This document shows, one piece after another, positions 1 to 64,000 of a stretch of 64,000 nt of DNA. A program made the position numbers and the translations under genes. Positions within the stretch are counted from its first letter, which is position 1. Every line of letters starts with the position of its first letter. Origin of the DNA: Patescibacteria group bacterium (GTDB lineage: Bacteria; Patescibacteriota; Patescibacteriia; Veblenbacterales; UBA10138); assembly GCA_041648575.1 (NCBI GenBank), contig JBAZOT010000003.1, positions 14,895 through 78,894 of the forward strand. Direction: 5' to 3'. A model generated the notes under the pieces. That model was not told where the DNA came from. It worked only from the letters and a program-made list of their open reading frames with translations, and searched no databases.

Positions 1-250
1 TGAATCCACTATCAATGACTCCAGCTAAAACTGTAATACCGTGCTTAGCAGCCAAGCCTGATTTATCCCAACATAAACCAACGAAACCCTCTGGAATGGC
101 TATAGCCACGCCGGTTCTAATTCCAGAGACATACTTACCTGCCGGAGCAATATAATCCTCCAAAGCAAACAAATCCAACGCAGCATCACCCGGTAAGGCA
201 TAGCTTGGCAATTTTGCGCGCGGATCAACTTTTTTTACTTGCAGTTGCAT
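1..250 (-). CDS. dut: dUTP diphosphatase, first ~83 codons; gene runs off the window start
   Basis: Not in the ORF track. My reverse-strand translation from ATG 248-250 gives MQLQVKKVDPRAKLPSYALPGDAALDLFA...GIRTGVAIAIPEGFVGLCWDKSGLAAKHGITVLAGVIDSGF, which matches trimeric dUTPase motifs. Confidence 0.85.
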   Translation of the reverse strand, partial: MQLQVKKVDPRAKLPSYALPGDAALDLFALEDYIAPAGKYVSGIRTGVAIAIPEGFVGLCWDKSGLAAKHGITVLAGVIDSGF

Positions 251-261
251 AAATATCATAT

Positions 262-1272
262 TTACTTATTAGTAATCTTTTCTTTATTAGCCAGATTAGC
301 CAGTTTTTCTTTAGCCCTAACAATACCAGCGGGACAACGATTACCCCAACCATCTAGAAATTTACCTTCTTTTAATACACATATCACTTCACAATTATTT
401 GGACAACCACCACATTCAATACTAACAGTTTTAAATTCAATATCCTGAACATTAAAACTAAAAAGTTTTTCAGATTGTGTATCACGAGCCAACATGGCCA
501 CTCCAATCGCTCCCATTAAATGACCAATTTCATCAACAATGATTTTATGACCTGTAATATTACCGAAAGACCTTACTACTCCAACATTTTTACTAACACC
601 ACCTTGAAAAACAACTGGCGGTTCAATATTTTTTCCTTTGCCAACATTATTTAAATAATTATAAACGATGGAATTACATAACCCAGCAATAATATCCTCT
701 TTAGAATAACCCATCTGCGCTTTATGAACCAAATCCGATTCAGCAAATACAGTACAACGGCCAGCAATTTTAGTTGGCGTATTGGATCTTAAAGCGTAAG
801 TACCAAACTCCTCCACGGGGATGTTTAAACGTCTAGCCTGTGAGGCTAAAAATGAACCGGTACCAGCTGCGCACAGTGTATTCATCGCATAATCAACCAC
901 TACTCCATTATCAATAATAATAAGTTTGCTGTCTTGTCCACCAATTTCAAAAATTGTTCTGACTTCAGGATGGAACGCTAAAGTGCCAATCGCATGAGCA
1001 GTAATCTCATTCTTAATTACAGTAGCCTCTAAAATTGTACCAATCAATTCACGAGCTGAACCAGTGGTACCTACGCCAACTATTGTAAGATTATTACCAT
1101 TAATTTGCTTCTTAACCTCTTTTAGTACCAGTCGAACTGCCCCAATCGGATCACCTTCGGTCCATAGATATGATTGAGCATAAATCCTATTATTATGATC
1201 GATCACTACAGCTTTAGTAGAAATCGAACCAATATCAAACCCTAAATATACTTTAATGGGCGCTGGTAGCAT
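262..1272 (-). CDS. HgdC/BcrA/BadF-type ATPase (activase of the 2-hydroxyacyl-CoA dehydratase/benzoyl-CoA reductase family) with extra C-terminal Cys cluster
   Basis: Actin-fold motifs GFDIGSISTK and EIGGQDSK. Cys contexts NTLCAAGTGSF and GRCTVFAESD match [4Fe-4S]-bridging activators. C-terminal CGGCPNNCEVIC. Overlaps the upstream ORF by 20 nt. Confidence 0.8.
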   Translation of the reverse strand: MLPAPIKVYLGFDIGSISTKAVVIDHNNRIYAQSYLWTEGDPIGAVRLVLKEVKKQINGNNLTIVGVGTTGSARELIGTILEATVIKNEITAHAIGTLAFHPEVRTIFEIGGQDSKLIIIDNGVVVDYAMNTLCAAGTGSFLASQARRLNIPVEEFGTYALRSNTPTKIAGRCTVFAESDLVHKAQMGYSKEDIIAGLCNSIVYNYLNNVGKGKNIEPPVVFQGGVSKNVGVVRSFGNITGHKIIVDEIGHLMGAIGVAMLARDTQSEKLFSFNVQDIEFKTVSIECGGCPNNCEVICVLKEGKFLDGWGNRCPAGIVRAKEKLANLANKEKITNK

Positions 1273-2371
1273 AATTGATTTTAGTGGTATTAGAATTTAA
1301 TTTATCTCTTTTCATAATCAACATATCATAAAAAGCCTCTAAACGTGTTTTAATTCCCGTCTCTGAAGTTTGGGCGTCAAAGCTAAAATAAATAATGGGC
1401 ACTTTATAATCCTTTGATAAACGGTAAAGTGCAGACATCGCATTAACCTCGGGCATACAACCAAAAGGCTTTAAATGAATAATGCCATCAAAACCCTGTT
1501 TAATCAACTTATGGGCTAACGCTACACTTTCTGTACCATGCGCACCTATATGATATTTTAAATATGGACTGGCTAATCTTAACAATTTAGTAATATGCGT
1601 GCCAAAAGAAAAGATATCATGAAGAATACTAGAAACGCTGCAAAAACGGTAAACTTCAATTCCCTTCTTAGCTAATTCCATTTCAATATTAAAATTTGAA
1701 AAAGGTTCCATTAAAACATATAATTCACCAACAATACCAACCCTTACTGGCTTGGTTGGTTTAACTACCTCAATTTCCTTAAATAATTCTTCATACTTTT
1801 TTCTTAATTGATTGATATCTTTTTTTGTACGCACACGCCCCAACTCGGATAAAAAAATTTTAAATAGCCGTTCATATTGACCTGGGTTTTTTTCAAAACC
1901 AATATTTTTTCTGATATAATCCTCTATTTCATCAATAACCTTAACTTTAAAATATGAAAGATAATATGTTTTAAAAAAACGCCAATATGTTAACTCTGAA
2001 TTATAGCTTCTAAAAATTTTAGCCAATGAAATGGGGTTGTAAGTATTAGTTAATTTAATCAGTGTGAATTTATATCCCATATTTTTTAAAATCGCTTCCT
2101 GTACTTCGCCGTAATAACCAAAGCGGCACCCACCACCAGCTTGAATAAGTAAATTAGCGCCACGCTCTAACACCTCAATGTAATTCCCTAAATTATATTT
2201 AAAAGGGACACAAACAGCCTCGGGGCTATATTTAAAACCAAGATCAACGGTCTTCCTGGTAATTGGCGGCGGCGGCACTAATTCTCCACCCAACATTTCT
2301 GCAAATGGTTTAATAGCTACATAATAATTTCCCATTAACGGGAAACTAATTTTTCTGTGTATTTGCTTCAT
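1253..2371 (-). CDS. HgdA/B-like (HGD-D type) component of a HAD/BCR-family enzyme
   Basis: Cys motifs EAVCVPFKYNLG, AGGGCRFGYYG and LKPFGCMPE resemble the C-terminal half of large CoA-substrate-specific enzyme activase proteins. Family assigned from memory. Confidence 0.55.
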   Translation of the reverse strand: MKQIHRKISFPLMGNYYVAIKPFAEMLGGELVPPPPITRKTVDLGFKYSPEAVCVPFKYNLGNYIEVLERGANLLIQAGGGCRFGYYGEVQEAILKNMGYKFTLIKLTNTYNPISLAKIFRSYNSELTYWRFFKTYYLSYFKVKVIDEIEDYIRKNIGFEKNPGQYERLFKIFLSELGRVRTKKDINQLRKKYEELFKEIEVVKPTKPVRVGIVGELYVLMEPFSNFNIEMELAKKGIEVYRFCSVSSILHDIFSFGTHITKLLRLASPYLKYHIGAHGTESVALAHKLIKQGFDGIIHLKPFGCMPEVNAMSALYRLSKDYKVPIIYFSFDAQTSETGIKTRLEAFYDMLIMKRDKLNSNTTKINYATSAH

Positions 2372-3302
2372 ATTTCAATTTACTTGCCTTTATTTTTAAA
2401 ATATCAACAAAACTCTCCAAGCGTGTTTTTAATCCAGCTTCTGACTGCAGCTCATCTAAAGTTATTACCACAATCGGAATATCTTTTATTTTATTCTGAC
2501 AAAGATTAATAACTAAAGAATCGGGTCCGCAGGGAAAAGTCATTAAAAATATAATGCCATCAAGATGCGGACGGTAAAGTTCAATAGCACCTAAAAAGTA
2601 TTTATGATAAGTCCAATATAAATCACGAGATAAATTAGTTGCCAATTGACGCGCCTGATCTTCATCAACAATGTTAGAATAAACTAAATCAACACCTTGT
2701 GATTCTAAAAACTTAACAATTGGTACACCCAAAAACGCATCATGTGTAGTGTAGGGGTGTGAAACAATTAATACCAGTGGATTGCTATTATCCCTGTCTT
2801 TAAATTTATTTACCTGATCGTTTACTAATTTTTGGTGATGTTGCTTATATTTTTTCTTTGCCTGAATATAAGCCAAGGCACGAGTAAAGGGATTACTATT
2901 TAATTGTTTTGCCATTAAAAATAAACCTATGCTCTCCCCTTTAAACTTCCCAGCATCTATTGTATAAGTTAAAATATTGATTTTATCAAAGCTATTACGG
3001 ACAATATCAACTAAGGCCATAAACTTAGTACACAAAAATTCACCATGCCGTAACGAAACAATGCGTGGTATAAAAATATAATCAACCTTATCCTTTAAAT
3101 AATCTACATGGCCTAAAAAAATTTTTACTGACAAACAACTTTCATCAACTGCTATATTAATACCCCGAGCCATTATTTCCTTATTAGTCGGCGGACTAAC
3201 AACCAACTGGCAACCTAATCTACTAAAATACTCATGCCAAAAAACAGAATATTTATGATAAAGCAAGGCACGCGGCAAACCAATTTTCTTCATAACGAAC
3301 AT
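2346..3302 (-). CDS. DUF2229-like component of a HAD/BCR-family enzyme
   Basis: IGLPRALLYHKYSVFWHEYFSRLGCQLVVSPPTNKEI, AVDESCLSVK and MTFPCGPD resemble the DUF2229 region of fused activase proteins. The likely true start is MKKIG (ATG 3291-3293). Confidence 0.6.
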   Translation of the reverse strand: MFVMKKIGLPRALLYHKYSVFWHEYFSRLGCQLVVSPPTNKEIMARGINIAVDESCLSVKIFLGHVDYLKDKVDYIFIPRIVSLRHGEFLCTKFMALVDIVRNSFDKINILTYTIDAGKFKGESIGLFLMAKQLNSNPFTRALAYIQAKKKYKQHHQKLVNDQVNKFKDRDNSNPLVLIVSHPYTTHDAFLGVPIVKFLESQGVDLVYSNIVDEDQARQLATNLSRDLYWTYHKYFLGAIELYRPHLDGIIFLMTFPCGPDSLVINLCQNKIKDIPIVVITLDELQSEAGLKTRLESFVDILKIKASKLKYEANTQKN

Positions 3303-3305
3303 GAT

Positions 3306-3878
3306 TTATTTAATATATCTACTAATAATCTTATTCTCAATTTGCTTATATAATTCTCCCAATGTATTTTCATTTATCAACTTAATACTAGCTTTCTTTC
3401 CCAAACGCTTAATATAAACCTCGGTTGGTAAATTTTCTTCGCGTTTAAATTGTTCAATGTTAAAATGCGCTTCGCCAACTTTTTCACTCCTGGCTTTAGC
3501 CCGCTTAAAACGTGTCGCTAAACTCGCAGTAACATAAACTAGTAAAAATCCAGGTATTTTGCTTAAAATCTCATATTCTCCAAGATGTCGTAAACCATCA
3601 ATCACAAATTTATTACCAGTTGTTCCTTCTAACCTAAATTTTAACACCTCGGCCAGTATTCCACCGCCAAATCGCTCACGTAATCCTCCCATCAAATTCA
3701 TCTCATTAACTCTGGTAATGGGTAAATGAAGCCTGTTTAAAATATCTACCACAATTTTAGAAAAACGAAAACTCTTAAACCGGTATCGTTTAACCAAATA
3801 TTTGCTAACCATTTCTTTACCGGAAAGTTTTTCTCCTACCAAAACTGATATTATTTTCTTGGTCTTAATTGTTTTCAT
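3306..3878 (-). CDS. small P-loop nucleotide-kinase-like protein with atypical Walker A
   Basis: GEKLSGKE replaces GxxxxGK[ST]. VIDGLRHLGE and LVYVTASLATRFKRAKAR resemble UPF0200/dephospho-CoA-kinase-like small kinases. Lies 3 nt from the next gene. Confidence 0.4.
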   Translation of the reverse strand: MKTIKTKKIISVLVGEKLSGKEMVSKYLVKRYRFKSFRFSKIVVDILNRLHLPITRVNEMNLMGGLRERFGGGILAEVLKFRLEGTTGNKFVIDGLRHLGEYEILSKIPGFLLVYVTASLATRFKRAKARSEKVGEAHFNIEQFKREENLPTEVYIKRLGKKASIKLINENTLGELYKQIENKIISRYIK

Positions 3879-3897
3879 AAAATAAACCTAGATTACT

Positions 3898-4464
3898 CTA
3901 GGTTTTAAAATTCTCATAAATTTTACTAGCCTGTGGAACATCGGCACCATAATACTTGGAACGAAGCTCCTTGCTTCCATAAGGCCGTTCGCAAGGAGAA
4001 GACAGTGGCATAAAAGCAATCTGCGCTATAGCCATTTTGTAATATAGCTTTACTGGCAAGTTACCAATATTATGTAGTTCTAAAGTCGGCTTTAATGAAT
4101 TTCCTGGATCAATAAAACCGGCCGTAGCATGAATGATAATTCCAATCCTGCCCAAAGAAGATTTTCCTTCTAAACGCCCTACCATATCATTAGACAAAGT
4201 TATTCTTTCTATAGTAACACCAAGAGCAAATTCGCCTGGGTGTAGAACAAACGGTTGATCTTCTTTAATTTCTACTTTATCCATTAAATCTGGTGTCTTC
4301 TCTCTAACATCAATGCAAACATGACCGGTGTTTTTAAATATCAAAAATTGATTATCCAAATGCAAATCAACAGATGCCGGTTGAATAGATTCATCAAACA
4401 ATGGCTCAATTTTTATTCTACCTTCAGCTAATATTTTTTTAATATCTTTGTCTGATAAAATCAT
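3898..4464 (-). CDS. dcd: dCTP deaminase
   Basis: MILSDKDIKKIL, ASVDLHL, GRLEGKSSLGRIG and HATAGFIDPG are motifs of the dCTP deaminase family. Confidence 0.9.
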   Translation of the reverse strand: MILSDKDIKKILAEGRIKIEPLFDESIQPASVDLHLDNQFLIFKNTGHVCIDVREKTPDLMDKVEIKEDQPFVLHPGEFALGVTIERITLSNDMVGRLEGKSSLGRIGIIIHATAGFIDPGNSLKPTLELHNIGNLPVKLYYKMAIAQIAFMPLSSPCERPYGSKELRSKYYGADVPQASKIYENFKT

Positions 4465-4537
4465 ATAATTGGATAAATAATTTTCAATCTACGGCTCATA
4501 ATTTTTTACACTAACCACTGTATTAGTGATCTTTAAA

Positions 4538-5221
4538 CTAAATTACCAAGGGAATGGCTGGCCCCATAGAACAAGTCAATACAGCATTTTTAAGATAAGT
4601 ACCCTTAACGCCTGTAGGTTTAGCCTTGCGTATCGCCTGCAACAGATTTTCAGCGTTTTCCTGTAATTTTATTGCGTCAAATGACATTTTACCAATCATC
4701 TGATGCACATTACCAGATTCATCCACTTTAAAACTAATTTTACCAGAATTAAGTGCTTGCACAACTTTTCCCACATCTGGAGTAATAGTCTCGGTTTTAG
4801 GATTAGGCATTAAACCTTTTTGCCCCAGAATTTTAGCAATCGGTGCCATTTTCTTCATCATACCTGGTGTAGCAACCGCAACATCAAAATCACATTTCCC
4901 AGTGGTGGCTATTATTTTTATTAACTCGTCTCCACCCACAATCGTCGCTCCAGCTGCCTTAGCTTCTTTTTCATTAGCTTCTTCACAAAAAACCGCCACT
5001 TTTTTTAACTTACCTAAACCGTGTGGCAAAGTTGTGAAACCACGCACTTGTTGATTAGCTTGTTTAGTGTCAACTCCCAGTTTGAAATGAATTTCCACCG
5101 ATTGATCAAACTTAGTGGCTGGCATTTGTTTTAAAAGCTCTACTGCTTCTTTAATATTATAACGCTTGCCCGGCTCAATTTTAGAACGGGCAGCTGTATA
5201 TCGTTTACCTGATTTTGACAT
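4538..5221 (-). CDS. rplA: 50S ribosomal protein L1
   Basis: 227 aa with typical L1 sequence (KFDQSVEIHFKLGVD, GATIVGGDELI). Lies downstream of rplK. Confidence 0.95.
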   Translation of the reverse strand: MSKSGKRYTAARSKIEPGKRYNIKEAVELLKQMPATKFDQSVEIHFKLGVDTKQANQQVRGFTTLPHGLGKLKKVAVFCEEANEKEAKAAGATIVGGDELIKIIATTGKCDFDVAVATPGMMKKMAPIAKILGQKGLMPNPKTETITPDVGKVVQALNSGKISFKVDESGNVHQMIGKMSFDAIKLQENAENLLQAIRKAKPTGVKGTYLKNAVLTCSMGPAIPLVI

Positions 5222-5323
5222 AAATTTTTCCTTTCTTTACTCTCTCGTCCTGCCTATTGGCAGATACAAGATTAGTGGTTCAAACTCCCGATATTAATCA
5301 GGATCCCACCCATATTAATTAAA

Positions 5324-5752
5324 TTATCCTTCTACTGTTAAACCCATTTGCCTGGCAGTACCTTCAATAATTTTCATTGCGGCATTGATATCGTTGGCAT
5401 TTAAATCCGACATCTTTATCTTAGCAATTTCTTCAATTTGTTTCTTAGTAACTTTACCTACTTTCTCTTGCAAAGGCTTACCCGAACCCTTGGTAATACC
5501 AGCGGCTTTTTTAAGCAGCTCGGCTGCCGGCGGAGTTTTTAAAATAAAAGTATAACTGCGATCCTCAAAGACAGTTATTTCACAAGGAATAATATCATTA
5601 CCCTTGTCTTTGGTGGCGGCATTAAATTTAGTGCAGAATTCCTGCAAATTTAATCCATGTTGCCCCAAAGCTGGCCCCACCGGCGGCGCTGGAGTGGCTT
5701 TACCTGCTGATATTTGAAGTTTGATAACTGTTTTTACTTTTTTACCTGCCAT
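5324..5752 (-). CDS. rplK: 50S ribosomal protein L11
   Basis: 142 aa with the [15 protein letters not shown] motif. Sits in the canonical nusG-rplK-rplA order. Confidence 0.95.
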
Positions 5753-5786
5753 ACAAAAATATAAAATTTAAAAATAAAATGCAAAA

Positions 5787-6332
5787 TTAGATCTTTTGAA
5801 TTTGTAAAAAATCCAACTCTACTGGCGTTTCCCGTCCAAACATTGAAACCAATACTTTTACTTTACCCCGACCTTCGTCTACCTCGGATACCTTACCGTC
5901 AAAATCCTTAAAAGGCCCATCACTAATTTTTACTGCCATACCAACAGTCACATCCATTTTATAAGTTGGCTCTTCAATGCCCATTCTTTTTTGCAACGCC
6001 TTCATTTCTTCTTCTGAAACTGGAGTTGGAGTGGTGCCGCTACCAATAAATCCAGTAACATTTGGGGTATTACGCACCACATACCATGAATCATCAGTCA
6101 CCATCATTTCCACTAATACGTATCCTGGAAAAATTTTCTCTTCAACCACTTTACGCTTGCCATTTTTAATGCGAATCTTTTTTTCAGTGGGAATTAAAAT
6201 ATTAAAAATCTTATCACCCATATCCATTGATTCAATACGCTGCTTTAAATTGCGGGTAACATTTTCCTCATAACCAGAATAGGTATGTAGGGCATACCAA
6301 CGTCTACCTTGTTGTATTATCTGTCGCGGCAT
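5787..6332 (-). CDS. nusG: transcription termination/antitermination factor NusG
   Basis: RWYALHTYSGYEENV (NGN domain) and a C-terminal KOW domain. I prefer ATG 6330-6332 (MPRQ) over the TTG at 6344 in the ORF track, because that TTG lies inside the repeat element. Confidence 0.9.
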   Translation of the reverse strand: MPRQIIQQGRRWYALHTYSGYEENVTRNLKQRIESMDMGDKIFNILIPTEKKIRIKNGKRKVVEEKIFPGYVLVEMMVTDDSWYVVRNTPNVTGFIGSGTTPTPVSEEEMKALQKRMGIEEPTYKMDVTVGMAVKISDGPFKDFDGKVSEVDEGRGKVKVLVSMFGRETPVELDFLQIQKI

Positions 6333-6333
6333 A

Positions 6334-6481
6334 TCCAGTAACAATAACTTGACCTGCTAAAAATTAAGCGAGTCAAAAGTTTATTTAATAGTTAGATCGG
6401 TCTTGTTTAAAAAAGATAACATAGATTAATAGTATAGATAATTTCTATCAGCACGAGCTTAAGTCAAGTTTTGTTACTGGA
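6334..6481 (-). mobile_element. MITE-like element copy 1 (148 bp) with about 20-bp terminal inverted repeats and CATA flanking duplication
   Basis: The ends are TCCAGTAACAATAACTTGAC ... GTCAAGTTTTGTTACTGGA. CATA occurs at 6330-6333 and 6482-6485. A second copy lies at 51634-51774. Confidence 0.75.
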
Positions 6482-6487
6482 CATAAT

Positions 6488-6676
6488 TTATTTATATAAT
6501 AATTGCTGCAACCCTATATTAAAAATATAATCTAAGGCGCCTAAAAAAATAGCTACCCCCAAAGAAATACCAATCACCAACAAAGTATGTTGGGTAGTTT
6601 CTTTTTTGGTAGGCCAAACAACCCTTTTAAGTTCTTCAATTGATTGTTTAAAATAATTGGTTAATTTATTAGGCAT
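6488..6676 (-). CDS. secE: preprotein translocase subunit SecE
   Basis: 62 aa with VVWPTKKET followed by a single TM helix. Lies upstream of nusG. Confidence 0.8.
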   Translation of the reverse strand: MPNKLTNYFKQSIEELKRVVWPTKKETTQHTLLVIGISLGVAIFLGALDYIFNIGLQQLLYK

Positions 6677-6725
6677 AACGATCTTAAAATCAATTATTCA
6701 TTAAAATAAAACCCAGTTTTTAAAG

Positions 6726-6752
6726 TCTTTTAAAAGGCCCCTTGCTGGGCCT
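6726..6752 (-). terminator. hairpin plus U-tract (terminator or attenuator) upstream of secE
   Basis: The minus strand reads GGCCCAGCAAGGGGCC followed by UUUUAAAAG (stem 6736-6740 with 6747-6751). Confidence 0.4.
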
Positions 6753-6846
6753 CTATTAAAAAGAATAGCACGAAGTTAAAATGCTGGCAAGTGCCTAAAA
6801 CACTATTGAAAATTAATAAAAAGCCCTAAATACCGTAGTAGTTGGG

Positions 6847-7039
6847 AGATAGTGGTGAAGATTATTAAGAATTAATGTTTTGTAGAGAAGATGTGCAGAT
6901 GCACAAGGGGCGAGTTTTTTAGTAGGAGTTTGGGGATACAATTTAAACCTCTAAGTTATAAAGATTTAAATTGTATCCCTGTCACCACGCTACCAACCTG
7001 CCTGTTTTTCCTCTTGTTAATCCTTCTCCACCACCATCT
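6847..7039 (-). ncRNA. candidate 193-nt rod-shaped RNA (6S-like architecture), or a structured leader of the secE operon
   Basis: It starts at the predicted TSS of a consensus promoter. There is a 15-bp closing stem (7039-7025 with 6847-6861, including 2 G.U pairs that form only on the minus-strand RNA), a loosely paired centre, and a perfect 15-bp apical stem (6933-6947 with 6965-6979). No ORF. Confidence 0.45.
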
Positions 7040-7045
7040 ATCTTA

Positions 7046-7074
7046 ATTTTACTCCTAAATTAACAATTTGTCAA
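7046..7074 (-). promoter_or_regulatory. sigma70-type promoter TTGACA-17-TAAAAT
   Basis: Reverse complement: TTGACA (7074-7069), the 17-nt spacer AATTGTTAATTTAGGAG, then TAAAAT (7051-7046). Predicted start is A at 7039. Confidence 0.6.
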
Positions 7075-7105
7075 ATCAACCAAATTTGGATTGCGTATAA
7101 CGTAT

Positions 7106-7170
7106 GCGGATATGAGAAGTTGCGAAGCAATTTGGGATGAGACTCTGCAAGAGCCGAGACTCATATCCGC
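7106..7170. repeat. 65-bp GC-rich palindromic element
   Basis: Perfect 11-bp arms GCGGATATGAG / CTCATATCCGC with inner mini-hairpins TTGC-GAA-GCAA and CTCT-GCA-AGAG. It shares GCGGAT and CGAAGCAAT with the pheT insert. Confidence 0.6.
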
Positions 7171-7171
7171 T

Positions 7172-7237
7172 GTTAGGCGAGGGTGAGCGACCAACGGGAG
7201 CGAAAGTGCAACGCCCCCTTGAGTTCAAACCTGAGCC
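7172..7237. repeat. left terminal inverted repeat of the SDR cassette, interrupted by a 41-bp GC-rich insert (7181-7221)
   Basis: GTTAGGCGA[41 nt]AGTTCAAACCTGAGCC matches the reverse complement of 8032-8056 (GTTAGGCGAAATTCAAACCTGAGCC) at 24/25 once the insert is removed. Confidence 0.65.
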
Positions 7238-7247
7238 GTCCCTCAAT

Positions 7248-7982
7248 TTAGTTTTTAACATTCTTTTGCTTGATTACAATAATTTGTCCAGTAATATGAT
7301 CTGCCTCTTTTGAAGCTAAAAACAAAGTCAAGCTTGCGACATCTTCGGATTGAAGTGCGTTATCTGGTGTAGCATCATCTGGGAAAAATTTTTTGTACGC
7401 TTCAGTTGCTACATCAGAAGGCGAAATGCAATTAACTTGAATTTGATGATTTCTAAGTTCGTGAGAAAGTCCAACCGTTAAATCTTCAATCGCTTTTTTG
7501 GACACGAAATAAGGAAGCCAACCTTTTGCGCCACTCTCGAAAGTTCCTGAAATGTTGATGATTTTACTACCTTGTTTCATTAAGGAAACGAGTTCGTGTG
7601 ATAAAATGGTTGGCGCAGTTAAACCCACTGCGTAAGTATCCAAAATTTCATCGGTTGAATAATCAGCAAATTCAATCCCTGAAAACGCTTTGTCTTTAGA
7701 GTGCCAAATACCAGCAACATTGACGAGAATATCTATTTCGCCTTCTGACTCCTTGATATTTTGAGCAAACTTTTTTATCTCATCAACACTTCTTAAGTCA
7801 ACACAAAAAATTTTTCCTTCGCTACCTGCTTCTTTAACAAGCTCAAGTGTTTTTTCTAAACCATCTTTGGAGCGAGCCAAAAGCATAGTTTTCGCACCTT
7901 CCGAAGCGAGCTTGACGGATATAGCACGACCAATGCCAATACTTGCACCTGTGATGACGGCAATTTTGTTTTTTAGCTTCAT
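7248..7982 (-). CDS. short-chain dehydrogenase/reductase (SDR) family oxidoreductase
   Basis: Contains TGASIGIGRA (TGxxxGxG), NVAG and the catalytic YFVSK (YxxxK). 244 aa. Confidence 0.85.
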   Translation of the reverse strand: MKLKNKIAVITGASIGIGRAISVKLASEGAKTMLLARSKDGLEKTLELVKEAGSEGKIFCVDLRSVDEIKKFAQNIKESEGEIDILVNVAGIWHSKDKAFSGIEFADYSTDEILDTYAVGLTAPTILSHELVSLMKQGSKIINISGTFESGAKGWLPYFVSKKAIEDLTVGLSHELRNHQIQVNCISPSDVATEAYKKFFPDDATPDNALQSEDVASLTLFLASKEADHITGQIIVIKQKNVKN

Positions 7983-7988
7983 AAAATT

Positions 7989-8017
7989 ATTGTAATCATT
8001 AAGGATTTATAAAACAA
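7989..8017 (-). promoter_or_regulatory. promoter TTGTTT-17-TACAAT, with the -10 box 6 nt from the SDR ATG (leaderless)
   Basis: Reverse complement reads TTGTTT TATAAATCCTTAATGAT TACAAT AATTTT ATG. Confidence 0.5.
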
Positions 8018-8031
8018 TCGATAGCTTGATA

Positions 8032-8056
8032 GGCTCAGGTTTGAATTTCGCCTAAC
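8032..8056. repeat. right terminal inverted repeat of the SDR cassette
   Basis: GGCTCAGGTTTGAATTTCGCCTAAC. Its 14-bp core is a perfect inverted copy of 7224-7237. Confidence 0.65.
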
Positions 8057-8149
8057 TGGTTTATATGTGGAGTAAATGTTTAATATATGCATAAATTTGT
8101 ATGATATGTGGAATAAACTTACAAAATTATTAAATATCTAAATTCTTAA

Positions 8150-8310
8150 CCCACCTCCGCCCTGGCTGCAGGTAAATTTTCCAACCATTTTCTTATTCGC
8201 ACGAATAAGAAAGTAGTAATCCAGGGATAACCACTTAAATACCCAACTTCTTTACCCGCCTCCGCTAAAGCTTCTGGCTTCGCTCTAGCTTAGGCGGACA
8301 ACTCGGTGGG
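8150..8310. other. GC-rich multi-hairpin element between the gyrB stop and the SDR cassette
   Basis: Long-range pairs are CCCACC/GGTGGG, TCCGCC/GGCGGA and CCCTGG/CCAGGG. There is a perfect 10-bp hairpin at 8190-8211 and a local hairpin CCGCCT-AAGCT...AGCTT-AGGCGG. Confidence 0.4.
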
Positions 8311-8318
8311 CAGGCATT

Positions 8319-10373
<2,055 letters not shown>

Positions 10374-12881
10374 TTAATGATCTCTAACTTCTGCGTTAAA
10401 TTTTTTAATTAATATTTGCTTAATCTTTTCTATTACCTTGTCCACTTCTTCTGATGTTAATGTCCTATCCGAGGCACGTAAAGTCACGGTAAAGGCGATA
10501 CTGTGTTTAGGGGCGTAAACATCAAATAGTTCAATTGATTCTAATAAATCCATATTCTCAATTTCTTTTTGAATTTGAGACCAAGTTACCCTTTCTGGCA
10601 AAATAATTGATAGATCTCTCGCAGCTTCGGGGTACTCTGGTGGCGGTTCCGATGGGCTGGTCGGCCCTATTTCCAACATATCAAGTGACAACTCAATTAC
10701 TGCAGTAAATTCAGGCAAATCTAACTCCCGTCGTAATTTTTCTTGCAATATCCCGATGTGCCCAACTGTCTCGTTATTAATAATAATATCGGCTGCCATA
10801 TTTTCATTAAACCAGTCATGCTTAATTTTTTGCACTTCCACTAACTTAAAATCATTTTCCAGTTCATGGCCGATCTGTACGAGAACCCCAACCATATCAC
10901 GGTAACACCGGAGGAGGTCATCTCGTTCGTCACGTTTATTTCTACCAAGAACTATACCCAAATGAAACGGCTGTTTGGGTAAATTGCCACCCCCAGGTCT
11001 TCGTAAATACTCCTTACCGGATTCCGCCACAAAGACCCGGCCAATTTCAAACATTTTAACATTTTTATGTTTCTGACTATTTAAACCGGCTTGCCCTAAA
11101 AAGTTGGGTAATAAAGTTGGTCGTAAATAAGGCTTGCCCTGATCTGTTGGGTTTTCTAATTCAATACTTAAATCGCTTGTTATATGTTTACCTCTAATAG
11201 TCAGCCCAAAGTTTTGTAAATCTTTTTCACCCACAAATGAATGACTTAAAGTCTCTGTAAACCCAGCACCAATCAAGCACTCACGAATTTTTTGCATTAA
11301 CAATTGCTTTTCATCGGCCAATGGTTTAGTAATGGTAAAACTCGGCAGACTCGGCGTAATTTTTCCATAACCATAAATCCGTGCTACTTCCTCCAACAAA
11401 TCTTCACGAATTGTTACGTCTCTAGTGGCCCGCCATGAAGGCACGGTTACTTGCCATTTGACCACGCTGTCATCGCGATCCGCCCTGATCGGAGTGGCGA
11501 TCTTATGAGATTGCTTCGATCCGCTCGCAATGACTTTTATTTTAAAACCCAAATTCTCCAATATATTTTTAATCTGGCTATATTTTATTTTCGTACCCAA
11601 ACGCTCATTAATCCAATCGGGATTTACATTAATTTCAACCGGTTTAAATTTTTTAGGATATTCATCAACTAGGTCGCTGGCAACTTTTACGCCTGTAATT
11701 ATTTGTTGCATTATAGCCACAAAGCGCTTAATGCCAATTTCTGCTAGTTCTGGATCCAAAGCTTTTTCAAAACGAACAGATGCTTCGCTGCGTAAACCAA
11801 GTTTGCTGGCTGTTTGTCTTATACTAATCGGATTAAAAGTCGCAGATTCTACCACCAAGTTAGTTGTGCTAGATGAAACCTCACTAAACTCGCCACCCAT
11901 TACGCCAGCCACAGCAATCGCACTTTTATCATCAGCAATAACCAACATCTCACTGGATAATTTTCTGGATTCTCCATCTAGTGTTTTTATTACCTCTCCG
12001 GAGTTTGCTGTTCTGACAACAATTTTTGGAGAAGATAATTTTTGTAGATCAAAAGTGTGCAGTGGTTGGCCAGTTTCCAACATTACATAATTAGCAGCGT
12101 CCACCACATTATTTATTGATCTCATACCCAGGGCTTCTAATCTATTCTTTAACCATGTTGGTGATGAGGTAATCTTAATTCCAGCCAGCACCACCCCCAT
12201 ATACCTGTGGCATAAATCAGAGTTTTTAATTTCAACTTTAAACCCATTAGAGCCTTTTGGCAAATCAGCCAATTCCGGTAGTTTTAATTTTGTATTCCAC
12301 AAAGCTGCTAACTCCCTAGCCACACCCAAATGACTCCACAAATCAGGTCGATGAGTAATTGATTTATTATCAACTTCAATAACCAAATCATCTTTACCTA
12401 AAGCTTTGGCTAATAGTGTTCCAGGTTTAGCATCCAAATACGATAAATCCATAATGCCGTGCTCTGGTTCGTTATCATCAACCAAACCTAATTCTGCGGC
12501 CGAACAAGCCATACCATTACTTTTAACTCCACGAATAGTAGCAGCTTCCAATGACGCAAATTCACCCTCTCCATGCCATTTGACCAACGCGCCAGGTTGA
12601 GCCAGCGCGACTTTCATTCCTTCTTTTAAATTAATTCCTCCGCATACTATTTCCACTGTTTTGCCACCAATATCAACTGTAGCTAACTTTAATTTATCAG
12701 CATTAAGATGTGTTGATACTTTTATAACTAAGCCTACCGTGACTTTATTCAACTTTTCTGCCTCGCTGGTAACTGATTCTACCTCCATAACTGACATAGT
12801 CAAAAGCTCGCCCAACTCGCGCGCACTGATCCGCTTGGGTTTAACTATTAACTCTGCTAATGTTTTGTAAGAAAGATGCAT
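10374..12881 (-). CDS. pheT: phenylalanine--tRNA ligase beta subunit
   Basis: 835 aa with an N-terminal tRNA-binding domain, B3/4 and B5 domains, WQVTVPSWRATRDVTIREDLLEEVARIYGY, and a C-terminal FDX-ACB domain. Confidence 0.95.
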   Translation of the reverse strand: MHLSYKTLAELIVKPKRISARELGELLTMSVMEVESVTSEAEKLNKVTVGLVIKVSTHLNADKLKLATVDIGGKTVEIVCGGINLKEGMKVALAQPGALVKWHGEGEFASLEAATIRGVKSNGMACSAAELGLVDDNEPEHGIMDLSYLDAKPGTLLAKALGKDDLVIEVDNKSITHRPDLWSHLGVARELAALWNTKLKLPELADLPKGSNGFKVEIKNSDLCHRYMGVVLAGIKITSSPTWLKNRLEALGMRSINNVVDAANYVMLETGQPLHTFDLQKLSSPKIVVRTANSGEVIKTLDGESRKLSSEMLVIADDKSAIAVAGVMGGEFSEVSSSTTNLVVESATFNPISIRQTASKLGLRSEASVRFEKALDPELAEIGIKRFVAIMQQIITGVKVASDLVDEYPKKFKPVEINVNPDWINERLGTKIKYSQIKNILENLGFKIKVIASGSKQSHKIATPIRADRDDSVVKWQVTVPSWRATRDVTIREDLLEEVARIYGYGKITPSLPSFTITKPLADEKQLLMQKIRECLIGAGFTETLSHSFVGEKDLQNFGLTIRGKHITSDLSIELENPTDQGKPYLRPTLLPNFLGQAGLNSQKHKNVKMFEIGRVFVAESGKEYLRRPGGGNLPKQPFHLGIVLGRNKRDERDDLLRCYRDMVGVLVQIGHELENDFKLVEVQKIKHDWFNENMAADIIINNETVGHIGILQEKLRRELDLPEFTAVIELSLDMLEIGPTSPSEPPPEYPEAARDLSIILPERVTWSQIQKEIENMDLLESIELFDVYAPKHSIAFTVTLRASDRTLTSEEVDKVIEKIKQILIKKFNAEVRDH
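11469..11534. repeat. 66-nt palindromic element inserted in frame in pheT
   Basis: GTCATCGCGA...TCGCAATGAC termini. On the coding strand it is exactly 22 codons (VIASGSKQSHKIATPIRADRDD) in the loop before WQVTVPS. Confidence 0.7.
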
Positions 12882-12977
12882 GTAATTTCAAAATGTAAAA
12901 ATCAAAATGCAAAATGACAGATTAAACTTTAAAATTAATAAATAATTTTGATTTTTGATTTTTTAATTTTAAATTAA

Positions 12978-13025
12978 CTAAAATTGCTCTAAAAATCTTA
13001 AATTTACTGACAGAAGAAGAAATGA
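12978..13025 (-). pseudogene. orphan duplicate of the pheS 3' end
   Basis: Reads LSFLLLSVNLRFLEQF-stop versus the pheS tail IRLFLSGDLRFLEQF-stop. 12978-13003 matches 13899-13924 at 24/26 nt. Confidence 0.65.
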
Positions 13026-13034
13026 TAAATAACC

Positions 13035-13880
13035 CTACTTAATATTTCTTGATGAAGCCTCGTGTAATCCAGTAGATAAATCGCCCTTTGGTTGACTTAG
13101 ACAAAACAATAACACATAATCTTGATCATTATTCTTTGAGGTGTAAGTATAATCTTGATCGGGACAACCTCCTTCCATCCATGGCTGAGGATTACTGGGT
13201 ATCTGCCCCATATACACGGTTTCAAGTTTAGCATCGCAGTGACTCATAAAACCTTTTGAACTTAAACACAACCCACCCACAGCCAACGGTGCGGTGACTT
13301 TTGGATAATAATTTAACTCATCAAAATAAAACTCTAGCACCGTTTGTATTTGCCTTACGTCTGACAATCGTTTACCATCTCGTGATTTTTCTAATTTAGA
13401 ACTACCTGCGGGTAATACGCCAAGTAGAATCACTGCGATAATTATGTAACTCACCACATTAAACAAAACAGTCAATAGTGCGGTTTGACGACGAGTAAAT
13501 CCAAGCTTAAACAACCTACTTTTTACTACCCAGTACTCAATAAAAACAGTCGCGGGGAATAAAAATATGATGAAATAGGCAACATCAGTACCATAACCGT
13601 TTATTGGTAAAATTCCACCAATTATAGAAGTAACAAGATTGGCGATTAAGGATACTAAAATACTTTGCTTCCACGAAATTTCTTTTTTAAAAATCCAGCG
13701 CGAGAAATAGTAAATAGCTAGTGTCTCTGAAATAAAAATTATTGGGTAAATATACCAAACCGGAAGTAATGTATAGATAATTGGGGCTGCTAAATCCGCG
13801 TGGGCTATACCAGGCATCAACAACATGATTCCAATAACAAACAAGAGTCTATTAATTTTTATAATTATAAGTCGATTCAT
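13035..13880 (-). CDS. polytopic membrane protein with a C-terminal type IV pilin-like globular domain
   Basis: Signal-like N-terminus and about 5 TM helices, followed by SRDGKRLSDVRQIQTVLEFYFDELNYYP (the post-helix motif of pilin-like proteins) and paired Cys. It has no G/FTLIE prepilin site. Confidence 0.5.
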   Translation of the reverse strand: MNRLIIIKINRLLFVIGIMLLMPGIAHADLAAPIIYTLLPVWYIYPIIFISETLAIYYFSRWIFKKEISWKQSILVSLIANLVTSIIGGILPINGYGTDVAYFIIFLFPATVFIEYWVVKSRLFKLGFTRRQTALLTVLFNVVSYIIIAVILLGVLPAGSSKLEKSRDGKRLSDVRQIQTVLEFYFDELNYYPKVTAPLAVGGLCLSSKGFMSHCDAKLETVYMGQIPSNPQPWMEGGCPDQDYTYTSKNNDQDYVLLFCLSQPKGDLSTGLHEASSRNIK

Positions 13881-13898
13881 AATAGAGTAAATAAAAAA

Positions 13899-14921
13899 TT
13901 AAAATTGTTCTAAAAATCTTAAATCACCCGATAAAAATAGACGGATGTCATCAATCTGATATTTCATCATAACCAAACGAGACAGGCCTAAGCCAAAGGC
14001 AAAACCAGAAAATTTTTCAGGATTTACACCTCCAGCTTTTAATACGTTGGGATGCACTAAACCACAAGGCATCAATTCCACCCAACCAGATTGCTTACAA
14101 ACACTGCAACCTTTACCACCGCAAATAAAGCATTTTACATCCAGCTCAAATCCCGGCTCCACAAATGGAAAATAACCAGGTCGCAATCGAATCTCCACCT
14201 CTTTTTTAAATATTCCTTTTAACAACTCATTCATTACCCCGATCAAATGAGCTACGGTTATACCCTCTGCCACTACCAAACCTTCTAAGTGCCAAAAAGT
14301 ATTATCATGAGAAGCGTCAGTTGCTTCATAACGAAAGACTTTTCCCGGCACTACTGCGCGCAAAGGTGCGCCATATTTTTCCAGAGCCCTTACTTGCACG
14401 GACGAAGTATGAGTACGAAGCAACATCCTGTTGCCACTAATTGGCTTTTTTTCTTTAATATAAAAAGTGTCTTGAATATCTCGTGCTGGATGCCAGGAGG
14501 GAATATTTAAAGCCTCAAAATTATAATACTCGCTTTCCAATTCTGGTCCATCGAGTACCATAAAACCCATAGAGCGAAACAAATCTTCTAGTTCTTTTTG
14601 TACAATGGTTATGGGATGATAATGCCCGCGCGCGGGTTTAATACCAGGCAAAGTAACATCAAAAAATTCATCTAACTCTTTATTATTAGAAATATTTTTT
14701 TGCGTAAAAGCATTTTCTAAATCAACCTTCAACTCATTGGCTAACTTACCTAAACGTGGCCTCTGTTCTATACTAGATGCTTTAACCAATTGCATGACAG
14801 CGGCTAACTCTCCCTTACGGCCTAAATACTTAATCTGCCAATTTCGTAATTCGGCAGTCGAACGTAAAGATGACAATTCAGTCAGCGCTTGTTTTTTTAC
14901 ATTATTAATCTTATCAATCAT
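13899..14921 (-). CDS. pheS: phenylalanine--tRNA ligase alpha subunit
   Basis: 340 aa with class II motifs (HPARDIQDTFY, FRYEATDASH, GFAFGLGLSRL). Confidence 0.95.
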   Translation of the reverse strand: MIDKINNVKKQALTELSSLRSTAELRNWQIKYLGRKGELAAVMQLVKASSIEQRPRLGKLANELKVDLENAFTQKNISNNKELDEFFDVTLPGIKPARGHYHPITIVQKELEDLFRSMGFMVLDGPELESEYYNFEALNIPSWHPARDIQDTFYIKEKKPISGNRMLLRTHTSSVQVRALEKYGAPLRAVVPGKVFRYEATDASHDNTFWHLEGLVVAEGITVAHLIGVMNELLKGIFKKEVEIRLRPGYFPFVEPGFELDVKCFICGGKGCSVCKQSGWVELMPCGLVHPNVLKAGGVNPEKFSGFAFGLGLSRLVMMKYQIDDIRLFLSGDLRFLEQF

Positions 14922-14924
14922 AAA

Positions 14925-15320
14925 TCAATCTTGTTCAGGCGGAACCTGTCGCCGCATTGATAAAAAGAAAAATTCAATTATTGTTAAAGCCAAAATTAAA
15001 ATAACTAAATTCCACCATGTTAATAATTTTTGATCTTGAAGTAATAAGGCTAACACAATTACGATTCCTAAAGATATTCCTTGACGAAAAGATATAGAAA
15101 CTTGCCTAAACACCACTTCATCTTTGCGCAACCAATAGCGAATTGCAAACCCTATCAATGTGGTAGTGCCAATAATGGCAATAAACAAGGCCAGGTAAAA
15201 AAACACAAACCCCATTGTTCCAGCTGATTCTGGTGCTAAATAATTAATTACCAATAACCAAGCTGCCCAAGCACCACAGGTACTTAACAGCATTAAAAGA
15301 ATATACTGGCGTAATGTCAT
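14925..15320 (-). CDS. hypothetical membrane protein (about 4 TM helices)
   Basis: 131-aa hydrophobic ORF lying 3 nt upstream of pheS and downstream of a good promoter. Confidence 0.5.
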   Translation of the reverse strand: MTLRQYILLMLLSTCGAWAAWLLVINYLAPESAGTMGFVFFYLALFIAIIGTTTLIGFAIRYWLRKDEVVFRQVSISFRQGISLGIVIVLALLLQDQKLLTWWNLVILILALTIIEFFFLSMRRQVPPEQD

Positions 15321-15363
15321 GAAAATTATTAAAAATTAAAAAAGGGGTTTTATTTACCCATTT

Positions 15364-15392
15364 ATTTTAGCATATTTTCAGCATTTCTACAA
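15364..15392 (-). promoter_or_regulatory. promoter TTGTAG-17-TAAAAT with TGC extended -10
   Basis: Reverse complement reads TTGTAG AAATGCTGAAAATATGC TAAAAT, about 38 nt upstream of ATG 15320. Confidence 0.5.
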
Positions 15393-15434
15393 GTCTAAAA
15401 TGTTAATGAAATTATGCCAATTCTACTGCTAACA

Positions 15435-15725
15435 TTAGCCAAAAATTCTCAATCTTTTAACCTTTCCAGGAAACCGTGTTTCCAGGATTTTTAAAATCTC
15501 TTTTTCTGACAATTTTATCTCCTGCCCCAAGACCGAAGAAGAGACTTGAATATGTAAAGTATCATCCTTAAAAAATACGTTGCGAACAATATCTAAAGCA
15601 GAATTTCCCCAACGTTTTGATAAATAACTATTAAATTCTTCAACCATTTGGGCAATAATTGCTTGTTTTAACACCCCGTGATCCAACAACCGCGATGGTA
15701 AAATGCTTTTTAATGATTGGAACAT
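15435..15725 (-). CDS. DUF721/DciA-like small protein
   Basis: 96 aa. The overall pattern (LHIQVSSSVLGQEIKL..EKEILKIL) resembles DUF721 proteins, which are usually found near gyrB/recF. Assigned from memory only. Confidence 0.5.
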   Translation of the reverse strand: MFQSLKSILPSRLLDHGVLKQAIIAQMVEEFNSYLSKRWGNSALDIVRNVFFKDDTLHIQVSSSVLGQEIKLSEKEILKILETRFPGKVKRLRIFG

Positions 15726-15727
15726 AG

Positions 15728-17170
15728 TTATTTAATTTTCTTAACTATACCTTTATTAGCGTCTACTTCCACCAAATCGCCATCTTTAAATAATAAAGTG
15801 GCATTATTAGTACCAACTATACAAGGAATCTTTAATTCCCTGGCAGTAATGGCAGCGTGACAAATCAAGCCGCCTTTATTAGTAACAATAGCCGCTGCTT
15901 TTCTCATAGCTGGTAATAAATCAGGACTAGTAGCTTGCGAAAGCAAAATATTACCGCGATTCATCTTTATCATATCTTTAGGTATTTGTATAATCTTTAC
16001 CACCCCTTTGACTTTTCCGGTATAAGCACATTGCCCCCTAGTTTCTTTGGATAAAGACTGTTCTTGTTGAATAATTAAGGAAGAAACATACTTTTTAGCT
16101 TGAGAATCAATCATCATCTGATTGCCTTGCTTATTAACTAAAAAACATGAAAAATGACGTCGTCTTTCTAACGCAGAAATATCTAGCTTCTTTTCCAGAA
16201 TAAACCCAGGCACCTCCCAAGGAAGAAGGAAAGTAAATATTTTCCAGTCATTCACACCTTGTTGTTTTGCAAGCAATCTCCACAGTGCCTCATATGAATA
16301 AAAGCTATGAGTCAAAAGGTCTTTACGTAAACCTTTCTGCCAAATTACGGTCTGGGCTAACTGAACCAGAAATCTCGCTCGATTAGTATAATTTAACTTA
16401 GCCATTAACTCCTGCTGTTGTTTTTTTATTTTATTAAGTTGCAGAGGTAAAGACAAATTAACATTTCCCCTACAGACAGTACCGAACTCTTTCTTAAATT
16501 CTTCAAATAAAATAACTGGACCTAAATATAAATAATCAAGCCAACAATAATTCCTATATAATTTTTTTAAAATTAAGGTGAGCCGATTTTTACTTAATGC
16601 TTTACGGCGGCTAGCTAATAAAGCTAACTTGTAATCTTTTTTTTGATGAAGACTTAATTTGGTAACTTGGCTCAATAATGTCCAATGTTTATTAAAATCC
16701 TTAGCAGAAGAGAATCCTCTCAATTCTTCCATGATTTTATTCGATAGATGATTTTTACCATCAATAATTAAACCGTTTACTATTACTCCACTCACTTGAT
16801 AGAGGTGTTGAAGATTACTAACTTTCATAAACTCCTTCGCTAAACTTGATCTGGATAATTTATCTAACGGTAAATTCCTAAACAACTTAGCGCTCTTAAA
16901 AAATTTATCAGCATAAAGGTTAATCTTATCGTATATCTTGGTACGCCATTTGTTATCATTTAACAAGCGATTAGCGGCAAAGTTGGCTGATTTATTAAAC
17001 TCTTGATCATCAAAAAAATAAGTGCACACACCTTTGTCCATCACTGCTATAACTTTGGTGATATAACTACCACCCCCTAATCGAGGAAAATCATGAACAA
17101 AGCCACGTCCATGGTACCCTAACAATAACCAATGGCCACTAAATATCCTGTCATAAATTAACAGAGCCAT
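15728..17170 (-). CDS. protein with a C-terminal PEP-utilising-enzyme mobile (swivelling phosphohistidine) domain
   Basis: Matches GKVKGVVKII...ATSPDLLPAMRKAAAIVTNKGGLICHAAITARELKIPCIVG. The N-terminal ~370 aa are unassigned. Confidence 0.6.
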   Translation of the reverse strand: MALLIYDRIFSGHWLLLGYHGRGFVHDFPRLGGGSYITKVIAVMDKGVCTYFFDDQEFNKSANFAANRLLNDNKWRTKIYDKINLYADKFFKSAKLFRNLPLDKLSRSSLAKEFMKVSNLQHLYQVSGVIVNGLIIDGKNHLSNKIMEELRGFSSAKDFNKHWTLLSQVTKLSLHQKKDYKLALLASRRKALSKNRLTLILKKLYRNYCWLDYLYLGPVILFEEFKKEFGTVCRGNVNLSLPLQLNKIKKQQQELMAKLNYTNRARFLVQLAQTVIWQKGLRKDLLTHSFYSYEALWRLLAKQQGVNDWKIFTFLLPWEVPGFILEKKLDISALERRRHFSCFLVNKQGNQMMIDSQAKKYVSSLIIQQEQSLSKETRGQCAYTGKVKGVVKIIQIPKDMIKMNRGNILLSQATSPDLLPAMRKAAAIVTNKGGLICHAAITARELKIPCIVGTNNATLLFKDGDLVEVDANKGIVKKIK

Positions 17171-17175
17171 ATTAT

Positions 17176-17889
17176 TTAAATAATGCTAATAATATTAGTA
17201 TTTTCAGAGGAAGAAAGTAAACGGAAACCGCCTAATGGTTTGGGTCTTTTTGTTTGGGTAAATTCTTTCCTCATTAACTCTGCTATTTGTTCGTCTGTAA
17301 ATTTCTCATCCTGGTAGCTAATAGCCAAATCCAAAGTACGGGCAAAAAAGCCATGTGAAATGAATAGCGGCTGACGATTGGTATACTTATTTATTCTCCT
17401 TAAATATGTCAAAAAATTATTAGCTCTTTTATAAACATCAACAGGCCCCTCATCAATGATGTTGCCGTTTAAGAATGAATCGATGAATTTATTCCTCACC
17501 TCACTCATATCCTTAGCTTGTTCATAATATTCTGGAGTTATGTCGTCCATAGGAAATTTTACTTCTTTCAAATAATCGGAGGGGTGTACCTCTATATCAG
17601 CATCTACCAACCCTCTGACTAATTCAGCTGTCTGTCTACCTCGCAAAGCTGATGAACAAATAATGATATCAAAATCACCTTTCTTAATTTCTCCACTGCT
17701 TATCTTTTCTTGAATCAATTTAGTACTACTTTCTTTGTCTATGGGCGGATCCGTTTCTCCCCTCATAAATTTCACCAGTAACTCATAAGGAGGTTTTTCA
17801 CCTTTCTCAATATAAGTACTAATATCTAACACGTCGCCATGCCGTAAAAATAGTGATTCTAAATTCTCTCTACTAGACTTTGTGAACAT
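17176..17889 (-). CDS. histidine phosphatase (PGAM-like) family protein
   Basis: Carries LRHGDV (RHG motif), CSSALRGRQTAE and ISHGFFAR (second catalytic His context). Confidence 0.65.
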   Translation of the reverse strand: MFTKSSRENLESLFLRHGDVLDISTYIEKGEKPPYELLVKFMRGETDPPIDKESSTKLIQEKISSGEIKKGDFDIIICSSALRGRQTAELVRGLVDADIEVHPSDYLKEVKFPMDDITPEYYEQAKDMSEVRNKFIDSFLNGNIIDEGPVDVYKRANNFLTYLRRINKYTNRQPLFISHGFFARTLDLAISYQDEKFTDEQIAELMRKEFTQTKRPKPLGGFRLLSSSENTNIISII

Positions 17890-17896
17890 ATATTTA

Positions 17897-20800
17897 TTAT
17901 ATCAAAAATTTATACTGACAATCGTGACCGCCGTCTTTGTGAATCTCACTAAAATTATCCTGCTTTATAGATTCTATTATTTGCTCAATAACTTCTAAAT
18001 AGCGCGCTTGTAAATCTTCTAATTCTTCAGCCGCGCCCAAAAACGGATCAGACCAAACATTTTTATTTAAATACCAATATTGGCAATTAACCACTTTCTC
18101 CTGAAGAAACTCCTGCGCTGCTAATTGATAAATTAATAACTGGTCCTTGTCCACTTTAGCTAAATTTTTTGGCGGATTTTCACCAGTTTTATAATCAATA
18201 ATATTTACACCACCGACAGTAACATCCATCCGATCTATTTTGCCGACAAATTTATAATCACCAAAACGTATTTTAAAAAACTGCTCAATATATTTCGGTT
18301 GGGGTGGGTTATTTTTAATGGCATCGTAAAAAGTCTTAATTTGCTCCAATCCCCGCTTTTTAAAATTCTCGCGCTCTTGTTTGCTTTCGTACCAATCATC
18401 CAACCACACCTCTTGATAAATATTTTCCAGCTCTTTAATAGTTGGTAATTGAATCTTGCCTTTAGTTTTGCTGCCGGCAGTAAACAATCCCAACTGTTCT
18501 GAAGACAGGCGGCTTTGCCAAAGTTTCATAAAATGCTCCAAGGCTTTGTGCATGCTAGAACCAAAGCTTAAATAAGCATTACCCGGGGTAGGAATTTTTA
18601 GTAAATAACGGTATTTAAATTCCAACGGACATTTTAAATAACTGGAAATCGAAGAAAAAGAAAAATGTTCTGGTATTGAATAACTAACTTTTCTAGTTTT
18701 TACGCTGGTTTCTTTTTTATCCAACATTGATTCATCTTTCACTGTTGATTTGTCATAAACATTTTTATCAGCTAACCCAAGCTCATAAAGAAATTGCGAC
18801 GGCTTCCTTTTTTGCTTGCCAAAATAATCTAAAGCATAAGTAAAATATAAGCTGCGTTTGGCTCGCGTCATAGCTACATAAAACAGCCGACGCTCTTCTT
18901 GTAAATGAACATCACCTTCGGGTAAAATTTCCTTAATTAATTCCGTAGGCAAAACAATGGCTTCACGCCGCTCTGTGGATGGAAATCGGCGATCCACTAA
19001 CTGCACAATAAATACATATTTAAATTCCAAACCCTTGGCCGAGTGCACAGTAATTACTTTTACCATTTCCGGACCTTCTTCCCAAGCTGGCGGCAACTCG
19101 CCCTCTTCTCCAGCTTCCAGCTCTAAGGCAAACAAATTTAAAAAATTATTTAAACTTTTGTCAGTATTATCCAATTCAAACTCCTGGGTTTTTTTGAAAA
19201 AAGCCGTTAAATAATTAGCTTGTTTAATAACTTCGTAATTATCTTGATTTTGCACTAGCCAATCGCTCACGCCAATATCGCGTATCACGCGCAAATATGT
19301 TTCACTGGCTGTTTTTTCGCGGGCAAAACTAGAATGTTTAGTAATAAAATTTAATAAATTTTCAACTATTTTTTGGCCCTCGGTTGATAAAGGAATAGTT
19401 TTGGACTGATTTATAGCTTCGTACAAAGACAATGCTTTGCGATTGGCAAAATAAAGCAAGCTAGACAGGTCACTATTAGGCAATTTGAACCAGGGTGTGG
19501 TTAAAATGCGGTATAGGGCTTGAGACTCGTGATAATTGTCTAACAGCTTAAAATAAGCCATTAAATCAAGAATAATGGCCTCCTGGTAAAGCCCACGGCT
19601 AGCTACATACTCAAAAGGTATGCTGGCCTTGCGCAAACCCTGCAAAAACGGTTCAGCCGAAGCATTAGCCCTAACTAAGATAGCAAAATCATCCCAAGTA
19701 GCTTCTGAATCTATCTTTTTTAATTCAACAATTTTATTTATTACTCCAAACGATTCCTGATGAAGATTACTATAAGTCAGCAGTTCAATATTACCTGACT
19801 CACAACTGACTGCTTTTAATTTCTTAGATAATTTTTTTGCGCCTTGGCTCAACTTTATTTCTAATCGGTAAGGATTGTTTTGTTGGATAAATTTATAAGA
19901 CAAATCCAGAATGTCTTGCGTGCTGCGATAATTGGTAATTAACAAAATTTCTTTGGCCTGCGGATAATCTTTTTTAAATTCCAAAATATTAGAAATGGAA
20001 GCACCGCGGAATTTAAAAATTGACTGATCGTCATCCCCTACTACCGTAACATTATTAGCTGGAGCTGCTAAAATTTTTATTAATTCGTATTGCGCATAAT
20101 TAGTATCTTGAAACTCATCAATTAAAATGTATTTGAATTGTTTCTGAAAATGTTTTAAAACCCCAAGCCTAGTACGAAAAAGTTTCAAGCAATAATTAAT
20201 TAAATCACCAAAATCCAAAGCATTGTTATCTAACAGCAATTTTTGATAAACATGATAAGCCCGCGCAACTTCTTGCAAGCGTACGCTTTCATTTTCGTCT
20301 TCATTAATAATCTCGCTTTCGGTTTTTTCCACATCCTTACTTTTTCTCGTACTCTTACTCTTACTAATTTTCAAGAACTCACTTTGACCAGTGTTAAGTC
20401 TTTGTGATTCAGCTAGTTTCAAATAATCCCCCGGATACACTTCTTCATCTTTTGCTCGGGAAAAATGCTTAATTAAAGCATGCACAAATTTAGTGGAATT
20501 ACCCAAAGGCCGATAATAATCCAAATCAAATTTATCTAAATTCTGTTTAACCAATAGCCACTGTTCAGTAGTATTTAACAATTTAAAATCTCCGGGTAAG
20601 CCAATGTCCAGGCCATAATCTTTTAACACGCGCTCGGCAAAGGAGTGGAAAGTAGAAACCCATAAATTTACATAACCTAAAGGAAGTAGCTTATCCACCC
20701 GCTCTTCCATTTCACCAGCTGCTTTATCAGTAAAAGTTAAAGCTAAAATCTCGTTCGGTTTAGCTTTTTTTTGCTCAATTAGCCAAGCAATCCGCCTGGT

Positions 20801-20929
20801 AATTACAGTAGTTTTGCCCGTGCCAGCGCCAGCCACTATAAGAAGCGGCCCATCGCCATGCGTCACCGCCACTTTTTGTTCGGGATTTAAATCTTTGAGC
20901 AAATCATTGGTTCCTAACTTTTTCACCAT
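17897..20929 (-). CDS. UvrD/PcrA-type helicase fused to a C-terminal PD-(D/E)XK (Cas4/AddB-like) nuclease
   Basis: Helicase motifs GAGTGKT, DEFQDTN, VGDDDQSIFKFRGA and TVHSAKGLEF. The C-terminus carries CPLEFKYRY...IDRMD...IDYKTG...C motifs. Confidence 0.85.
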   Translation of the reverse strand: MVKKLGTNDLLKDLNPEQKVAVTHGDGPLLIVAGAGTGKTTVITRRIAWLIEQKKAKPNEILALTFTDKAAGEMEERVDKLLPLGYVNLWVSTFHSFAERVLKDYGLDIGLPGDFKLLNTTEQWLLVKQNLDKFDLDYYRPLGNSTKFVHALIKHFSRAKDEEVYPGDYLKLAESQRLNTGQSEFLKISKSKSTRKSKDVEKTESEIINEDENESVRLQEVARAYHVYQKLLLDNNALDFGDLINYCLKLFRTRLGVLKHFQKQFKYILIDEFQDTNYAQYELIKILAAPANNVTVVGDDDQSIFKFRGASISNILEFKKDYPQAKEILLITNYRSTQDILDLSYKFIQQNNPYRLEIKLSQGAKKLSKKLKAVSCESGNIELLTYSNLHQESFGVINKIVELKKIDSEATWDDFAILVRANASAEPFLQGLRKASIPFEYVASRGLYQEAIILDLMAYFKLLDNYHESQALYRILTTPWFKLPNSDLSSLLYFANRKALSLYEAINQSKTIPLSTEGQKIVENLLNFITKHSSFAREKTASETYLRVIRDIGVSDWLVQNQDNYEVIKQANYLTAFFKKTQEFELDNTDKSLNNFLNLFALELEAGEEGELPPAWEEGPEMVKVITVHSAKGLEFKYVFIVQLVDRRFPSTERREAIVLPTELIKEILPEGDVHLQEERRLFYVAMTRAKRSLYFTYALDYFGKQKRKPSQFLYELGLADKNVYDKSTVKDESMLDKKETSVKTRKVSYSIPEHFSFSSISSYLKCPLEFKYRYLLKIPTPGNAYLSFGSSMHKALEHFMKLWQSRLSSEQLGLFTAGSKTKGKIQLPTIKELENIYQEVWLDDWYESKQERENFKKRGLEQIKTFYDAIKNNPPQPKYIEQFFKIRFGDYKFVGKIDRMDVTVGGVNIIDYKTGENPPKNLAKVDKDQLLIYQLAAQEFLQEKVVNCQYWYLNKNVWSDPFLGAAEELEDLQARYLEVIEQIIESIKQDNFSEIHKDGGHDCQYKFLI

Positions 20930-20948
20930 AACTTTAGTTTATCAATCA

Positions 20949-20977
20949 TTGACAAATTAGACTAGATGGTGTAAAAT
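20949..20977 (+). promoter_or_regulatory. promoter TTGACA-17-TAAAAT
   Basis: TTGACA (20949-54), spacer AATTAGACTAGATGGTG, TAAAAT (20972-77). It overlaps the ATG used by the ORF track, so the real start must be downstream. Confidence 0.55.
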
Positions 20978-21035
20978 GTTTTTACAAAAAACAAAGTATT
21001 ATTTACAATATCTAAATATAGAAAGGAAAACTGCA

Positions 21036-21263
21036 ATGATAAATACATCTGGTTGCTCAATGGCCGTTATTGTTGGTATATGTCTAATACTTATGGCTGA
21101 TTTTATTGCACTTATGGGTGCGATCCCACAATATAACTCCATGATTATAATACTCGCGATTGTAATAATGGCAATGGGAATTTTGACACTTAGTATTTCC
21201 GCGTATTTTTGGTTAAATAGACTTGACCATAATCAGGGGGAAATATTGAAAAAATTAAAATAA
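21036..21263 (+). CDS. small two-TM membrane protein (75 aa)
   Basis: ATG 21036 is preceded by GAAAGGA. The ORF has two hydrophobic helices, its own promoter, and a shared hairpin terminator. Confidence 0.45.
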   Translation: MINTSGCSMAVIVGICLILMADFIALMGAIPQYNSMIIILAIVIMAMGILTLSISAYFWLNRLDHNQGEILKKLK

Positions 21264-21329
21264 CTAAATTAAACACAAACGATTTGACGCTGACAAAAAA
21301 AATTGCCGGCGTTTTTTATAAAATTTAAA

Positions 21330-21358
21330 AAGTGACCCATAATATTTATGAGCCACTT
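21330..21358. terminator. hairpin between convergent genes
   Basis: AAGTGACCCATAA-TAT-TTATGAGCCACTT, with 11 of 13 positions paired. Confidence 0.4.
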
Positions 21359-21379
21359 CATGTTAGATAAATCTCTGTT

Positions 21380-21904
21380 TTACATCTTTACAATATACTG
21401 ACGCCGTTTGCTACCACTGAAAACATGTAATATTGGAATAACTTCCAATAATTCTCCTTGCTGTGGTGGAAATTTTTTTTCACTATAAGATGAAAACAAG
21501 GCTTTGGTCACAAAATATGCTTCGCGTAGCATTAATAATAACTTATCAACACTAATATCTTTAACTCTAGCCCAAGCGCAAGGGTAATGAACTCCAAGAA
21601 CAATTGTATGAATATCCTTCATTATTGCGCCATCTACTAATTGCTTTAATAAAGCAACGCGCAACGGATTATCAAGTTCATCAATACCTAGAACCGCAGC
21701 ACCACCATGATGAGAAAAAATATGAATTCGTTTGTTAAATTGATGATGGTGTGTTATCCAATCATGTGAATGATCACCGTCAGAACAGATAATAAGTTCA
21801 ATTCCGTCTGCACGAGTTAAACTTGAGGAATCAACATCAAGTAGCAGACCGGCTTTTCGCCAAGATGCAATACGTTGAATATCTTCTTTATTAATATCTA
21901 CCAT
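21380..21904 (-). CDS. hypothetical protein with a His/Cys-rich patch
   Basis: 174 aa containing CSDGDHSHDWITHHHQF, FSHHGGA and GVHYPCAWA. I recognise no family. It has its own promoter. Confidence 0.5.
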   Translation of the reverse strand: MVDINKEDIQRIASWRKAGLLLDVDSSSLTRADGIELIICSDGDHSHDWITHHHQFNKRIHIFSHHGGAAVLGIDELDNPLRVALLKQLVDGAIMKDIHTIVLGVHYPCAWARVKDISVDKLLLMLREAYFVTKALFSSYSEKKFPPQQGELLEVIPILHVFSGSKRRQYIVKM

Positions 21905-21957
21905 ATTTTTTTCCTTTGATTAATTTATTTATAAAGAACAACATTTTTTAATACTTT

Positions 21958-21986
21958 ATAATATATTAGTAATCAAAAAATGTCAA
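21958..21986 (-). promoter_or_regulatory. promoter TTGACA-17-TATTAT
   Basis: Reverse complement reads TTGACA TTTTTTGATTACTAATA TATTAT. Confidence 0.5.
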
Positions 21987-22022
21987 GAGTAAAAATATTT
22001 AACTGATTATAAATTCTATTTA

Positions 22023-22472
22023 TTATTCTTCAATTCTTGGCCCCAGTGGCTTACGGTCGCGTCTTTTGCGAACTACCTTAAGCCGAGCTAATTCTTTTTC
22101 CAACTTAGCTGCCAAAGCTGTGTAATCAACTGCCTCAACCTGTTTTTTCTCCATTAAATCCTTGGCTCTTTGTCGCGCTTCTTCTGCTCTAATTTCATCA
22201 ATTTCTTCTGCTCGTTCTGCTGTATCTGCCAGCACCACGACTTTACCAGGTCTAACCTCAATAAATCCACCAGAAACTGCCATAGAAATTTCTTCATTGC
22301 CAATCTTTACTCTGACTTCTCCAGGAACTAATGAAGATACCAAAGGAAGATGATTTGGCAAAACAGTAATCTCGCCCATTTTAGTCGGCAGAGTAATTGA
22401 TTCCACATTTGGCGCGTCAAACACCACGCGTTCGGGGGTGGCTATTTGAAAATGAAGATTTTTTTCAGACAT
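22023..22472 (-). CDS. atpC: ATP synthase F1 epsilon subunit
   Basis: 149 aa with an N-terminal beta-sandwich and a C-terminal helical hairpin. Follows atpD. Confidence 0.9.
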   Translation of the reverse strand: MSEKNLHFQIATPERVVFDAPNVESITLPTKMGEITVLPNHLPLVSSLVPGEVRVKIGNEEISMAVSGGFIEVRPGKVVVLADTAERAEEIDEIRAEEARQRAKDLMEKKQVEAVDYTALAAKLEKELARLKVVRKRRDRKPLGPRIEE

Positions 22473-22492
22473 AAATTTTAAACACTTAGAAT

Positions 22493-23899
<1,407 letters not shown>

Positions 23900-24022
23900 T
23901 TAATAGTTGATAGTTATTAGTAATAAATTTAAGCTATTGACAGATTAATAAGTTTATATTAAGGTTAGATAAAATTCAAGATAAATAATTAATTAAAATT
24001 GTAAATTTCTAAGGAGTAAAAA

Positions 24023-24220
24023 ATGATTATCTATATCTACGACATATTAACCCCTGATGACCTAACCATCACTGAACTTAGAGAATTAATGAATCATTAT
24101 GGCCAAAAAGGAATTAAAGTCAAAGTGCTACACATAGAAAAAATTCGGGGGGGAATTGTACAAAATTGCGGTAATATTATTTTACAAACAACACAAGAAG
24201 TGGCTACCATCCAAAAATAA
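24023..24220 (+). CDS. orphan 65-aa protein encoded antisense inside the atp operon
   Basis: AAGGAG lies 8 nt before the ATG, an upstream TTGACA is at 23937-42, and an intrinsic terminator follows directly. No recognisable family. Confidence 0.4.
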   Translation: MIIYIYDILTPDDLTITELRELMNHYGQKGIKVKVLHIEKIRGGIVQNCGNIILQTTQEVATIQK

Positions 24221-24256
24221 AATACTCCTGTCAAATATCAATTTATTCGTTTCTTC

Positions 24257-24295
24257 AACTCCAGCGATGAATACATCAACGGAGTTTTTTATTTT
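24257..24295 (+). terminator. intrinsic terminator of the 65-aa ORF
   Basis: AACTCC (24257-62) pairs with GGAGTT (24281-86), followed by TTTTTATTTT. Confidence 0.55.
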
Positions 24296-24320
24296 CTTAA
24301 AATTACAGTTTTTATTTTTT

Positions 24321-24388
24321 CTGGATTCCCCCACTACGCGGGGCAAGCCGCTGGAGTTTATCCCCGCGTAGGCGGGGACGGGAATGAC
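24321..24388. repeat. GC-rich palindromic element ending in GGGAATGAC
   Basis: CTACGCGGGG (24334-43) pairs with CCCCGCGTAG (24362-71). It lies in the atpG-atpD gap. Confidence 0.5.
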
Positions 24389-24427
24389 GTTTTTAAATCT
24401 TACTCTATACTCTTACTCTTACTTAAT

Positions 24428-25369
24428 TCATCCTTCCACCGCTACACGGCCGCCAGTGATATCTGCTAATTCCGTGGTAATTGAAGCTTGGCGCGCCTGG
24501 TTATAAGTTAGGGTTAATGAGGAAACCATATCGTCCGCTGCGTCAGAGGCATTGCGCATAGCCAACATTCTGGCTGAATGCTCCGAAGCATCAGATTCTA
24601 AAAGAGCTTGGTAAATTTGCACCTCAAGCAACCTGGGGAGCAAATCTTCCAGTACCTGATCTGGTGTTGGTTCAAATAAATATTCGTAATTATATAAATA
24701 CGACGGCTGGTACTTTTCTGACTGATTTGGTTTATCTTGATCCGGTATGCGCGCTTGACCTAAATCAGCATCTGCTTCAATTTCTATTGGCAGTAATTGT
24801 TTAATACGTGGTTTTTGTGCCATGGGAGAAATAAAATCCGTATATGCCATTACCACGCGATCATAATAACCACGCAAATAATCATCAATTAATAATTTGG
24901 CAATCGGAGTTACCTCGTCAATTCTGGTGGTAATGTCAGCTTTGGTAAACTCTGCCATGATAGTATGACCATGTCTAAACATAATGTCGCGACCACGCTT
25001 TCCTACAGCCACTAAATCAGCCTCTAGCTCAACCTGCTGACTGCGATGGCGTTCAATATATAAATTTGCTCTATTAGCCAACTGATGATTAAATCCACCG
25101 CATAATCCACGATTAGATGTAACTATCACCAACCCAATATGTTTGGTGGTTTCTCGACGATGCAATAACGGGTGGTGGGCAGGATCGGTGCGCCTAACTA
25201 GCTCCTGCAGCATTTCCCAGCCCAAATTAGCATAAGTACGCGTAGCTAAAACATTGGCTACTGCTTTTCTCATTTTAGCAGCCGACACCATTTCCATTGC
25301 TCGAGTTATTTGATTGGTGTTTTTTATGGAGCGTATTCGCCTTTTTATTTCGCGAGTAGCCTGGGGCAT
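24428..25369 (-). CDS. atpG: ATP synthase F1 gamma subunit
   Basis: 313 aa with N-terminal IKRRIRSIKNTNQITRAMEMVSAAKMRKA and C-terminal ITTELADITGG. Confidence 0.9.
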   Translation of the reverse strand: MPQATREIKRRIRSIKNTNQITRAMEMVSAAKMRKAVANVLATRTYANLGWEMLQELVRRTDPAHHPLLHRRETTKHIGLVIVTSNRGLCGGFNHQLANRANLYIERHRSQQVELEADLVAVGKRGRDIMFRHGHTIMAEFTKADITTRIDEVTPIAKLLIDDYLRGYYDRVVMAYTDFISPMAQKPRIKQLLPIEIEADADLGQARIPDQDKPNQSEKYQPSYLYNYEYLFEPTPDQVLEDLLPRLLEVQIYQALLESDASEHSARMLAMRNASDAADDMVSSLTLTYNQARQASITTELADITGGRVAVEG

Positions 25370-25404
25370 ATTAAAAATTTAAAATTTAAAAATCAAAATG
25401 AAAA

Positions 25405-26907
25405 CTAAACTATCATTTTTTTAACCTCTTCAACTGCTGTCTTAATTGCTTGTTCAATTTCTGGAGTTAATTCTTTTTTATCAGCAATCTGTTTTAATAC
25501 CGGCTGTCCTTTTAGATAATGATGGAATTTCTTTTCAAAATCAGAAATTTTCTCGACTGCTACATCATCCAGTAAACCATTAACTACCGAGTACAATATG
25601 GCGATTTGATTTGTAACGGACAAAGGTTCATACTGGCCTTGTTTTAAAATTTCAGTAATACGCTTACCTCGCTCTAATTGTTTCTTAGTTGTTTCGTCTA
25701 AATCAGAACCAAACTGGGCAAAAGCGGCGAGCTCTCTGTATTGGGCCACATCCAAACGCAATTTTCCAGCAACTTTTTTCATCGCCTTAACCTGTGCTTT
25801 TGAGCCAACGCGCGATACTGATAACCCCACATTAACTGCTGGCCTAATACCCTGATAAAATAAATCGCTTTCTAAATAGATCTGACCATCGGTAATGGAA
25901 ATAACATTAGTGGGAATATAAGCTGATACGTCGCCAGCTTGCGTTTCAATAATCGGCAAAGCTGTTAAACTTCCACCGCCATAATCTTTGTTGAGCTTAG
26001 CGGAACGTTCCAGTAACCGGGAATGTAAATAAAAAATATCTCCCGGATATGCCTCACGTCCTGGTGGCCTCCTTAGTAATAAAGAAATCTGCCTGTAGGC
26101 CACTGCATGTTTGGATAAATCATCATAAATCAACAACACATCTTTACCTTTATCCATAAAATATTCTCCCATTGCACATCCGGAGTATGGCGCTAAAAAC
26201 GTTAACGCCGCCGGATCCGAAGCACCAGCTACCACCACAGTGGTATAATCCATGGCGCCGAATTCCTGTAACTTGGCAACAATTTTTGCCACTTTTGATT
26301 CTTTTTGTCCAATGGCAACATAAACACAAAATACCTCCTGACCTTTTTGATTAATAATCGTATCAACCGCCAAAGCAGTTTTACCGGTTTGCCGGTCACC
26401 AATAATAAGCTCGCGCTGCCCGCGACCAATGGGAATCATTGAATCAATTGCTTTAATACCGGTTTGCAACGGGGTGTCGACTGATTGCCTAGTAATAACA
26501 CGTGGAGCAATTTTTTCTACTGGATAAAAAGTTTCAGCTTTAACTGGGCCTTTACCATCTAGTGGTTCGCCCAAGGGATCAACTACGCGACCGACAATTC
26601 CCTTGCCAGTAGGAACAGATAATATACGGCCAGTGGTTTTTACTGTGTCTCCTTGTTTAATCTCCACATAGTCCCCTAAAATCATGACTCCGACCATTGC
26701 TTCTTCTAAATTTAAAGCCACACCAAAAATTCCTTTGGGAAATTCAACCATTTCGCCTGATTGTACCGTCGCTAAACCAGAAATTTTAGCAATACCATCG
26801 CCTACCTCCACTACTGTACCGATTTTTTCGCCTGTTACCTTTCCTTCAAAATCAGCTAATTTGCTGGTTAATGATTTTAATAAACTTTCTTTGGTAATTT
26901 CAGTCAT
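25405..26907 (-). CDS. atpA: ATP synthase F1 alpha subunit
   Basis: Carries GDRQTGKTA (Walker A), [11 protein letters not shown] and the alpha signature [13 protein letters not shown]. Confidence 0.97.
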
Positions 26908-26931
26908 ATAAGCTATTTAAAAAATTAATTT

Positions 26932-27327
26932 CTAATTTGTTAATTGATAATATAATTTGTCCAGCTTTCCTTTAACGCTAAAATCGAACCGTTCGCCATC
27001 TATAACTACCACTACTCCACCCAGCAAATGTGGCTTAACCTGCCATTCAACAGTAAATTCTCCCGGAACAGATTTTTTCAAGCTACTTACTAAGCCTTTT
27101 TGCTCTTGAGTATTAAGCTCCCTGCCGGTGGTAATTAATATTTGATGTTCCTGAGTTAAAGAATGCCAAACATCGTTAACCTCCTGAACAATTCTCTTGC
27201 GCCAAACAAAATGCTTGTTTTTTAGAACTTGTTGCCATAAACAGTCAATAATTTTATCTTTATTTGCTGGCTGCCGCAAGACATCGGAGATTAATTGTTT
27301 AGCGTAATAGCGAGGACTTATTTTCAT
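26932..27327 (-). CDS. atpH: ATP synthase F1 delta (OSCP) subunit, short form
   Basis: Lies between atpF and atpA. C-terminal LLGGVVVVIDGERFDFSVKGKL. At 131 aa it is shorter than a typical delta subunit. Confidence 0.7.
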   Translation of the reverse strand: MKISPRYYAKQLISDVLRQPANKDKIIDCLWQQVLKNKHFVWRKRIVQEVNDVWHSLTQEHQILITTGRELNTQEQKGLVSSLKKSVPGEFTVEWQVKPHLLGGVVVVIDGERFDFSVKGKLDKLYYQLTN

Positions 27328-27329
27328 AA

Positions 27330-27845
27330 TTATTTTTTGTGATTACGATTAGTTATTTCTTGCATTGCTTCATCAATCACTTTTTTGTCTAAAGTAGGAG
27401 TTGTTACTTTACCTAAAACTTTAGCCACTGCTTGGACCACTAAACTAGAGGCCTGCTTTTTAACTTCATTTAACATCTCTTCTTTCTCCACTATAAATTT
27501 TTGACGTGTCTCCTGAACCACTCGTTCTGCTTCGGTACGTACTTTTTGCAACGTTTCCTGACGCTGGACTTCGCTTCTGGCTTCACCCTGGCGCTGAATT
27601 TCTTCCGACTGTTTTCTAGCCTCAGTTAAAACCTCTTCTCGAGTTATGGTTAATTGCTTCATTTCTTGTTCAATCCGTTTGGCGTCGGCTAGACTTTTTT
27701 CTATTTCCTTGGTCCGACTGTCCATAGTTTTCATTAATGGTTTAAGTGCAAATTTCCACAATACTCCTATTACAATACCGAAATTGATTAATTGGGCAAT
27801 CATTAATTTCCAATCAACGTGAAATGTATTTATAAAATCTTCCAT
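27330..27845 (-). CDS. atpF: ATP synthase Fo subunit b
   Basis: One N-terminal TM helix followed by a long charged coiled coil. The operon position fits. Confidence 0.8.
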   Translation of the reverse strand: MEDFINTFHVDWKLMIAQLINFGIVIGVLWKFALKPLMKTMDSRTKEIEKSLADAKRIEQEMKQLTITREEVLTEARKQSEEIQRQGEARSEVQRQETLQKVRTEAERVVQETRQKFIVEKEEMLNEVKKQASSLVVQAVAKVLGKVTTPTLDKKVIDEAMQEITNRNHKK

Positions 27846-27916
27846 AAATATTAATTAAAAATAATCATTTTTCGGCAGAAGGCTTGCGTTTTTCAAACCT
27901 TCTGAATGAAAAACAA

Positions 27917-28174
<258 letters not shown>

Positions 28175-28223
28175 TTATTATTTAACGTCACCAGCAAATA
28201 CTCAGTTAATTAATAAATGCAAA

Positions 28224-29153
28224 TTAATGTTCCTCTGCTGTCGAAGCAACAGAAAAATAAACTAAAGTTAGCATGGCAAAAATCAACGCCTGAACAACAC
28301 CCACTATTACTTCTAAAAACATGAAGGGTATAGGCAAGACAAAAGCAAAAATTACGGCAATTGATGCTAATAATACTTCACCTGCAAAAATATTACCAAA
28401 TAATCGAAAAGATAGTGAAGCGACTTTGGCCGCTTCTCCAATAATTTCAATCAAACCAACAAAAAATTTTACTGGACTGATAAAAATTACTGCCGGCTCT
28501 TTAATTATTTTCTTTGGTATATTTATTAATTCCTTAATGTTAATAAACTTATTAAAATATTTCCAAATGCCTACTGAAATAACGCCAAAAAGATTTGAAC
28601 CAATCACCGCCATCACTGCCAAAACAAAAGTAGTGTTGAAATCTGCGGTAGCGCCACGTAACAATGGAACAAAAACTTGGTGTCCGCTCTCAACCTCTAT
28701 AAAACCAACCGACCCAACTCCTGGTAACAATCCTAACCAATTATTCAATAGAATAAAAATAAAAATCACAAAAACAAAGGGAAAAATTTTAAGAGATTTT
28801 TTTCGATCACCGGTAACTTGGTCAGCCAACCCTAATGACCCTTCAATAATAGTTTCCAACGCAGTTTGCAACCGCGAGGGAATTCTGGTTATTCTTTTGC
28901 TAATTACCATAGCAAATAAAACCAAAATCACCACTACCAACCAAGAATTAATTAATGAATTAGTAACTGTAAAATTGCCAATGTGAAAAATCGGTTCTGA
29001 ATACAAAGTAACTTCGTGAGTTACCTGCTGTTCTATATTTTCTTCATTAATCAAGGTAGTTTCATTATTAACTGGTAATTGAAGATTATTGGTTTCTTCT
29101 GCTAACATCATTAGTGGTCTTTCTTTGACGCGCTTCTTTGTCTGCTTCCGCAA
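28224..29153 (-). CDS. atpB: ATP synthase Fo subunit a
   Basis: Polytopic protein with LSFRLFGNIFAGE (the conserved Arg helix). The real start may be the internal MMLAEE (about 29111). Confidence 0.85.
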   Translation of the reverse strand: MRKQTKKRVKERPLMMLAEETNNLQLPVNNETTLINEENIEQQVTHEVTLYSEPIFHIGNFTVTNSLINSWLVVVILVLFAMVISKRITRIPSRLQTALETIIEGSLGLADQVTGDRKKSLKIFPFVFVIFIFILLNNWLGLLPGVGSVGFIEVESGHQVFVPLLRGATADFNTTFVLAVMAVIGSNLFGVISVGIWKYFNKFINIKELINIPKKIIKEPAVIFISPVKFFVGLIEIIGEAAKVASLSFRLFGNIFAGEVLLASIAVIFAFVLPIPFMFLEVIVGVVQALIFAMLTLVYFSVASTAEEH

Positions 29154-29367
29154 TATATCTGGAAGCGATGCGAGTTATAGACAAGGTAGCAACAACAATT
29201 CCTAAACTTAATAAAATTAAAGTATACAGAGGTTCGCTATTATATATTTTATCCAAAATCCTGCCGCCATAAAGCGCCGCGATTATAGGCACCACAATTA
29301 ACCCAGTTACTTCCGAAAAAAGCGCCAGGGCTTGGTGCCACCACTGGTTATTTTTTTGCTCAATCAT
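29086..29367 (-). CDS. AtpZ/AtpI-like small membrane protein
   Basis: 93 aa with two TM helices. It is the first gene of the atp operon. Confidence 0.55.
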   Translation of the reverse strand: MIEQKNNQWWHQALALFSEVTGLIVVPIIAALYGGRILDKIYNSEPLYTLILLSLGIVVATLSITRIASRYIAEADKEARQRKTTNDVSRRNQ

Positions 29368-29493
29368 AGCTTTATTTTACCCCTAGACGCTCCTTTTGGA
29401 CAGCGCAATCTAAAGCATTGATTATTAACTCGCTCGGACTAAATAAACTTATGATGATAAATAAAAAGGGCAGTGGTAAAACCTCAAGCGAGT

Positions 29494-29522
29494 ATTATAA
29501 CCATTTTTTATGATTACGTCAA
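29494..29522 (-). promoter_or_regulatory. atp operon promoter TTGACG-17-TATAAT
   Basis: Reverse complement reads TTGACG TAATCATAAAAAATGGT TATAAT, about 120 nt upstream of ATG 29367. Confidence 0.65.
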
Positions 29523-29602
29523 TGGTTAATAAATTTTTTGGCTAAAATTAGATAAAAAACAAATATAACTCTAATTTTTAAGAGTTTTTTATCTATTATA
29601 AT

Positions 29603-30649
29603 TTATTCATCCTCGTTCTTCGGCTTATCTAAAACTAATGGTTCAATCTCGGCCGCCGTTCCAGAAATTCTTAGCACATCCTTATCTATCTTCCCCAATT
29701 CTTTATAAGCAATATTGTAAGTACTAACAGTTGTTCCTAAATGCCCACCCAACTTTTTCATATACTCTTCGTAACTGGCAATATGTCTCCCTAACGCTTC
29801 TACGTTTTTTCTAATCTCTTTAGCCGATTCTTCTATTTGTAAAGCTTTCAAACCCTGCAGCACAGTTTGTAAATATGCCAAAAAAGAAGTTGGCGAAACT
29901 ATAATCACATGTTTTTCTTTAAACGCATACTCAATTAAATCACGGGTATTAACTTTTACCGCGCCAACCTGTGTCACTAACAAATCATAATAAATTGCCT
30001 CATGCGGAATAAACATAAAAGCAAACTCCATGGTTTTTTCAGCTGGTTTTACGTATTTTGAAGTTTCATCAATTCGCGCCTTTAAATCAGCTTTAAAGGT
30101 TTTTTCTAACCGCTCGCGTTCTACTGGATCTCTTTCTTCAGCTAAACGATTATAATTTTCCAGAGAAAACTTAGAATCAATGGGAATAATTTTGTCTTTT
30201 ACAAAAACTACTGCGTCTACAATCGTACCGTCTTTAAATTCATATTGCATCTGGTAACTGCCAGTTGGTAAAACATTTTTTAATAAAGTCTCTAAATAAT
30301 ATTCACCCAATATTCCCCGCTGCTTTGGATTTTTCAAAATATCTTGTAAACTTTGCAGCTGATCAGCAAAATTAACCACCTGCTTGTTGGTTTCATCCAG
30401 CTTAGTCAGACGCTCGGTTACATCCCGTATTATTTTAGCTGACTCCCCAAACTGCTGTTGCATAGCCTTGGTTGATTCGCCCAATTTATTATCCAAAGTT
30501 CTGGTAATCTCATTTAGCTGGTTTTGGAGCATTAATAAACTATTTGCATCGGGTGCTGAACCAGTAGAAATGCGCGATTTCAATAATAAAAACAAGACGA
30601 CAAACCCTACTAGCACGACAATTAAAAGTATAATAAATTCTATACTCAT
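29603..30649 (-). CDS. rmuC: DNA recombination protein RmuC
   Basis: N-terminal TM helix and coiled coil, then the nuclease-like core FAFMFIPHEAIYYDL...VIIVSPTSFLAYL. Confidence 0.85.
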   Translation of the reverse strand: MSIEFIILLIVVLVGFVVLFLLLKSRISTGSAPDANSLLMLQNQLNEITRTLDNKLGESTKAMQQQFGESAKIIRDVTERLTKLDETNKQVVNFADQLQSLQDILKNPKQRGILGEYYLETLLKNVLPTGSYQMQYEFKDGTIVDAVVFVKDKIIPIDSKFSLENYNRLAEERDPVERERLEKTFKADLKARIDETSKYVKPAEKTMEFAFMFIPHEAIYYDLLVTQVGAVKVNTRDLIEYAFKEKHVIIVSPTSFLAYLQTVLQGLKALQIEESAKEIRKNVEALGRHIASYEEYMKKLGGHLGTTVSTYNIAYKELGKIDKDVLRISGTAAEIEPLVLDKPKNEDE

Positions 30650-30655
30650 AGAATT

Positions 30656-30683
30656 ATTATAACAGAACTTCGTTCTTTTGCCA
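30656..30683 (-). promoter_or_regulatory. promoter TGGCAA-16-TATAAT (TGT extended), with the -10 box 6 nt from the rmuC ATG (leaderless)
   Basis: Reverse complement reads TGGCAA AAGAACGAAGTTCTGT TATAAT AATTCT ATG. Confidence 0.5.
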
Positions 30684-30688
30684 GGATC

Positions 30689-30716
30689 TTATTTACTATA
30701 AAAATTGTGTTATACT
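30689..30716 (+). promoter_or_regulatory. extended -10 promoter (TGT TATACT) for the TonB-like gene
   Basis: TTATTT-16-TGTTATACT. The RBS AAGGAG lies 8 nt before ATG 30778. Confidence 0.4.
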
Positions 30717-30777
30717 TAAAGTAAATCTAACAAAAAGTGCCATTTTACAAATCAATACCCCTGAAAGGAGTAACGCC

Positions 30778-31488
30778 ATGACTAAAGCTCTGACTTTTAA
30801 TCGTACTACTTTTCCCCTTCTTTACCGTCGCTATTTAAGTATTGCTTTAACTATAGCAATCTTTGTACATCTTGCGGTAATTGCTGTTTATTATATTGTC
30901 TCGTCATTTACCGTTGAAGAGTCAATAGTAATGGTCAGACTAACAAAATATATCGACCTACCACCTCCACCATCAATAGATCAGGCTAATAATCCACCAA
31001 TAGTTAACTTTAATATACAAGCAACAATTGGAAAAGGGATACCCGTCCCTGTGCTTGACGCAGAAGTCAATCCCGATCAAACCATTGCTTCACAAACAGA
31101 ACTATCACAGCAAGCTAACGCCACCAGTAATATTTTAAATACTCAATCAAATGTAGAATTTATTCTTGACCAAAAAATTAATATTGAAGACGAGGAACCT
31201 CCTGATTTTGTGCCAGTAGAGAAACAACCTGTGCCTGTTAAGACTCAACAACCAGCATATCCTGAAATTGCCAGACGAGCTGGTGTGGAAGGAACTGTTT
31301 GGGTAAAAATTCTTATAGATAAAGAAGGTAAAGCTAAGAAAGCGGTAATTATTAAAAGCGATGCAGAGATATTTAATGAAGCGGCAATTCAGGCTGCACT
31401 GCAATGGGTGTTTACGCCCGCTATGATGAATAATGGTCCAGTTCAAGTATGGGCCGCTGTTCCTTTTCGTTTTAAATTAAATAAATAA
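30778..31488 (+). CDS. TonB-like protein (N-terminal TM, Pro-rich linker, TonB C-terminal domain)
   Basis: Carries LPPPPSIDQANNPP, and a C-terminus PAYPEIARRAGVEGTVWVKILIDKEGKAKKAVIIKSD...ALQWVFTPAMMNNGPVQVW. Confidence 0.65.
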   Translation: MTKALTFNRTTFPLLYRRYLSIALTIAIFVHLAVIAVYYIVSSFTVEESIVMVRLTKYIDLPPPPSIDQANNPPIVNFNIQATIGKGIPVPVLDAEVNPDQTIASQTELSQQANATSNILNTQSNVEFILDQKINIEDEEPPDFVPVEKQPVPVKTQQPAYPEIARRAGVEGTVWVKILIDKEGKAKKAVIIKSDAEIFNEAAIQAALQWVFTPAMMNNGPVQVWAAVPFRFKLNK

Positions 31489-31526
31489 AAAAACTGCTTT
31501 GACAACATCAACTCAATAAACAAAAC

Positions 31527-31556
31527 AATCCCGTGTATTCCATCACGGGATTTTAA
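31527..31556 (+). terminator. intrinsic terminator of the TonB-like gene
   Basis: AATCCCGTG pairs with CACGGGATT, followed by TTTTAATTT. Confidence 0.6.
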
Positions 31557-31591
31557 TTTACCAAATAAATGTAATAATCCGAGTCGACAAC

Positions 31592-31629
31592 TAGTCATTT
31601 TTATGTCTGGCCAGACATAAAAATGACTA
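31592..31629. repeat. 38-bp perfect palindrome TAGTCATTTTTATGTCTGG|CCAGACATAAAAATGACTA
   Basis: Read directly from the sequence. It shares the outer arms CAACTAGTCATTT...AAATGACTA with 32712-32749. Confidence 0.8.
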
Positions 31630-31764
31630 TCCCAATTTAAAGGGGAAATGGAGAAAATTTTTGGAATAAAATACATTCGAACCGCCACGCGATTTTAAAT
31701 ACCAAAAAAGGGCCACAAAACCAACTAAAACTATTATGATTAAAAATATAAATTCCGTATTCAT
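31627..31764 (-). CDS. possible 45-aa hydrophobic peptide (leaderless)
   Basis: My translation is MNTEFIFLIIIVLVGFVALFWYLKSRGGSNVFYSKNFLHFPFKLG. TGC-TAGAAT (31771-76) lies 6 nt before the ATG. It is below the ORF-track size cutoff. Confidence 0.3.
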   Translation of the reverse strand: MNTEFIFLIIIVLVGFVALFWYLKSRGGSNVFYSKNFLHFPFKLG

Positions 31765-31778
31765 AACACCATTCTAGC

Positions 31779-31815
31779 AAAAAAGAAAGGGTCTGGAAAT
31801 ACAATCCCAGACCCC
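31779..31815 (-). terminator. intrinsic terminator of the 240-aa gene
   Basis: The minus strand reads GGGTCTGG...CCAGACCC followed by TTTCTTTTTT. Confidence 0.6.
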
Positions 31816-31843
31816 ATGAAACTACTATCTAATGGCCTTAGTG

Positions 31844-32566
31844 CTAAAACGATTGAAATGATCGGACAATCTTATCCACCCAGCTAGCCCTACGCATTAA
31901 CTCGTTAGCTATCTGCGGTGCTTGACCCTCCATTACCTTCGCCTCCTCAATCAGTATATTCCTCATCTCAACATTGGTGAGACCAGAAACATCATACCAA
32001 GCCAACGCGGTATCCAGATAAGAAATATTACCTGGTTCCATGTATCGTTCTCCAGTAACAACACTACGCATACCGTCGCTATAGAAACTGAGATACAAAT
32101 TACCAACCATCACCGCCGAGCGCGAAGCTGATACCGTATCACCGCACTTGATGTATAAGTGATAAGCATACTCTGGAAAACTCTTTCTCCCATAACCATC
32201 ATCACAATGTGGTATCCCATAGTATGTTAAGTCTGCTAGGAGTAAGCCCCACCCCTGACGTCTCTTGAACCAGTATGGATCATCACAGGAACTATCACAT
32301 ATCTGATAAATCCTTCTCACTGTGTTTACAAACTCCCAACCACAATAAAATGGGTCATCGGTCCCTGAATAACCCCCTACATCAGTCCATGAATAATTAT
32401 CTGGGTTATATCTCATACCCTCCACAATCTTATACTCGACCAGATTCTTGACCAAAGTGCGATAAGACTGTTCAGGGGACTCTTGCTTTTCCTTGGCAGG
32501 TAAAGTGTTATTTATGACTAAACCAGCCACAGCCAAAAAGATAATGATTGTAAAGTACTTTTTCAT
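31844..32566 (-). CDS. secreted Cys-rich hypothetical protein
   Basis: 240 aa with signal peptide MKKYFTIIIFLAVAGLV and 8 Cys. By eye it is more GC-rich at codon third positions than its neighbours. It has its own promoter and terminator. Confidence 0.55.
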   Translation of the reverse strand: MKKYFTIIIFLAVAGLVINNTLPAKEKQESPEQSYRTLVKNLVEYKIVEGMRYNPDNYSWTDVGGYSGTDDPFYCGWEFVNTVRRIYQICDSSCDDPYWFKRRQGWGLLLADLTYYGIPHCDDGYGRKSFPEYAYHLYIKCGDTVSASRSAVMVGNLYLSFYSDGMRSVVTGERYMEPGNISYLDTALAWYDVSGLTNVEMRNILIEEAKVMEGQAPQIANELMRRASWVDKIVRSFQSF

Positions 32567-32651
32567 ATAACACCTGTTTATTTTTGTTTAATAAATTCCC
32601 CATTATTTGGGACTTTTTTAAAGATCTTTACTGTTTTTACAATAACAATAC

Positions 32652-32680
32652 ATAATACGGCAAACTACTTTATTTGTCAA
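32652..32680 (-). promoter_or_regulatory. promoter TTGACA-17-TATTAT for the 240-aa gene
   Basis: Reverse complement reads TTGACA AATAAAGTAGTTTGCCG TATTAT. AGGTG lies 6 nt before the ATG. Confidence 0.6.
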
Positions 32681-32711
32681 TATCCATACTAAACTAGATT
32701 AAATCACCAAC

Positions 32712-32749
32712 TAGTCATTTACCCTTTCGCGCGAAAGGGTAAATGACTA
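32712..32749. repeat. 38-bp perfect palindrome TAGTCATTTACCCTTTCGC|GCGAAAGGGTAAATGACTA
   Basis: Read directly from the sequence. It lies between the arsR-like stop and the promoter of the 240-aa gene. Confidence 0.8.
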
Positions 32750-32777
32750 AAGAAATAATTTATGCATAAACAGTTAA

Positions 32778-33056
32778 TTAGCTAGTCTGACGGACTTGCT
32801 TAAGAAGCTGCTGCAACAAACTACTTAACCCCTCATCTAAACTATATAGACCTACGTATCCAAATTGCCTGCGTTCTAAAAACCCCACTTGCCGCAATAG
32901 CACTAAGTGTTTAGAGGTGGACTTAAATGATAGATGAATCGCCGTCGCAACGTCACCTACTGTCCGCTCTTTACCATCGGACAACAACCTTAGTATCTCC
33001 AGCCGCTTTCTCGCACCCAGCGCCCGGTAAACCTTTTCTAACTCTCGTAGACGCAT
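32778..33056 (-). CDS. ArsR/SmtB-family transcriptional regulator
   Basis: 92 aa with a winged HTH: LGARKRLEILRLLSDGKERTVGDVATAIHLSFKSTSKHLVLLRQVGFLERR. I see no obvious metal-binding Cys. Confidence 0.8.
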   Translation of the reverse strand: MRLRELEKVYRALGARKRLEILRLLSDGKERTVGDVATAIHLSFKSTSKHLVLLRQVGFLERRQFGYVGLYSLDEGLSSLLQQLLKQVRQTS

Positions 33057-33062
33057 GTTGGT

Positions 33063-33100
33063 AGTATATCATATTTACTGATTCGCGCGAAAGGGTAAAT
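33063..33100 (-). promoter_or_regulatory. leaderless arsR promoter (TGA TATACT, 6 nt from the ATG) overlapped by a degenerate copy of the TTTACCC..GGGTAAA palindrome
   Basis: ATTTACTGATTCGCGCGAAAGGGTAAAT (33073-33100) covers the -35 position and may be an operator. Confidence 0.45.
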
Positions 33101-33120
33101 AATCATATAAACCAACACAT

Positions 33121-33960
33121 TTACAAACTAAATAAATTTCTCGCATTTTGAGTTGTAACCCTAGCCAGCTCGTCTAAACTTATATTTTTCAATTCAGCTA
33201 TTTTCTTTGCCACCTCCACTATATACGCCGGCTCGTTGCGGGTGCCCCGATAAGCTTGGGGGGCCAGATACGGCGCGTCTGTTTCTACCATTATCCTATC
33301 AATTGGAGTTTCTTTTACTACTTTTAACAATCCCGGACTGGCATTTTTAAAAGTAATAATTCCGGTAAACGATAATAAAAATCCTAAATCTAAAAATTGT
33401 TTAGCTTGCTCTTGGGTACCTAAAAAACAATGAGCCACGCCCTTTTTTGATAATCTACCTTTGTCTAATTCTTGTTTTAAAATCATCAACAAATCATCAT
33501 AAGCTTCACGGCAATGAATAATAACAGGTAAATTAAGTTCGTCGGCTAAAGTAATATGCTGCCTAAACAATTCTTGTTGCTTTGTTTTAACTTCTGTCTT
33601 ATCAACGCCATCTGGAAAACGATAATAATCCAATCCACACTCCCCTATGGCTACCACTTTACTACCAGAACCACGTGCTAAAGCAGAATATCTTGATGGA
33701 TTAAAAACCTCGGCCCGAGTTTTAAAATAAATTTCTTCCTCATCCACTTCTTGCTCAAATAAATGAATGGGATGAAGCCCAATCGCGGCATATAAATTAT
33801 CATGTTCCTGTGCTAATTTTACTGCCCGCTCCGATGTGTCCCATTGACTGCCAAGATTAATAATACAAGTCACACCAGCACGATGAGCTCGTTTAATTAC
33901 CTCATCAGTATCATTCTTAAACGCATTAAAATTCAAATGGCAGTGAGTATCAATCAACAT
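33121..33960 (-). CDS. tatD: TatD-family metal-dependent hydrolase/DNase
   Basis: Carries MLIDTHCHL, GECGLDY, PVIIHCREA and VETDAPYLAP. Confidence 0.9.
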   Translation of the reverse strand: MLIDTHCHLNFNAFKNDTDEVIKRAHRAGVTCIINLGSQWDTSERAVKLAQEHDNLYAAIGLHPIHLFEQEVDEEEIYFKTRAEVFNPSRYSALARGSGSKVVAIGECGLDYYRFPDGVDKTEVKTKQQELFRQHITLADELNLPVIIHCREAYDDLLMILKQELDKGRLSKKGVAHCFLGTQEQAKQFLDLGFLLSFTGIITFKNASPGLLKVVKETPIDRIMVETDAPYLAPQAYRGTRNEPAYIVEVAKKIAELKNISLDELARVTTQNARNLFSL

Positions 33961-33963
33961 TTA

Positions 33964-34497
33964 TTAAATAGACAAATTAACATTAGGAATGTATGGTTGT
34001 ATTTTTTCGAGAACTTCCGGTAATAATGGGATTAAAACTCCGGCAAACATAATTAAATCTTGGGCAATATCAGAATTAGCTATAGCTTGAGTAATTGATA
34101 ATGGCAAGTCAACTGATCCGGAAAAATATAAAACTAAGCCCAAGGTTAAACCACCCTCTACCAACCCCAGCACCGCACCACCTAAATGATTAATAGTTTT
34201 TAAAAATGGAATAAAGCTGACAAAACGAAAAGTACGATCCAAAATATAAAAACCAAAACCAACCAAGCGATTAATCACTATAAATAATATAAGAAAAATT
34301 ATAATTTTAATCCATCCTGAATCATAACCAATCCAATTGACAACTAAATCAAAAATTGGCAGATAAAGTCGTCCAGCAATAAACGCACCAGCAATTGTCC
34401 CCACTAAAGCTCCGAGTGTATGAATAAAACCAAACCAAAATCCAAACCAAACAAAACCAAACAAAATAAGAAGTAAAAATGCATCAAAAATTCCCAT
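33964..34497 (-). CDS. CvpA-family membrane protein
   Basis: 177 aa with 4 TM helices. The N-terminus DAFLLLILFGFVWFGFWFGFI resembles colicin V production protein family members. Confidence 0.7.
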   Translation of the reverse strand: MGIFDAFLLLILFGFVWFGFWFGFIHTLGALVGTIAGAFIAGRLYLPIFDLVVNWIGYDSGWIKIIIFLILFIVINRLVGFGFYILDRTFRFVSFIPFLKTINHLGGAVLGLVEGGLTLGLVLYFSGSVDLPLSITQAIANSDIAQDLIMFAGVLIPLLPEVLEKIQPYIPNVNLSI

Positions 34498-34508
34498 AAA
34501 TGTTATTA

Positions 34509-35915
34509 TTAGTTAGTTAATCGCGGAAATAATGGCTCCGCTTTAGTAATTTTATCAGCAAATAGCGCCCGTTGAATAGTCTTGGCAGTTTCGGGCATAA
34601 AGGGTAATAACAATTCGGCTACCAATTGTAATTTTGCAACACTTTCTCCTAAAAATATTTTAACTTCATCAATTTTACCCGCTTTAAAAAGTAGCCATGG
34701 CTTGTGGTTGTCAATTGATTGATCAATTTCCCTACTTAAACCAAAAATATAATTAAGCGCCCCATTAAAATTTAGTGAATTAATATAATCATCTATACTA
34801 CCCCTAACCGGTGAAGATTTTTTTATACCATACTGTTCCACCATATTAGTAACTCGAGAAAAAGTATTGCCCAGACCATTAGCCAAATTGCTATCGTAAC
34901 GCTCTCGAAAACGAGCTAAAGAAATATCGCTATCATTTGCAAAAGATAATTGCGATAAAATAAGATACCTAGTGGCATCAAGGCCAAATTGCTTAATCAA
35001 ATCAGCAGGATCAATAACATTGCCTAAAGATTTGGACATCTTCTGGCCATCAACAGTAAAAAAACCATGTGCGGCCACTACTTTGGGTAAATCTAATCCA
35101 GCTGCCAATAAAAAAGCTTCCCAAATAACTGCATGAAACCATAAAATATCTTTTCCTAATAAATGAACCTGAGCAGGCCAAAAACCTTTTGCTTTCTGGA
35201 TAAATTGAGTTGCCGAATAATAATTAACTAGAGCATCTATCCATACATAAACCGTTTGTGTTTTGTCCCAGGGTATTGGTACACCCCAACTTACTTCGGA
35301 TCGTGAAATTGAAACATCATCTAATCCTTTTTTTAATTTTCCTACTATTTCATTTTTTCGTTCTTCAGGAACAATCTGGTATTTACCTTGGTTTATGGCA
35401 TTAAGTAACTCTTCTCTAAAAGCCGATAGTTTGAAAAAATAATTTTTTTCCTTTTGCTTAACTGGTTTATCTTTGGGATGTAATGGACATACATTGTTAA
35501 TCAAATCATCAATCTGTAAAAATTTCTCACAACCGATACAATAAAGCCCTTCATATTCCCCATCATAAATAAATCCGCGATCATAAATTTTCTGCAATAA
35601 TTCCTGCACTATTTGTTGGTGTTCCGGTTGAGAGGTACGAATAAAATCATCATGAGACAACCCGAGGATTTTCCAAGCCTGTTTAAAAGTTTGGGAAATT
35701 TTATCTGTAAATTCTTCAGGTGTTAAACCAGCAGCCTCGGCCGCCTGTTGAACCTTGGCGCCATGCTCATCAGTTCCAGTTAAAAAAAATACTTCATCCC
35801 CCCTATCTCGATGCCAACGCGCTAAAACGTCAGCACATAAAGTGGTATAAGCATGCCCCAGGTGTGGTTTATCATTCACATAATAAATAGGAGTGGTGAT
35901 ATAATATTTACTCAT
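34509..35915 (-). CDS. metG: methionine--tRNA ligase
   Basis: Carries PIYYVNDKPHLGHAYT (HIGH) and KMSKSLGN. I prefer the MSKYY start at 35913-35915, which removes the overlap with rsmI. Confidence 0.95.
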   Translation of the reverse strand: MSKYYITTPIYYVNDKPHLGHAYTTLCADVLARWHRDRGDEVFFLTGTDEHGAKVQQAAEAAGLTPEEFTDKISQTFKQAWKILGLSHDDFIRTSQPEHQQIVQELLQKIYDRGFIYDGEYEGLYCIGCEKFLQIDDLINNVCPLHPKDKPVKQKEKNYFFKLSAFREELLNAINQGKYQIVPEERKNEIVGKLKKGLDDVSISRSEVSWGVPIPWDKTQTVYVWIDALVNYYSATQFIQKAKGFWPAQVHLLGKDILWFHAVIWEAFLLAAGLDLPKVVAAHGFFTVDGQKMSKSLGNVIDPADLIKQFGLDATRYLILSQLSFANDSDISLARFRERYDSNLANGLGNTFSRVTNMVEQYGIKKSSPVRGSIDDYINSLNFNGALNYIFGLSREIDQSIDNHKPWLLFKAGKIDEVKIFLGESVAKLQLVAELLLPFMPETAKTIQRALFADKITKAEPLFPRLTN

Positions 35916-35919
35916 ATTT

Positions 35920-36594
35920 TTATTTACCTTCTGTATTAACAATAACAACGAATTCGCCCTTGGTCGAGCTGGCCTGCAGTTGTTTTAAAATTTCCGTCGC
36001 AGTTCCACGATAAATAGTCTCAAATTTTTTTGTTAATTCCCGCGCCACAATTAAGCTTCGGGCGGGTATAATTTCGGATAATACTTCAAGCGTTTTAACT
36101 ATCCGATAAGTTGATTCATAAAAAATAACTGGCGAAGAACTAGCAGCTACTCGTTTAAAAAAAGTTTGCCGGCCTTTTTTGTGAGGCGGCCAACCAAAAA
36201 AATAAAATTCCTGTAAATTTATACCAGCAATGGAAATGGCACAAGTTAAAGCCGATACCCCAGGTATAGGCACAATAGTAATTCCCTGTTTAACCGCTTG
36301 TTCAACCAATTTACCACCCGGATCAGCCAACCCTGGCGTACCAGCATCTGTAACATAAGCGAATACGCTGCCCTTTATTAATTTATTAACAAATACATCT
36401 AACTCCGCTTGTTTTGAGTGTTGATGTAAACTAAATAACTGTTTATGAATATCAAAACGCTCGAGTAATTTACTGGTTACTCTTTTATCTTCACAAATTA
36501 TTGCATCAACCTGTTTTAAAACATCCCTAGCCCTAAAAGTCAGGTCAGCTAAATTACCAATAGGTGTTGCTACGACATACAAAACTCCAGCCAT
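35920..36594 (-). CDS. rsmI: 16S rRNA (cytidine1402-2'-O)-methyltransferase
   Basis: Carries LYVVATPIGNLADLT and TDAGTPGLADPG, the tetrapyrrole-methylase fold typical of RsmI. Confidence 0.9.
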   Translation of the reverse strand: MAGVLYVVATPIGNLADLTFRARDVLKQVDAIICEDKRVTSKLLERFDIHKQLFSLHQHSKQAELDVFVNKLIKGSVFAYVTDAGTPGLADPGGKLVEQAVKQGITIVPIPGVSALTCAISIAGINLQEFYFFGWPPHKKGRQTFFKRVAASSSPVIFYESTYRIVKTLEVLSEIIPARSLIVARELTKKFETIYRGTATEILKQLQASSTKGEFVVIVNTEGK

Positions 36595-36603
36595 GATATT
36601 AAC

Positions 36604-37686
36604 TTAAGGTATTTTATCAGAAGTTGTCTCCTCGGTTTCCAATTTTTGATCACTAGTTTGCCAACCTTCAAAAAAATCAGAAACAAATACCGCAATAGCA
36701 GTGGCTAAAGGAATAGACAAAATCGCGCCCATAATTCCACCTAATTTTACGCCAACCAATATCACTACTATTGATATTATTGGGTTTAAACCAACCGCTT
36801 TCCTCATAATAGTCGGCACAATAATATTGTTCTCTAATTGCTGCACTACTACATAAAGAACAACAATTAATAAACCTTGAATTGGTGAAATAGTAAAAGC
36901 AAGAAAAACAGCTGGTATGGCTCCAATTATTGGACCGACAAAGGGAATAATTTCTGTTAAACCAGCCCACAACGCCAACACTAAGGCATATTCCATACCA
37001 AATAATTTTAGACCAATATAAGTCAACGCTCCAATAATTAACATTAATAACAATTGCGCCCGAAACCACAAACCCAGCTTGATATTTATCCTGCTCATCA
37101 ACTGCATAATGTATGGCTGATACTTAGCTGGTGTAATGGACCGTAAAAATCGTTTAAGACCGTTTTCTTGCACAATCAAATAAAAACTAATTACTAAAAT
37201 TACCACCAACTGAATCAATCCGCCAAAAATAGAAGTGACAGTAGAAAAAATTGAGTTAGCAGTACTGGCCAGTGTTGCGCCGATATTTTCTAAAAATGAT
37301 CTGATGGTTGCGGCCGACTCTATATCACTAGAATGTTGTATGGCTGATAGTCCACTAACTGCTTTAATATAATAATTGGGCAAAGCAGAAGCCAACTGCT
37401 GTATTTGCTGAACCAGTGGCGGTATTAATAAAAAAACTACCAATGAAATTATTAAAAAAATTGCCAAATAAATAGCAATCAATGATACGGCACGAGGTAT
37501 TCGATGTCGTTGTAATGAATCTACCCAAGGCCCCAAGGCAGCCGCTACCACAACTGATACAAATAACAGCCCTAAAATATCCAGGATCATATATAACAAA
37601 TAGATTAACAGAATAACTAAGGCCACTTTTACTATGGAGCCAATAGAAATGGTTAATGATGAAGTGTTAGATAATGGTCTTTGCAT
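36604..37686 (-). CDS. AI-2E family transporter (PerM-like)
   Basis: 360 aa with about 8 TM helices and the motif TEIIPFVGPIIGAIPA. Confidence 0.8.
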   Translation of the reverse strand: MQRPLSNTSSLTISIGSIVKVALVILLIYLLYMILDILGLLFVSVVVAAALGPWVDSLQRHRIPRAVSLIAIYLAIFLIISLVVFLLIPPLVQQIQQLASALPNYYIKAVSGLSAIQHSSDIESAATIRSFLENIGATLASTANSIFSTVTSIFGGLIQLVVILVISFYLIVQENGLKRFLRSITPAKYQPYIMQLMSRINIKLGLWFRAQLLLMLIIGALTYIGLKLFGMEYALVLALWAGLTEIIPFVGPIIGAIPAVFLAFTISPIQGLLIVVLYVVVQQLENNIIVPTIMRKAVGLNPIISIVVILVGVKLGGIMGAILSIPLATAIAVFVSDFFEGWQTSDQKLETEETTSDKIP

Positions 37687-37701
37687 AAGTGTTTAATTAA
37701 A

Positions 37702-38970
37702 TTATTTTAACCAAGAAACAAATTTTTTAGCCTCTTTAAAAGGCCCAATCATAGCTAAAGTATAACATTTGGGATCAATAATTGCACGCGCCACCCGCTG
37801 TAAATCTAATGCAGTGATTTTTTGAATCCTATTGATTAATTCAGCTGGCAGCTCTAATTTATGCTCCAGTAGTATTTGTCTACCTATCAATTCAGCCACA
37901 CTAGCCGAATCTTCCAATGAGAGTAATAATTTTCCTTTAACAAAATCCTTGGCCTTGGTTATTTCTGTTAATGGAATTTTTTCTATTCGCAGTCGCTCTA
38001 ATTCTTGACGGATTAAAGTTACAGCCCTGGATAACCTGTCTTTATCCAACCCAGCTTGAATAGCCAAAACACCAATACCTTCATAGGCAGATAATGATGC
38101 TCTTATAAAATAACACAAACCTTCTTGCTCTCTTAATCGAGAAAATAAACGCGAACTCATGTTGCCGCCTAGAATCACTGCTAATAATTCAGCAATTAAA
38201 ATGTCGGGGTGACGTAATGATAAAGCCGGTAATCCTAATGATAGCTGTATTTGTTTGGTATCTTTGTATTTTACAACTACCTTTGGCTGCCTAATCTTAA
38301 TAATTTGTTTGCCAAATTTTGGTTTTATACCAACACCAGTATTTTTTCCAAAATATTTATTTATCAACTGAAGTGCCTGTGAATTACTTTTTCCCGATAC
38401 AACTAGTAGCATATTTGAGGGGTGATAATATTTTTTCAAATAATCATGAACCGCTGGCTTGGTTAAAGACCGTACTGATTCTCGCGAACCGCTTATTAAT
38501 CGTCCCAAGGTTTGGCCTTTAAACATTTCGCCCTCAAGTAAATCTTCTACATACAATATTGGATTGTCTTCATACATATTTATTTCCTGAACAATAACTT
38601 CTTTTTCTCGCGCCATTTCTTGTTTATCTATCAATGGCTGCCAAACCAATTCCGATAACACTTTAAGTATAGTTTCAAAATGTTCAGCCGCTGCTTTAAT
38701 ATATAAACCTGTAACCTCTTTACCGGTATAAGCATTAAAATCTGCCCCTAAACCATCAATTAAATGAGTAAGCTCTTTTGAGGTTGGCCAGGTTTTAGTA
38801 CCTTTAAAAACCATGTGCTCTAAAAAATGTGAGACACCTGCTTGATTATTTTTTTCTAGACGCGATCCGGTATGTACCAAAACCAAAACCGTCACCGCTT
38901 CGGTTGAACCAAGATCAGCGATGACTACTGGCAGCTTATTTGCCAAACTATAACGTTTTTTTATTTTCAT
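37702..38970 (-). CDS. M16-family zinc peptidase (insulinase-like)
   Basis: Carries HFLEHMVFKGT (inverted zinc motif HxxEH). 422 aa. Confidence 0.8.
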   Translation of the reverse strand: MKIKKRYSLANKLPVVIADLGSTEAVTVLVLVHTGSRLEKNNQAGVSHFLEHMVFKGTKTWPTSKELTHLIDGLGADFNAYTGKEVTGLYIKAAAEHFETILKVLSELVWQPLIDKQEMAREKEVIVQEINMYEDNPILYVEDLLEGEMFKGQTLGRLISGSRESVRSLTKPAVHDYLKKYYHPSNMLLVVSGKSNSQALQLINKYFGKNTGVGIKPKFGKQIIKIRQPKVVVKYKDTKQIQLSLGLPALSLRHPDILIAELLAVILGGNMSSRLFSRLREQEGLCYFIRASLSAYEGIGVLAIQAGLDKDRLSRAVTLIRQELERLRIEKIPLTEITKAKDFVKGKLLLSLEDSASVAELIGRQILLEHKLELPAELINRIQKITALDLQRVARAIIDPKCYTLAMIGPFKEAKKFVSWLK

Positions 38971-40392
38971 TTAAATAAAAGAATATTTTTCATTAAAGTA
39001 GCCTAACAGGTCGCTAATTACCACCCGCTCCTGCTTCATGGTGTCGCGATCGCGTACCGTTACTTTATTGTCGGTTAAACTTTCAAAGTCAACCGTGACA
39101 CAATAAGGCGTACCAATTTCATCTTGCCGGCGATAACGACGCCCGATAGAGGATATTTCATCGTAATCAACCATAAAACTAGAGGATAAAACCTGCCAGA
39201 TTGATTGAGCAACTTTACTAAGTTCTGGTTTTTTGGAAAGTGGTAAAACTGCAGCCTTATAAGGCGCTAAGTCTTTATGAAGTTTAAGTACTACTTCGGT
39301 CTCTTTGGTAGATTCAGTAGTAGTAGTACGCCCGCCCTCAATTTCAGTATAAGCGTCAACTAAAAACGCTAAAGTTGCCCGATCAGCCCCACCCGAAGTT
39401 TCAATTACCCAAGGAGTATATTTCTCACCTGTTTCTGTATTATGATATTTTAATTCCTTGCCGGAAAATTTCTCATGTCGTGAAAGGTCCCAATCGCCCC
39501 GATTATGAACTCCTTCTAATTCCTTAAATTCCGCATCGCCAGCAAAAGGAAATCTATAATCAATATCTACAGCGCGTTTGGCATAATGAGCTAACTCATC
39601 CTTTTTGTGTTCTCGAATATTAAGGTGCTCTGATTTAATGCCATAAGCCTTATACCACTCTTGTCTTTGTTTTAACCAATACTCAAACCACTTATCAGCG
39701 TCTTTAGAATTTATAAACCACTGCATTTCCATTTGTTCAAACTCCCGCGTACGAAAGATAAAATTTCCTGGCGTGATTTCATTGCGAAAAGCCTTGCCAA
39801 TTTGAGCAATACCAAAAGGAATTTTCTGTCGCGTGGTATTAACCACGCTATCATAATCAACATAAATACCCTGAGCTGTTTCTGGCCGCAAATAAAGCTG
39901 CGCTGCATCTCCCTCCACTGGACCCATAAAAGTCTTGAACATTAAATTAAAATCGCGTTTACCAGTTAATTCTCCATTGCATTCAGGACATTTTAATTCA
40001 CTAACGTCGCGTGGTATTTCTTTATCCCATTTAGGATAAAGGCTACGGAAATCTTCTAATAAATGATCAGCGCGAAACCTTTTTTTACATGATTTACAAT
40101 CCACCAGTGGGTCGGTAAAACTTTGAATATGACCCGATGCCTCCCAAACCTTGGGGTGCATTAAAATTGCTGAATCTAACCCCACAATATCCTGATGTTG
40201 TTGCACCATCGTTTTCCACCAAGCTTTTTTAATATTGTTTTTCAGCTCCACCCCCAGCGGCCCGTAATCATAACAAGAATTAAGCCCGCCATAAATTTCT
40301 GATGAAGGAAAAATAAATCCCCGCCTTTTTGCGAGGCTGACAATTTTCTCCATTTTATCTTGAACTGAAGATGTTTTATTGACTTTAACCAT
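38971..40392 (-). CDS. glyQS: glycine--tRNA ligase (homodimeric type)
   Basis: 473 aa with RGFIFPSSEIYGGL, FRNEITPGNFIFRTREFEQMEMQ and a C-terminal anticodon-binding domain. Confidence 0.95.
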   Translation of the reverse strand: MVKVNKTSSVQDKMEKIVSLAKRRGFIFPSSEIYGGLNSCYDYGPLGVELKNNIKKAWWKTMVQQHQDIVGLDSAILMHPKVWEASGHIQSFTDPLVDCKSCKKRFRADHLLEDFRSLYPKWDKEIPRDVSELKCPECNGELTGKRDFNLMFKTFMGPVEGDAAQLYLRPETAQGIYVDYDSVVNTTRQKIPFGIAQIGKAFRNEITPGNFIFRTREFEQMEMQWFINSKDADKWFEYWLKQRQEWYKAYGIKSEHLNIREHKKDELAHYAKRAVDIDYRFPFAGDAEFKELEGVHNRGDWDLSRHEKFSGKELKYHNTETGEKYTPWVIETSGGADRATLAFLVDAYTEIEGGRTTTTESTKETEVVLKLHKDLAPYKAAVLPLSKKPELSKVAQSIWQVLSSSFMVDYDEISSIGRRYRRQDEIGTPYCVTVDFESLTDNKVTVRDRDTMKQERVVISDLLGYFNEKYSFI

Positions 40393-40476
40393 AGTGTCTT
40401 TACTTTAATAAATTTTATGGTTTTTGGCAAATAAAAAACTCTTTAACAATATATGACAATTGCCCATTATCTATTA

Positions 40477-41445
40477 TTACTCAATTAACTTCTTAAACTT
40501 TTCCACCATTGGCACTTGTTCTGCTTCTACTCCATAAGATTGTGCTAAATAATATGCTGTCCAGTCTGCTAACAATAACGAGGAAAATACCTTTTGTAAG
40601 TGTGAATCACCTTGTAATTTAATTATTTTAACAGGAAACTTTCTATCTTTATATAACTTTTCTAATACTTCCATTCTGGTTTGAATACGTTCATTATCAT
40701 CATCATCTAGTAAAAAAATAAAAAAATACTTTTTGGATAAAGCACGTGTAGAGCCAACCGCATCAAAACCCGTCATCTCATTATGATTCATTTCCGGCAA
40801 AATATTATAAAAAGCAGGAATTTTTCCTGTCTCATTTAATTTTATTTTCCAGCTATAAGCAATTATTTGATTACGAAATGAACTGTAAATAACTGGCACA
40901 TATTCATGGAGTGTTTGTGCCAATTCTTTTCCTACTGGTTCCAACGCTTCGGGATTAAGCAAACGCAACAATGAATTGGATTGTTTAATTAACTGATCTT
41001 CACCCATTGCTTTCAATATCGCTCGGTAATTAAAACCTAATGCCATGCGCGGTTGAATGCCGGTGTTGGGAATGATAATTCTAGGAACTTTGTATTCCTC
41101 AGCTAATTCATGCAACTTGCCATTAATAGATATTGCCAAACGCTGGTATTTTAATTGTCCAGCGCAATTAAAACCGTCCAACGGCTCTTCCGTATTTCCA
41201 GAGTAAGATACAAATATAGTTAGGGTTTTTGACTGTTTATTTTTAGGAATAAAAGGCAACCCGTAATCAGGATGGGTGACGAGTGGTAATTCGGGATTTA
41301 AGGACTTTACTAAATTAGCAGCCAACAGTGACCCCCCAATACCACAGGCCACAAAATTGTTAAAATTTTTGGTATTACAAACAGGATCTATTCGCGGATT
41401 AAACAAAAACTGTTTGGGAAAATTTAAAATAGCTTCGCGCATCAT
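40477..41445 (-). CDS. bifunctional phosphoglucose/phosphomannose isomerase (SIS domain)
   Basis: Carries FVSYSGNTEE and LPEMNHNEMTGF, motifs of the PGI/PMI family. Confidence 0.75.
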   Translation of the reverse strand: MMREAILNFPKQFLFNPRIDPVCNTKNFNNFVACGIGGSLLAANLVKSLNPELPLVTHPDYGLPFIPKNKQSKTLTIFVSYSGNTEEPLDGFNCAGQLKYQRLAISINGKLHELAEEYKVPRIIIPNTGIQPRMALGFNYRAILKAMGEDQLIKQSNSLLRLLNPEALEPVGKELAQTLHEYVPVIYSSFRNQIIAYSWKIKLNETGKIPAFYNILPEMNHNEMTGFDAVGSTRALSKKYFFIFLLDDDDNERIQTRMEVLEKLYKDRKFPVKIIKLQGDSHLQKVFSSLLLADWTAYYLAQSYGVEAEQVPMVEKFKKLIE

Positions 41446-41449
41446 AAAT

Positions 41450-42358
41450 TTATGAATTAAAAATATTATAAAAATAATGATATTGGTCTGCGATGCTATC
41501 TATTGCTTGCTGGTCAGTAAGTTTATTATTCAAATATTGCTTTAATGATTCTAAAAAAATAGTACGACCAATGGCAAAACCAATAACGCCAGTGATCCCC
41601 TTACCAGCCATTAGCCACCTTTCCATATTTTGCGGATTTTCTCCCCTACCTAAAATAATTAAATTAACATTATCCCGTCCACCAGCTTTAATTTGTTTAA
41701 TCGTTGTTTGATAATGATCTGATTTAGTCATGCCCTCAATTTTCCAAACATCTGGCTCTACTCCAGCAGTTTGTAATTCAGCTATCATTTTTACTACCAA
41801 AGAAGGGCGAATTTCTTGATCATATTTATTAATATCACCAGCTTGTGCTAATTGTTCCGCTGTTGCCGGCACTAAAGTTTCAATTAAAAATTTATAACCG
41901 CTCTTATGGCACCAATCACTAAACTCTTTTAATTTTTTTTGCTGCCGCAAATTTGATTCTTGATCACCCCGCGGATTGTAGCGAATTAAAGCTTTAATAA
42001 AAGTTGGCTGATATTTTTCTATATGTTGATCAAATTCCTTACCGTATTCTAGAGTAAATTCTGTTTGTCCACTTTTTTCTACTGACAAACAAACTAAATA
42101 ACCAGCGTGCTTAGCTTCGTGTAATATTTTATCGCAAAACTGTTCATCTACCAAAATCGCAGCTCGTTCTTTCGGCACTAAATTACTTTCTATCGCTTTA
42201 ACAAAACCCTGATAAATTAGATGTTTTAAATCACAAATCTTATGTGAATCTTCATTACCTAACTCACCACTAATATGCAGTAAATCACGAATAAACGAAG
42301 ACCGATGGTCAAAAGCCAAGATAAACAAGGGTTTAGTATAACCTAAATTTGCTACCAT
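41450..42358 (-). CDS. DUF2090-type class I aldolase-like TIM-barrel protein
   Basis: N-terminal PLFILAFDHRSSF and WKIEG, as in DUF2090/LacD-like aldolase domains. Adjacent to PGI/PMI. Family assigned from memory. Confidence 0.55.
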   Translation of the reverse strand: MVANLGYTKPLFILAFDHRSSFIRDLLHISGELGNEDSHKICDLKHLIYQGFVKAIESNLVPKERAAILVDEQFCDKILHEAKHAGYLVCLSVEKSGQTEFTLEYGKEFDQHIEKYQPTFIKALIRYNPRGDQESNLRQQKKLKEFSDWCHKSGYKFLIETLVPATAEQLAQAGDINKYDQEIRPSLVVKMIAELQTAGVEPDVWKIEGMTKSDHYQTTIKQIKAGGRDNVNLIILGRGENPQNMERWLMAGKGITGVIGFAIGRTIFLESLKQYLNNKLTDQQAIDSIADQYHYFYNIFNS

Positions 42359-42411
42359 AGTTAAAGTTTACCAAGTTTTACTGATAAATTAAACCCGCCG
42401 TTACCTTGTAT

Positions 42412-43095
42412 CTATTGTTCTTTAAATTCATCCAAGCAAGTTTCCAAATCTGGGGTTTTGGTCCAACCACATTGGTTATCTTCCTGGCGCTCGCAAACCG
42501 CCCGAGTATAACACACGTATTCGGGTTTAAAGTCGCAAGTCGTAATAACTTCTTCATCAGCGCAAATCTGTTTACTACAACCAGTTATAATACACGGTTT
42601 GGTGAGTAGTTGATTATCTTCACCAAATAATACCGGGATATTAATTTGTGCGTCGTACTCTGGTAAACCAGAAGGATTGTCTTTTTGTAAAACCAAAACC
42701 CCAGCATCGCTAGATGGTTTGGTAAAAGTTAAACTGGCAACAAATGGCACAAAATTTTCTGTCATCCAATCACTTTGCGCTTGGGCAATACCTTGGGCTA
42801 ATATATTTCCTTGGTCATCTAAAAGTCTAATCGGAAACGATGCTTCAAAAAACCAGGTTCCGCGCGCCTCTCCAGTAACTTGTAACGGACTGGCTACTAA
42901 CTGCTGCTTCTGCGGTTTAACAACTTTAATTAAATTCTCAACTTCTTGATCAACATCAACTGGACTATTGTTAACTATAGGCGAATTATTATTTAAGTTA
43001 TCACTGGTCTCAAACTGCTGCCAAATTATAAATCCCATCCAACCCAAAGCTAAAATGATTACCAGACTGATTATTATTCTTATAATTTTAGTCAT
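42412..43095 (-). CDS. Gmad2 Ig-like domain protein with a Cys-rich C-terminal module
   Basis: N-terminal TM helix, then LQVTGEARGTWFFEASFPIRLLDDQGNILAQG...FVPFVASLTF, and a C-terminus with 8 Cys. Confidence 0.6.
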   Translation of the reverse strand: MTKIIRIIISLVIILALGWMGFIIWQQFETSDNLNNNSPIVNNSPVDVDQEVENLIKVVKPQKQQLVASPLQVTGEARGTWFFEASFPIRLLDDQGNILAQGIAQAQSDWMTENFVPFVASLTFTKPSSDAGVLVLQKDNPSGLPEYDAQINIPVLFGEDNQLLTKPCIITGCSKQICADEEVITTCDFKPEYVCYTRAVCERQEDNQCGWTKTPDLETCLDEFKEQ

Positions 43096-43103
43096 AGATT
43101 TTG

Positions 43104-43592
43104 TTATGGTTGTAAAATATCTTCAGTACGTCCGTCAATAGAAATTATAACTTGTTTAAGTTCTGGAAATTGTTGCAGAGTGCTAATAATTTGCTGACGA
43201 ATATTGGTCACTCGGCAAGAACCGCCGACTTGATACTCTAACTGTTGATTAAAATCAACGCGTACTACACACTGTTCAATGATAAAATTTTGAATAACTA
43301 CTCCTTGATTAATACTAGTAAAATAACCTTGTTCTTTCTCGTCATCGGTTGGACCAATTAGTAGACTTTCCAGGACTACTTGCTCTTTATTAATAATGGA
43401 TACCTGCCTTAAAACTGGAAAAACCTTAGTACAGTCTAGTGCTTGTGGATCAAGCTTGCTATTGCCAAAAAATAATTCCACTGTATTCATTTGCTCTAGT
43501 GGCGCTTTGGCTTCTTGAATAGTTAATATAAAAAATATTAATGCTATGATTAAAAACAGTACAATAATCAACAATACATAACGGCGGGTCAT
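43104..43592 (-). CDS. GerMN-domain envelope protein
   Basis: N-terminal TM helix, then LLIGPTDDEKEQGYFTSI, VRVDFNQQ and QIISTLQQFPELKQVIISIDG. Confidence 0.6.
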   Translation of the reverse strand: MTRRYVLLIIVLFLIIALIFFILTIQEAKAPLEQMNTVELFFGNSKLDPQALDCTKVFPVLRQVSIINKEQVVLESLLIGPTDDEKEQGYFTSINQGVVIQNFIIEQCVVRVDFNQQLEYQVGGSCRVTNIRQQIISTLQQFPELKQVIISIDGRTEDILQP

Positions 43593-43598
43593 AAAATA

Positions 43599-44177
43599 TT
43601 AATTGATTTCTAATAATTCAATTTCAAAAATAAGTGTGGCTTTGGCGGGTATCGCTCCATTGCCCACGCCTTGATCACCATAAGCAAGGTTAGAGGGAAT
43701 AATCAATTTGCGCTGTTCGCCTGGCTTCATTCCCACTAATCCCTGATCCCAACCCTTAATAACTTGCCCCTCGCCAAGGGAAAACACAAATGGTTCACCA
43801 CGATCCCGACTGGAATCAAATTTTGTACCATTGGTAAGCCAACCGGTATAGTGGACTGCTAGCTCGTCGCCTGTTACTGCTTCGCGCCCCTGGCCTGGTT
43901 TAATTATTTCAATTAACAAATTATCTGACTGACTAGTAGCAGTATTAGTTGGTAAATTTGTTCCTGTATTTCCAGATGATTCTTCGGTTGTTTTTAAACT
44001 ATCCCTAAATTCAATGGCCTGCTCATTGTTATTATTAATAATTTCCATATCATTATTCTTAAAAAAAATAAAATAAATTCCAATCAAAACTGCTAAACCA
44101 ACTAAAGTGCCAATAATTATGCCAATTGTCTGACTGGTATAAGTACGCTCACTTCTATTAGATAAATCTAGATACAT
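43599..44177 (-). CDS. membrane-anchored FKBP-type peptidyl-prolyl isomerase
   Basis: Matches [60 protein letters not shown]. Confidence 0.85.
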
Positions 44178-44201
44178 AAGATGAAACTATTTTAATATTT
44201 A

Positions 44202-44816
44202 CTACTTTACATTCTGGTTATTAAATCGCCGATTAATGATTTCTATTTGTTGCTTTAATAAATTATCATCAGTTACCAGTTTTATTTTCTCTTGTTTAAG
44301 AGCAGGTGGTAATTTATCAAATTTCTCTACTATATTTTTGATGGTAACTAACTGTTCGTGATTATAACTCTGCTCATTAATTTTACTTTGCTTGTTAATA
44401 TAAGGCCAGATTTCCTCTAATGCTTCGTGTTCAGCAATAATTCTAGTTAAGGTTTTCTCCCGACTAGTGGCTAATTGGTAATGTTTTTGATCATACCATG
44501 ATACGCTAATGCCTTGCTTATATAACAACTCTCCCAGTTGAACTAAATAAGAGGCTACATTATGACTTTCTTTTAAATCATGCGAACGCTGTTGGTCTTG
44601 ATCATCTAGTAAAATGCTAAATTCCCATTCTAATTGATGTAACATACTAGTGCATAAACCCTCCATAACTGCATGATACTGCGATTTTTCAAATTTTTCA
44701 GTAATATTATTTTCAAAATCACCCAAACGATCAATGATTTTTTCATCAAAATTAGATAATTGTTCTGTAACTAATTCTGGATTTTTTTCACTGGTGGTTA
44801 ATGTCTCGCGAAACAT
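44202..44816 (-). CDS. hypothetical cytoplasmic protein
   Basis: 204-aa acidic helical ORF lying 3 nt downstream of the Clp-like gene. Confidence 0.5.
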   Translation of the reverse strand: MFRETLTTSEKNPELVTEQLSNFDEKIIDRLGDFENNITEKFEKSQYHAVMEGLCTSMLHQLEWEFSILLDDQDQQRSHDLKESHNVASYLVQLGELLYKQGISVSWYDQKHYQLATSREKTLTRIIAEHEALEEIWPYINKQSKINEQSYNHEQLVTIKNIVEKFDKLPPALKQEKIKLVTDDNLLKQQIEIINRRFNNQNVK

Positions 44817-44819
44817 AAA

Positions 44820-47393
44820 TTATAATTTACTGGCTTTTTCTACCCTCACCACGCTCCCCGGCTCTAGCACTACCACATCTCTACGGGTCAATTTACCAGT
44901 TAATAAATAATTTGCCAAAGCATTATCAACTTTATCTTGAATTACCCGTTGCAAAGGTCGTGCTCCGTATAATGGATCAAATCCTTCGCGTGCTAATTCT
45001 TCAATTGCCGTTGCTGAAGCTTGCAAAGTTATTCCTTTGGTTAATAAATTTCGCGCCAATTTATCTAGCAATAATTTAGTTATAGCAATTACGTTTTGAA
45101 AATCTAACGGTTTAAAAACTACCACGCCATCAAATCTATTAATCAATTCCGGTCTAAAATACTGTTTTAATTCATTTTGTAATAAGTATTGATGAATTTG
45201 TATAATGGTCTTGCCTTGACGCATGCTGTCCTGAATAAATTGCGTGCCAGCATTAGAAGTGGCAATGATAATCGTGTTAGTGAAATCAACAGTTCGTCCA
45301 GTTGAATCAGTTAACCGACCGTCATCGAATAACTGTAAAAAGACATTTAAAATATCAGGATGAGACTTTTCAAATTCATCAAGTAAAATTAAAGCGTAGG
45401 GAGCTTGCCTTACTGCTTCGGTTAAGTAACCAGCTTCCCGACCCATCCCTGGCGGCGCGCCTATTAGTCGATAAATGCTCTCGGCAGTTTGATATTCTGA
45501 CATATCCAAACGAATCATCTTGTTTTCGCCGCCAAAATATTCAGCTGCCACGGTTTTTGCTAATTCTGTTTTACCAACACCTGTCGGGCCTAAAAATAAA
45601 AAAGTGGCAATTGGCCGTGATGCTGTCCGTAACTCAACGCGTGCCCGCCTTAAAGCTGCTGCCACCAACCGCACAGCTTCGTCTTGGCCAATAATGCGCT
45701 GATGTAAAATATCCTCCAAATTAAGCAACCTTTCGCCCTCGGCCTTGCTGATTTTGGTAACTGGCACATTTACTTTTCCCGACACCAGTTGAGCAATATC
45801 TTCAGCGGTAATAGTTGTATTCTCTTTATTTTTTTGCCTGACAAATACTGCAGCTTCTTCACAAATCTTAATGGCTTTCTCTGGTAAAAAACGATCAGGA
45901 ATAAAACGCCGTGATAAATCCACCGCTTGTGCTAAGGCCCCATAAGAAAAATAAACTTTATGCTGATATTCAAGCTGCCCCACTGTTGCCTCTAAAATTT
46001 GTATGGCCACATCGTTTGTTGGCTCTTCTATTTTTACTTTTTCCAAAGCATTACCCAAAGAAGTACGATCCAAATAACTGCGCTGGTCGCTGGGGGTAGT
46101 AGACGCTAAAGTAATAATCCCTGACTTACCAATAAAATTGGCGATCATTTCTGACACATCTAAATTTTCCTTGCCACCAGTACTTTGACCCACTAAATTA
46201 TGAATGTCATCAATATATAAAATAATATTGCTAGCTCGCGATATCTCATTCATGATTTGCAGTAACTTATGTTCAACTTCATTAGCATTGTTAGCGCCGC
46301 CAACTAATGCGGGTACTGATAACTGAATCAATTTTTTGTCTTTCATTGTCTCTGGTACTTCTTCGGCCACCATAGCTTGGGCAATACCCTCGACAATTGC
46401 TGTTTTACCGACGCCCGATTCACCAACTAAAACCACGCTGGAATGACCACCTTCAATAATGCGGAAAATTTCCTGAATTTCCTTATCGCGTCCAATACAA
46501 GGCTTCAGATATCCATGAGCTGCCAAATAGGTTAATTCATGACTAATTTGATCTAATAAAGGCGTAGCTACGGCTAAATAGGCTCGATCTAAAGCATGGC
46601 GCGGGCGCCAGGCTGCTTTTCGCGCACGACGCGATACTTCTTGCCGTAAACGGCGCCTAACAGCAAACCAAATAGTAATATTTTCTATCATCACTGGTTC
46701 AATAGCCAACTCATCTAAAACTTCCCGCGCTAAAGATTCATTTTTAGCTATGGCTAAAAGCATTTCTCCAACTTCAACTTGCTGACTTCGCTGGACTAAA
46801 GCCAATTCAGTCGCCTTAACAAAAATTCCTTGCACTGAATTGCTTAATTGTGGATTAGTACCAGTGGTTACTTTAGTCAACGCGTTTGATAAAGTATTAA
46901 ATAACTTATCTGGATCAACACCTAATCTGGAAAAAACCGCTTGTCCACTTCTGGTTTTTAAAGAGGCAGCCAATAAATGAATTTCCTTAATTTCATTATG
47001 CGAAAATTTATGGGCATATCGAAACGCCTCTTCCAGTAACTGCCAAACTTCGGGTGACAAATAATTCTCAACTTTAATAGCTTGATCTTTAGCGTCAATT
47101 AAAATTTTATGAGCAGTCCGTTCCTGTTCTAAGCGATAAAAAGTATAACCAAAAAAGAAAACTGCCAACCAAAATAATCGATGTAGCTCGGCTGGCGGCA
47201 TAATTGACTCCCACCAAAATCCTCCTTGTTCAATAAATAAAAATAATCGCCAGAAATAAAATACCAAAAAAATTATCGCTAACAACAATGAACAACCACC
47301 CACTAAGCGATACATTAACTGGCGAAATTTGCGCGCCAATAACGACGGTAAAGTTGGTTTTATTGTCCAGGCAATGACCGACATTTTAAACAA
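44820..47393 (-). CDS. ClpC/ClpB-like double AAA+ ATPase with N-terminal transmembrane helices
   Basis: Two hydrophobic helices lie in residues about 30-95, followed by Clp_N-like repeats. Also present are GESGVGKTA and GPTGVGKTE Walker A motifs, and sensor GARPLQRVI. No long M-domain is evident. Confidence 0.85.
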   Translation of the reverse strand: MFKMSVIAWTIKPTLPSLLARKFRQLMYRLVGGCSLLLAIIFLVFYFWRLFLFIEQGGFWWESIMPPAELHRLFWLAVFFFGYTFYRLEQERTAHKILIDAKDQAIKVENYLSPEVWQLLEEAFRYAHKFSHNEIKEIHLLAASLKTRSGQAVFSRLGVDPDKLFNTLSNALTKVTTGTNPQLSNSVQGIFVKATELALVQRSQQVEVGEMLLAIAKNESLAREVLDELAIEPVMIENITIWFAVRRRLRQEVSRRARKAAWRPRHALDRAYLAVATPLLDQISHELTYLAAHGYLKPCIGRDKEIQEIFRIIEGGHSSVVLVGESGVGKTAIVEGIAQAMVAEEVPETMKDKKLIQLSVPALVGGANNANEVEHKLLQIMNEISRASNIILYIDDIHNLVGQSTGGKENLDVSEMIANFIGKSGIITLASTTPSDQRSYLDRTSLGNALEKVKIEEPTNDVAIQILEATVGQLEYQHKVYFSYGALAQAVDLSRRFIPDRFLPEKAIKICEEAAVFVRQKNKENTTITAEDIAQLVSGKVNVPVTKISKAEGERLLNLEDILHQRIIGQDEAVRLVAAALRRARVELRTASRPIATFLFLGPTGVGKTELAKTVAAEYFGGENKMIRLDMSEYQTAESIYRLIGAPPGMGREAGYLTEAVRQAPYALILLDEFEKSHPDILNVFLQLFDDGRLTDSTGRTVDFTNTIIIATSNAGTQFIQDSMRQGKTIIQIHQYLLQNELKQYFRPELINRFDGVVVFKPLDFQNVIAITKLLLDKLARNLLTKGITLQASATAIEELAREGFDPLYGARPLQRVIQDKVDNALANYLLTGKLTRRDVVVLEPGSVVRVEKASKL

Positions 47394-47736
47394 AAATTAA
47401 AATTAATGACACTGGTAACAATGCCAGCCAAATTAAAAAAATCGCCGTGTACCACAACACCCAAAAAACCAAACGAATAAATTTATAGATCACCAAAACC
47501 GTGCGCATCAATAAACTAATGGCGCGCCCCGAAATGGTGTAATCGCCATACATTGGCTTAAAAAAGTATTTTAAAAATAACCCCAGAGCCAACCGTTCCC
47601 AGGTATTATGAAGACTTTCTAAGCAATACTGGCCAACCATTTTTAACCCACCAGTATACCACCACCAAGGGAACCGCCACAGGTCGCCAATAACATTTAA
47701 AGCTAATTTACTAACTTCTTCCCGCGCATATGTCAT
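47386..47736 (-). CDS. hypothetical membrane protein
   Basis: 116 aa with WRFPWWWYTGG and 2 C-terminal TM helices. Overlaps the Clp-like gene by 8 nt. Confidence 0.5.
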   Translation of the reverse strand: MTYAREEVSKLALNVIGDLWRFPWWWYTGGLKMVGQYCLESLHNTWERLALGLFLKYFFKPMYGDYTISGRAISLLMRTVLVIYKFIRLVFWVLWYTAIFLIWLALLPVSLILIFV

Positions 47737-47789
47737 ACGCTTATATTATACTTTATTTTATGCAGGGAGAAAAGAAAATATCTTTGCTT

Positions 47790-48920
47790 CTATAACTTAC
47801 CTTTTTTAATAGCTAAACGAATAATCTTCATCAATTCCAAATAAAAATGCAGATTGTGAATAGTGGCCAGGCGCAAGGCCAGGGTTTCTTGGATATCAAA
47901 CAAATGTCTTAAATAAGCGCGGGTGGTTTTTAATTGGGCGCAGGTAAAACACAAACAACCTTGCTCCAAAATAGAAAAATCTTTTTTATAAACCGCGCTT
48001 TTAATATTTATTGCTTCATAAAACTTTTTACCGCTGGCTAGTAATTTTACTTTATCCTGCTGGCCTGATTTTAACCACAGATAAATTCGTCCATGCCGCG
48101 CCTCTCGAGTCGGAATTACACAATCAAAACAATCCACTCCTCGCTTTACCGCCTCCACAATATTTTCTGGATACCCCACGCCCATTAAATAATGTAATTT
48201 ATCCTGCGGCAATAACGGAACAGTATAATCTAAAACTTGGTACATTTGTTTTGGTTCTTCGCCAACAGCTAATCCACCAATAGCATAACCATCAAAGGGT
48301 AATTGTTTTAATTCTCCGCAACTTTGCTGACGCAAATCTTTAAAAACTGAACCTTGAGCAATTCCAAACAATGCCTGACCCGGTTTTTTAATTTTTGGCC
48401 AATACTTTATTGCTTGCTTAGCCCATGATGAAGTTCGCTCTACTGCCGCACCTGCTTCTTGCTTAGTACAAGGATAACCAACACATTCATCTAACACCAT
48501 TACTATATCTGATCCTAATTCAACTTGTATGGCTAAAGCTAATTTAGGAGTTAAAAAATATTTATTACCATTTTCCGGTACTCTAAATTCCACTCCATCT
48601 GGTTTTACTTTACGTACCTTACTTAAACTAAAAACTTGAAACCCGCCTGAATCAGTTAAAACTGGACCTGACCAACCCATAAATTTATGCAAACCACCGG
48701 CCTGGCGAATAACCTCACGTCCAGGCTTTAGCCATAAATGATAGGTGTTAGACAAAATAATTTGGGCACCCAGCGCCTTAATATCTGCCACAGACAAACT
48801 CTTTACTGCCCCACGGGTAGCAATTGGTAAAAAAAACGGCGTTTCGATTTTACCGTGCCGAGTTTTAAAAACCCCAACCCGGGCTTGACTTTTAGGTGAC
48901 TTTTGTTCTAAAGTAAACAC
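47790..48920 (-). CDS. tgt: queuine tRNA-ribosyltransferase
   Basis: Carries LTDSGGFQV, DGYAIGGLAVGE and zinc site CxCxxC...H (CLCFTC). GTG start. Confidence 0.95.
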   Translation of the reverse strand: MFTLEQKSPKSQARVGVFKTRHGKIETPFFLPIATRGAVKSLSVADIKALGAQIILSNTYHLWLKPGREVIRQAGGLHKFMGWSGPVLTDSGGFQVFSLSKVRKVKPDGVEFRVPENGNKYFLTPKLALAIQVELGSDIVMVLDECVGYPCTKQEAGAAVERTSSWAKQAIKYWPKIKKPGQALFGIAQGSVFKDLRQQSCGELKQLPFDGYAIGGLAVGEEPKQMYQVLDYTVPLLPQDKLHYLMGVGYPENIVEAVKRGVDCFDCVIPTREARHGRIYLWLKSGQQDKVKLLASGKKFYEAINIKSAVYKKDFSILEQGCLCFTCAQLKTTRAYLRHLFDIQETLALRLATIHNLHFYLELMKIIRLAIKKGKL

Positions 48921-48974
48921 AATTAAAAAATATCACAAATCAAATCAAATTAAAAATAAAAGGAGGGTAATGTC

Positions 48975-49721
48975 TTGTTCCTTAATAAAATGTTAATAAA
49001 GGCAGAGATTATAGCCTCTGTGATAATAAGGGTAAAAGATATAACAATAGATTATATTATTGATCCATTTGTTCCGATTCAAACAAATCGCCGTAAAATC
49101 AGAAACGCCTTAGTTTCTTTTGCAAAATATCTATCACGTCCGCTATCGGAAAAAGTTGACTTGTGGATTGAGCAAGATATAATCTCAACCGCTAATATTA
49201 TCTCCCTAAGCAGGGCACTAATGGCTGGCCCGCTATTCTTAATATTTACCCATTTTGACTTGGGTATTACCTACCAAATGGGACCCTTGATATGGGCTTT
49301 CGTTTCTGACTATATAGATGGAGTTTTAGCTAGAAAAATGTCTCAGGTGACTGATTTAGGCGCTGGATTAGATGCGGCTTGCGACAAAATATTTGCCTTT
49401 TTTGTTGCAATATCTTATTTAGATCAACTTTTTTACTCGCCGTTCAACGCCGTGGCGTTTATAATATTAGATGGATTCCTGCTAACTTTAGGTATTATGT
49501 TGTATTTAGCCAGAAAAAAAGGACATTATCAAGGTAAGGCCGAAGTTAGAGCTAATTGGTTAGGTAAAATTAAATTCAACCTTCAAGCTGGAGCATGTTT
49601 CTGTTGGATGAATTACTGGACAACAGAGGGCCACTACTTTTTACTTGGCGCCAATTTGTTTGCACTTGGTAGCCTGATACGGCACCTTTCTCCTAAAATA
49701 AAAAATAATGAGACCGGATAA
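48975..49721 (+). CDS. CDP-alcohol phosphatidyltransferase family protein
   Basis: SDYIDGVLARKMSQVTDLGAGLDAACDK fits D(x2)DG(x2)AR(x8)G(x3)D(x3)D. TTG start 6-7 nt after AAGGAGG. Confidence 0.75.
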   Translation: MFLNKMLIKAEIIASVIIRVKDITIDYIIDPFVPIQTNRRKIRNALVSFAKYLSRPLSEKVDLWIEQDIISTANIISLSRALMAGPLFLIFTHFDLGITYQMGPLIWAFVSDYIDGVLARKMSQVTDLGAGLDAACDKIFAFFVAISYLDQLFYSPFNAVAFIILDGFLLTLGIMLYLARKKGHYQGKAEVRANWLGKIKFNLQAGACFCWMNYWTTEGHYFLLGANLFALGSLIRHLSPKIKNNETG

Positions 49722-49739
49722 GCAACTTCTGGTCTTTTT

Positions 49740-51632
49740 TTATCTAACAACCACTCCTTTGCCTTGCGCGCCTAAATCATTATCCAGTTCTGTGGTAACT
49801 AATTTATCTGTAGCAATTAAATCTGCACCGCTATAAGCATCCCGAGCTGTGGCAGTGGTGGTTTTTACCAACACTAAAATTTTATCCGCATCTTGCTCTG
49901 CCGGTGTAATAGCTACTTCAAAAGACGCTTCTGGTTTATCAAATTTAAACCCTACGCCCGCAGGCAGACGATTTAATTCCCAACGCACTTCGCGAGTATT
50001 GGGATTATATGTTAATGGCTGGCCATGCGATACTGTCGTTTGTCCGGTCCAGGTTACATCTTGGGGTAAAGTAGTAGTAACTTCAACGTTGCTAGCCTCA
50101 TTAATAGTATTGGCTAATCTCCAAAAAATATTATAAGTGGTAGTGTTGCCTACTCGCGGCGGCAACTGTCCCGAGCCAATTTTTATCAACTGATCTGTGT
50201 AATACCTACCTTCTGTTTGAACTAATAATTGTGTATTAATCTTGGTAATTATAATATTTGATTCAGTAGTAACCGGCTGTAATTTACCACCAATCAATTG
50301 CTCGGCACTCGCCTTAACGCTGGTATTAAAACTATAAGGCGACATATTGTTAGGAGCAACACTTACAACTTTCAAGCGAAAATTAATACTGCCTTTGGTA
50401 CCAGGAGCAACTCTAGCTAAACTGGGCAACTCATTTTTTGTCCAAACCACTGCGTTTTCTGTCTCTTTAACATTAGTTGGCGTATCTGTTTGCCAAGAGG
50501 TCCAATCTAATAACTCGGAATTTAATTTGGTCTCTAACACTAAATTAGTTAAAGCAATTTCCCCTTCATTAGCATAACGCAATTCAAAATCAATTTGTTC
50601 CCCCCAATCAGCATAGCTTTTTAAAACTACCTGATTCGCAGTTAATGACAATGTTAAATGAGACTCAATTAACGTTACAGATATTTTCTTTTCTTCTTGA
50701 ATAGTAAAAGTATTATCGTCATTAATCACACCAATGGCTACAGAAAAATCCTGAATACCAGCACTAGCTGAAGTGGTAAACCTGCCGGTAAATTCCAGCT
50801 CGCCAACACTTTTGGCAGATAGGTCATCCAATTTCCATAAATTTATTTCGCCAATTACTGATTCTAATTTTGGAAGATCCAATTCGAAGCCGCTGGGGCT
50901 AATGAATTTTAATGCTAAATTCGGCAACGCCGCAGTAGAAGTATTATTATACTTAATTTTTAATGCCAAATCTTGATCAAAAGGTAATTGTGCAGGAGCT
51001 TCTAAATCTATGGTTACTACCGAAGCAATTAATTCTGTGGAAAAAACTGTCGTCTTGGCAAACTGTGCTTTAAAATTTTCCGGCTCATATGTAAAAACCG
51101 CGGCCATTTCCTTAATCTCGCCAACCTCACCAACCATTTGCCCGGTTATTACCAACTCTCCACTACCTTTGGCGTCAACTTGACCTAAGAGAAATCTAGT
51201 CTTGGCTTCATCATCAGCTGGTTTACTGGTTTCAGTTACGACAAAACCAGTCGGATAGCGAAAATTAACTTCCAAAAAATTTAAACCAACTCCCTGATCA
51301 TTATTCCAAGACAAAGTATAATTAATCATTTGCCCCGATGGCGCACTGACTGGACCAGATAATTTCACCTTAACCGCTTCTTCGCCAAATTTTGTATTCT
51401 GACCACTAAAAAAAACAAACCAAATGCCACCGACAATAATTACCACTAATAAAGTGGTCGTTAACCATAACCAACCACGCTGACGTGAAGCTTTTTTTCT
51501 TAGCACGCGAAAATCTTCAGGTGGATCTTGGCGATACATGCGCGCCAATTCACGCTCGGCAACTTCTGCAGTTAAAGGTGTTTTTTTTGATTTTGATAAA
51601 GTATCAAGAGGTGGCCTAGAAATATTAGACAT
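49740..51632 (-). CDS. large membrane-anchored surface protein with repeated beta-sandwich (DUF11/CARDB-like) modules
   Basis: N-terminal cytoplasmic tail, one TM helix (LWLTTTLLVVIIVGGIWFVFF), then about 550 aa rich in T/V/N. I prefer ATG 51630-51632 over the TTG inside the repeat. Confidence 0.6.
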   Translation of the reverse strand: MSNISRPPLDTLSKSKKTPLTAEVAERELARMYRQDPPEDFRVLRKKASRQRGWLWLTTTLLVVIIVGGIWFVFFSGQNTKFGEEAVKVKLSGPVSAPSGQMINYTLSWNNDQGVGLNFLEVNFRYPTGFVVTETSKPADDEAKTRFLLGQVDAKGSGELVITGQMVGEVGEIKEMAAVFTYEPENFKAQFAKTTVFSTELIASVVTIDLEAPAQLPFDQDLALKIKYNNTSTAALPNLALKFISPSGFELDLPKLESVIGEINLWKLDDLSAKSVGELEFTGRFTTSASAGIQDFSVAIGVINDDNTFTIQEEKKISVTLIESHLTLSLTANQVVLKSYADWGEQIDFELRYANEGEIALTNLVLETKLNSELLDWTSWQTDTPTNVKETENAVVWTKNELPSLARVAPGTKGSINFRLKVVSVAPNNMSPYSFNTSVKASAEQLIGGKLQPVTTESNIIITKINTQLLVQTEGRYYTDQLIKIGSGQLPPRVGNTTTYNIFWRLANTINEASNVEVTTTLPQDVTWTGQTTVSHGQPLTYNPNTREVRWELNRLPAGVGFKFDKPEASFEVAITPAEQDADKILVLVKTTTATARDAYSGADLIATDKLVTTELDNDLGAQGKGVVVR

Positions 51633-51633
51633 A

Positions 51634-51774
51634 CCCAGTAACAAAAACTTGACCTGCTAAAAATTAAGCGAGTCGAGATAATTAATAATAAAAGTTGGTT
51701 GGTTTATAAAAGCTGACATAAATTGATAATATAGATGATTTTTACCAGAGCTTAAGTCAAGTTTTGTTACTAGG
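51634..51774 (-). mobile_element. MITE-like element copy 2 (141 bp)
   Basis: The ends are CCCAGTAACAAAAACTTGAC ... GTCAAGTTTTGTTACTAGG. CATA occurs at 51630-33 and 51775-78. It has the same orientation relative to transcription as copy 1. Confidence 0.75.
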
Positions 51775-51779
51775 CATAT

Positions 51780-52529
51780 TTATAGAATACTACGTAAAAG
51801 TTTTAATGTATAGAGTTGTCGTCCTGCCTGTCCTTGGACATAATCAACCAAAAATCCTAAAAGTTCAGCTGGTAATTGACGATTATACGGTGGTTCCGCT
51901 CGTGTCGCTAGGGTGTGTAAATAACTTAAAGCGTCATCAGTTAATAAAAACAAACCACTGCTATCGATGATACAATTTTTATGATAAAAACCATGTTCTC
52001 TAAAACTAAACACCACGGGCGCTGCTAATTCACCTTGGCATTTTGGACACCTAGTAACTTGAATTGCTAGACCAGTAATTTTTAATATTTTATAAATAAA
52101 TCTGCCCAGATATGTTCTGGCTCGCTCACGCCAAGCCGGCTCATCTTTGGGAATATCTTTTAATTGGCTTAAATAATACCTTAGCGATTTTAATAATTCC
52201 GGTTCAGGCGCGCCTAAAGAAGTTAGCACATCAGTTATTTCCAAAAACGAAGTGCCTAAAATGGCGGTATTTAAATGATAAGGTGTTTTTAAAAAAATTC
52301 TTTTAAGTTCCGCGCCTGCTAATTTATCATATTTTTTCCCCGGTGCCACCTGTACCTGAACTTCACCAAAAATCACCAAATGTGGAGCTAATTTAGATAA
52401 AATTTTTCGCGAACTAGTAGCTACCGCCTCAACCTTACCCCGTCGCTCTGTAAAAATAGTATAAAGCCGATCATTTTGCCTATGACTTCTAGCGCGTAAA
52501 ACAATACCGGTAGTGGTATAAGTAGACAT
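51780..52529 (-). CDS. recO: DNA repair protein RecO
   Basis: N-terminal OB fold (TTGIVLRARSHRQNDRLYTIFT) and zinc finger CPKCQG...HKNC. Confidence 0.8.
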   Translation of the reverse strand: MSTYTTTGIVLRARSHRQNDRLYTIFTERRGKVEAVATSSRKILSKLAPHLVIFGEVQVQVAPGKKYDKLAGAELKRIFLKTPYHLNTAILGTSFLEITDVLTSLGAPEPELLKSLRYYLSQLKDIPKDEPAWRERARTYLGRFIYKILKITGLAIQVTRCPKCQGELAAPVVFSFREHGFYHKNCIIDSSGLFLLTDDALSYLHTLATRAEPPYNRQLPAELLGFLVDYVQGQAGRQLYTLKLLRSIL

Positions 52530-52539
52530 GTTTAAAAAG

Positions 52540-53022
52540 CTATTTTTTTTCTTCTCTTTCCTTTAATATTTCTTTAAGAGTGGCTAAAAGTAATTGTTCC
52601 CGATTAACCTGCTCTAATAGAGAAAACTCATAATTAGCTTTATCAGCTATATTTCTCCTCCGACCATGTTCTAGATCTTTTATTTCTTTTTTTATAAATT
52701 CATTAGAAGCGTTAATATATCTACCTTTAATATTTTTAATAAAGTTATCCCATTCTAATCTGATATTATCAATTTGTTTAGTAGTCGGCTCTAACCTTGT
52801 AGATCCATCTTCGGAAAATACTAATTTGGCGCCATCAGCTAATAATTCTTTGGTTTCTATTTCTTGTTCGATCACTATTTGTTCTTCGTCGGTGAATCCC
52901 TTACCTATTCCTTTTTCTTTAACGACCTCATCTCTTAATTCTTTCCAACTCCTTTTCTTATCTTTTGAAGTGTTTTGGACCAATTCTGGCGCCGGCGACA
53001 TTTCTCTTGAATTCATAAACAT
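52540..53022 (-). CDS. hypothetical charged protein
   Basis: 160 aa. Its start codon abuts the ileS stop (TGAATG). Confidence 0.5.
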   Translation of the reverse strand: MFMNSREMSPAPELVQNTSKDKKRSWKELRDEVVKEKGIGKGFTDEEQIVIEQEIETKELLADGAKLVFSEDGSTRLEPTTKQIDNIRLEWDNFIKNIKGRYINASNEFIKKEIKDLEHGRRRNIADKANYEFSLLEQVNREQLLLATLKEILKEREEKK

Positions 53023-55983
53023 TCAATTAATTATTAAATTTATTGTTATAATTACACCATCGATTTCTATTTTTTCTGGCAAAGTCTCTTTAGTATAATC
53101 AATTTTAGATGCAATAGTACTTTTAATAACTTGTTTTTCGTTGGATTGCAGAGCTTTAACAATATTATCTGGTGCTGATACTTTTAGATTAACTTTATCT
53201 TTCACAGTTAATTTTTTCTCTTTTCTTAAAGCGTTTACTTGCCTAATAAATTCACGCACCAAGCCCATATCCTTTAGTTCTTCGTCTAATTTTATGTCCA
53301 ATTCGCAAGACAAACTATCGTCTTTGATAGTGGTCACTTCTAAAACATTAACCTCTTCTGCTAAAATCTTTTTTAAATCATCAGTCAAATCTAAACCAGT
53401 AACTTTTAATAACCGTAGTGGCTGTCGCACTTTAATTTTACTTTCTGCTCGCTTTGCCAAAGCCAGTTCTACTGCTTGCCTTAAGTTAGACATATTAGAC
53501 AATAAGATATTCTGATCCTTAGATAAATCATTGCTCGTAGGCCAATTATCTAAATGAACAGATTCTTGTCCACCCTGAAGGCGCCGATACAATTCTTCTG
53601 CTATAAAAGGTGTAAATGGAGCAAGTAAAATTGCCAGCTTATAAAGCACAAATCCCAAAGTGGAGCGGGCTAAATTTTTATCTTCACCGTCTTCTTTAAA
53701 CCGCTCTCGACTGCGCCTGACATACCAAGTTGATAATTCAGTAATAAATTCAGTAATTTTTCTACCCGCTTCAGTAATCTCATATTTTTCTAAATGTTCA
53801 GTTATTTCATTAATTAATTTTTGTAACAAAGCTAAAATCCACTGGTCTAATATATTTGGTGATTTAGATACCGCCGTTGGCACCGGATCATCTTGTTTAT
53901 ACAATTCATAAAATGTTAAAACATTCATTAAAATTAATAAAGTCCGCTTAACCACTTCTTCAACTGCTTGGGGGTCAAAATTCTTTGGCTCGCCAGGCTG
54001 ATTAGCAGTATAAAAATGGAAACGCAGGGCATCAGCTCCATATTTAGCAAAAATTTCCCAAGGATCAACAATATTGCCTTTAGATTTAGACATTTTTTGC
54101 CCGTGTTTATCATTTATATGCCCCAAGCAAATCACATTTTTATAAGGTGGAATTTCTTTAATCGCTCCTGATTTTTTAAGTAAAGTAGCCACAGCTAAAA
54201 GCGTATAAAACCAACCGCGGGTTTGATCAATGGCCTCTGATATAAAATCAGCCGGATAACTATTTGCTATTTGCTCCGAGCTTCCAGTTAAGTATGGGTA
54301 TCCCCATTGAGCAAAAGGCATACTCCCTGAATCAAACCAGCAATCAGCCACTTCTGGCACACGCTTCATTGTTCCGCCACACTTACAAGACCAGGTTATT
54401 TCATCAATAAATGGGCGATGAATATCAAATTCATGATTCATTATTCTTGATTCATGATTCGATGCTAATTTTGCAAGCTCTTCCAAACTGCCAACGCACA
54501 TTATTTCCTTACACTTATCACACACCCAGATTGGTAATGGCGTTCCCCAATAGCGCTCCCGAGAAATAGCCCAATCTTTAGCACCATCTAACCACTCGCC
54601 AAATCGCCCATGTTTGATATGCTCCGGATACCAATTTATTTTCTCATTAGCAGCTTTCATTTCCTCGCGAAGCTCTGACATTTTTATAAACCACGACGGC
54701 TTAGCATAATAAAGCAGTGGCGTGGAACAACGCCAACAAAACGGATAATCATGAGTATACATTTCTTGCTTAAACAAAAGCTCACGTTTTTTTAAATCCT
54801 CAACTATTCCTGCTTCCACTTCTTTATCCTTAACAAATTTGCCAGCCCATTGGACTACGTCTTTAGTAAAATGACCGTCTTCACTAACCGTATGATATTT
54901 AGGTAAACCAACTTGTGTCCCCAAATCAAAATCATCTTCGCCATACATCACTGCCGCATGCACTACACCACTACCTTCGGTCGTGGTAACAAAATCAGCT
55001 GCGTACACGCGGTAGGATTTGTCGTTCTGAAGGGGTTTGATGTCAAATAATGGTTCATATTCAAGGCCAACTAGGTCTTTTCCTTTGAAAACTTCTTCCA
55101 CTTCCAAAGCGCAACCCATAAAAATCCTGCCTCCAAGAGCCGACTCCGAACTCTTTTCAAAAATATCTTTTGCTAAAATAAGGTAGCCACTCCCATGCTC
55201 GTTCGGAATAGAATCAACGAACTCCGCTTCGGGAAGAATTCGTGCCTTCACGTATTCAATGTTTTTCCCAACTGCCAACGCTACATTTCCAGGCAAGGTC
55301 CAAGGAGTAGTCGTCCAAGACAAAATATAAGTATCATTATCAATTTTGATTTTTGCCTGCCCCGGCTTCACTTTAAACTTAATGTACACCGACGGTTCGG
55401 TAATACTTTTATAACCCAATGCTACTTCGTGACTAGAAAGCGCGGTTTCACAGCGCGGACAGTGGGGCAAAACTTTATAATCTTTATACAATAAACCGGA
55501 CTCGTAAACTTTTTTCAAAATCCACCACAAACTTTCAATATAATAATTTTCATAAGTTACATAGGGGTGTTCCAAATCCAACCAATAACCCATGCGCTCG
55601 GTTAATTTTTCCCAATCAGCTTTGTATTTCCACACATCCTCGCGACAATGAGCATTAAATTTAGCCACGCCGTATTTTTCAATATCTGGCTTGCCTTGGA
55701 ATTTTAATTCTTTTTCCACTTGTAATTCCACTGGCAAACCTTGAGTATCCCACCCGGCTTTACGCTCCACTTGGAACCCGCGCATAGTTTTATAACGTGG
55801 GATTAAATCCTTAAAAGCCCGCGCTAACACATGATGCAAACCGGGCTTGCCGTTAGCCGTGGGCGGGCCTTCAAAAAAAACAAAGCGTCCTTGAGGTGCT
55901 TCTTTCTCCAGTGATTTTTGAAAAATATTATTCTTTTTCCAAAAATCAAGAATCTTTTGTTCCAGCTCGGGAAATTTAATCAT
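53023..55983 (-). CDS. ileS: isoleucine--tRNA ligase
   Basis: Carries PPTANGKPGLHHVLARA (HIGH), KMSKSKGN, a CP1 editing domain and Zn-type Cys clusters. Confidence 0.97.
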   Translation of the reverse strand: MIKFPELEQKILDFWKKNNIFQKSLEKEAPQGRFVFFEGPPTANGKPGLHHVLARAFKDLIPRYKTMRGFQVERKAGWDTQGLPVELQVEKELKFQGKPDIEKYGVAKFNAHCREDVWKYKADWEKLTERMGYWLDLEHPYVTYENYYIESLWWILKKVYESGLLYKDYKVLPHCPRCETALSSHEVALGYKSITEPSVYIKFKVKPGQAKIKIDNDTYILSWTTTPWTLPGNVALAVGKNIEYVKARILPEAEFVDSIPNEHGSGYLILAKDIFEKSSESALGGRIFMGCALEVEEVFKGKDLVGLEYEPLFDIKPLQNDKSYRVYAADFVTTTEGSGVVHAAVMYGEDDFDLGTQVGLPKYHTVSEDGHFTKDVVQWAGKFVKDKEVEAGIVEDLKKRELLFKQEMYTHDYPFCWRCSTPLLYYAKPSWFIKMSELREEMKAANEKINWYPEHIKHGRFGEWLDGAKDWAISRERYWGTPLPIWVCDKCKEIMCVGSLEELAKLASNHESRIMNHEFDIHRPFIDEITWSCKCGGTMKRVPEVADCWFDSGSMPFAQWGYPYLTGSSEQIANSYPADFISEAIDQTRGWFYTLLAVATLLKKSGAIKEIPPYKNVICLGHINDKHGQKMSKSKGNIVDPWEIFAKYGADALRFHFYTANQPGEPKNFDPQAVEEVVKRTLLILMNVLTFYELYKQDDPVPTAVSKSPNILDQWILALLQKLINEITEHLEKYEITEAGRKITEFITELSTWYVRRSRERFKEDGEDKNLARSTLGFVLYKLAILLAPFTPFIAEELYRRLQGGQESVHLDNWPTSNDLSKDQNILLSNMSNLRQAVELALAKRAESKIKVRQPLRLLKVTGLDLTDDLKKILAEEVNVLEVTTIKDDSLSCELDIKLDEELKDMGLVREFIRQVNALRKEKKLTVKDKVNLKVSAPDNIVKALQSNEKQVIKSTIASKIDYTKETLPEKIEIDGVIITINLIIN

Positions 55984-55992
55984 AATGTTTTT

Positions 55993-56021
55993 ATTATAGT
56001 AAAAATATTACCAAAAAACAA
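55993..56021 (-). promoter_or_regulatory. promoter TTGTTT-17-TATAAT, 9 nt from the ileS ATG
   Basis: Reverse complement reads TTGTTT TTTGGTAATATTTTTAC TATAAT AAAAACATT ATG. Confidence 0.55.
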
Positions 56022-56071
56022 GGCTCGAGGTTTAAAAAATATTAGCTATTGGCTACAAGCTATTAGCCAAT

Positions 56072-57781
56072 TTACATCCTTTCCACTGTTTCTATACCTA
56101 AAATTGCCAAACCTTGCTTTAAAATCAGCGCTGATTTTTGCACCAGGTCTAAGCGCAAAAAACGCAACGGTCCGCTGGCTTTTAATACTGGCGACTCATG
56201 ATAATAAAAATTCACCGTATTAGCTAACTCATAAAGATAATTGGCCAGCAGGTGCGGAAAATTTTCTTGTGCCGAACGGGTTAAGGCGTCCTGATATTGC
56301 ACTAACTTTCTTAATAACTGCAAATCGTTATCTTCCAAATAATGAGAATCAAATTTAATCGTAGTTATTTTTCCAGCTTTAGCTAAAATACTTTTTAAAC
56401 GAACATAAGTATATTGTAAATACGGCCCGCTGTTACCGGAAAACGATAACATTTTATTCCAATTAAAGACAATATCGGTTAAACGATTTTGTGATAGATC
56501 ATTATATTTAATAGCGCCAACGCCAATTGCTTCAGCCGCCGTGGTTTTTTCCACTGGTGATAATTTGGGATTTTTCTTTTGTACTACTCGCCAAGCCAAA
56601 TCCACTGACTTGTTAAATAATTCTTCCAATTTAACAATTTTTCCTTCGCGTGTAGCCATTTTTTTACCATCTTCGCCAAAAATAAAACCAAACTTAATAT
56701 GCTGTGGCTTCGTTTTGCCAGCATATCTTGCTAATTCTGCCGTAGCAAATAATTGATCAAAATATAAAGATTGTTCGCTTCCCACCACATAAAGCATTAA
56801 CCAAGGTTTATATTTACTAACCCGTGATCGTAAAGCGGACAAATCGCGAGTTGAATAAAGAGAAGCGCCGTCGGATTTTTGTACTAGCATGGCAGGCAAC
56901 TTTTCATTGTCAAAAATTACCACAATGGAACCATCTGGATTCTTAGTAACAATTTTTTGCTTAATTAAATCTTTAAGTACACCAATTAAGGCTTTTTGGT
57001 ATAAACTTTCACTTTCAAAGTGATCGAATTTTATTCCCAACCGTTGATATAACTTATTAAACTCCTTGAGTGAAAAAGTTTTAAACAGACGCCAAATGGA
57101 CTGCAGTTTAGGATTGCCATCTTCTAATTTTCTAAAAGCAATTTGGGCTTCTTTTTCTAATTCCGGATGTTTGGTAACTTGCTCATGAAAATAAACATAA
57201 ACCCGTAACATTTCATTAATAGGATTTTTTTTCAAATTAACCTTACTACCCCATTTTTGATAAGCCACCAATAATTTACCAAATTGTGTACCCCAATCAC
57301 CCAAATAATTCAAGCTAACCACTTTGGCTCCCAACGCTTTATAAATATTAACCAGAGCCTGACCAATAATAGTCGAACGCAAATGACCAATATGCATTGG
57401 CTTGGCAATATTGGGTGATGAATATTCAATCACAATTTTTTTACCACGATATAATGGAAAAACTGCTGTTTTGCTTTGATTTATTAATTCGTGATATAAC
57501 GCTTCTGATGACAAGAAAAAATTAACAAAACCTGGGCCAGCCGGTTCAACTTTGGCAAAATGCTGACGAATAAATTTACTTTGCACTAACTCACCCACCA
57601 GAGTATCGGTAATTTGACTGGTGGGAACACCCCAACGCGCGGCTACTTTAAGCGCCACATTAGTAGTGAAGTCCCCTTGCCACAATTCCTTAGGTGCGGT
57701 TATTTCTACATCTTCAGCTGCCAATTGCCAGTGCGCCTTAACTACTTTGCCAATTTCTTGTTGTAACTTTTTTATTAACAT
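56072..57781 (-). CDS. argS: arginine--tRNA ligase
   Basis: Carries SSPNIAKPMHIGHLRST (HIGH) and a C-terminal DALR anticodon-binding domain. I prefer ATG 57779-81 over the TTG at 57787. TGCTATAAT lies 10 nt upstream. Confidence 0.95.
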   Translation of the reverse strand: MLIKKLQQEIGKVVKAHWQLAAEDVEITAPKELWQGDFTTNVALKVAARWGVPTSQITDTLVGELVQSKFIRQHFAKVEPAGPGFVNFFLSSEALYHELINQSKTAVFPLYRGKKIVIEYSSPNIAKPMHIGHLRSTIIGQALVNIYKALGAKVVSLNYLGDWGTQFGKLLVAYQKWGSKVNLKKNPINEMLRVYVYFHEQVTKHPELEKEAQIAFRKLEDGNPKLQSIWRLFKTFSLKEFNKLYQRLGIKFDHFESESLYQKALIGVLKDLIKQKIVTKNPDGSIVVIFDNEKLPAMLVQKSDGASLYSTRDLSALRSRVSKYKPWLMLYVVGSEQSLYFDQLFATAELARYAGKTKPQHIKFGFIFGEDGKKMATREGKIVKLEELFNKSVDLAWRVVQKKNPKLSPVEKTTAAEAIGVGAIKYNDLSQNRLTDIVFNWNKMLSFSGNSGPYLQYTYVRLKSILAKAGKITTIKFDSHYLEDNDLQLLRKLVQYQDALTRSAQENFPHLLANYLYELANTVNFYYHESPVLKASGPLRFLRLDLVQKSALILKQGLAILGIETVERM

Positions 57782-57840
57782 AAGCAACTTTATTATAGCA
57801 GAAATTTTAGTTTATCACTTCATAATGATAAATTTTCAAA

Positions 57841-57871
57841 ATAAAAACCCTAGTCTATTTCAAAACTAGGG
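57841..57871 (-). terminator. intrinsic terminator of the 254-aa gene
   Basis: The minus strand reads CCCTAGT-TTTGAAATAG-ACTAGGG followed by TTTTTATTTT. Confidence 0.6.
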
Positions 57872-57913
57872 TAATTTATACATTTCTATTGATTTAACAC
57901 CTAATTGATCCTT

Positions 57914-58678
57914 TTAAATCCTTTTGCGTTTTTCCATCACAGAAAGTGTTAAATATACATTAACAAGCCCCCTCATTCTATTATTGGGAGATCCATCTTT
58001 ACCAAGCACTGCATCAGTTATAGAATCACAACCACATCCATAATCTTTTTTATACTGGTCATGAATATACTTTTCTAACACGGGAATAGCTAAAAATTCC
58101 TCAGTAAAAATAAAGTGCTCGTCTTGCTCCGCCAAAATCATTGGTAAAATAATACGCTGATGAATTTGAGAAACCTCTGGTAAGTTGGCTAAAATTGCTG
58201 CTTCATATGTAGTTAATCTACTCTCGTTGATACTACGATTACGACTGACAGCATAATACACGATGTACAAAAAATCTTTTAAATGCTTTTTGTCCTGCTC
58301 CCGATGAGAAATATTCTCATTGCTTGAAAAAAAATTTAAAATATTAAGTACAAATTTACCAATATTTGGATTTTTGTCCTGTGCCAAAAGGCTAAAGTCA
58401 AGACAAGCGCAAAGAACCGAACGTGCCTTTTCCGCTACACTATCGTTATAACAATTCAATTGACTACCTTTATAACTCCTGCCGGGTGACATATCAGCGA
58501 ACTCTATAAGCAAGTTAAAAGCCTGTTCCACCTCAATATATGACTTTTTTACGCCAAAGTACTGACCCACCGCATGGAGCAACCCGATCGCCTCATCTGT
58601 ATTTGTCAAGTTGGGGTTATACAACTTCTCTTCAATTTCTTTGAATGAAGTGGTTGGTGTAAAATCTCGTTGTATCAT
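57914..58678 (-). CDS. hypothetical cytoplasmic protein (orphan)
   Basis: 254 aa with TAGGAG 8 nt before the ATG. I recognise no family. Confidence 0.5.
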   Translation of the reverse strand: MIQRDFTPTTSFKEIEEKLYNPNLTNTDEAIGLLHAVGQYFGVKKSYIEVEQAFNLLIEFADMSPGRSYKGSQLNCYNDSVAEKARSVLCACLDFSLLAQDKNPNIGKFVLNILNFFSSNENISHREQDKKHLKDFLYIVYYAVSRNRSINESRLTTYEAAILANLPEVSQIHQRIILPMILAEQDEHFIFTEEFLAIPVLEKYIHDQYKKDYGCGCDSITDAVLGKDGSPNNRMRGLVNVYLTLSVMEKRKRI

Positions 58679-58836
58679 TGTTAAAACTCCTATATTATTT
58701 TTGTATTTCGCCCGCCTATTTTAGGCCGGCTTGGTTAGTTATTTTTCTCAGGCTTAACCCGAGTATATTACCTTAATACTTTGAGTATTTTAAGTCAAAT
58801 TCTTATTGCCTCGCTAGGGCGTTTGATTTAAATATT

Positions 58837-58967
58837 GCCACCATAGCGAGGGTAAGGTAACGGCGTGGAACCGGAGCGAGCGAAATGGTAGCCGCGTGTT
58901 GTGTCCTTGCGGCATAGCGGCTACCGTGAGCTACGGTAACGCCGTCTTGCCCGAAGCTCTAGGTGGC
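58837..58967 (+). ncRNA. candidate structured RNA or long imperfect palindrome (131 nt)
   Basis: Nested pairs GCCACC/GGTGGC, GGGTAAG/CTTGCCC (a U.G pair only on the plus-strand RNA), ACGGCGT/ACGCCGT and GGTAGCCGC/GCGGCTACC. Possible promoter TTGCCT-17-TAAATA upstream and GGTGG..CCACC-ACTTTTTTT downstream. Confidence 0.3.
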
Positions 58968-58976
58968 GCTTTTTCC

Positions 58977-59001
58977 CACCACTTTTTTTAAAAAAGTGGT
59001 G
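58977..59001. terminator. perfect palindrome CACCACTTTTTT-T-AAAAAAGTGGTG (bidirectional terminator-like)
   Basis: Read directly from the sequence. It lies between the rplT terminator and the GC-rich palindrome. Confidence 0.45.
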
Positions 59002-59021
59002 AAAGACAATTTTTTAATAAA

Positions 59022-59052
59022 AAATCAAAAAACCCCGAACTTAATCGGGGCT
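59022..59052 (-). terminator. intrinsic terminator of the infC-rpmI-rplT operon
   Basis: The minus strand reads CCCCGA-TTAAGT-TCGGGG followed by TTTTTTGATTTTTT. Confidence 0.7.
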
Positions 59053-59073
59053 TGATAAAAAATTTACAGACTA

Positions 59074-59427
59074 TTAAGTTTTGGGTTTAACCATTTCTAC
59101 CACTTTGGAAAAAATAATAGGATGTTCAGCAGCTAATTCAGATAATACTTTTCGGTTCAAAGTAACTTTGGCTTTTTTTAATAAATTAATAAATTGACTA
59201 TAGGTTAACCCATGCTCCCTAACCGCGGCATTTAATCTAATAGTCCAAAGTTTGCGGAACTCCCGCTTACGGTTGCGGCGATCACGATAAGCATAAACAC
59301 CAGCTTTACGAGACGCCACTTTAGCTAGTTTAATCTTACTCTTGCGACCCCAACGGTAACCTTTGGTCCGTTTTAAAATATTTCTTACTCTTTTAGCGTG
59401 CATTACGCCGCGTTTTACTCTAGACAT
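59074..59427 (-). CDS. rplT: 50S ribosomal protein L20
   Basis: MSRVKRGVMHAKRVRNILKRTKGYRWGR is a typical L20 sequence. Confidence 0.95.
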   Translation of the reverse strand: MSRVKRGVMHAKRVRNILKRTKGYRWGRKSKIKLAKVASRKAGVYAYRDRRNRKREFRKLWTIRLNAAVREHGLTYSQFINLLKKAKVTLNRKVLSELAAEHPIIFSKVVEMVKPKT

Positions 59428-59475
59428 AAATTTATAAATCCTAAATTCTAATCCGCCGGTAGGCGGCTAAATTAA

Positions 59476-59673
59476 TTAACTTCCAGGAATTAATTTTCTC
59501 AACGCCCTAACATTAACATCAGCAATAGTTGAATCGCGTCGTTTCGCCATGCTGGTTTTTCCTGACTCTCTAGCATTAAAATGATCCTGACCAGCAGTTC
59601 GTTTTAAAAATTTACCACGAGCGGAAATTTTAAATCGCTTGCTAGATGCTTTATGTGTCTTCTTTTTTGGCAT
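59476..59673 (-). CDS. rpmI: 50S ribosomal protein L35
   Basis: MPKKKTHKASSKRFKISARGKFLKR is a typical L35 sequence. Confidence 0.9.
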   Translation of the reverse strand: MPKKKTHKASSKRFKISARGKFLKRTAGQDHFNARESGKTSMAKRRDSTIADVNVRALRKLIPGS

Positions 59674-59758
59674 AATTATAAATAAAGGGATAAAACAAAA
59701 GCCTTAAAACAGGCTTGCTATATGGCTGATATATTTATACAGTATTTTCAAAAAATAT

Positions 59759-60274
59759 TCAAGTTTTACGCGTAATTTGCATGGACAACCGCCCTCCCTG
59801 CCTAGAAAACGCCGCCTGTACTACTATATTGTCGCCTAATGAAGATATAAAATTATTAAACACCTGCTGGGCTAAATCGCCTCGTGCTTTTTCCCTACCC
59901 CTTAAAATCATTTCCAATTTTATCTGATTTCCTTCTATTAAAAATTTTTCTGCCTGCTTTTTTCTTATTTCCAAATCATGCTTACCAATGTTTAAAGTTA
60001 ATCTTAAACCTTTAACCTCAATTTTCTTAAGTTTCGCTTTTTGCTGCTTTTCCAATTTTTGCTGCTTATACTGAAACTGACCAAAATCCATTATTTTACA
60101 AATTGATGGCCGAACCGTAGGGTTTACTTCTACCAAATCCAAACCAGCCTCTTGCGCCAGCTGTAAGGCAGTATAAGTTGCTACCACGCCCCTGGGCTTG
60201 CCAGTTTCATCTATTAACTGAACCTCGGGTAGACGTATATATTGATTAACTCGATAACGAAATTTATTACTCAA
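59759..60274 (-). CDS. infC: translation initiation factor IF-3
   Basis: Carries INQYIRLPEVQLIDETGKPRGV and C-terminal domain motifs. It has a non-ATG (TTG) start, as is usual for infC. Confidence 0.9.
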   Translation of the reverse strand: MSNKFRYRVNQYIRLPEVQLIDETGKPRGVVATYTALQLAQEAGLDLVEVNPTVRPSICKIMDFGQFQYKQQKLEKQQKAKLKKIEVKGLRLTLNIGKHDLEIRKKQAEKFLIEGNQIKLEMILRGREKARGDLAQQVFNNFISSLGDNIVVQAAFSRQGGRLSMQITRKT

Positions 60275-60292
60275 GTCTTTTTGATTAAATAG

Positions 60293-60550
60293 TTAAATTA
60301 GACTTAATGTTTCTCTTAATATTAGATGTAAAGATTTTTTCCCAGGATTAGTTTTAAAATATTTCTCGCGCCTTAGGGCGTCACCCTTAGCTAAAAAACC
60401 TTCATAAAAAATTAATTTACACGGGCGTCTATTCTTGGTAGCGGGTGCCCCTCCTGCGTTATGTGTTTTAACTCTGTCCTTTAAATTCGAAGTAAAACCA
60501 ATATAAAACTTTTTATCTTTCAAACTATATAATAGGTAAACGTAATACAT
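60293..60550 (-). CDS. GIY-YIG nuclease family protein (small stand-alone type)
   Basis: Matches MYYVYLLYSLKDKKFYIGFTSNLKDRVKTHN...ALRREKYFK. I prefer ATG 60548-50 over the upstream start in the ORF track. Confidence 0.8.
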   Translation of the reverse strand: MYYVYLLYSLKDKKFYIGFTSNLKDRVKTHNAGGAPATKNRRPCKLIFYEGFLAKGDALRREKYFKTNPGKKSLHLILRETLSLI

Positions 60551-60593
60551 TTGTCTACTGCCCTTAAAGTACGCGCTTCGCTTGACTTTAGGG

Positions 60594-60700
60594 CATGAAG
60601 TATATGCTAGCAAATTAATACGCCATGAAGTTGTATAAAGAAGTAAATACTTCTTGGCTCGCCATGAAGTTATGCGAATAAAATGAGCATATACTTCATG
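60594..60700. repeat. cluster of CATGAAGT/ACTTCATG repeats abutting the tmRNA 3' end
   Basis: A 15-bp inverted repeat CATGAAGTATATGCT (60594-608) pairs with AGCATATACTTCATG (60686-700). The direct repeat CGCCATGAAGTT occurs twice, and there is an inner hairpin AGAAGTA-AA-TACTTCT. Confidence 0.6.
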
Positions 60701-61081
60701 GTGGAGATGGCGGGAATTACACCCGCGTCTAAGACAATTAACTTTACCCTTCTACAAACTTAGTCTGATTAATTTTGACAGAAGTCAAATCAGACCAAAG
60801 CCCCTGTCAATCTGTCCTAAGTAATGTCGGCCTAAGCACTAGAACAATACTTAAACCCTGCTCGATAAATGACGCTCTATAAGACTATCGAGATCGTCTA
60901 ATAGAACGGCCTCTGCTTAAATTAAGCAAAAGCTGGTGCTAGTGTCAAAGTGCTAAAAGCAGCTTTGGCGCGAGCTACAAATGATTTGGCATTTGTGAAG
61001 TGTGATGCTTTTATTACGCAGACACATCAACTGCGGTCTGCCAGACAAAGATCACTGCCTTATCGATTGTTAAACATCCCC
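60699..61081 (-). ncRNA. ssrA: tmRNA (transfer-messenger RNA)
   Basis: The 5' GGGGATG pairs with the 3' CATCTCC-A-CCA, including a G3.U pair. T-arm GCGGG-TGTAATT-CCCGC. An internal tag frame ends ...LAPAFA-TAA with the stop inside hairpin GCTTAA-TT-TAAGC. Adjacent to smpB. Confidence 0.85.
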
Positions 61082-61167
61082 CAAAGTCAAGCAAGAGTCT
61101 TGGATAAGTGTAAAAAAACTAACCTCTTTTCTCTATCTCTTACTCTTTACTCATCGTTGGCGAAAGT

Positions 61168-61614
61168 TTAATATTTTAACGAGCGTCTAATTTCTCTATT
61201 AACTTCTCTTTTTTTAATAGCTACTCTTTTATCATATTTATTCTTGCCCACAGCCACAGCAATCTCTACCTTTACCATACCGTGAGTAGTATACACTGAA
61301 ATTGGAACAATTGTCAAGCCTTTAACCCTGCCTTTACCTAATAAATAAGAAAGTTCTTTTTGATGCAAAAGTAATTTGCGATCACGCTTTGGCTCGTAAT
61401 TTTTTTGCACACCTCGGGCTGGTGCATAAGGCGCAATATGAGCGCCCACCAACCATAATTCACCCTGTTTGGGAATAACATAACTGCCTTGCAAATTAAT
61501 GCTACCGCGTTTAGCAGATTTCACTTCTGCGCCCTGCAATACCAAACCAGCTTCAAATTTCTCCTGAATATTGAAGTTAAATAGAGCTTTTTTATTGTCA
61601 GCTAAATGAGGCAT
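61168..61614 (-). CDS. smpB: SsrA-binding protein SmpB
   Basis: 148 aa with KFEAGLVLQGAEVKS and RKLLLHQKEL motifs. Confidence 0.95.
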   Translation of the reverse strand: MPHLADNKKALFNFNIQEKFEAGLVLQGAEVKSAKRGSINLQGSYVIPKQGELWLVGAHIAPYAPARGVQKNYEPKRDRKLLLHQKELSYLLGKGRVKGLTIVPISVYTTHGMVKVEIAVAVGKNKYDKRVAIKKREVNREIRRSLKY

Positions 61615-61634
61615 AGATTAATAATAACTTTTTA

Positions 61635-61676
61635 ATAAAAAAATGGCCATCCCGTAAAAATTACTAGGAGATGGCC
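61635..61676 (-). terminator. intrinsic terminator of the 107-aa gene
   Basis: The minus strand reads GGCCATC...GATGGCC followed by ATTTTTTTATT. Confidence 0.5.
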
Positions 61677-61687
61677 TTCTAACTTGT

Positions 61688-62011
61688 TTATTCTTTTTCT
61701 TCGCGTTCGCACCGTTCAATGAATCTTCGGATTCGTTCCGAACCGCTATATGCATCATTACTAAATAATATGACACCAATGCCCACGTGTCTAACATCAA
61801 TGGCAGTGGCGGTTATTATCTTAGTAACAACCAGAAGGCCACGAAGATAAATTCTTCGCATCCTAGGTATCAACCAGGTGAAAGGAATAATAATGCAAAC
61901 AACATCAAATGGTGTTGGTAAATTAATGAAACGAGTAGCTGCCACTAATAATAAAATTGAAGAAATGACAGCAACTAGCACGAGGATAAAACGTACAATT
62001 TTATGCGACAT
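61688..62011 (-). CDS. hypothetical membrane protein
   Basis: 107 aa with two N-terminal TM helices. It is the last minus-strand gene before the strand switch. Confidence 0.5.
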   Translation of the reverse strand: MSHKIVRFILVLVAVISSILLLVAATRFINLPTPFDVVCIIIPFTWLIPRMRRIYLRGLLVVTKIITATAIDVRHVGIGVILFSNDAYSGSERIRRFIERCEREEKE

Positions 62012-62111
62012 TATATGTCCCTTTAATTAAGTTGAACATTTATTTTTTTATTTTTTATTTAAAAGTACAGCTATTTATACTATATCAAATCCCTAATTTT
62101 GTCAATGGTAA

Positions 62112-62148
62112 TTATCCACAAGCTGGCCTTGACAAATTCTGTGGATAT
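62112..62148. promoter_or_regulatory. pair of inverted DnaA-box-like sites flanking a -35 element
   Basis: TTATCCACA (62112-20, perfect consensus) and TGTGGATAT (62140-48, 8/9). An AT-rich tract lies at about 62040-62065. Confidence 0.4.
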
Positions 62149-62156
62149 GCTATCAT
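62129..62156 (+). promoter_or_regulatory. promoter TTGACA-16-TATCAT with TGC extended -10
   Basis: TTGACA (62129-34) and TGC TATCAT (62148-56), about 200 nt upstream of ATG 62363. A second TTGACA-17-TAAAGT is at 62185-62213. Confidence 0.5.
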
Positions 62157-62362
62157 ATAATGTTTTGAAGGTTTTGATTGAATTTTGACAATTGAAAAGC
62201 TCGGTAGTAAAGTCTTGCCTGTGCACGGACAAGGTAACCCCTTTATTATCGGGCCCAATTAGGTGCTAATAATTACTAAAACCAAAAACCCGTTTTTGTG
62301 TTGTCAGTCTTGTGGGTTACAAGATTGAAACAAACAAAAACATATAGGAAGGAAATATTCCT

Positions 62363-63250
62363 ATGGAAAAAAATAACATAAATAACGCAGTAGTTGATGA
62401 GGCGTTGAATGATACAGCGCCGATAACAACTGTGGAACCGGAATCAACGTCGCCTACTCCGGATCCGACACTAGCAATAGATGATCGACCAGAGCCAGAT
62501 CTTGCTCCAACAGGAGACGATCAATCGTGGTTCCAAAAAAATATTCTTTTAATCGGCCTGATTGTCGGGGTCGTGTTGGTGGCACTCATACTATTTGCGT
62601 TTAAGTCATGTGGCGGAGACGATAAGGGCACAAAAAAAACGACAAAGATCGTTGACTCAACAGCCGTAGCTGATTCAACTGCGAGGGCTAAAGCCGACTC
62701 GCTCGTGAAGGCTAAAGAACTCGGCTATCAAAATCTTATTGATTCACTAAATAAGATGCAGCCAATGAATCTATTGGACGTTATTTCTCAACTCGACGTT
62801 CAAGGAAAAATCTGGAAAAGCCAGGTTAAGGCAGTACAAACAGTGACTGGTAATCTTCACCAGAAAGCGCTGGCACTCGACGGCCAATCTAGAGTTGGAG
62901 TATGGGGTCAAATTACCCAAATGTCATCAACACTACCCAGTGTTTCCACTATTCCCGAGATCCTCAACACTATCTCAGCAGATGTTGTTGAGATAAAAAA
63001 GGACATAAAGGAACATCGGAAAGGTGCTCGTGCCTCTCATAATCAAGCGGTTGCCCAGCGCAATGAAATCCAGAACCAACTAGACGATCTGGATACTCAA
63101 ATAACTATGGCTCGTGGTGCACTTACTACTGCCAAAGAAGAGCTCAAAAAAGCTCTTCAATCTGGTGAGCAATCAAAAATTGATAACCAGATGATAAATC
63201 TCCAGCTTCGTCTTGAAGCTCTGGAAAGATTACAGAAAATACATAAGTAA
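62363..63250 (+). CDS. membrane-anchored coiled-coil protein
   Basis: 295 aa with a Pro/Thr/Asp-rich N-terminus, one TM helix (ILLIGLIVGVVLVALILFAF) and a long C-terminal coiled coil. RBS AGGAAGGA. Confidence 0.55.
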   Translation: MEKNNINNAVVDEALNDTAPITTVEPESTSPTPDPTLAIDDRPEPDLAPTGDDQSWFQKNILLIGLIVGVVLVALILFAFKSCGGDDKGTKKTTKIVDSTAVADSTARAKADSLVKAKELGYQNLIDSLNKMQPMNLLDVISQLDVQGKIWKSQVKAVQTVTGNLHQKALALDGQSRVGVWGQITQMSSTLPSVSTIPEILNTISADVVEIKKDIKEHRKGARASHNQAVAQRNEIQNQLDDLDTQITMARGALTTAKEELKKALQSGEQSKIDNQMINLQLRLEALERLQKIHK

Positions 63251-63274
63251 CCATCAATAAACATTGAGGTTACG

Positions 63275-63310
63275 AAGGAGTTATCAACGCATAACTCCTT
63301 TTTTATTTTT
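63275..63310 (+). terminator. intrinsic terminator
   Basis: AAGGAGTTAT-CAACGC-ATAACTCCTT followed by TTTTATTTTT. Confidence 0.7.
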
Positions 63311-63327
63311 AAGCCTTAGTGTTTGCC

Positions 63328-63398
63328 GTCATTGCGATTGTCACCCTACGGGTGATCTCCCGAAGGGACGACTTCGTCACGTTGTTCCTCGCAATGAC
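63328..63398. repeat. 71-bp palindromic element with GTCATTGCGA/TCGCAATGAC termini
   Basis: Perfect 10-bp terminal inverted repeat. Inner hairpins are TCACCC-TAC-GGGTGA, TCCC-GAA-GGGA and GACGA-CT-TCGTC. The termini match those of the pheT insert. Confidence 0.7.
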
Positions 63399-63407
63399 AA
63401 AAAAATG

Positions 63408-63425
63408 GTTGTTCCTCACAATGAC
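63408..63425. repeat. solo right-end copy GTTGTTCCTCACAATGAC
   Basis: Matches 63381-63398 at 17/18, lying 27 nt downstream of it. Confidence 0.55.
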
Positions 63426-63450
63426 CAAAAAACGACCAAACGCGTAGGTC

Positions 63451-64000
63451 CTATTTATTTAATATCTGCTCGGCTTTACCGATTAAGTTCTGAGCTTGAA
63501 ATTGCTTTTCTATCAACTCCGCTTTTCCAATCAATGCTTGAGCATTGGTTTTGCTTACCACCAACTTTTCCAAATTCTCGCCAATAGTACCAGAAAGCTT
63601 GCCTTGAGATAATTTATGCCCCAAAGTAGTATCTAATTCTTGGTACAATTTATCAATCATCGCTTGCTGTTCCCCGCCGTAACTGCCCTTAAAACTCGCT
63701 AATGCTGTTTTGGTATCAAGCGACAATACTTTATTTACTAAATTATGATCTTGAGCAGCAGGAATTATTTCAAATCTGCTTTTTAATATTCTCACATAAT
63801 CAGCCAGCTCGGTTTGCGCGTTTTTAGCCAGCTCATAAGTATGTGTCACAGTTTCAGCATCAAATTTATTTTTATCAATAAATTCCACTGCTAAATTTTT
63901 ATTAGTAGCAGGCGACAATAACTTGGTCTGTAATTTTACACCGTCAGTGACGCGATTATGCTTTACCATCTCGTCTACATAATTATAATCAACTTCTTTC
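63451..64000 (-). CDS. hypothetical helical protein; the 5' end probably lies beyond the window
   Basis: The frame stays open upstream of the M at 63969 (KEVDYNYVDEMVKHN...). The C-terminus has the internal repeat LIGKAE. No family recognised. Confidence 0.5.
   Translation of the reverse strand, partial: KEVDYNYVDEMVKHNRVTDGVKLQTKLLSPATNKNLAVEFIDKNKFDAETVTHTYELAKNAQTELADYVRILKSRFEIIPAAQDHNLVNKVLSLDTKTALASFKGSYGGEQQAMIDKLYQELDTTLGHKLSQGKLSGTIGENLEKLVVSKTNAQALIGKAELIEKQFQAQNLIGKAEQILNK

What the first reader, a model, noticed from the sequence alone, without database searches (positions are those of the whole stretch)
11469..11534. 66-nt palindromic repeat inserted in frame and codon-aligned in the essential pheT gene
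What the sequence shows: GTCATCGCGA...TCGCAATGAC (10-bp terminal inverted repeat with one G.U-type mismatch) spans exactly 22 codons on the coding strand. It encodes VIASGSKQSHKIATPIRADRDD between GFKIK and SVVKWQVTVPSWR. In the PheT sequences I remember, that loop is only a handful of residues long. The same termini (GTCATTGCGA/TCGCAATGAC) bound an intergenic 71-bp element at 63328-63398. The opposite strand of the insert yields the LRSARNDF-type peptide seen in the spurious ORF 11451-11672. Established background: Rickettsia palindromic elements are a precedent for in-frame insertion of palindromic repeats into protein-coding genes. Inference: this is a comparable phenomenon, tolerated in a surface loop of PheT.
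Basis: partly seen in the sequence, partly recalled or inferred. Interest (0 to 1): 0.65.

Follow-up and report, generated by a model that had tools for sequence, protein, structure and literature searches.

The report
Palindromic repeat translated inside pheT
A 66-base copy of a widespread bacterial palindromic repeat (a "CGTC-type REP" pair, the same broad class as some Rickettsia palindromic elements) sits in frame in the essential pheT gene of a Patescibacteria genome and adds a floppy 22-residue loop; this kind of insertion is already known, so here it is a new host and a new gene.

Summary
Window 11469-11534 is a 66-nt element bounded by GTCATTGCGA/TCGCGATGAC. It spans exactly codons 450-471 (VIASGSKQSHKIATPIRADRDD) of an intact 835-aa PheT on the minus strand.

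A second copy lies between convergent genes at 63328-63398.

A covariance model built only from 123 copies in other phyla finds both copies (E = 2.7e-6 and 8e-4).

The nearest PheT relative carries a 78-nt copy in the same loop and frame. The next clade, 74 of 120 homologues and all solved PheT structures have only a short 13-residue hairpin.

AlphaFold places the insert as a low-confidence coil at the tip of a beta-hairpin in the B5 domain.

The family has head (C/T)GTC, stem starting ATTGC, tail CCA, a heads-out dimer, no target duplication and no linked transposase. This matches the CGTC-tagged REP superfamily of Di Nocera et al. 2013. That superfamily includes Rickettsia RPE-4 and RPE-6 and was already reported inside genes, tRNA synthetases among them.

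It is a new member of a known kind. The new points are modest: Patescibacteria as host, recurrent hits in this PheT loop, and a box architecture conserved across phyla. How the element moves remains unknown.

The parts
10374..12881 (-). pheT, the beta subunit of phenylalanyl-tRNA synthetase. Intact 835-codon ORF that hosts the element.
   Evidence: ORF list. Pfam tRNA_bind, B3_4, B5, tRNA_synthFbeta and FDX-ACB all match. An identical protein is on record as a Patescibacteria MAG PheT. AlphaFold mean pLDDT is 89.9.
11469..11534 (-). 66-nt CGTC-type REP dimer, heads outward, translated as residues 450-471 (VIASGSKQSHKIATPIRADRDD).
   Evidence: Sequence, codon map, covariance-model hit 11467-11536 at 34.5 bits, E = 2.7e-6, and the only large P0001-specific insertion in the PheT alignment.
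11524..11534 (-). Box A, the outer left terminus on the coding strand: GTCATTGCGAG. It is preceded by A rather than the family's usual C/T.
   Evidence: Identical to the family consensus.
11509..11518 (-). Box B, the inner left box CGAAGCAATC. It is followed by the tail TCA instead of the consensus CCA.
   Evidence: Positions CG..GCAATC are at least 90% conserved in 123 copies, although they were not part of the search pattern.
11494..11503 (-). Box B', the inner right box AGATCGCCAC. This is a variant of GAGATTGCCAC with a T-to-C change.
   Evidence: The same GATCGCCAC variant occurs in the P0016 pheT copy.
11479..11493 (-). Arm mini-hairpin TCCG-ATCAGGG-CGGA between box B' and box A'.
   Evidence: Read directly from the sequence. 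The centroid of the DNA fold of this copy pairs exactly TCCG with CGGA. The covariance-model alignment treats the stretch as an insertion between the inner box and the terminus. Other copies carry variable local hairpins at the same position, for example GGCCCCTTCGGGGCC.
11469..11478 (-). Box A', the outer right terminus TCGCGATGAC. One A-to-G change gives a G.T wobble with box A. The + strand reads cTGTCATCGCGA, that is, a TGTC head.
63328..63398 (.). Second, intergenic copy of the same family: 71 nt with heads CGTC and TGTC. It lies between convergent ORFs 62363-63250(+) and 63451-63969(-), just after a terminator-like hairpin at 63274-63301.
   Evidence: The fold gives z = -4.6. Covariance-model hit at 24.8 bits, E = 8e-4.
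63409..63425 (.). Solo duplicated right end TTGTTCCTCACAATGAC. It matches 63382-63398 at 16 of 17 positions.
   Evidence: Sequence. 1-mismatch terminus hit at 63416-63425.
11451..11672 (+). Spurious antisense ORF that reads the element as VIAIRPDRSGDLMRLLRSARND.
   Evidence: It lies wholly inside pheT on the opposite strand.

Best explanation
The 66 nt are a copy of a non-autonomous palindromic repeat of the CGTC-tagged REP class, arranged as a dimer of two inverted about 30-nt units.

Each unit has a head (C/T)GTC, a stem that opens ATTGC...GCAAT around a small variable hairpin, and a tail CCA/CTC. The two heads face outward.

A copy landed in the DNA that encodes the tip of a beta-hairpin in the B5 domain of PheT. 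This most likely happened once, in the common ancestor of this lineage and its nearest known relative.

The copy is a multiple of three in length. It is read in a phase that avoids the TGA hidden in ...CAATGAC, so the ribosome translates straight through it. The enzyme gains a 22-residue, probably disordered, surface loop and stays functional. On this view the element is a tolerated passenger, and its palindrome has since partly decayed.

Shown: family membership, absence from related and solved PheTs, the in-frame reading, the loop position, no target-site duplication, and no transposase nearby.

Inferred: neutrality, translation of the insert, and the way it moves. My best guess for movement is insertion of a folded single-stranded hairpin by an enzyme acting in trans, as proposed for REP/REPIN elements. 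No enzyme is known for CGTC REPs.
For: Family membership:
- Their alignment shows inner boxes CG..GCAATC and GATTGC..CG conserved at 90% or more, although these were not in the search pattern.
- Model R1, built from these copies, finds both window copies and the copy in the relative's pheT.

CGTC tags:
- The base before GTCAT is C in 66% and T in 28% of 244 ends.
- The stem starts AT and the tail is CC(A).
- 115 of 122 copies have no target-site duplication.
- No recurrent neighbouring transposase was found in 120 loci, and none among the 58 window ORFs.
- This matches Table 1 and the text of PMC3733652.

It is an insertion and not an ancestral loop:
- The modal loop is 13 residues in 74 of 120 homologues.
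- P0003 and P0004 are empty, and P0001 and P0002 are sisters.
- PDB PheTs lack the segment.
- The B5 domain is 22 residues longer than its Pfam profile.

It is tolerated:
- The ORF is intact with all domains present.
- The insert is a coil with pLDDT 47-56 between two confident strands.

Same behaviour elsewhere:
- In-frame copies sit in GuaA and GluQRS.
- 6 of 106 metagenomic copies sit inside genes with Pfam domains.
- Published intragenic CGTC dimers encode 20-30 residues, including in the glyS-beta and ileS genes.
Against: - The single unit does not form the 8-9 bp stem with a 4-5 nt loop that defines the four published CGTC families. It has only ATTGC/GCAAT plus a mini-hairpin such as GCGAAGC. 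Membership therefore rests on the tags and the layout. I could not see the published consensus figure.
- The coding-strand head of the pheT copy is AGTC, not CGTC or TGTC.
- Translation of the insert and activity of the enzyme are not demonstrated.
- If the window and L001 copies are orthologous, their boxes are far better conserved (A 11/11, B 10/10, A' 9/10) than the flanking coding DNA (65% identity overall, 40-44% at third codon positions). A purely neutral passenger does not predict this. It needs independent insertions, gene conversion, or some constraint.
- The insertion points differ by two codons between the two genes.
Confidence: 0.85

Rival explanations
1. The insert has been co-opted. 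Either the 22-residue loop does something, such as a new contact of the B5 domain, or the hairpin in the mRNA or DNA regulates pheT. On this view it is kept by selection and not merely tolerated.
For: The family boxes are much better conserved between the window and L001 pheT copies than the surrounding codons. The same loop has been expanded repeatedly in Patescibacteria PheTs, in about 17 of 120, including a degenerate copy of this family in P0016 and other hairpin-forming inserts in P0054 and P0040. Di Nocera et al. speculate that some intragenic REPs modify protein activity.
Against: Conservation follows the DNA boxes and not a peptide motif. The arms between the boxes are unrelated in the two genes. 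The model gives a low-confidence coil. The window copy has lost most of its folding potential. Most relatives do without any insert. Recurrent hits are equally well explained by a permissive loop.
Confidence: 0.08
2. The window and L001 copies, and the P0016 copy, are separate and fairly recent insertions into a hot-spot. They are not one ancient event. The mechanism and consequences are otherwise the same as in the best explanation.
For: The insertion points differ: after GFKIK, after GFN and after GFKVEIING. The termini are nearly identical despite saturated synonymous sites. P0016 sits in a distant clade whose neighbours are empty. Other repeat types hit the same loop.
Against: P0001 and P0002 are sister taxa with an empty sister clade, so one event is more parsimonious. 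Both copies have the same orientation (short arm on the 5' side, GCCRC-type inner box and long arm on the 3' side), the same frame and the same 9-residue distance to PSWR.
Confidence: 0.3
3. The element is a classical MITE: a deleted insertion sequence with terminal inverted repeats, moved by a DDE transposase that recognises GTCATTGCGAG.
For: It has 10-11 bp terminal inverted repeats, a size of 60-80 nt, dispersed copies and an intergenic preference.
Against: 115 of 122 copies have no target-site duplication. No transposase recurs near 120 copies and none is in the window. The inner boxes repeat the terminal core ATTGC/GCAAT and the arms carry independent mini-hairpins, which is REP-dimer architecture. 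Copies are rare on plasmids and essentially absent from phages.
Confidence: 0.07
4. The 22 residues are an old lineage-specific PheT loop whose DNA only happens to look palindromic. Alternatively, the segment is removed as an intron or intein, or by ribosomal bypass.
For: None beyond the fact that this loop varies in length among PheTs.
Against: A covariance model built from unrelated phyla matches the segment end to end, E = 2.7e-6. An intergenic copy exists in the same window. The segment is open in frame with no stop, is only 66 nt long, and matches no Rfam intron family. The only gathering-level Rfam hit in the whole window is tmRNA.
Confidence: 0.02

Closest known systems
CGTC-tagged REPs (Di Nocera, De Gregorio and Rocco 2013, BMC Genomics 14:522; PMC3733652), especially family CGTC-3 (CGTC ATTGCCGGG CTTGA CCCGGCAAT CCA, peptide VIAGLDPAIH)
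   Same: An unpaired (C/T)GTC head. A stem opening AT, here ATTGC...GCAAT exactly as in CGTC-3. A 3-nt CCA-type tail. Mostly dimers. Mostly downstream of, or between, convergent ORFs. No associated transposase. Intragenic dimers that encode 20-30 residues, including in tRNA-synthetase genes.
   Different: The unit between ATTGC and GCAAT is not a continuous 8-9 bp stem with a 4-5 nt loop. It is a short, very variable mini-hairpin (GCGNAGC, GGCCCCAAAGGGGCC and others). The signature peptides VIAS/VIAR...KQS...ARND are not in the paper's intragenic list. The hosts here include Patescibacteria, Bacteroidota, Chloroflexota and Nitrospirota, whereas the paper names five phyla, mainly Alphaproteobacteria.
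Rickettsia palindromic elements (Ogata et al. 2000, 2002); RPE-4 and RPE-6 are classed as CGTC-4 and CGTC-1
   Same: Palindromic repeats inserted in frame in unrelated housekeeping genes and translated, judged compatible with the protein fold. R. conorii CGTC-1 dimers read SFLRKQES...DSRFRGND, that is, heads out and ending ...ND, like VIAS...RDD here.
   Different: RPE-1 and most RPE families are 100-150 bp and specific to Rickettsia. The stem sequences differ: ATTCC... against ATTGC.... The host here is a free-living or episymbiotic Patescibacteria MAG. In Rickettsia intragenic copies are very frequent, whereas only about 6% of the copies sampled here are intragenic.
REPINs mobilised by RAYT (TnpA-REP) tyrosine transposases (Bertels and Rainey 2011)
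   Same: Two inverted REP units form a 60-110 nt hairpin. The elements are non-autonomous and make no target duplication.
   Different: REPIN units carry GTAG-type heads and flank a single-copy RAYT gene. No Y1 transposase was seen in the window. The literature reports none for CGTC REPs.
Bacterial MITEs found inside genes (Coxiella QMITE1, enterobacterial RU/ERIC, Neisseria Correia; review PMC10969869)
   Same: Small dispersed inverted-repeat elements that sometimes create in-frame fusions.
   Different: Those elements have target-site duplications and/or recognisable parent IS elements. This family has neither.
Neisseria dRS3 repeats (classed as CGTC-1)
   Same: According to PMC3733652 they share the CGTC superfamily tags.
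   Different: They have a different stem and occur in large clusters. I did not compare the sequences directly.

Membership tests
CGTC-tagged REP superfamily (PMC3733652) | An unpaired terminal CGTC motif, with TGTC or CCTC allowed, at the head of each unit | tested here: met
   Family: the base before GTCAT is C in 162 and T in 68 of 244 ends. Window copies: TGTC at 11467-11470 (+), CGTC at 63327 (+), and TGTC at the right end of the 63328 copy. The coding-strand head of the pheT copy is AGTC, an exception.
CGTC-tagged REP superfamily (PMC3733652) | A stem whose first two positions are complementary A-T and T-A | tested here: met
   ATTGC...GCAAT is found in every unit. These columns are invariant or at least 90% conserved.
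CGTC-tagged REP superfamily (PMC3733652) | A stem of 8-9 bp with a loop of 4-5 nt | tested here: not met
   Within one unit only ATTGC/GCAAT (5 bp) pair. Between them lies a mini-hairpin of variable length. The unit length of 22 nt in the commonest form equals 9+4+9. The authors note that bulged units may have escaped their survey.
CGTC-tagged REP superfamily (PMC3733652) | A short unpaired 3-nt tail, consensus CCA | tested here: met
   GCAAT is followed by CC in most copies and by CT in a minority (column 40: C about 75, T about 26). The third base is A in about 70 of 123. The window pheT copy has TCA.
CGTC-tagged REP superfamily (PMC3733652) | Predominantly dimers; no associated transposase gene | tested here: met
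   All 123 genome copies and 106 metagenome copies are heads-out dimers, because the search patterns required this. No recurrent neighbouring protein family other than ABC ATPases was found. There is no transposase in the window.
CGTC-tagged REP superfamily (PMC3733652) | Identity with one of the four published families CGTC-1 to CGTC-4 | tested here: inconclusive
   Consensus sequences are given only in a figure that is not held. From the peptides in Additional file 3, CGTC-1 = ATTCCCGC..., CGTC-3 = ATTGCCGGG... and CGTC-4 = ATTCCGTGG.... None equals ATTGCGAGCGAAGCGAAGCAAT. The peptide strings of this family are absent from the supplements.
Rickettsia palindromic elements (RPE) | Membership of one of the Rickettsia RPE sequence families | not tested
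   No RPE consensus sequences were available for direct comparison. The link to RPE-4 and RPE-6 rests on the classification in PMC3733652.
Rickettsia palindromic elements (RPE) | In-frame insertion in housekeeping genes at sites compatible with the fold | tested here: met
   There are 22 codons with no stop, at the tip of a B5 beta-hairpin, in a low-pLDDT coil.
MITE | Target-site duplication flanking the terminal inverted repeats | tested here: not met
   115 of 122 copies have no direct repeat at the junctions.
MITE | A parent insertion sequence with the same termini | tested here: inconclusive
   None was seen near 120 copies or in the window. Whole genomes were not searched.
REPIN/RAYT system | A RAYT (Y1 transposase) gene flanked by the REPs; GTAG-type head | tested here: not met
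   The head is CGTC/TGTC, not GTAG. There is no Y1_Tnp domain in any of the 58 window ORFs. The rest of the genome was not available.
Rfam RNA families | A match at the gathering score | tested here: not met
   In the window only tmRNA matches. Nothing lies on the elements in 15 loci. Only chance-level hits appear around 63200-63500.

The most novel reading that the evidence does not exclude
The ATTGC-type CGTC element may be an actively maintained replicator and not a fossil.

Its four boxes (A, B, B', A') stay nearly identical across more than ten phyla. They also stay nearly identical inside pheT in two lineages whose synonymous sites are saturated. The arms between the boxes, by contrast, turn over as self-complementary mini-hairpins.

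That pattern would imply a conserved, still unidentified trans-acting factor, or copy-to-copy gene conversion, acting even on intragenic copies. The tiny Patescibacteria genomes would then be a tractable place to find the missing mobilising enzyme of CGTC REPs. The PheT B5 hairpin would be a preferred landing site and not just a permissive one.
Probability: 0.15. Interest if true: 0.6.

Novelty: new member of a known kind. Interest (0 to 1): 0.35.

Why it matters
This finding extends translated selfish palindromes in essential genes from Rickettsia and a few Proteobacteria to the Candidate Phyla Radiation (Patescibacteria). Those genomes are about 1 Mb with very little intergenic space, so permissive protein loops may be among the few places a repeat can survive.

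It has two practical consequences. Annotators should expect VIAS/VIAR...KQS...ARND-type peptides, and the antisense ORFs they spawn, to be repeat-derived. Length variation in the PheT B5 hairpin should not be read as functional divergence.

It also gives a well-defined cross-phylum family with a working covariance model. With that model, the unresolved question of how CGTC REPs move could be approached by phylogenetic profiling.

Tried and rejected
- Full-text literature searches with the DNA termini and with six signature peptides found only unrelated primer matches or nothing.
- Br-REP1 and Br-REP2 and the sORF bll1319_ISGA of Bradyrhizobium (PMC5082802) looked promising but are different sequences.
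- Rfam gave no family, either at the gathering score or at a permissive E-value.
- Clustering of all ORFs within 2.5 kb of 120 copies gave only an ABC-ATPase cluster. That is a large paralogous family, not a candidate mobiliser.
- Searches for a vector found 10 plasmid records, all large replicons of hosts that carry the family, and one partial phage hit. Nothing points to a vehicle.
I used DNA scans plus ORF and Pfam checks instead.
- Stop-to-stop ORF spanning as a test for intragenic copies is useless in high-GC genomes, where L059 and L091 gave long ORFs with no Pfam match. Only copies with Pfam support were counted.
- The P0114 (L124) loop insert, first taken for another palindrome, does not fold better than shuffles (z = +1.5) and was dropped from the hot-spot argument.
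- The half-element pairing idea, in which B' ATCGC pairs with A' GCGAT and compensating changes are shared by the window and P0016 copies, could not be tested. The scan patterns fixed the terminal sequence.
- I also considered an intron, an intein and translational bypass, and rejected them. The insert is short, open and in frame.
Full report
**What is there.** The window comes from a Patescibacteria (CPR) metagenome-assembled genome. The 835-aa ORF 10374..12881 on the minus strand is identical to a deposited 'MAG: phenylalanine--tRNA ligase subunit beta [Patescibacteria group bacterium]' on a 101-kb contig. It carries all five PheT Pfam domains.

At 11469-11534 the + strand reads GTCATCGCGA TCCGCCCTGATCGGA GTGGCGATCT TATGA GATTGCTTCG ATCCG CTCGCAATGAC. 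On the coding strand this is GTC ATT GCG AGC ... CGC GAT GAC. That is exactly 22 codons, VIASGSKQSHKIATPIRADRDD, residues 450-471, between GFKIK and SVVKWQVTVPSWR.

The termini are complementary over 10 bp, with one T.G wobble on the coding strand.

A 71-nt element with the termini GTCATTGCGA/TCGCAATGAC lies at 63328-63398. It sits in the spacer between convergent ORFs and follows a terminator-like hairpin. It is followed by a 17-nt duplicate of its right end at 63409-63425.

The antisense ORF 11451-11672 reads the pheT copy as ...LLRSARNDF.

**Is it more than chance?** Counting the 10-mer is not convincing on its own (7 hits against 3.5 expected). The pheT copy also no longer folds much better than shuffled sequence: z = -0.9 as DNA, and -1.8 and -2.3 as RNA. 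The intergenic copy gives z = -4.6.

The decisive test was independent. I scanned one genome per species (185,579 species) for GTCATTGCGA-N30-60-TCGCAATGAC. Copies came from Bradyrhizobium, Sphingomonas, Novosphingobium, Mucilaginibacter, Tannerella, Chloroflexota, Nitrospirota, Microcoleus, Sedimentisphaerales, Deltaproteobacteria, Legionellales, Rickettsiales, Berkelbacteria and Saccharibacteria.

The 123 copies align well. Positions that were not in the search pattern are at least 90% conserved: CG..GCAATC on the left and GATTGC..CG on the right.

A covariance model built from this alignment contains no sequence from the window. It matches window 11467-11536 end to end (34.5 bits, E = 2.7e-6) and 63326-63400 (24.8 bits, E = 8e-4). 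It also matches the pheT copy of the nearest relative (45 bits) and two copies next to pheS and pheT in a Falkowbacteria MAG (L124). It finds nothing else in the window.

**Anatomy of the family.** Each copy has the layout head (C/T)GTC, box A ATTGCGAG, a variable mini-hairpin, box B GAAGCAAT plus the tail CC(A), a variable spacer, box B' (T)GG ATTGCTTC, a variable mini-hairpin, box A' CTCGCAAT, and head GAC(G/A).

The base before GTCAT is C in 66% and T in 28% of 244 ends. 115 of 122 copies have no target-site duplication.

The outer and inner helices pair in 93% of cells, with covarying pairs next to the spacer (CG/UA and AU/CG). For a DNA palindrome this cannot distinguish an RNA structure from a DNA structure or from a symmetric protein site.

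The arms are often not complementary to each other, yet each is self-complementary. Examples are GCGNAGC with all four N, GGCCCCAAAGGGGCC, GCACCCGCAGGGTGC and GGCCCCTTCGGGGCC. The element is therefore better described as two inverted hairpin units than as one long hairpin.

The pheT copy fits this plan box by box (see parts). It has two substitutions, GATTGCC to GATCGCC and GCAATGAC to GCGATGAC.

**It is an insertion.** In a 120-sequence PheT alignment, the stretch between the conserved LGF and PSWR is 13 residues in 74 sequences. Residues 451-471 are the only large P0001-specific insertion.

The solved PheT structures (2rhs_B, 7n8y_B and others) have the short form. The B5 domain match spans 89 residues against a 67-position profile.

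The closest full-length relative, P0002, is 59% identical by BLASTP. A global alignment gives 64% overall and 75% over the N-terminal part before the insert. It carries GTCATTGCGAGGAGCGAAGCGACGAAGCAATCCCAGGAGATTGCCGCGCACCTCGGCAAGCTCGGTGCTCGCAATGAC. This is 78 nt, encoding VIARSEATKQSQEIAAHLGKLGARND. It lies in the same loop, frame and orientation, two codons further upstream.

P0003 and P0004, the sister clade in a neighbour-joining tree, have the plain loop EIWNKDKDAWMVKV. One insertion in the P0001/P0002 ancestor is the most parsimonious reading.

Against a simple neutral history, boxes A, B and A' are identical at 11/11, 10/10 and 9/10 positions between the two genes. The flanking coding DNA is 65% identical, and only 40-44% at third codon positions. 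The alternatives are independent insertions, homogenisation by other copies, or constraint on the boxes. I cannot decide among them.

**A permissive loop that is hit repeatedly.** P0016 belongs to a distant clade whose neighbours are empty. It has a degenerate 99-nt copy of the same family at the same place and in the same frame (GTT ACT GGG AGC ... CGC GAT GAC). That copy shares the GATCGCCAC and TCGCGATGAC variants with the window copy and folds at z = -2.9.

P0054 and P0068 (SPLAPLLGKERGIRGE; z = -3.9) and P0040 (z = -2.4) carry other hairpin-forming inserts there. The P0114 insert is not palindromic (z = +1.5) and I do not count it.

About 17 of 120 Patescibacteria PheTs have 20 or more residues in this loop.

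The AlphaFold model (60-sequence alignment, mean pLDDT 89.9) has strands at 447-452 and 474-480. Between them, 453-473 is coil with pLDDT 47-56, against about 95 just before the insert and 81-89 just after it. The insert sits at the tip of a beta-hairpin of the B5 domain.

**Other in-frame copies.** Among the genome loci, a 78-nt copy interrupts the GATase domain of GMP synthase (VIARPRSGAAISKNSEIASEGAPRND). A 76-nt copy splits the catalytic domain of a GluQ-tRNA synthetase-like protein.

A second scan, of metagenome contigs, used the low-GC variant GTCATTGCGAG-N5-30-GCAATCTC-N0-30-GAGATTGC. Six of these are in frame inside genes with Pfam support:
- a ResIII helicase;
- a class-I LysRS fused to a B3_4 domain;
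- two radical-SAM enzymes;
- a methyltransferase;
- an NTPase_1.

These copies use different phases. Several enter as S-L-R and leave as R-N-D, which is possible only because their length is not a multiple of three. In-frame, stop-free copies are therefore survivors of selection. They are not a property of the insertion process, and codon alignment of the pheT copy has no special meaning. Most copies, roughly 90% or more, are intergenic.

**What it is called.** No Rfam family matches. Full-text searches with the sequence or its peptides found nothing relevant.

The tags, however, are those of the CGTC-tagged REP superfamily of Di Nocera, De Gregorio and Rocco (2013; PMC3733652). That paper describes the following features:
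- an unpaired CGTC head, changed to TGTC in many repeats;
- stems that almost invariably begin with complementary A and T;
- a CCA tail;
- predominantly dimers;
- a preference for positions downstream of unidirectional and convergent ORFs;
- no associated transposase;
- intragenic copies.

Their family CGTC-3 is CGTC-ATTGCCGGG-CTTGA-CCCGGCAAT-CCA (peptide VIAGLDPAIH). It differs from the present unit only in what lies between ATTGC and GCAAT.

[quoted passage not shown] They list such inserts in tRNA-synthetase genes, for example E. litoralis glyS-beta and ileS.

R. conorii CGTC-1 dimers read SFLRKQES...DSRFRGND. This is the same heads-out layout that gives VIAS...RDD here (my inference from their table).

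One defining feature, an 8-9 bp stem with a 4-5 nt loop in the single unit, is not met. I could not see their consensus figure. I therefore file the element as a member of the CGTC superfamily at the level of tags and layout, probably as a family or variant not among the four listed. I do not file it as an RPE in the strict sense, nor as a MITE (no duplication, no parent IS), nor as a RAYT-linked REPIN (wrong head, no Y1 transposase seen).

**How it most likely works.**

Shown: a dispersed, non-autonomous, heads-out REP dimer lies in frame at a hairpin tip of an otherwise intact, confidently modelled PheT. Relatives without it exist.

Inferred: the insert is translated into a disordered surface loop and is neutral or nearly so. 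It arrived as a folded single strand without duplicating its target, as proposed for REP/REPIN elements.

The mobilising activity is unknown. No transposase is present among the 58 ORFs of the window. None recurs near 120 copies. Copies are rare on plasmids and practically absent from phages. The 2013 paper concludes that CGTC REPs lack a dedicated transposase, and a 2018 survey of HUH Y1 enzymes that I checked adds nothing on CGTC REPs.

**Verdict.** The phenomenon is already described in the literature, so this is a new member of a known kind.

Three points are new:
- the host group (Patescibacteria);
- the gene, and the repeated use of one PheT loop;
- the box architecture of the ATTGC-type family, conserved across phyla, with arms that turn over quickly.

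The unexpectedly high conservation of the boxes inside pheT is the one observation that the passenger model does not explain.

**Limits.** Only 64 kb of the source genome was available. Translation and enzyme activity are untested.

Noticed in passing
window 31592-31629 and 32712-32749 (also 33072-33101): Two perfect 38-bp palindromes are each preceded by CAAC: TAGTCATTTTTATGTCTGG|CCAGACATAAAAATGACTA and TAGTCATTTACCCTTTCGC|GCGAAAGGGTAAATGACTA. They bracket a 1.1-kb stretch that holds an unannotated 240-aa ORF (31844-32566, no Pfam hit). The motif TAGTCATTT occurs 4 times against 0.8 expected. Their ends, GTCATTT...AAATGAC, resemble the head of the CGTC element. A partial relative, GCGCGAAAGGGTAAATA, lies at 33085-33101.
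   Followed up: partly
window 60296-60613 (-), next to tmRNA 60699-61081 (-) and smpB 61168-61614 (-): A stand-alone 106-aa GIY-YIG nuclease-domain protein lies between infC and the tmRNA gene. Another GIY-YIG ORF lies near pheT in the Falkowbacteria locus L124 (8412-8520). Small nucleases of this kind are untested candidates for acting on hairpin repeats.
   Followed up: no
L124 1366-1506 and 5525-5678: In a Falkowbacteria MAG, two long variants (141 and 154 nt) of the same CGTC family lie upstream of pheS and 5 nt downstream of the pheT stop codon. They have large extra hairpins in one arm and in the spacer (41.7 and 30.7 bits with model R1).
   Followed up: partly
L169 3-2456 (+): A low-GC (37%) metagenome contig has a single ORF that joins a class-I lysyl-tRNA synthetase (tRNA-synt_1f plus Anticodon_2) to a PheT-type B3_4 domain. 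A CGTC dimer is translated in the linker between them (VSLRGMHQTVRPVAISEIASSSVSRRTPRND).
   Followed up: no
window 13035-13880 (-): A 281-aa predicted membrane protein with no Pfam hit sits between pheS (13899-14921) and pheT. In the relative L002 pheS and pheT are adjacent. The 150-bp spacer between this ORF and pheT (12882-12978) is an A/T-rich 44-nt imperfect inverted repeat.
   Followed up: no
window, whole: There is an extreme gene-strand bias: 55 of the 58 ORFs of at least 100 aa are on the minus strand. No tRNA gene occurs in the 64 kb.
   Followed up: no
window 11494-11503 and 11469-11478; L123 pheT loop: The window and P0016 copies share two substitutions that change the core pentamer in box B' (ATTGC to ATCGC) and in box A' (GCAAT to GCGAT) in a mutually complementary way. 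This is as if B' and A' pair with each other in a half-element hairpin. It could not be tested on the family because the scan patterns fixed the terminal sequence.
   Followed up: partly
L099 138-217 and 243-323: Two nearly identical copies of the element lie in tandem 25 nt apart, which suggests local duplication.
   Followed up: no

What the first reader, a model, noticed from the sequence alone, without database searches (positions are those of the whole stretch)
12978..13924. Gene cassette inserted into the 3' end of pheS, leaving a duplicated pheS tail next to pheT
What the sequence shows: pheS ends ...IRLFLSGDLRFLEQF-TAA at 13899. About 920 bp downstream, just before the pheT leader, an orphan frame reads ...LSFLLLSVNLRFLEQF-TAG (12978-13025). 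The last 26 nt of the two are 24/26 identical (12978-13003 versus 13899-13924), and similarity decays upstream. Between the repeats lies a single gene, the 281-aa pilin-like membrane protein. Inference: pheS and pheT were once adjacent. A cassette integrated within the last codons of pheS and carried, or regenerated, a functional pheS tail. This is the signature of site-specific integration into a gene's 3' end, although no integrase is present.
Basis: partly seen in the sequence, partly recalled or inferred. Interest (0 to 1): 0.65.

Follow-up and report, generated by a model that had tools for sequence, protein, structure and literature searches.

The report
Gene-insertion scar between pheS and pheT
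A single membrane-protein gene was recently inserted between the two phenylalanyl-tRNA synthetase genes of an uncultured Patescibacteria genome, leaving a 28-base copy of the pheS end as a scar; the scar is real, but nothing indicates an integrase made it.

Summary
The last 26 nt of pheS (13899-13924, minus strand) recur 24/26 at 12978-13003. Including 2 nt past the stop, the repeat is 28 nt at 26/28, against 0.01 such matches expected by chance. It is the only duplicated gene end among the window's 62 genes.

Between the copies lies one gene, X (13035-13880). It is an orphan chimera of a 4-helix membrane module and a pilin-like domain that lacks the prepilin motif.

The nearest relative (80% PheS identity) has the empty site: pheS tail, 71-nt leader, pheT. 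This is colinear with the window's orphan tail (25/26), 96-nt leader and pheT. So "pheS and pheT were once neighbours and a cassette went in" is supported.

Similarity does not decay upstream; it stops abruptly. Site-specific integration also lacks evidence:
- none of the roughly 60 long ORFs in the window matches an integrase or transposase family;
- the 27-mer is absent from viral contigs;
- about 200 other loci carrying this tail hold it once only;
- four other Patescibacteria loci show single-gene or small insertions flanked by duplications of different gene ends.

I favour a one-off, homology-assisted illegitimate recombination that used the very conserved pheS end. This is a modest finding of a known kind.

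The parts
13899..14921 (-). pheS, phenylalanyl-tRNA synthetase alpha subunit (340 aa), intact
   Evidence: ORF. Pfam PF02912 and PF01409 on the identical protein. 80% identical to the closest relatives.
13897..13924 (-). Proximal repeat copy: the functional pheS tail (last 8 codons, TAA stop, plus 2 nt)
   Evidence: Sequence ATTTAAGATTTTTAGAACAATTTTAATT.
13881..13898 (-). 18-nt spacer between the pheS stop codon and the start of X (TTTTTTATTTACTCTATT); its first 2 nt (13897-13898) are also the last 2 nt of the proximal repeat copy
   Evidence: I saw no Shine-Dalgarno-like sequence on reading it.
13035..13880 (-). Inserted gene X (281 aa). Signal-like N-terminus, then a 4-helix membrane module (aa about 10-152), then a type IV pilin / T2SS-G-like domain (aa about 139-281) without the prepilin N-methylation motif.
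   Evidence: Only itself plus one weak hit among 5.8 billion proteins by word search. HMMER against 1.84 billion representatives gave 2033 hits to the C-terminal domain and one 162-aa family member (P0154) to aa 10-152. Homologue P0128 carries PF07963 and PF08334. X itself has no Pfam hit above threshold.
13004..13034 (-). 31 nt between the stop of X and the orphan tail; not homologous to pheS
   Evidence: The TAG stop of X is in frame with the orphan tail, and no start codon lies between them (read).
12976..13003 (-). Distal repeat copy: orphan pheS tail (ATTTAAGATTTTTAGAGCAATTTTAGTT), untranslated. Most likely the original pheS end, still attached to the pheT leader.
   Evidence: 24/26 to the window's pheS tail and 25/26 to the pheS tails of L088 and L082.
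12882..12977 (-). 96-nt AT-rich pheT leader, homologous to the 71-nt pheS-pheT spacer of relative L088. The proximal ~32 nt (12882-12913) hold a motif that is also found directly upstream of rplK and atpG.
   Evidence: Alignment (50/71 identical, 25 gap columns). Motif repeats. No significant RNA fold (z = -0.61). No Rfam hit.
10374..12881 (-). pheT, phenylalanyl-tRNA synthetase beta subunit (835 aa), intact
   Evidence: Pfam domains.

Best explanation
A DNA segment of about 0.9 kb carrying one gene (X) was inserted, recently on the scale of this clade, at the very end of pheS. Before that, pheS was followed by a short leader and then pheT. The event duplicated the last 26 nt of pheS plus 2 nt. 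The proximal copy now completes pheS. The distal copy is a dead relic still attached to the old leader and pheT.

I think the most likely mechanism is a one-off, homology-assisted illegitimate recombination. A fragment from another, probably related, Patescibacteria genome carried X next to a pheS 3' end. It paired with the recipient through that extremely conserved stretch. Integration then followed one of two routes: a single (Campbell-type) crossover of a circularised fragment, or a homologous join on one side and an illegitimate join on the other (HFIR). Either route leaves the homologous stretch as a direct repeat.

Because pheS and pheT are essential and tightly packed, only insertions that regenerate the interrupted gene end survive. 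That would explain why such scars sit at gene ends.

What is shown: the repeat, the single cargo gene, the empty site in a relative, the lack of any match to mobility-gene families, and parallel scars elsewhere. What is inferred: the direction of the event (gain rather than loss), its recency, and the recombination route.
For: - Repeat and its uniqueness.
- Empty-site relative L088 is colinear with orphan tail, leader and pheT.
- Recency. 4-fold sites of pheS are only 47% identical between the window and L088, and the leader is 70% identical. The orphan 26-mer is still 25/26, so it has not drifted for long.
- The pheS tail is a plausible homology anchor. It is 22-26/26 identical at the DNA level in most of the 30 closest relatives, which have only 57-80% protein identity.
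- The junction is variable in the closest relatives. L082 and L091-L096 carry a different 271-aa membrane gene between pheS and pheT with no repeat. L089 has a homologue of that gene directly after pheS (its contig ends inside the gene). L087 has a 211-nt insert preceded by an orphan pheT head. L086 and L002 have a TAATG overlap.
- Donors with a gene directly after pheS therefore exist. Mosaic pheT N-termini fit recombination in this region but do not demonstrate it.
- Parallel scars with different duplicated segments: L011 (stop, intergenic region and 21 nt of pheT; 42/42 and 33/33 exact) around one 141-aa ORF; L059 (about 47 nt of the pheS head) around one 142-aa membrane ORF; L004 (36 nt of a UvrD/AddB-like tail) around one 451-aa symporter gene.
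- No match to any integrase or transposase family among the window's long ORFs.
- Literature. Single crossovers of circular molecules with one-sided homology produced 109-950-bp flanking duplications far more often than classical HFIR (PMC3240628). Variable segments flanked by short direct repeats and attributed to illegitimate recombination are common in bacteria (PMC2884548). Orphaned 3' gene ends have been explained by HFIR (PMC5361080).
Against: - 26-28 nt is at or below the minimum length for efficient RecA-dependent pairing. That threshold is about 30 bp in E. coli, as cited in PMC2884548.
- No donor carrying X next to pheS has been found; X has no close homologue anywhere.
- A sliding-window comparison found no foreign-looking 3' segment in the window's pheS (largest deficit -0.05). 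The relatives are equidistant, so the test has little power.
- Both copies share CAA where the five closest relatives have CAG. This fits an in-situ duplication equally well.
- The direction of the event rests on outgroups and on X being an orphan. A deletion between the repeats in the L088 lineage would produce the same empty site.
Confidence: 0.45

Rival explanations
1. Non-homologous duplicative insertion. A break at the pheS end was repaired by copying or capturing foreign or ectopic DNA. This could be template switching (MMBIR-type) or fill-in of a staggered break. Repair resumed 28 nt upstream of the departure point, creating a long target-site-duplication-like repeat from the recipient's own sequence.
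For: - The repeat boundaries are abrupt and both copies share CAA where the closest relatives have CAG.
- The five scars have different repeat lengths (28, 36, about 47, about 90-110, about 33 nt) at different positions, as expected for an untargeted process filtered by selection.
- No mobility genes were found.
Against: - In L087 the orphan pheT head resembles relatives' pheT heads at the amino-acid level (MYLSYKTLEEF against L088's MYLSYKTLEEL). The functional head differs (MYLSWFILKDL; 21/33 nt by my own count). This is hard to obtain from a simple in-situ duplication.
- In L011 the two copies differ by a 10-nt versus 37-nt replacement inside otherwise identical repeats.
- Duplications of tens of nucleotides are not a known product of any bacterial transposase (my own knowledge).
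Confidence: 0.25
2. Site-specific integration. X is the remnant of an integrative element whose recombinase recognised an att core in the pheS 3' end. The element carried a replacement tail, and the integrase and other genes were later deleted or act in trans.
For: - Direct repeats of 28 nt at a gene's 3' end with the gene regenerated are the classical attL/attR picture.
- An empty site exists in a relative.
Against: - No match to a recombinase family in the insert or among the long ORFs of the 64-kb window.
- The cargo is a single orphan gene.
- The 27-mer is absent from viral contigs.
- None of about 200 loci with this tail has a second copy.
- Relatives with a gene between pheS and pheT have no repeat.
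- Other scars duplicate different sequences.
Confidence: 0.15
3. The distal 28-mer is kept because it has a function, for example as part of the pheT promoter or leader or as a signal at the end of X. It would then not be a neutral scar. This rival is compatible with any of the insertion mechanisms.
For: - It is far better preserved (25/26 against L088) than the adjacent leader (70%).
- It lies at the 5' edge of a leader that carries a recurring promoter-like motif.
Against: - The recurring motif lies about 60 nt downstream of the 28-mer, next to the ATG. At rplK and atpG it occurs without any such 28-mer.
- No structured RNA: fold z = -0.61 and no Rfam hit.
- Recent insertion explains the preservation equally well.
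Confidence: 0.1
4. Chance similarity in AT-rich DNA, or an assembly artefact.
For: The sequence is AT-rich, and the pheS tail is shared by many co-occurring Patescibacteria. That sharing could seed chimeric joins. L083 may be such a case.
Against: - Expected 0.01 matches per window, and 0 of 100 shuffles gave 2.
- Control regions reach at most 17-19/26.
- Position and strand are exactly those predicted by the empty-site relative.
- The same structure occurs in at least 3 contigs from separate assemblies.
- A chimeric join would leave one copy, not two.
Confidence: 0.03

Closest known systems
Homology-facilitated illegitimate recombination (HFIR) and single-crossover integration of molecules with one-sided homology. 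Described in Streptococcus pneumoniae, Acinetobacter baylyi, Pseudomonas stutzeri and E. coli conjugation; summarised in PMC3240628 and PMC2884548.
   Same: Foreign DNA of about 1 kb with no mobility genes becomes fixed next to a stretch of homology. Single crossovers leave that homology as a direct duplication flanking the insert (109-950 bp in PMC3240628).
   Different: The duplicated homology here is only 28 nt. Classical HFIR usually deletes recipient DNA rather than duplicating it. Nothing has been shown experimentally in Patescibacteria, and the donor is unknown.
Integrative elements that target the 3' end of a gene and regenerate it (tRNA/tmRNA-, guaA- or trmE-type integration by tyrosine or serine recombinases; my own knowledge).
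   Same: Direct repeats bracket the insert, the target gene stays intact, and an orphan copy of the gene end lies at the far side.
   Different: No recombinase was found, there is a single cargo gene, the core does not recur in about 200 other loci or in viral contigs, and the core differs in the parallel cases.
Orphaned 3' gene ends and orphan immunity genes in Rhs/T6SS effector arrays, attributed to HFIR-like displacement (PMC5361080).
   Same: An incoming module anchored on a conserved upstream region pushes the old 3' end downstream, where it persists as an untranslated relic.
   Different: There the conserved anchor is long and the displaced piece is a variable toxin end plus an immunity gene. 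Here the anchor is an essential housekeeping gene and the relic is 28 nt.
Small variable segments flanked by short direct repeats in bacterial genomes (PMC2884548).
   Same: These are small indel-type loci. About 10-18% are flanked by direct repeats, mostly under 30 bp. They are enriched in membrane-protein genes and attributed to illegitimate recombination.
   Different: That survey covered E. coli, S. aureus and S. pyogenes. This is a compact Patescibacteria genome, and the repeat duplicates the end of an essential gene.

Membership tests
Integrase-mediated integrative element (attL/attR at a gene's 3' end) | Recombinase (tyrosine or serine integrase) encoded in or next to the insert | tested here: not met
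   The insert holds one 281-aa ORF with no Pfam hit above threshold. Pfam scans of about 60 ORFs across the 64-kb window found no integrase, transposase or resolvase.
Integrase-mediated integrative element (attL/attR at a gene's 3' end) | Identical or near-identical core repeats flanking the insert, with the target gene regenerated | tested here: met
   28-nt repeat at 26/28, and pheS is intact.
Integrase-mediated integrative element (attL/attR at a gene's 3' end) | The same core is reused: other cargos, other genomes, or an attP on a phage or plasmid | tested here: not met
   0 viral contigs carry the 27-mer. 119 metagenome contigs and about 90 other loci carry it once only. Relatives with another gene at this junction have no repeat.
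Integrase-mediated integrative element (attL/attR at a gene's 3' end) | Excision to a circle and an empty site within the population | not testable with these tools
   This needs read-level data. Only a relative at 80% PheS identity shows the empty site.
Transposon or insertion sequence with target-site duplication | Transposase and terminal inverted repeats at the insert ends; short target-site duplication (2-14 bp, my own knowledge) | tested here: not met
   No transposase. Only a low-complexity 19-nt AT-rich inverted match lies near the ends (I8). The duplication is 28 nt.
Homology-assisted illegitimate integration (HFIR or single crossover) | The duplicated or anchoring segment is a sequence shared between donor and recipient | tested here: met
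   The pheS last 26 nt are 22-26/26 identical in most of the closest relatives, at 57-80% protein identity.
Homology-assisted illegitimate integration (HFIR or single crossover) | Insert of foreign origin with an identifiable donor arrangement (cargo adjacent to the anchor gene) | tested here: inconclusive
   Relatives do carry other genes directly after pheS. No donor with X was found, and the GC content of X equals that of its flanks.
Homology-assisted illegitimate integration (HFIR or single crossover) | Microhomology at the illegitimate joint, or a recombinant tract in the anchor gene | tested here: inconclusive
   No clear microhomology at 13003/13004. The sliding-window identity of pheS shows no foreign 3' tract, but the test has low power.
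Type IV pilin / T2SS pseudopilin (for cargo gene X) | Class III signal peptide with the G/FTLxE N-methylation motif (PF07963) | tested here: not met
   No PF07963 hit for X. The aligned helix reads RRQTALLTVLFNVVSY. Homologue P0128 does have PF07963 and PF08334.
Type IV pilin / T2SS pseudopilin (for cargo gene X) | Pilin-type globular domain following the hydrophobic helix | tested here: met
   X aa 139-281 align to more than 2000 proteins, 255 of them at E<=1e-10. These include canonical pilins of 140-170 aa.

The most novel reading that the evidence does not exclude
Patescibacteria may gain single genes through a dedicated but unrecognised route. One candidate is DNA taken up through their competence and pilus machinery, then integrated using very short conserved gene ends as anchors. 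Such a route would systematically leave 28-110-nt duplications of essential-gene ends. The pheS-pheT junction would be one of its hotspots, preferentially receiving membrane or surface proteins. The five scars found here (window, L004, L011, L059, L087) would be its first catalogue.
Probability: 0.12. Interest if true: 0.6.

Novelty: new member of a known kind. Interest (0 to 1): 0.35.

Why it matters
Patescibacteria (CPR) genomes are small and tightly packed. How they acquire new surface and membrane proteins, which are their interface with host cells, is poorly documented. This locus is a clean, datable example of gene gain inside an essential operon with no mobile-element genes involved, and a relative preserves the empty site. 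Four similar scars turned up in other lineages. Together they suggest that short, highly conserved gene ends can serve as landing pads for foreign DNA, and that duplicated gene ends could be used as a searchable marker of recent gene gain in metagenome-assembled genomes. It does not reveal a new kind of mobile element.

Tried and rejected
- Extended homology upstream of the 26-mer. It is at chance level against the window's pheS and 83 relatives. A banded alignment gives only a weak hint. Rejected as evidence.
- Duplicated pheS tails in relatives. None in 80 GTDB loci (best 12-19/26, the same as controls), and none in 119 metagenome contigs.
- Integrase search. Pfam scans of about 60 window ORFs were negative.
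- attP on a virus. The 27-mer is absent from viral contigs.
- Same-species empty site. An exact 40-mer of the leader and pheT start found nothing in JGI metagenomes. Exact-protein look-ups of PheS, X and PheT returned only the same arrangement, or a contig cut inside the leader.
- Homology between X and the 271-aa gene that occupies the same junction in L082/L091. None by BLASTP, and shuffle z = 0.5.
- Genomic context of the only homologue of X's N-terminal module (P0154). It sits next to a ComM-like gene, not pheS.
- Foreign 3' tract in pheS. Sliding-window identity against five relatives gave no signal.
- Structured RNA or terminator in the orphan and leader region. Fold z = -0.61 and no Rfam family. 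The terminator scan found only two sites, both on the opposite strand inside pheS, no more than the shuffles give.
- Compositional anomaly of the insert. None.
- Paralogues of X or of the cassette DNA in the window. None.
- A sixth candidate scar, L183, turned out to be a diversity-generating retroelement, with the variable and template repeats next to a reverse transcriptase. It was excluded.
- The original HFIR papers (PMC122324, PMC122325) are not held in the library.
Full report
**What is in the sequence**

All genes near the finding lie on the minus strand. pheS (13899-14921) ends ...GDLRFLEQF-TAA. An 18-nt spacer follows, then a 281-aa ORF, X (13035-13880). After X come 31 nt, then the sequence ATTTAAGATTTTTAGAGCAATTTTAG (12978-13003), then a 96-nt AT-rich leader (12882-12977), then pheT (10374-12881).

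The pheS tail 26-mer has exactly one other match in the window at up to 3 mismatches. That match is this one, with 2 mismatches, on the same strand. Chance would give 0.01 such matches.

The repeat tool extends the match to 45 nt at 78%. Base-by-base comparison shows a sharp core of 28 nt at 26/28 (12976-13003 versus 13897-13924), which includes 2 nt past the stop codon.

I tested the first and last 26 nt of all 62 genes in the window for a copy within 3 kb. This is the only one at 21/26 or better. The same arrangement occurs in at least three contigs from separate assemblies.

**What is not there**

- The 22 nt upstream of the orphan core match the window's pheS at 9/22.
- They match 83 relatives' pheS at a mean of 6.8/22, which I read as chance level for this composition.
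- Genuine pheS tails match the window's at a mean of 12.8/22, and the closest relatives at 13-20/22.
- A banded local alignment gives only a marginal hint of older homology (p about 0.003 against one relative, 0.2 against the window's own pheS).

The repeat is therefore short and abruptly bounded.

**Whose genome, and what relatives show**

The proteins belong to an uncultured Patescibacteria MAG. The window is a core housekeeping region. It encodes ATP synthase, ribosomal proteins, six tRNA synthetases, gyrB, tmRNA and smpB.

Among 80 species-level relatives, the closest have pheS and pheT abutting: L002 overlaps as TAATG, and L003, L006 and L007 have gaps of 3-10 nt. None of the 42 relatives with gaps of at least 60 nt has a second pheS tail. 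Their best matches are 12-19/26, equal to controls.

Closer relatives were reached through protein search and contig look-up.

- L088 (80% PheS identity) reads pheS tail, 71-nt leader, pheT. It aligns colinearly with the window's orphan tail (25/26), leader (50/71 identical plus 25 gap columns) and pheT. This is the empty site.
- It also shows that the leader predates the insertion.
- L086 (77%) has the TAATG overlap.

**Direction and age**

X has no homologue closer than 46% identity, and its hits match only one of its two domains, in 1.84 billion representatives. No relative has X at this junction. I therefore infer a gain in the window's lineage.

A caveat applies. A deletion between the two repeats would recreate the empty site exactly, so this direction is an inference and is not proven.

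Fourfold-degenerate sites of pheS are only 47% identical between the window and L088. The leader is 70% identical. The untranslated orphan core is still 25/26. It has therefore been free of selection for only a small fraction of that divergence, unless it has acquired a function.

**The cargo**

- X aa 10-152 match one 162-aa membrane-protein family (P0154; 39% identity; shuffle z = 27).
- X aa about 139-281 match more than 2000 pilin-like proteins. One of them, P0128, carries the N-methylation motif and the T2SS-G domain.
- X itself lacks the prepilin motif.

"Pilin-like membrane protein" is a fair description. More precisely, X is a pilin-type head on a non-pilin membrane anchor. Its GC content does not differ from its flanks.

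**Is it site-specific integration?**

The evidence is against it.

- No integrase, transposase or resolvase domain occurs in X or in about 60 other ORFs of the window.
- The 27-mer is absent from 2.9 million viral contigs.
- 119 metagenome contigs carrying the 26-mer each have a single copy, and 76 of them extend at least 1.5 kb downstream.
- Relatives L082 and L091-L096 (79% PheS identity) carry a different 271-aa membrane gene between pheS and pheT, with gaps of 4 and 9 nt and no repeat. L089 (80%) has a homologue of that gene.

The junction is therefore variable, but it is not organised around one core.

**Parallel scars**

Scanning the relatives' loci for duplicated gene ends gave four further cases.

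- L011: the pheS stop codon, the 66-nt intergenic region and the first 21 nt of pheT are repeated. Blocks of 42/42 and 33/33 are exact. The repeats flank one 141-aa ORF.
- L059: about 47 nt of the pheS head are repeated 728 nt upstream, around one 142-aa membrane ORF.
- L004: 36 nt of a UvrD/AddB-like gene's tail are repeated around one 451-aa sodium:solute symporter gene. The orphan tail abuts the next gene's start.
- L087 (76% PheS identity, same synteny): an orphan pheT head, MYLSYKTLEEF, follows the pheS TAATG directly. Then come a 211-nt insert and the real pheT. The orphan head looks more like relatives' pheT heads than the functional one does.

A further hit, L183, is a diversity-generating retroelement and was excluded.

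Each case duplicates a different segment, 28 to about 110 nt long. None contains a mobility gene. This points to a generic recombination process filtered by selection. In a compact genome, an insertion survives only if the interrupted essential gene end is regenerated.

**Mechanism**

The pheS tail is unusually conserved at the DNA level. It is 22-26/26 identical in most of the closest relatives, even at 57-80% protein identity. A fragment from another Patescibacteria genome ending in, or containing, this tail could therefore pair with the recipient.

Experimental work in E. coli showed what single crossovers of circular molecules with one-sided homology do. They generate flanking duplications of the homologous segment (109-950 bp), and they do so much more often than classical HFIR (PMC3240628).

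Surveys attribute many small variable segments to illegitimate recombination, and 10-18% of those segments are flanked by short direct repeats (PMC2884548). HFIR-like displacement has been invoked for orphaned 3' gene ends in T6SS/Rhs arrays (PMC5361080).

I therefore favour homology-assisted illegitimate integration (confidence 0.45). The main rival is an in-situ duplicative repair event, such as template switching or a staggered break (0.25). Integrase-mediated integration is third (0.15).

Two tests could have separated the first two, and both were inconclusive.

- No foreign tract was detectable in the pheS 3' part.
- The two mismatches (GAA/GAG and TAA/TAG) cannot be polarised, because relatives vary at both sites.

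**Consequences for expression (inferred)**

X starts 18 nt after the pheS stop and is probably read from the pheS transcript.

pheT sits behind the old leader. The ~32 nt of that leader next to the ATG (12882-12913) carry a motif, TTTTGCATTTTGATTTTTA-ATTTT-AAATT. This motif also occurs directly upstream of the ATG of rplK and atpG. It is also present in L088's leader, so it is likely a native promoter or initiation module.

The orphan-plus-leader region does not fold better than shuffles (z = -0.61) and matches no Rfam family.

**Verdict**

This is a genuine, tidy scar of a recent one-gene insertion into an essential operon. The specific claims of upstream decay and of site-specific integration are not supported.

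It belongs to a known class: illegitimate or homology-assisted insertions flanked by short direct repeats. It is of moderate interest, mainly as a marker of how Patescibacteria acquire surface proteins.

Noticed in passing
L011 6018-6668 (MHKL01000026, Komeilibacteria): The pheS stop codon, the 66-nt intergenic region and the first 21 nt of pheT are directly repeated, with exact blocks of 42/42 and 33/33. The repeats flank one 141-aa ORF with no Pfam hit. An orphan pheT head (MKVSLNHLKLIT*) precedes the inserted gene.
   Followed up: partly
L059 4250-5050 (CAYHGS010000004, Peribacteria): About 47 nt of the pheS 5' end (25/26 in the first 26) are repeated 728 nt upstream of the real pheS start. 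The repeats flank one 142-aa multi-helix membrane ORF. A terminator-like hairpin follows the orphan head.
   Followed up: partly
L004 2020-3525 (JBAZQK010000003): A 36-nt tail of a UvrD/AddB-like gene is repeated (25/26 in the last 26) around one 451-aa sodium:solute symporter gene. The orphan tail abuts the start of the histidine-phosphatase gene. In the window, the two flanking genes are adjacent (17897-20929 and 17176-17889).
   Followed up: partly
L087 6024-6240 (Logan SRR22388232_12897): An orphan pheT head (MYLSYKTLEEF) follows the pheS TAATG directly. A 211-nt insert containing a GC-rich palindrome (GTCATCGCGAGG...CCTCGCAATGAC) comes next, then the real pheT, whose first 11 codons are divergent.
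   Followed up: partly
L082, L084, L091-L096 versus L083: Contigs with 99.5% identical pheS DNA diverge exactly at the stop codon. One set continues with a 271-aa membrane gene (P0272) and a long-type pheT. L083 continues after 7 nt with a short-type pheT that lacks the tRNA-binding domain and is only about 36% identical. This is either a real recombinant or a low-coverage chimeric join at the conserved pheS tail.
   Followed up: partly
window 12882-12913, 5755-5789, 25375-25404 (minus strand): A shared AT-rich motif of about 30-35 nt (TTTTGCATTTTGATTTTTAAATTTTAAATTTTT) ends 2-5 nt before the ATG of pheT, rplK and the ATP synthase gamma gene. It is also present in L088's pheT leader. It is probably a promoter or translation-initiation module of this lineage.
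   Followed up: partly
window 11469-11534 (inside pheT): A 66-nt GC-rich element with imperfect inverted ends (GTCATTGCGAG...CGCGATGAC) sits in frame in pheT and encodes VIASGSKQSHKIATPIRADRDD. A similar insertion is present in L091's PheT and absent in L086 and L003. It resembles the palindrome in L087's insert. This looks like a MITE-like element tolerated inside an essential gene.
   Followed up: partly
window 6330-6488 and 51630-51781: Two copies (about 81% identical overall, ends 91-96%) of an element of about 150-160 nt with terminal inverted repeats (CCAGTAACAAAACTTGAC ... GTCAAGTTnTTGTTACTGG). One lies upstream of nusG and one upstream of a 634-aa DUF11 protein gene. This looks like a MITE, although no transposase is present in the window.
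   Followed up: partly
window 13035-13037 and 12978-13034: The TAG stop of X is in the same reading frame as the orphan pheS tail. Read-through would add GYLSFLLLSVNLRFLEQF. There is a one-in-three chance this is coincidence.
   Followed up: no
window 32717-32755 and 33073-33111: Two copies (79%) of a palindromic hairpin (ATTTACCCTTTCGCGCGAAAGGGTAAAT) lie 356 nt apart in a 550-nt gap between a 240-aa ORF and tatD. No tRNA or Rfam hit falls there.
   Followed up: no
L088 1197-1598: The PheT N-terminal region of the closest relative is mosaic. The first ~43 residues look similar to the window's when the two sequences are read side by side. Over the first 134 residues identity to the window and other close relatives is only about 50%, although PheS is 80% identical.
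   Followed up: no
L183 449-2969: This is a diversity-generating retroelement. The 3' end of a 204-aa target gene is repeated 463 nt downstream (24/26), next to a reverse transcriptase gene. It surfaced as a false positive of the gene-end duplication scan.
   Followed up: partly
window 60699-61081 and 61168-61614: tmRNA (Rfam, 97.5 bits) lies next to smpB. ARAGORN, which also looks for tmRNA, reported no tRNA or tmRNA gene in the whole 64 kb.
   Followed up: no

What the first reader, a model, noticed from the sequence alone, without database searches (positions are those of the whole stretch)
30650..33120. Accessory islet (TonB-like, secreted Cys-rich protein, ArsR) between rmuC and tatD
What the sequence shows: three genes, each with its own promoter and terminator, interrupt an otherwise co-directional housekeeping run, and one of them is on the opposite strand. 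The TonB-like protein has a TM helix, a Pro-rich linker and a TonB C-terminal domain, but no exbBD or TonB-dependent receptor is nearby. That would be unexpected if the organism lacks an outer membrane. The 240-aa secreted protein looks compositionally different (more G/C at third positions by eye; not computed). Inference: horizontally acquired cargo, possibly from a diderm donor or host.
Basis: partly seen in the sequence, partly recalled or inferred. Interest (0 to 1): 0.5.

Follow-up and report, generated by a model that had tools for sequence, protein, structure and literature searches.

The report
Mosaic accessory islet at CPR recombination hotspot
Three small accessory genes sit in a gap between two housekeeping genes of an ultra-small (Patescibacteria) bacterium, a gap that relatives leave empty or fill with other genes; one of the three is a TonB gene that came from outer-membrane-bearing Ignavibacteria-type bacteria, and the other two arrived recently by recombination with another Patescibacteria genome.

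Summary
Between rmuC (29603-30649) and tatD (33121-33960) lie a TonB-family gene (+ strand), an orphan 240-aa signal-peptide protein and a 92-aa ArsR-type regulator.

1. The TonB gene is of diderm ancestry. Its nearest non-CPR relatives are Ignavibacteria/Bacteroidota TonBs (59-67% identity overall, 86% in the C-terminal domain), which sit in exbB-exbD-exbD-tonB operons. The gene is old here: low GC3 (0.228), purifying selection, and the same site in at least three other Patescibacteria genomes.

2. The ArsR gene and the 240-aa gene deviate in composition (GC3 0.473 and 0.432; window mean 0.304). A genome 99-100% identical in the outer flanks lacks both. All their detectable homologs with known context are from Patescibacteria.

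3. Relics show how they arrived. A truncated second rmuC 5' end with its promoter is fused to the 3' tail of a PaaX-like gene. This points to recombination between two alternative versions of the same locus.

Across related CPR genomes the tatD-rmuC junction is a hotspot. It is empty in many and holds ArsR, a methyltransferase-containing gene pair, a possible IS110-like gene or orphans in others.

Verdict: an ordinary kind of feature in an unusual lineage. The orphan TonB is the most interesting part.

The parts
29603..30649 (-). rmuC, left core flank of the hotspot. A promoter-like site (CTGGCA-17-TATAAT) lies at 30684-30656.
   Evidence: Pfam RmuC 187 bits. Promoter scan. 99% aa identity but pS 0.43 against L001.
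30778..31488 (+). TonB-family gene: N-terminal TM anchor with His31, Pro-containing linker, TonB_C domain. It is the only plus-strand gene in the run.
   Evidence: PF03544 6.9e-22; TIGR01352 58.3 bits. Homologs and CPR clade. dN/dS 0.19-0.28 overall and 0.08-0.19 in the C-terminal domain. GC3 0.228.
31527..31552 (.). Bidirectional terminator-like hairpin after the TonB gene.
   Evidence: Terminator scan on both strands. RNA fold -13.9 kcal/mol, z -4.8. Conserved position in L001 and L002.
31592..31629 (.). P1, a 38-nt perfect palindrome. It is the ancestral hairpin that follows tatD in relatives, here pushed 1.5 kb away from tatD by the insertion.
   Evidence: RNA fold -26.5 kcal/mol, z -5.1. 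The same ATGTCTGGCCAGACAT-type core lies between tatD and rmuC in the empty site of L014, and in L002/L055 and L004.
31636..31677 (-). Relic of the 3' end of a PaaX-like gene. The intact gene sits at this position in relative L004.
   Evidence: tblastn gives 13 of 14 aa identical to the L004 184-aa protein C-terminus, E 1.9e-4. DNA comparison. The L004 protein hits PaaX_M at 57 bits.
31678..31764 (-). Truncated second copy of the rmuC 5' end (29 codons, MNTEFIFLIIIVLVGFVALFWYLKSRGGS), fused in frame to the PaaX-like relic. Its own promoter (TTTCCA-17-TAGAAT) lies at 31799-31771.
   Evidence: Translation and alignment with the rmuC 5' regions of the window, L001, L002, L004 and L009. Promoter scan. 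Coordinates.
31788..31815 (-). Intrinsic terminator of the 240-aa gene (11-bp stem followed by a T run).
   Evidence: RNA fold -19.4 kcal/mol, z -4.0.
31844..32566 (-). Orphan 240-aa protein with an N-terminal signal-peptide-like segment, predicted to be an all-alpha TPR-like repeat. Promoter TTGACA-17-TATTAT lies at 32680-32652.
32712..32749 (.). P2, a 38-nt perfect palindrome just after the ArsR stop codon. Its 28-nt core is ATTTACCCTTTCGCGCGAAAGGGTAAAT.
   Evidence: RNA hairpin -31.2 kcal/mol, z -8.3. The core is 100% conserved 3' of the ArsR homologs in L008, L009 and L010, and differs at one base in L011, although the genes are only 65-75% identical in DNA. 31 metagenome loci carry it.
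32778..33056 (-). 92-aa ArsR/SmtB-type winged-helix regulator with no Cys and no recognisable metal site.
   Evidence: HTH_5 32.6 bits. NCBIfam HTH_metalloreg 52 bits, below the cutoff of 55. 0 Cys; His only at 41 and 50. Homologs at 73-87% identity in CPR contigs. GC3 0.473.
33063..33100 (-). P3, an imperfect copy of the palindrome (33073-33100, ATTTACCCTTTCGCGCGAATCAGTAAAT), directly followed by a TATACT -10 box (33068-33063). This is the arsR promoter and a candidate operator.
   Evidence: The same asymmetric site with the same -10 spacing lies upstream of the ArsR homologs in L008, L009 and L011. It does not form a stable hairpin (-10.1 kcal/mol, z -1.1).
33121..33960 (-). tatD, right core flank. 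Its 3' end is part of the divergent recombination tract.
   Evidence: Pfam TatD_DNase 279 bits. Identity to L001 rises from 69% at the 3' end to 100% by 33421.

Best explanation
The interval fills a recombination hotspot between tatD and rmuC in a Veblenbacteria-like Patescibacteria genome. It is a three-layer mosaic, not one island.

Layer 1, TonB.
- A TonB-family gene was acquired once from an Ignavibacteria/Bacteroidota-type diderm. In that donor lineage the gene belongs to an exbB-exbD-exbD-tonB operon.
- It has since been kept, without exbBD next to it, between the tatD-proximal hairpin P1 and rmuC in a small CPR clade.
- It is codon-ameliorated and under purifying selection, strongest in the C-terminal domain.
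- Inference: it is a functional cytoplasmic-membrane-anchored protein whose C-terminal domain reaches into the wall or surface layer and binds a partner. Classical energy transduction to an outer-membrane receptor is unlikely unless a motor and receptor are encoded elsewhere in the genome.

Layer 2, ArsR module.
- This is a self-contained small ArsR-type winged-helix unit.
- Its promoter is embedded in an imperfect copy of a 28-bp palindrome, and a perfect hairpin-forming copy follows its stop codon.
- Inference: the protein binds the palindrome and represses its own promoter, while the downstream copy acts as a terminator.

Layer 3, the 240-aa gene.
- This is an orphan exported TPR-like protein with its own strong promoter and terminator.
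- Inference: it is a surface or secreted protein-binding scaffold.

How layers 2 and 3 arrived.
- They entered together and recently, by recombination with DNA from another Patescibacteria genome carrying a different version of the locus (tatD-ArsR-...-rmuC).
- One crossover fell in or near tatD.
- The other was an illegitimate joint. It left 29 codons of the donor rmuC with its promoter, fused to the last 14 codons of a resident PaaX-like gene that was otherwise overwritten.

The confidence given applies to the structural and evolutionary account (hotspot, three histories, recombination relics). The functional inferences for each protein are individually less certain, roughly 0.3-0.5.
For: Hotspot.
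- metG-cvpA-tatD-[X]-rmuC-atp synteny is conserved in about 25 CPR species representatives.
- X is empty in L014, L017, L018, L020, L023, L024 and L025.
- X holds ArsR (L009, L022, L100, L116), TonB (L055), a PaaX-like gene (L004), an N6_N4 methylase plus a 220-aa ORF (L077), a weak IS110-like ORF (L082) or orphans (L016, L021, L026).
- The cargo proteins are unrelated to one another.

TonB.
- 1408 homologs were found. Only 4 of the top 120 are CPR; the labelled remainder are Ignavibacteria/Bacteroidota at 55-67% identity.
- The four CPR copies are monophyletic.
- The Ignavibacteriales homolog lies in an exbB-exbD-exbD-tonB operon.
- The gene occupies the same site in L001, L002 and L004.
- The C-terminal domain is 86% identical to the Ignavibacteriales protein, His31 is invariant, and dN/dS is 0.08-0.28.
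- GC3 is 0.228.

Recent insertion.
- L001 is 99-100% identical to the window at 26960-28160 and beyond 33421, yet lacks 31493-33128.
- Identity falls to 69-90% around the hotspot.
- The rmuC' and PaaX' relics are described.
- GC3 is 0.432 and 0.473.
- ArsR-bearing relatives span 37-55% GC.

ArsR module.
- Conserved sites lie upstream and downstream of four homologs in different contexts.
- P2 forms a hairpin of -31 kcal/mol, whereas P3 is not a stable hairpin.

240-aa protein.
Against: - Polarity between the window and L001 (insertion here versus deletion there) cannot be proved from two genomes. The relics show only that two locus versions were joined.
- The whole genome could not be searched, so ExbB/ExbD, TolQR or MotAB-type motors, or a receptor, may exist elsewhere.
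- TonB distribution is patchy against RmuC identity: present at 99%, 92% and 74%, absent at 85-90%. Lateral spread among CPR genomes and repeated loss are not distinguished.
- The palindrome mostly occurs without an adjacent ArsR gene (22 of 31 metagenome loci) and mostly between convergent genes. That fits a terminator or REP-like element at least as well as an operator.
- The promoter of the 240-aa gene lies about 45 bp beyond P2, which is not a classical repression geometry.
- The TPR-like fold rests on a 4-sequence alignment (pLDDT 72).
Confidence: 0.7

Rival explanations
1. One reading: the three genes are a single horizontally acquired island from a diderm donor or host.
For: The TonB gene has Ignavibacteria/Bacteroidota ancestry. 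Two of the three genes have the highest GC3 values near this locus. The interval is absent from many relatives.
Against: TonB is shared at this site by relatives that lack the other two genes, and it has low GC3. The ArsR homologs whose context was read are on CPR-type contigs, several at the same tatD-rmuC site. The nearest relative of the 240-aa protein is on a contig that also looks CPR-type. The internal relics of rmuC and a PaaX-like gene separate the two parts physically.
Confidence: 0.05
2. The long palindromes (P1, P2, P3) are recombination sites of a cassette-type or REP-like mobile system. They, rather than flanking homology, drive cargo turnover at this locus, with the small ArsR as the cognate DNA-binding protein.
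For: Only four perfect palindromes with stems of 11 or more exist in the 64 kb, and the two longest are in the islet. P2 copies bracket ArsR here and in L100, and bracket an orphan gene in L026 that has no ArsR next to it. The 28-nt core is identical across genomes whose coding DNA is 65-75% identical. Outer stem bases covary from locus to locus. In L011 a tyrosine recombinase lies next to the module.
Against: No integrase or transposase lies in the window. The observed joint (rmuC'::PaaX') is not at a palindrome. Cargo in L016, L021 and L077 has no such palindrome. Most genomic copies lie between convergent genes, as terminators do. The palindrome is perfect, so it lacks the bulged bases typical of integron attC sites. 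There are no matches in viral contigs.
Confidence: 0.15
3. Metagenome assembly or binning artefact: a chimera of two strains, or a diderm fragment joined to a CPR contig.
For: The source is a MAG contig. A divergent tract lies within otherwise near-identical sequence, so co-occurring strains are plausible.
Against: TonB lies between CPR core genes on independent contigs from different samples and projects (L001, L002/L003/L055, L004/L005). The 240-aa gene was also assembled independently in a Logan contig. The rmuC'::PaaX' joint links non-homologous sequences, so k-mer overlap could not create it. TonB has backbone-like composition.
Confidence: 0.04
4. The three-gene state is ancestral for this species, and the closest relative L001 lost ArsR and the 240-aa gene by deletion.
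For: Polarity cannot be fixed from two genomes. L001 carries a different palindrome (GAACTATTCACGTGAATAGTTC) at the site, so it too has been rearranged.
Against: The ArsR and 240-aa genes have non-backbone GC3. The relics show that a PaaX-like gene, intact in relative L004 (same MAG as L015, whose RmuC is 91-92% identical), was overwritten. No other sampled genome carries the 240-aa gene.
Confidence: 0.12

Closest known systems
TonB energy transducer (Pfam TonB_C PF03544, TIGR01352), specifically the ~240-aa TonB of Ignavibacteria/Bacteroidota exbB-exbD-exbD-tonB operons
   Same: The length and three-part architecture match. The TM histidine is invariant and the PPPS motif is kept. The C-terminal domain is 86% identical to an Ignavibacteriales protein.
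   Different: The host is a Patescibacteria lineage reported to lack an outer membrane and generally TonB (PMC7137472). The gene stands alone on the opposite strand between housekeeping genes. No exbB, exbD or receptor was found in the sequence available. The N-terminal and TM regions have diverged (44% identity to the Ignavibacteriales protein).
Genomic islets at recombination hotspots between conserved core genes
   Same: Two syntenic core genes flank a site that is empty or differently filled in relatives. Divergence rises in the flanks. Cargo includes a methyltransferase gene pair, regulators, a possible IS and orphans.
   Different: The islet is very small (2.5 kb) and sits in a reduced CPR genome. 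No tRNA, integrase or direct-repeat boundaries are present. The joint is an illegitimate fusion that left relics of both parental locus versions.
ArsR/SmtB family autorepressors (for example SdpR-like members without metal sites)
   Same: A winged-helix HTH_5 domain of about 90 aa, with a palindromic site overlapping the gene's own promoter.
   Different: It has no Cys and no alpha-3 or alpha-5 metal ligands. It scores just below the NCBIfam family cutoff. Its candidate site is 28 bp long, and identical copies are dispersed at gene 3' ends in related genomes.
REP-like extragenic palindromes and bidirectional intrinsic terminators
   Same: P2 forms a very stable hairpin, lies after stop codons and mostly between convergent genes, occurs several times per genome in some relatives, and has covarying outer stems.
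   Different: The 28-nt core is identical across genomes that have diverged strongly elsewhere. It has a conserved non-hairpin variant inside a promoter. No RAYT-type gene was seen.
TPR/Sel1-like helical repeat proteins
   Different: No sequence-profile match to any TPR or Sel1 family. Only three distant relatives exist among 1.8e9 representative proteins.

Membership tests
TonB family (energy transducer TonB) | C-terminal TonB_C domain | tested here: met
   PF03544 78.1 bits against a cutoff of 24.6. TIGR01352 58.3 bits against 27.1.
TonB family (energy transducer TonB) | N-terminal single TM anchor with the conserved histidine used for coupling to ExbB/ExbD | tested here: met
   A hydrophobic segment lies at about residues 19-43. 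His31 is invariant in 4 CPR and 7 Ignavibacteria/Bacteroidota sequences. The role of this His is taken from knowledge of E. coli TonB H20, not from a test here.
TonB family (energy transducer TonB) | Pro-rich periplasm-spanning linker | tested here: met
   14 Pro in residues 51-155, including the PPPPS, IPVPV and PVPVK motifs.
TonB system (functional energy transduction) | ExbB/ExbD proton-motive motor encoded in the genome | tested here: inconclusive
   tblastn with Ignavibacteriales ExbB, ExbD1 and ExbD2 found nothing in the 64-kb window or in 1.08 Mb of related CPR loci. None appears among the Pfam-annotated genes of about 20 further kb of the contig. The rest of the genome was not available.
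TonB system (functional energy transduction) | Outer membrane with TonB-dependent transporters carrying a TonB box | not testable with these tools
   None of the seven largest ORFs in the window is a transporter; they are gyrB, pheT, an addA-like helicase-nuclease, clpB, ileS, argS and a DUF11 protein. Literature reports no outer membrane in Patescibacteria. The whole genome is not available.
ArsR/SmtB metalloregulators | Winged-helix HTH_5 DNA-binding domain | tested here: met
   PF01022 32.6 bits against a cutoff of 22.
ArsR/SmtB metalloregulators | Metal or metalloid sensing site (alpha-3 CxC, or alpha-5 His/Asp/Glu cluster) | tested here: not met
   0 Cys, and His only at positions 41 and 50. 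NCBIfam HTH_metalloreg scores 52 bits, below the cutoff of 55. It should therefore be filed as an ArsR-type fold, not as a demonstrated metal sensor.
Integron gene cassettes | IntI integrase next to the array, and attC sites (imperfect palindromes with extrahelical bases) | tested here: not met
   No tyrosine recombinase in the window. P1 and P2 are perfect palindromes without bulges. The genes carry their own promoters.
Integrative island (tRNA/integrase type) | Integrase, a tRNA or tmRNA target, and direct-repeat boundaries | tested here: not met
   The only structured RNA found by Rfam is a tmRNA at 60699-61081, far from the islet. There is no integrase. The boundaries are a hairpin and an illegitimate gene fusion.
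Anti-phage defence systems (PADLOC) | A match to any defence-protein profile beyond generic domains | tested here: not met
   Only generic wHTH similarity of ArsR to Csa3/CasR HTH domains. Nothing for TonB or the 240-aa protein.

The most novel reading that the evidence does not exclude
An outer-membrane-less Patescibacteria lineage has kept a TonB taken from Ignavibacteria/Bacteroidota-type bacteria, possibly its hosts, and has held the C-terminal partner-binding domain almost unchanged (86% identity). It may do so because the protein still engages the donor lineage's machinery, for example TonB boxes or other beta-strand ligands of host envelope proteins. That would make it a host-interaction factor rather than an uptake component of its own envelope. 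A T9SS-type sorting-domain protein on the same contig would be a second borrowed Bacteroidota envelope feature and would point to the same partner lineage.
Probability: 0.08. Interest if true: 0.75.

Novelty: new member of a known kind. Interest (0 to 1): 0.4.

Why it matters
Hosts and partners of most Patescibacteria are unknown, and their envelopes are thought to lack an outer membrane. A TonB gene of clear Ignavibacteria/Bacteroidota ancestry, kept under purifying selection without its motor genes nearby, is a concrete lead of two kinds. First, it may mark who these cells exchange DNA with. A T9SS sorting-domain protein on the same contig points to the same donor group. Second, it is a test case for what a TonB C-terminal domain does without an outer membrane.

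The locus also documents, at base-pair resolution, how a reduced CPR genome swaps small cargo: by recombination between alternative versions of one core-gene junction, leaving gene relics behind. The 28-bp palindrome tied to a minimal ArsR-type protein is a candidate regulatory or repeat element that could be tested directly.

Tried and rejected
- AlphaFold2 on the 240-aa protein alone gave pLDDT 42 and was unusable. Only the 4-sequence alignment gave an interpretable model.
- The afdb50 fold library was not available.
- Pfam, NCBIfam, PHROGs and PADLOC gave nothing for the 240-aa protein beyond a signal-peptide-like match. Pfam also gave nothing for its three distant homologs.
- The idea that hotspot cargo proteins in different genomes belong to one family was rejected by all-against-all BLASTP.
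- A phage or virus vector was rejected. Neither the palindrome nor ArsR has any match in IMG/VR contigs.
- An integrase- or transposase-driven island was rejected for this window.
- 'Cys-rich secreted protein' as a defining trait was rejected, because the Cys residues are not conserved.
- Elevated GC3 as evidence of diderm origin was rejected. The high-GC3 genes have relatives in CPR genomes of higher GC, while the diderm-derived gene has low GC3.
- Literature searches for TonB in CPR/Patescibacteria found only the statement that TonB is generally missing from the group.
- The taxon of the P0123 contig could not be determined.

Full report
**What is there**

The window is a Patescibacteria (CPR) MAG contig of 101 kb. 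Sources label the proteins 'Patescibacteria group bacterium', and the closest named RmuC relatives are Candidatus Veblenbacteria and Kerfeldbacteria.

The interval 30650-33120 lies between rmuC (29603-30649, -) and tatD (33121-33960, -), inside a long minus-strand run of housekeeping genes (atp operon, cvpA, metG, rsmI).
- a TonB-family ORF on the plus strand (30778-31488; PF03544 78 bits, TIGR01352 58 bits);
- a 240-aa ORF with a signal-peptide-like N-terminus and no family match (31844-32566, -);
- a 92-aa ArsR/HTH_5 ORF (32778-33056, -).

**Composition**

GC3 over 64 ORFs of the window averages 0.304 (sd 0.049). ArsR (0.473) and the 240-aa ORF (0.432) are at the top of the distribution. TonB (0.228) is below the mean. 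'Cys-rich' is weak: the protein has 5 Cys, and none is conserved in the few homologs.

**Signals**

- The 240-aa gene has a near-consensus promoter (TTGACA-17-TATTAT) and a clean terminator.
- TonB has a bidirectional terminator.
- Overall, promoter-like matches are no more frequent than in shuffles (8 versus 8.2). Terminator-like sites are enriched (6 versus 1.9).

**TonB gene: origin**

- Of 1408 homologs, the top 120 contain four CPR sequences (100, 84, 70 and 69% identity). Those of the remainder that carry a taxon label are Ignavibacteria/Bacteroidota proteins of about 240 aa at 55-67% identity.
- The four CPR sequences form one clade.
- In an Ignavibacteriales genome the homolog is the fourth gene of an exbB-exbD-exbD-tonB-...-PBP-TPR operon.
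- In the CPR genomes it always stands alone, on the opposite strand, immediately upstream of rmuC. The arrangement is rmuC-TonB-tatD in L001 and L002/L055, and rmuC-TonB-PaaX-like-tatD in L004.

**TonB gene: constraint**

- The C-terminal domain is 84-94% identical among CPR copies and 86% identical to the Ignavibacteriales protein.
- The TM histidine (His31) is invariant.
- dN/dS is 0.19-0.28 overall and 0.08-0.19 in the C-terminal domain.
- No ExbB or ExbD is detectable in the window, in 1.08 Mb of related CPR loci, or in about 20 kb more of the contig.
- Published work reports that Patescibacteria lack an outer membrane and generally lack TonB (PMC7137472).

Taken together, this is an old, single transfer from a diderm lineage, followed by retention under selection. 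Its present function is inferred, not shown. I favour a membrane-anchored protein whose C-terminal domain binds a wall or surface partner. From my own knowledge, TonB C-terminal domains bind partners by beta-strand pairing and have reported affinity for peptidoglycan.

**The hotspot**

A scan of GTDB species representatives with an RmuC alignment gave 80 CPR loci. About 25 of them keep the metG-cvpA-tatD-[X]-rmuC-atp order. X varies as follows:
- empty in L014, L017, L018, L020, L023, L024 and L025;
- an ArsR gene in L009, L022, L100 and L116;
- TonB in L055;
- an N6_N4 methyltransferase plus a 220-aa ORF in L077;
- a weak IS110-like ORF in L082;
- unrelated orphans in L016, L021 and L026.

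The cargo proteins share no similarity with one another.

**The recent event**

L001 (GCA_043806155.1) is 99-100% identical to the window at 26960-28160 and again inside tatD beyond 33421. Identity falls to 82-90% across rmuC and TonB and to 69-84% at the tatD 3' end. L001 has 121 bp where the window has 31493-33128. Synonymous divergence rises from 0.05 (atpF) to 0.64 (rmuC), although RmuC is 99% identical in protein.

Two relics lie inside the window's extra DNA:
- 31678-31764 (-) is a second rmuC start (MNTEFIFLIIIVLVGFVALFWYLKSRGGS) with its own TAGAAT promoter and upstream hairpin. It resembles the rmuC upstream region of the ArsR-type locus L009.
- It is fused in frame to 31636-31677, the last 14 codons of a PaaX-like gene that is intact at this position in L004 (13 of 14 aa identical).

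The simplest reading is as follows. A resident tatD-PaaX-like-P1-TonB-rmuC locus recombined with donor DNA of the type tatD-ArsR-(240 aa)-rmuC. One crossover fell in or near tatD, and the other was an illegitimate joint. The joined sequences are not homologous, and the TonB arrangement recurs in independent assemblies, so an assembly chimera is unlikely.

**ArsR module and palindromes**

The ArsR protein has 20 homologs, 15 of them at 71-87% identity, on CPR-type contigs wherever context could be read. They lie at the same tatD-rmuC site (L009/L010, L100, L116) or next to folD (L008, L011). It has no Cys and no recognisable metal site, and it scores just under the NCBIfam family cutoff.

In the window and in L008, L009 and L011 the gene is preceded by the same imperfect palindrome, followed at a fixed distance by a TATACT-type -10 box. 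The gene is followed by the perfect palindrome ATTTACCCTTTCGCGCGAAAGGGTAAAT, or a one-base variant of it in L011. The downstream copy folds into a hairpin of -31 kcal/mol (z -8.3), whereas the upstream copy does not form a stable hairpin (z -1.1).

An exact-match scan found the core in 31 metagenome loci:
- only 9 have ArsR nearby;
- most copies lie between convergent genes;
- the outer stem bases covary from locus to locus.

In the window, only four perfect palindromes with stems of 11 or more exist, and the two longest (P1 and P2) are in the islet. A P1-type hairpin also marks the empty site of L014.

I read P3 as the arsR promoter and operator (inference), and P2 as a terminator or REP-like hairpin that travels with the module. 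A role in recombination is not excluded.

**The 240-aa protein**

- It is alone in 5.8e9 protein clusters.
- It has three distant relatives in a full HMMER scan of 1.8e9 representatives. The best is 28% identical at E 1.4e-10, and its gene sits next to secY on a contig that looks CPR-type from its gene content.
- It is best described as a fast-evolving exported helical-repeat protein of unknown partner.

**Verdict**

The feature is a small mosaic islet at a core-gene recombination hotspot, which is a known kind of thing. The unusual element is an orphan, diderm-derived TonB kept under selection in an outer-membrane-less lineage. A T9SS type A sorting-domain protein about 7 kb outside the window on the same contig hints at repeated gene flow from the same donor group.

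Noticed in passing
L128 18065-19045 (same contig, about 7 kb beyond window position 1): A 326-aa signal-peptide protein with a T9SS type A C-terminal sorting domain (PF18962 35.6 bits, TIGR04183 38.5 bits) and backbone-like GC3 (0.318). This is a second Bacteroidota/Ignavibacteria-type envelope feature on the CPR contig.
   Followed up: partly
window 26960-33560 compared with L001: DNA identity to the near-identical genome L001 is 99-100% in the outer flanks. It falls to 82-90% over rmuC-TonB and to 69-84% at the tatD 3' end. RmuC is 99% identical in protein, yet pS is 0.43. This is a roughly 5-kb divergent tract centred on the hotspot.
   Followed up: yes
L094-L124 (metagenome loci); L026 3732-3759 and 4974-5013; L100 2902-2939, 3238-3269 and 4406-4431: The 26-28-nt palindrome core TTTACCCTTTCGCGCGAAAGGGTAAA recurs exactly in 31 metagenome loci, with several copies per genome in some samples. 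Most copies lie between convergent genes and have locus-specific complementary stem extensions. In L026 copies bracket an orphan gene in the same tatD-rmuC gap.
   Followed up: partly
window 31627-31799 (-): The rmuC'::PaaX' fusion is still an intact 46-codon ORF (MNTEF...FPFKLG) with a TM-like helix and a TG-extended TAGAAT promoter. It could be expressed as a small membrane peptide.
   Followed up: no
L128 14006-14266 (same contig, outside the window): A second small ArsR-type gene (86 aa, 35% identical to the islet ArsR) sits between thyA and folA in a nucleotide-metabolism cluster.
   Followed up: partly
window 47386-47736 (-): A 116-aa ORF with no Pfam match and GC3 0.444, the only other ORF in the window with GC3 above 0.40. 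It overlaps the start of clpB by 8 bases.
   Followed up: no
L077 3955-5902: In a Komeilibacteria genome the same tatD-rmuC gap holds an N6_N4 DNA methyltransferase plus a 220-aa ORF, probably a restriction-modification pair. In L082 the gap holds a weak IS110-like ORF.
   Followed up: partly
L012 6001-6939: The nearest relative of the 240-aa protein (P0122, 28% identity) is encoded immediately after secY at the end of a ribosomal-protein operon.
   Followed up: no
window 60699-61081 (-): A tmRNA gene (Rfam RF00023, 97.5 bits) next to smpB. It is the only Rfam match in the window.
   Followed up: no
L129 11089-19861 (same contig, beyond the window end): Two very large ORFs (1305 and 1554 aa) with no Pfam match lie just outside the window.
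   Followed up: no
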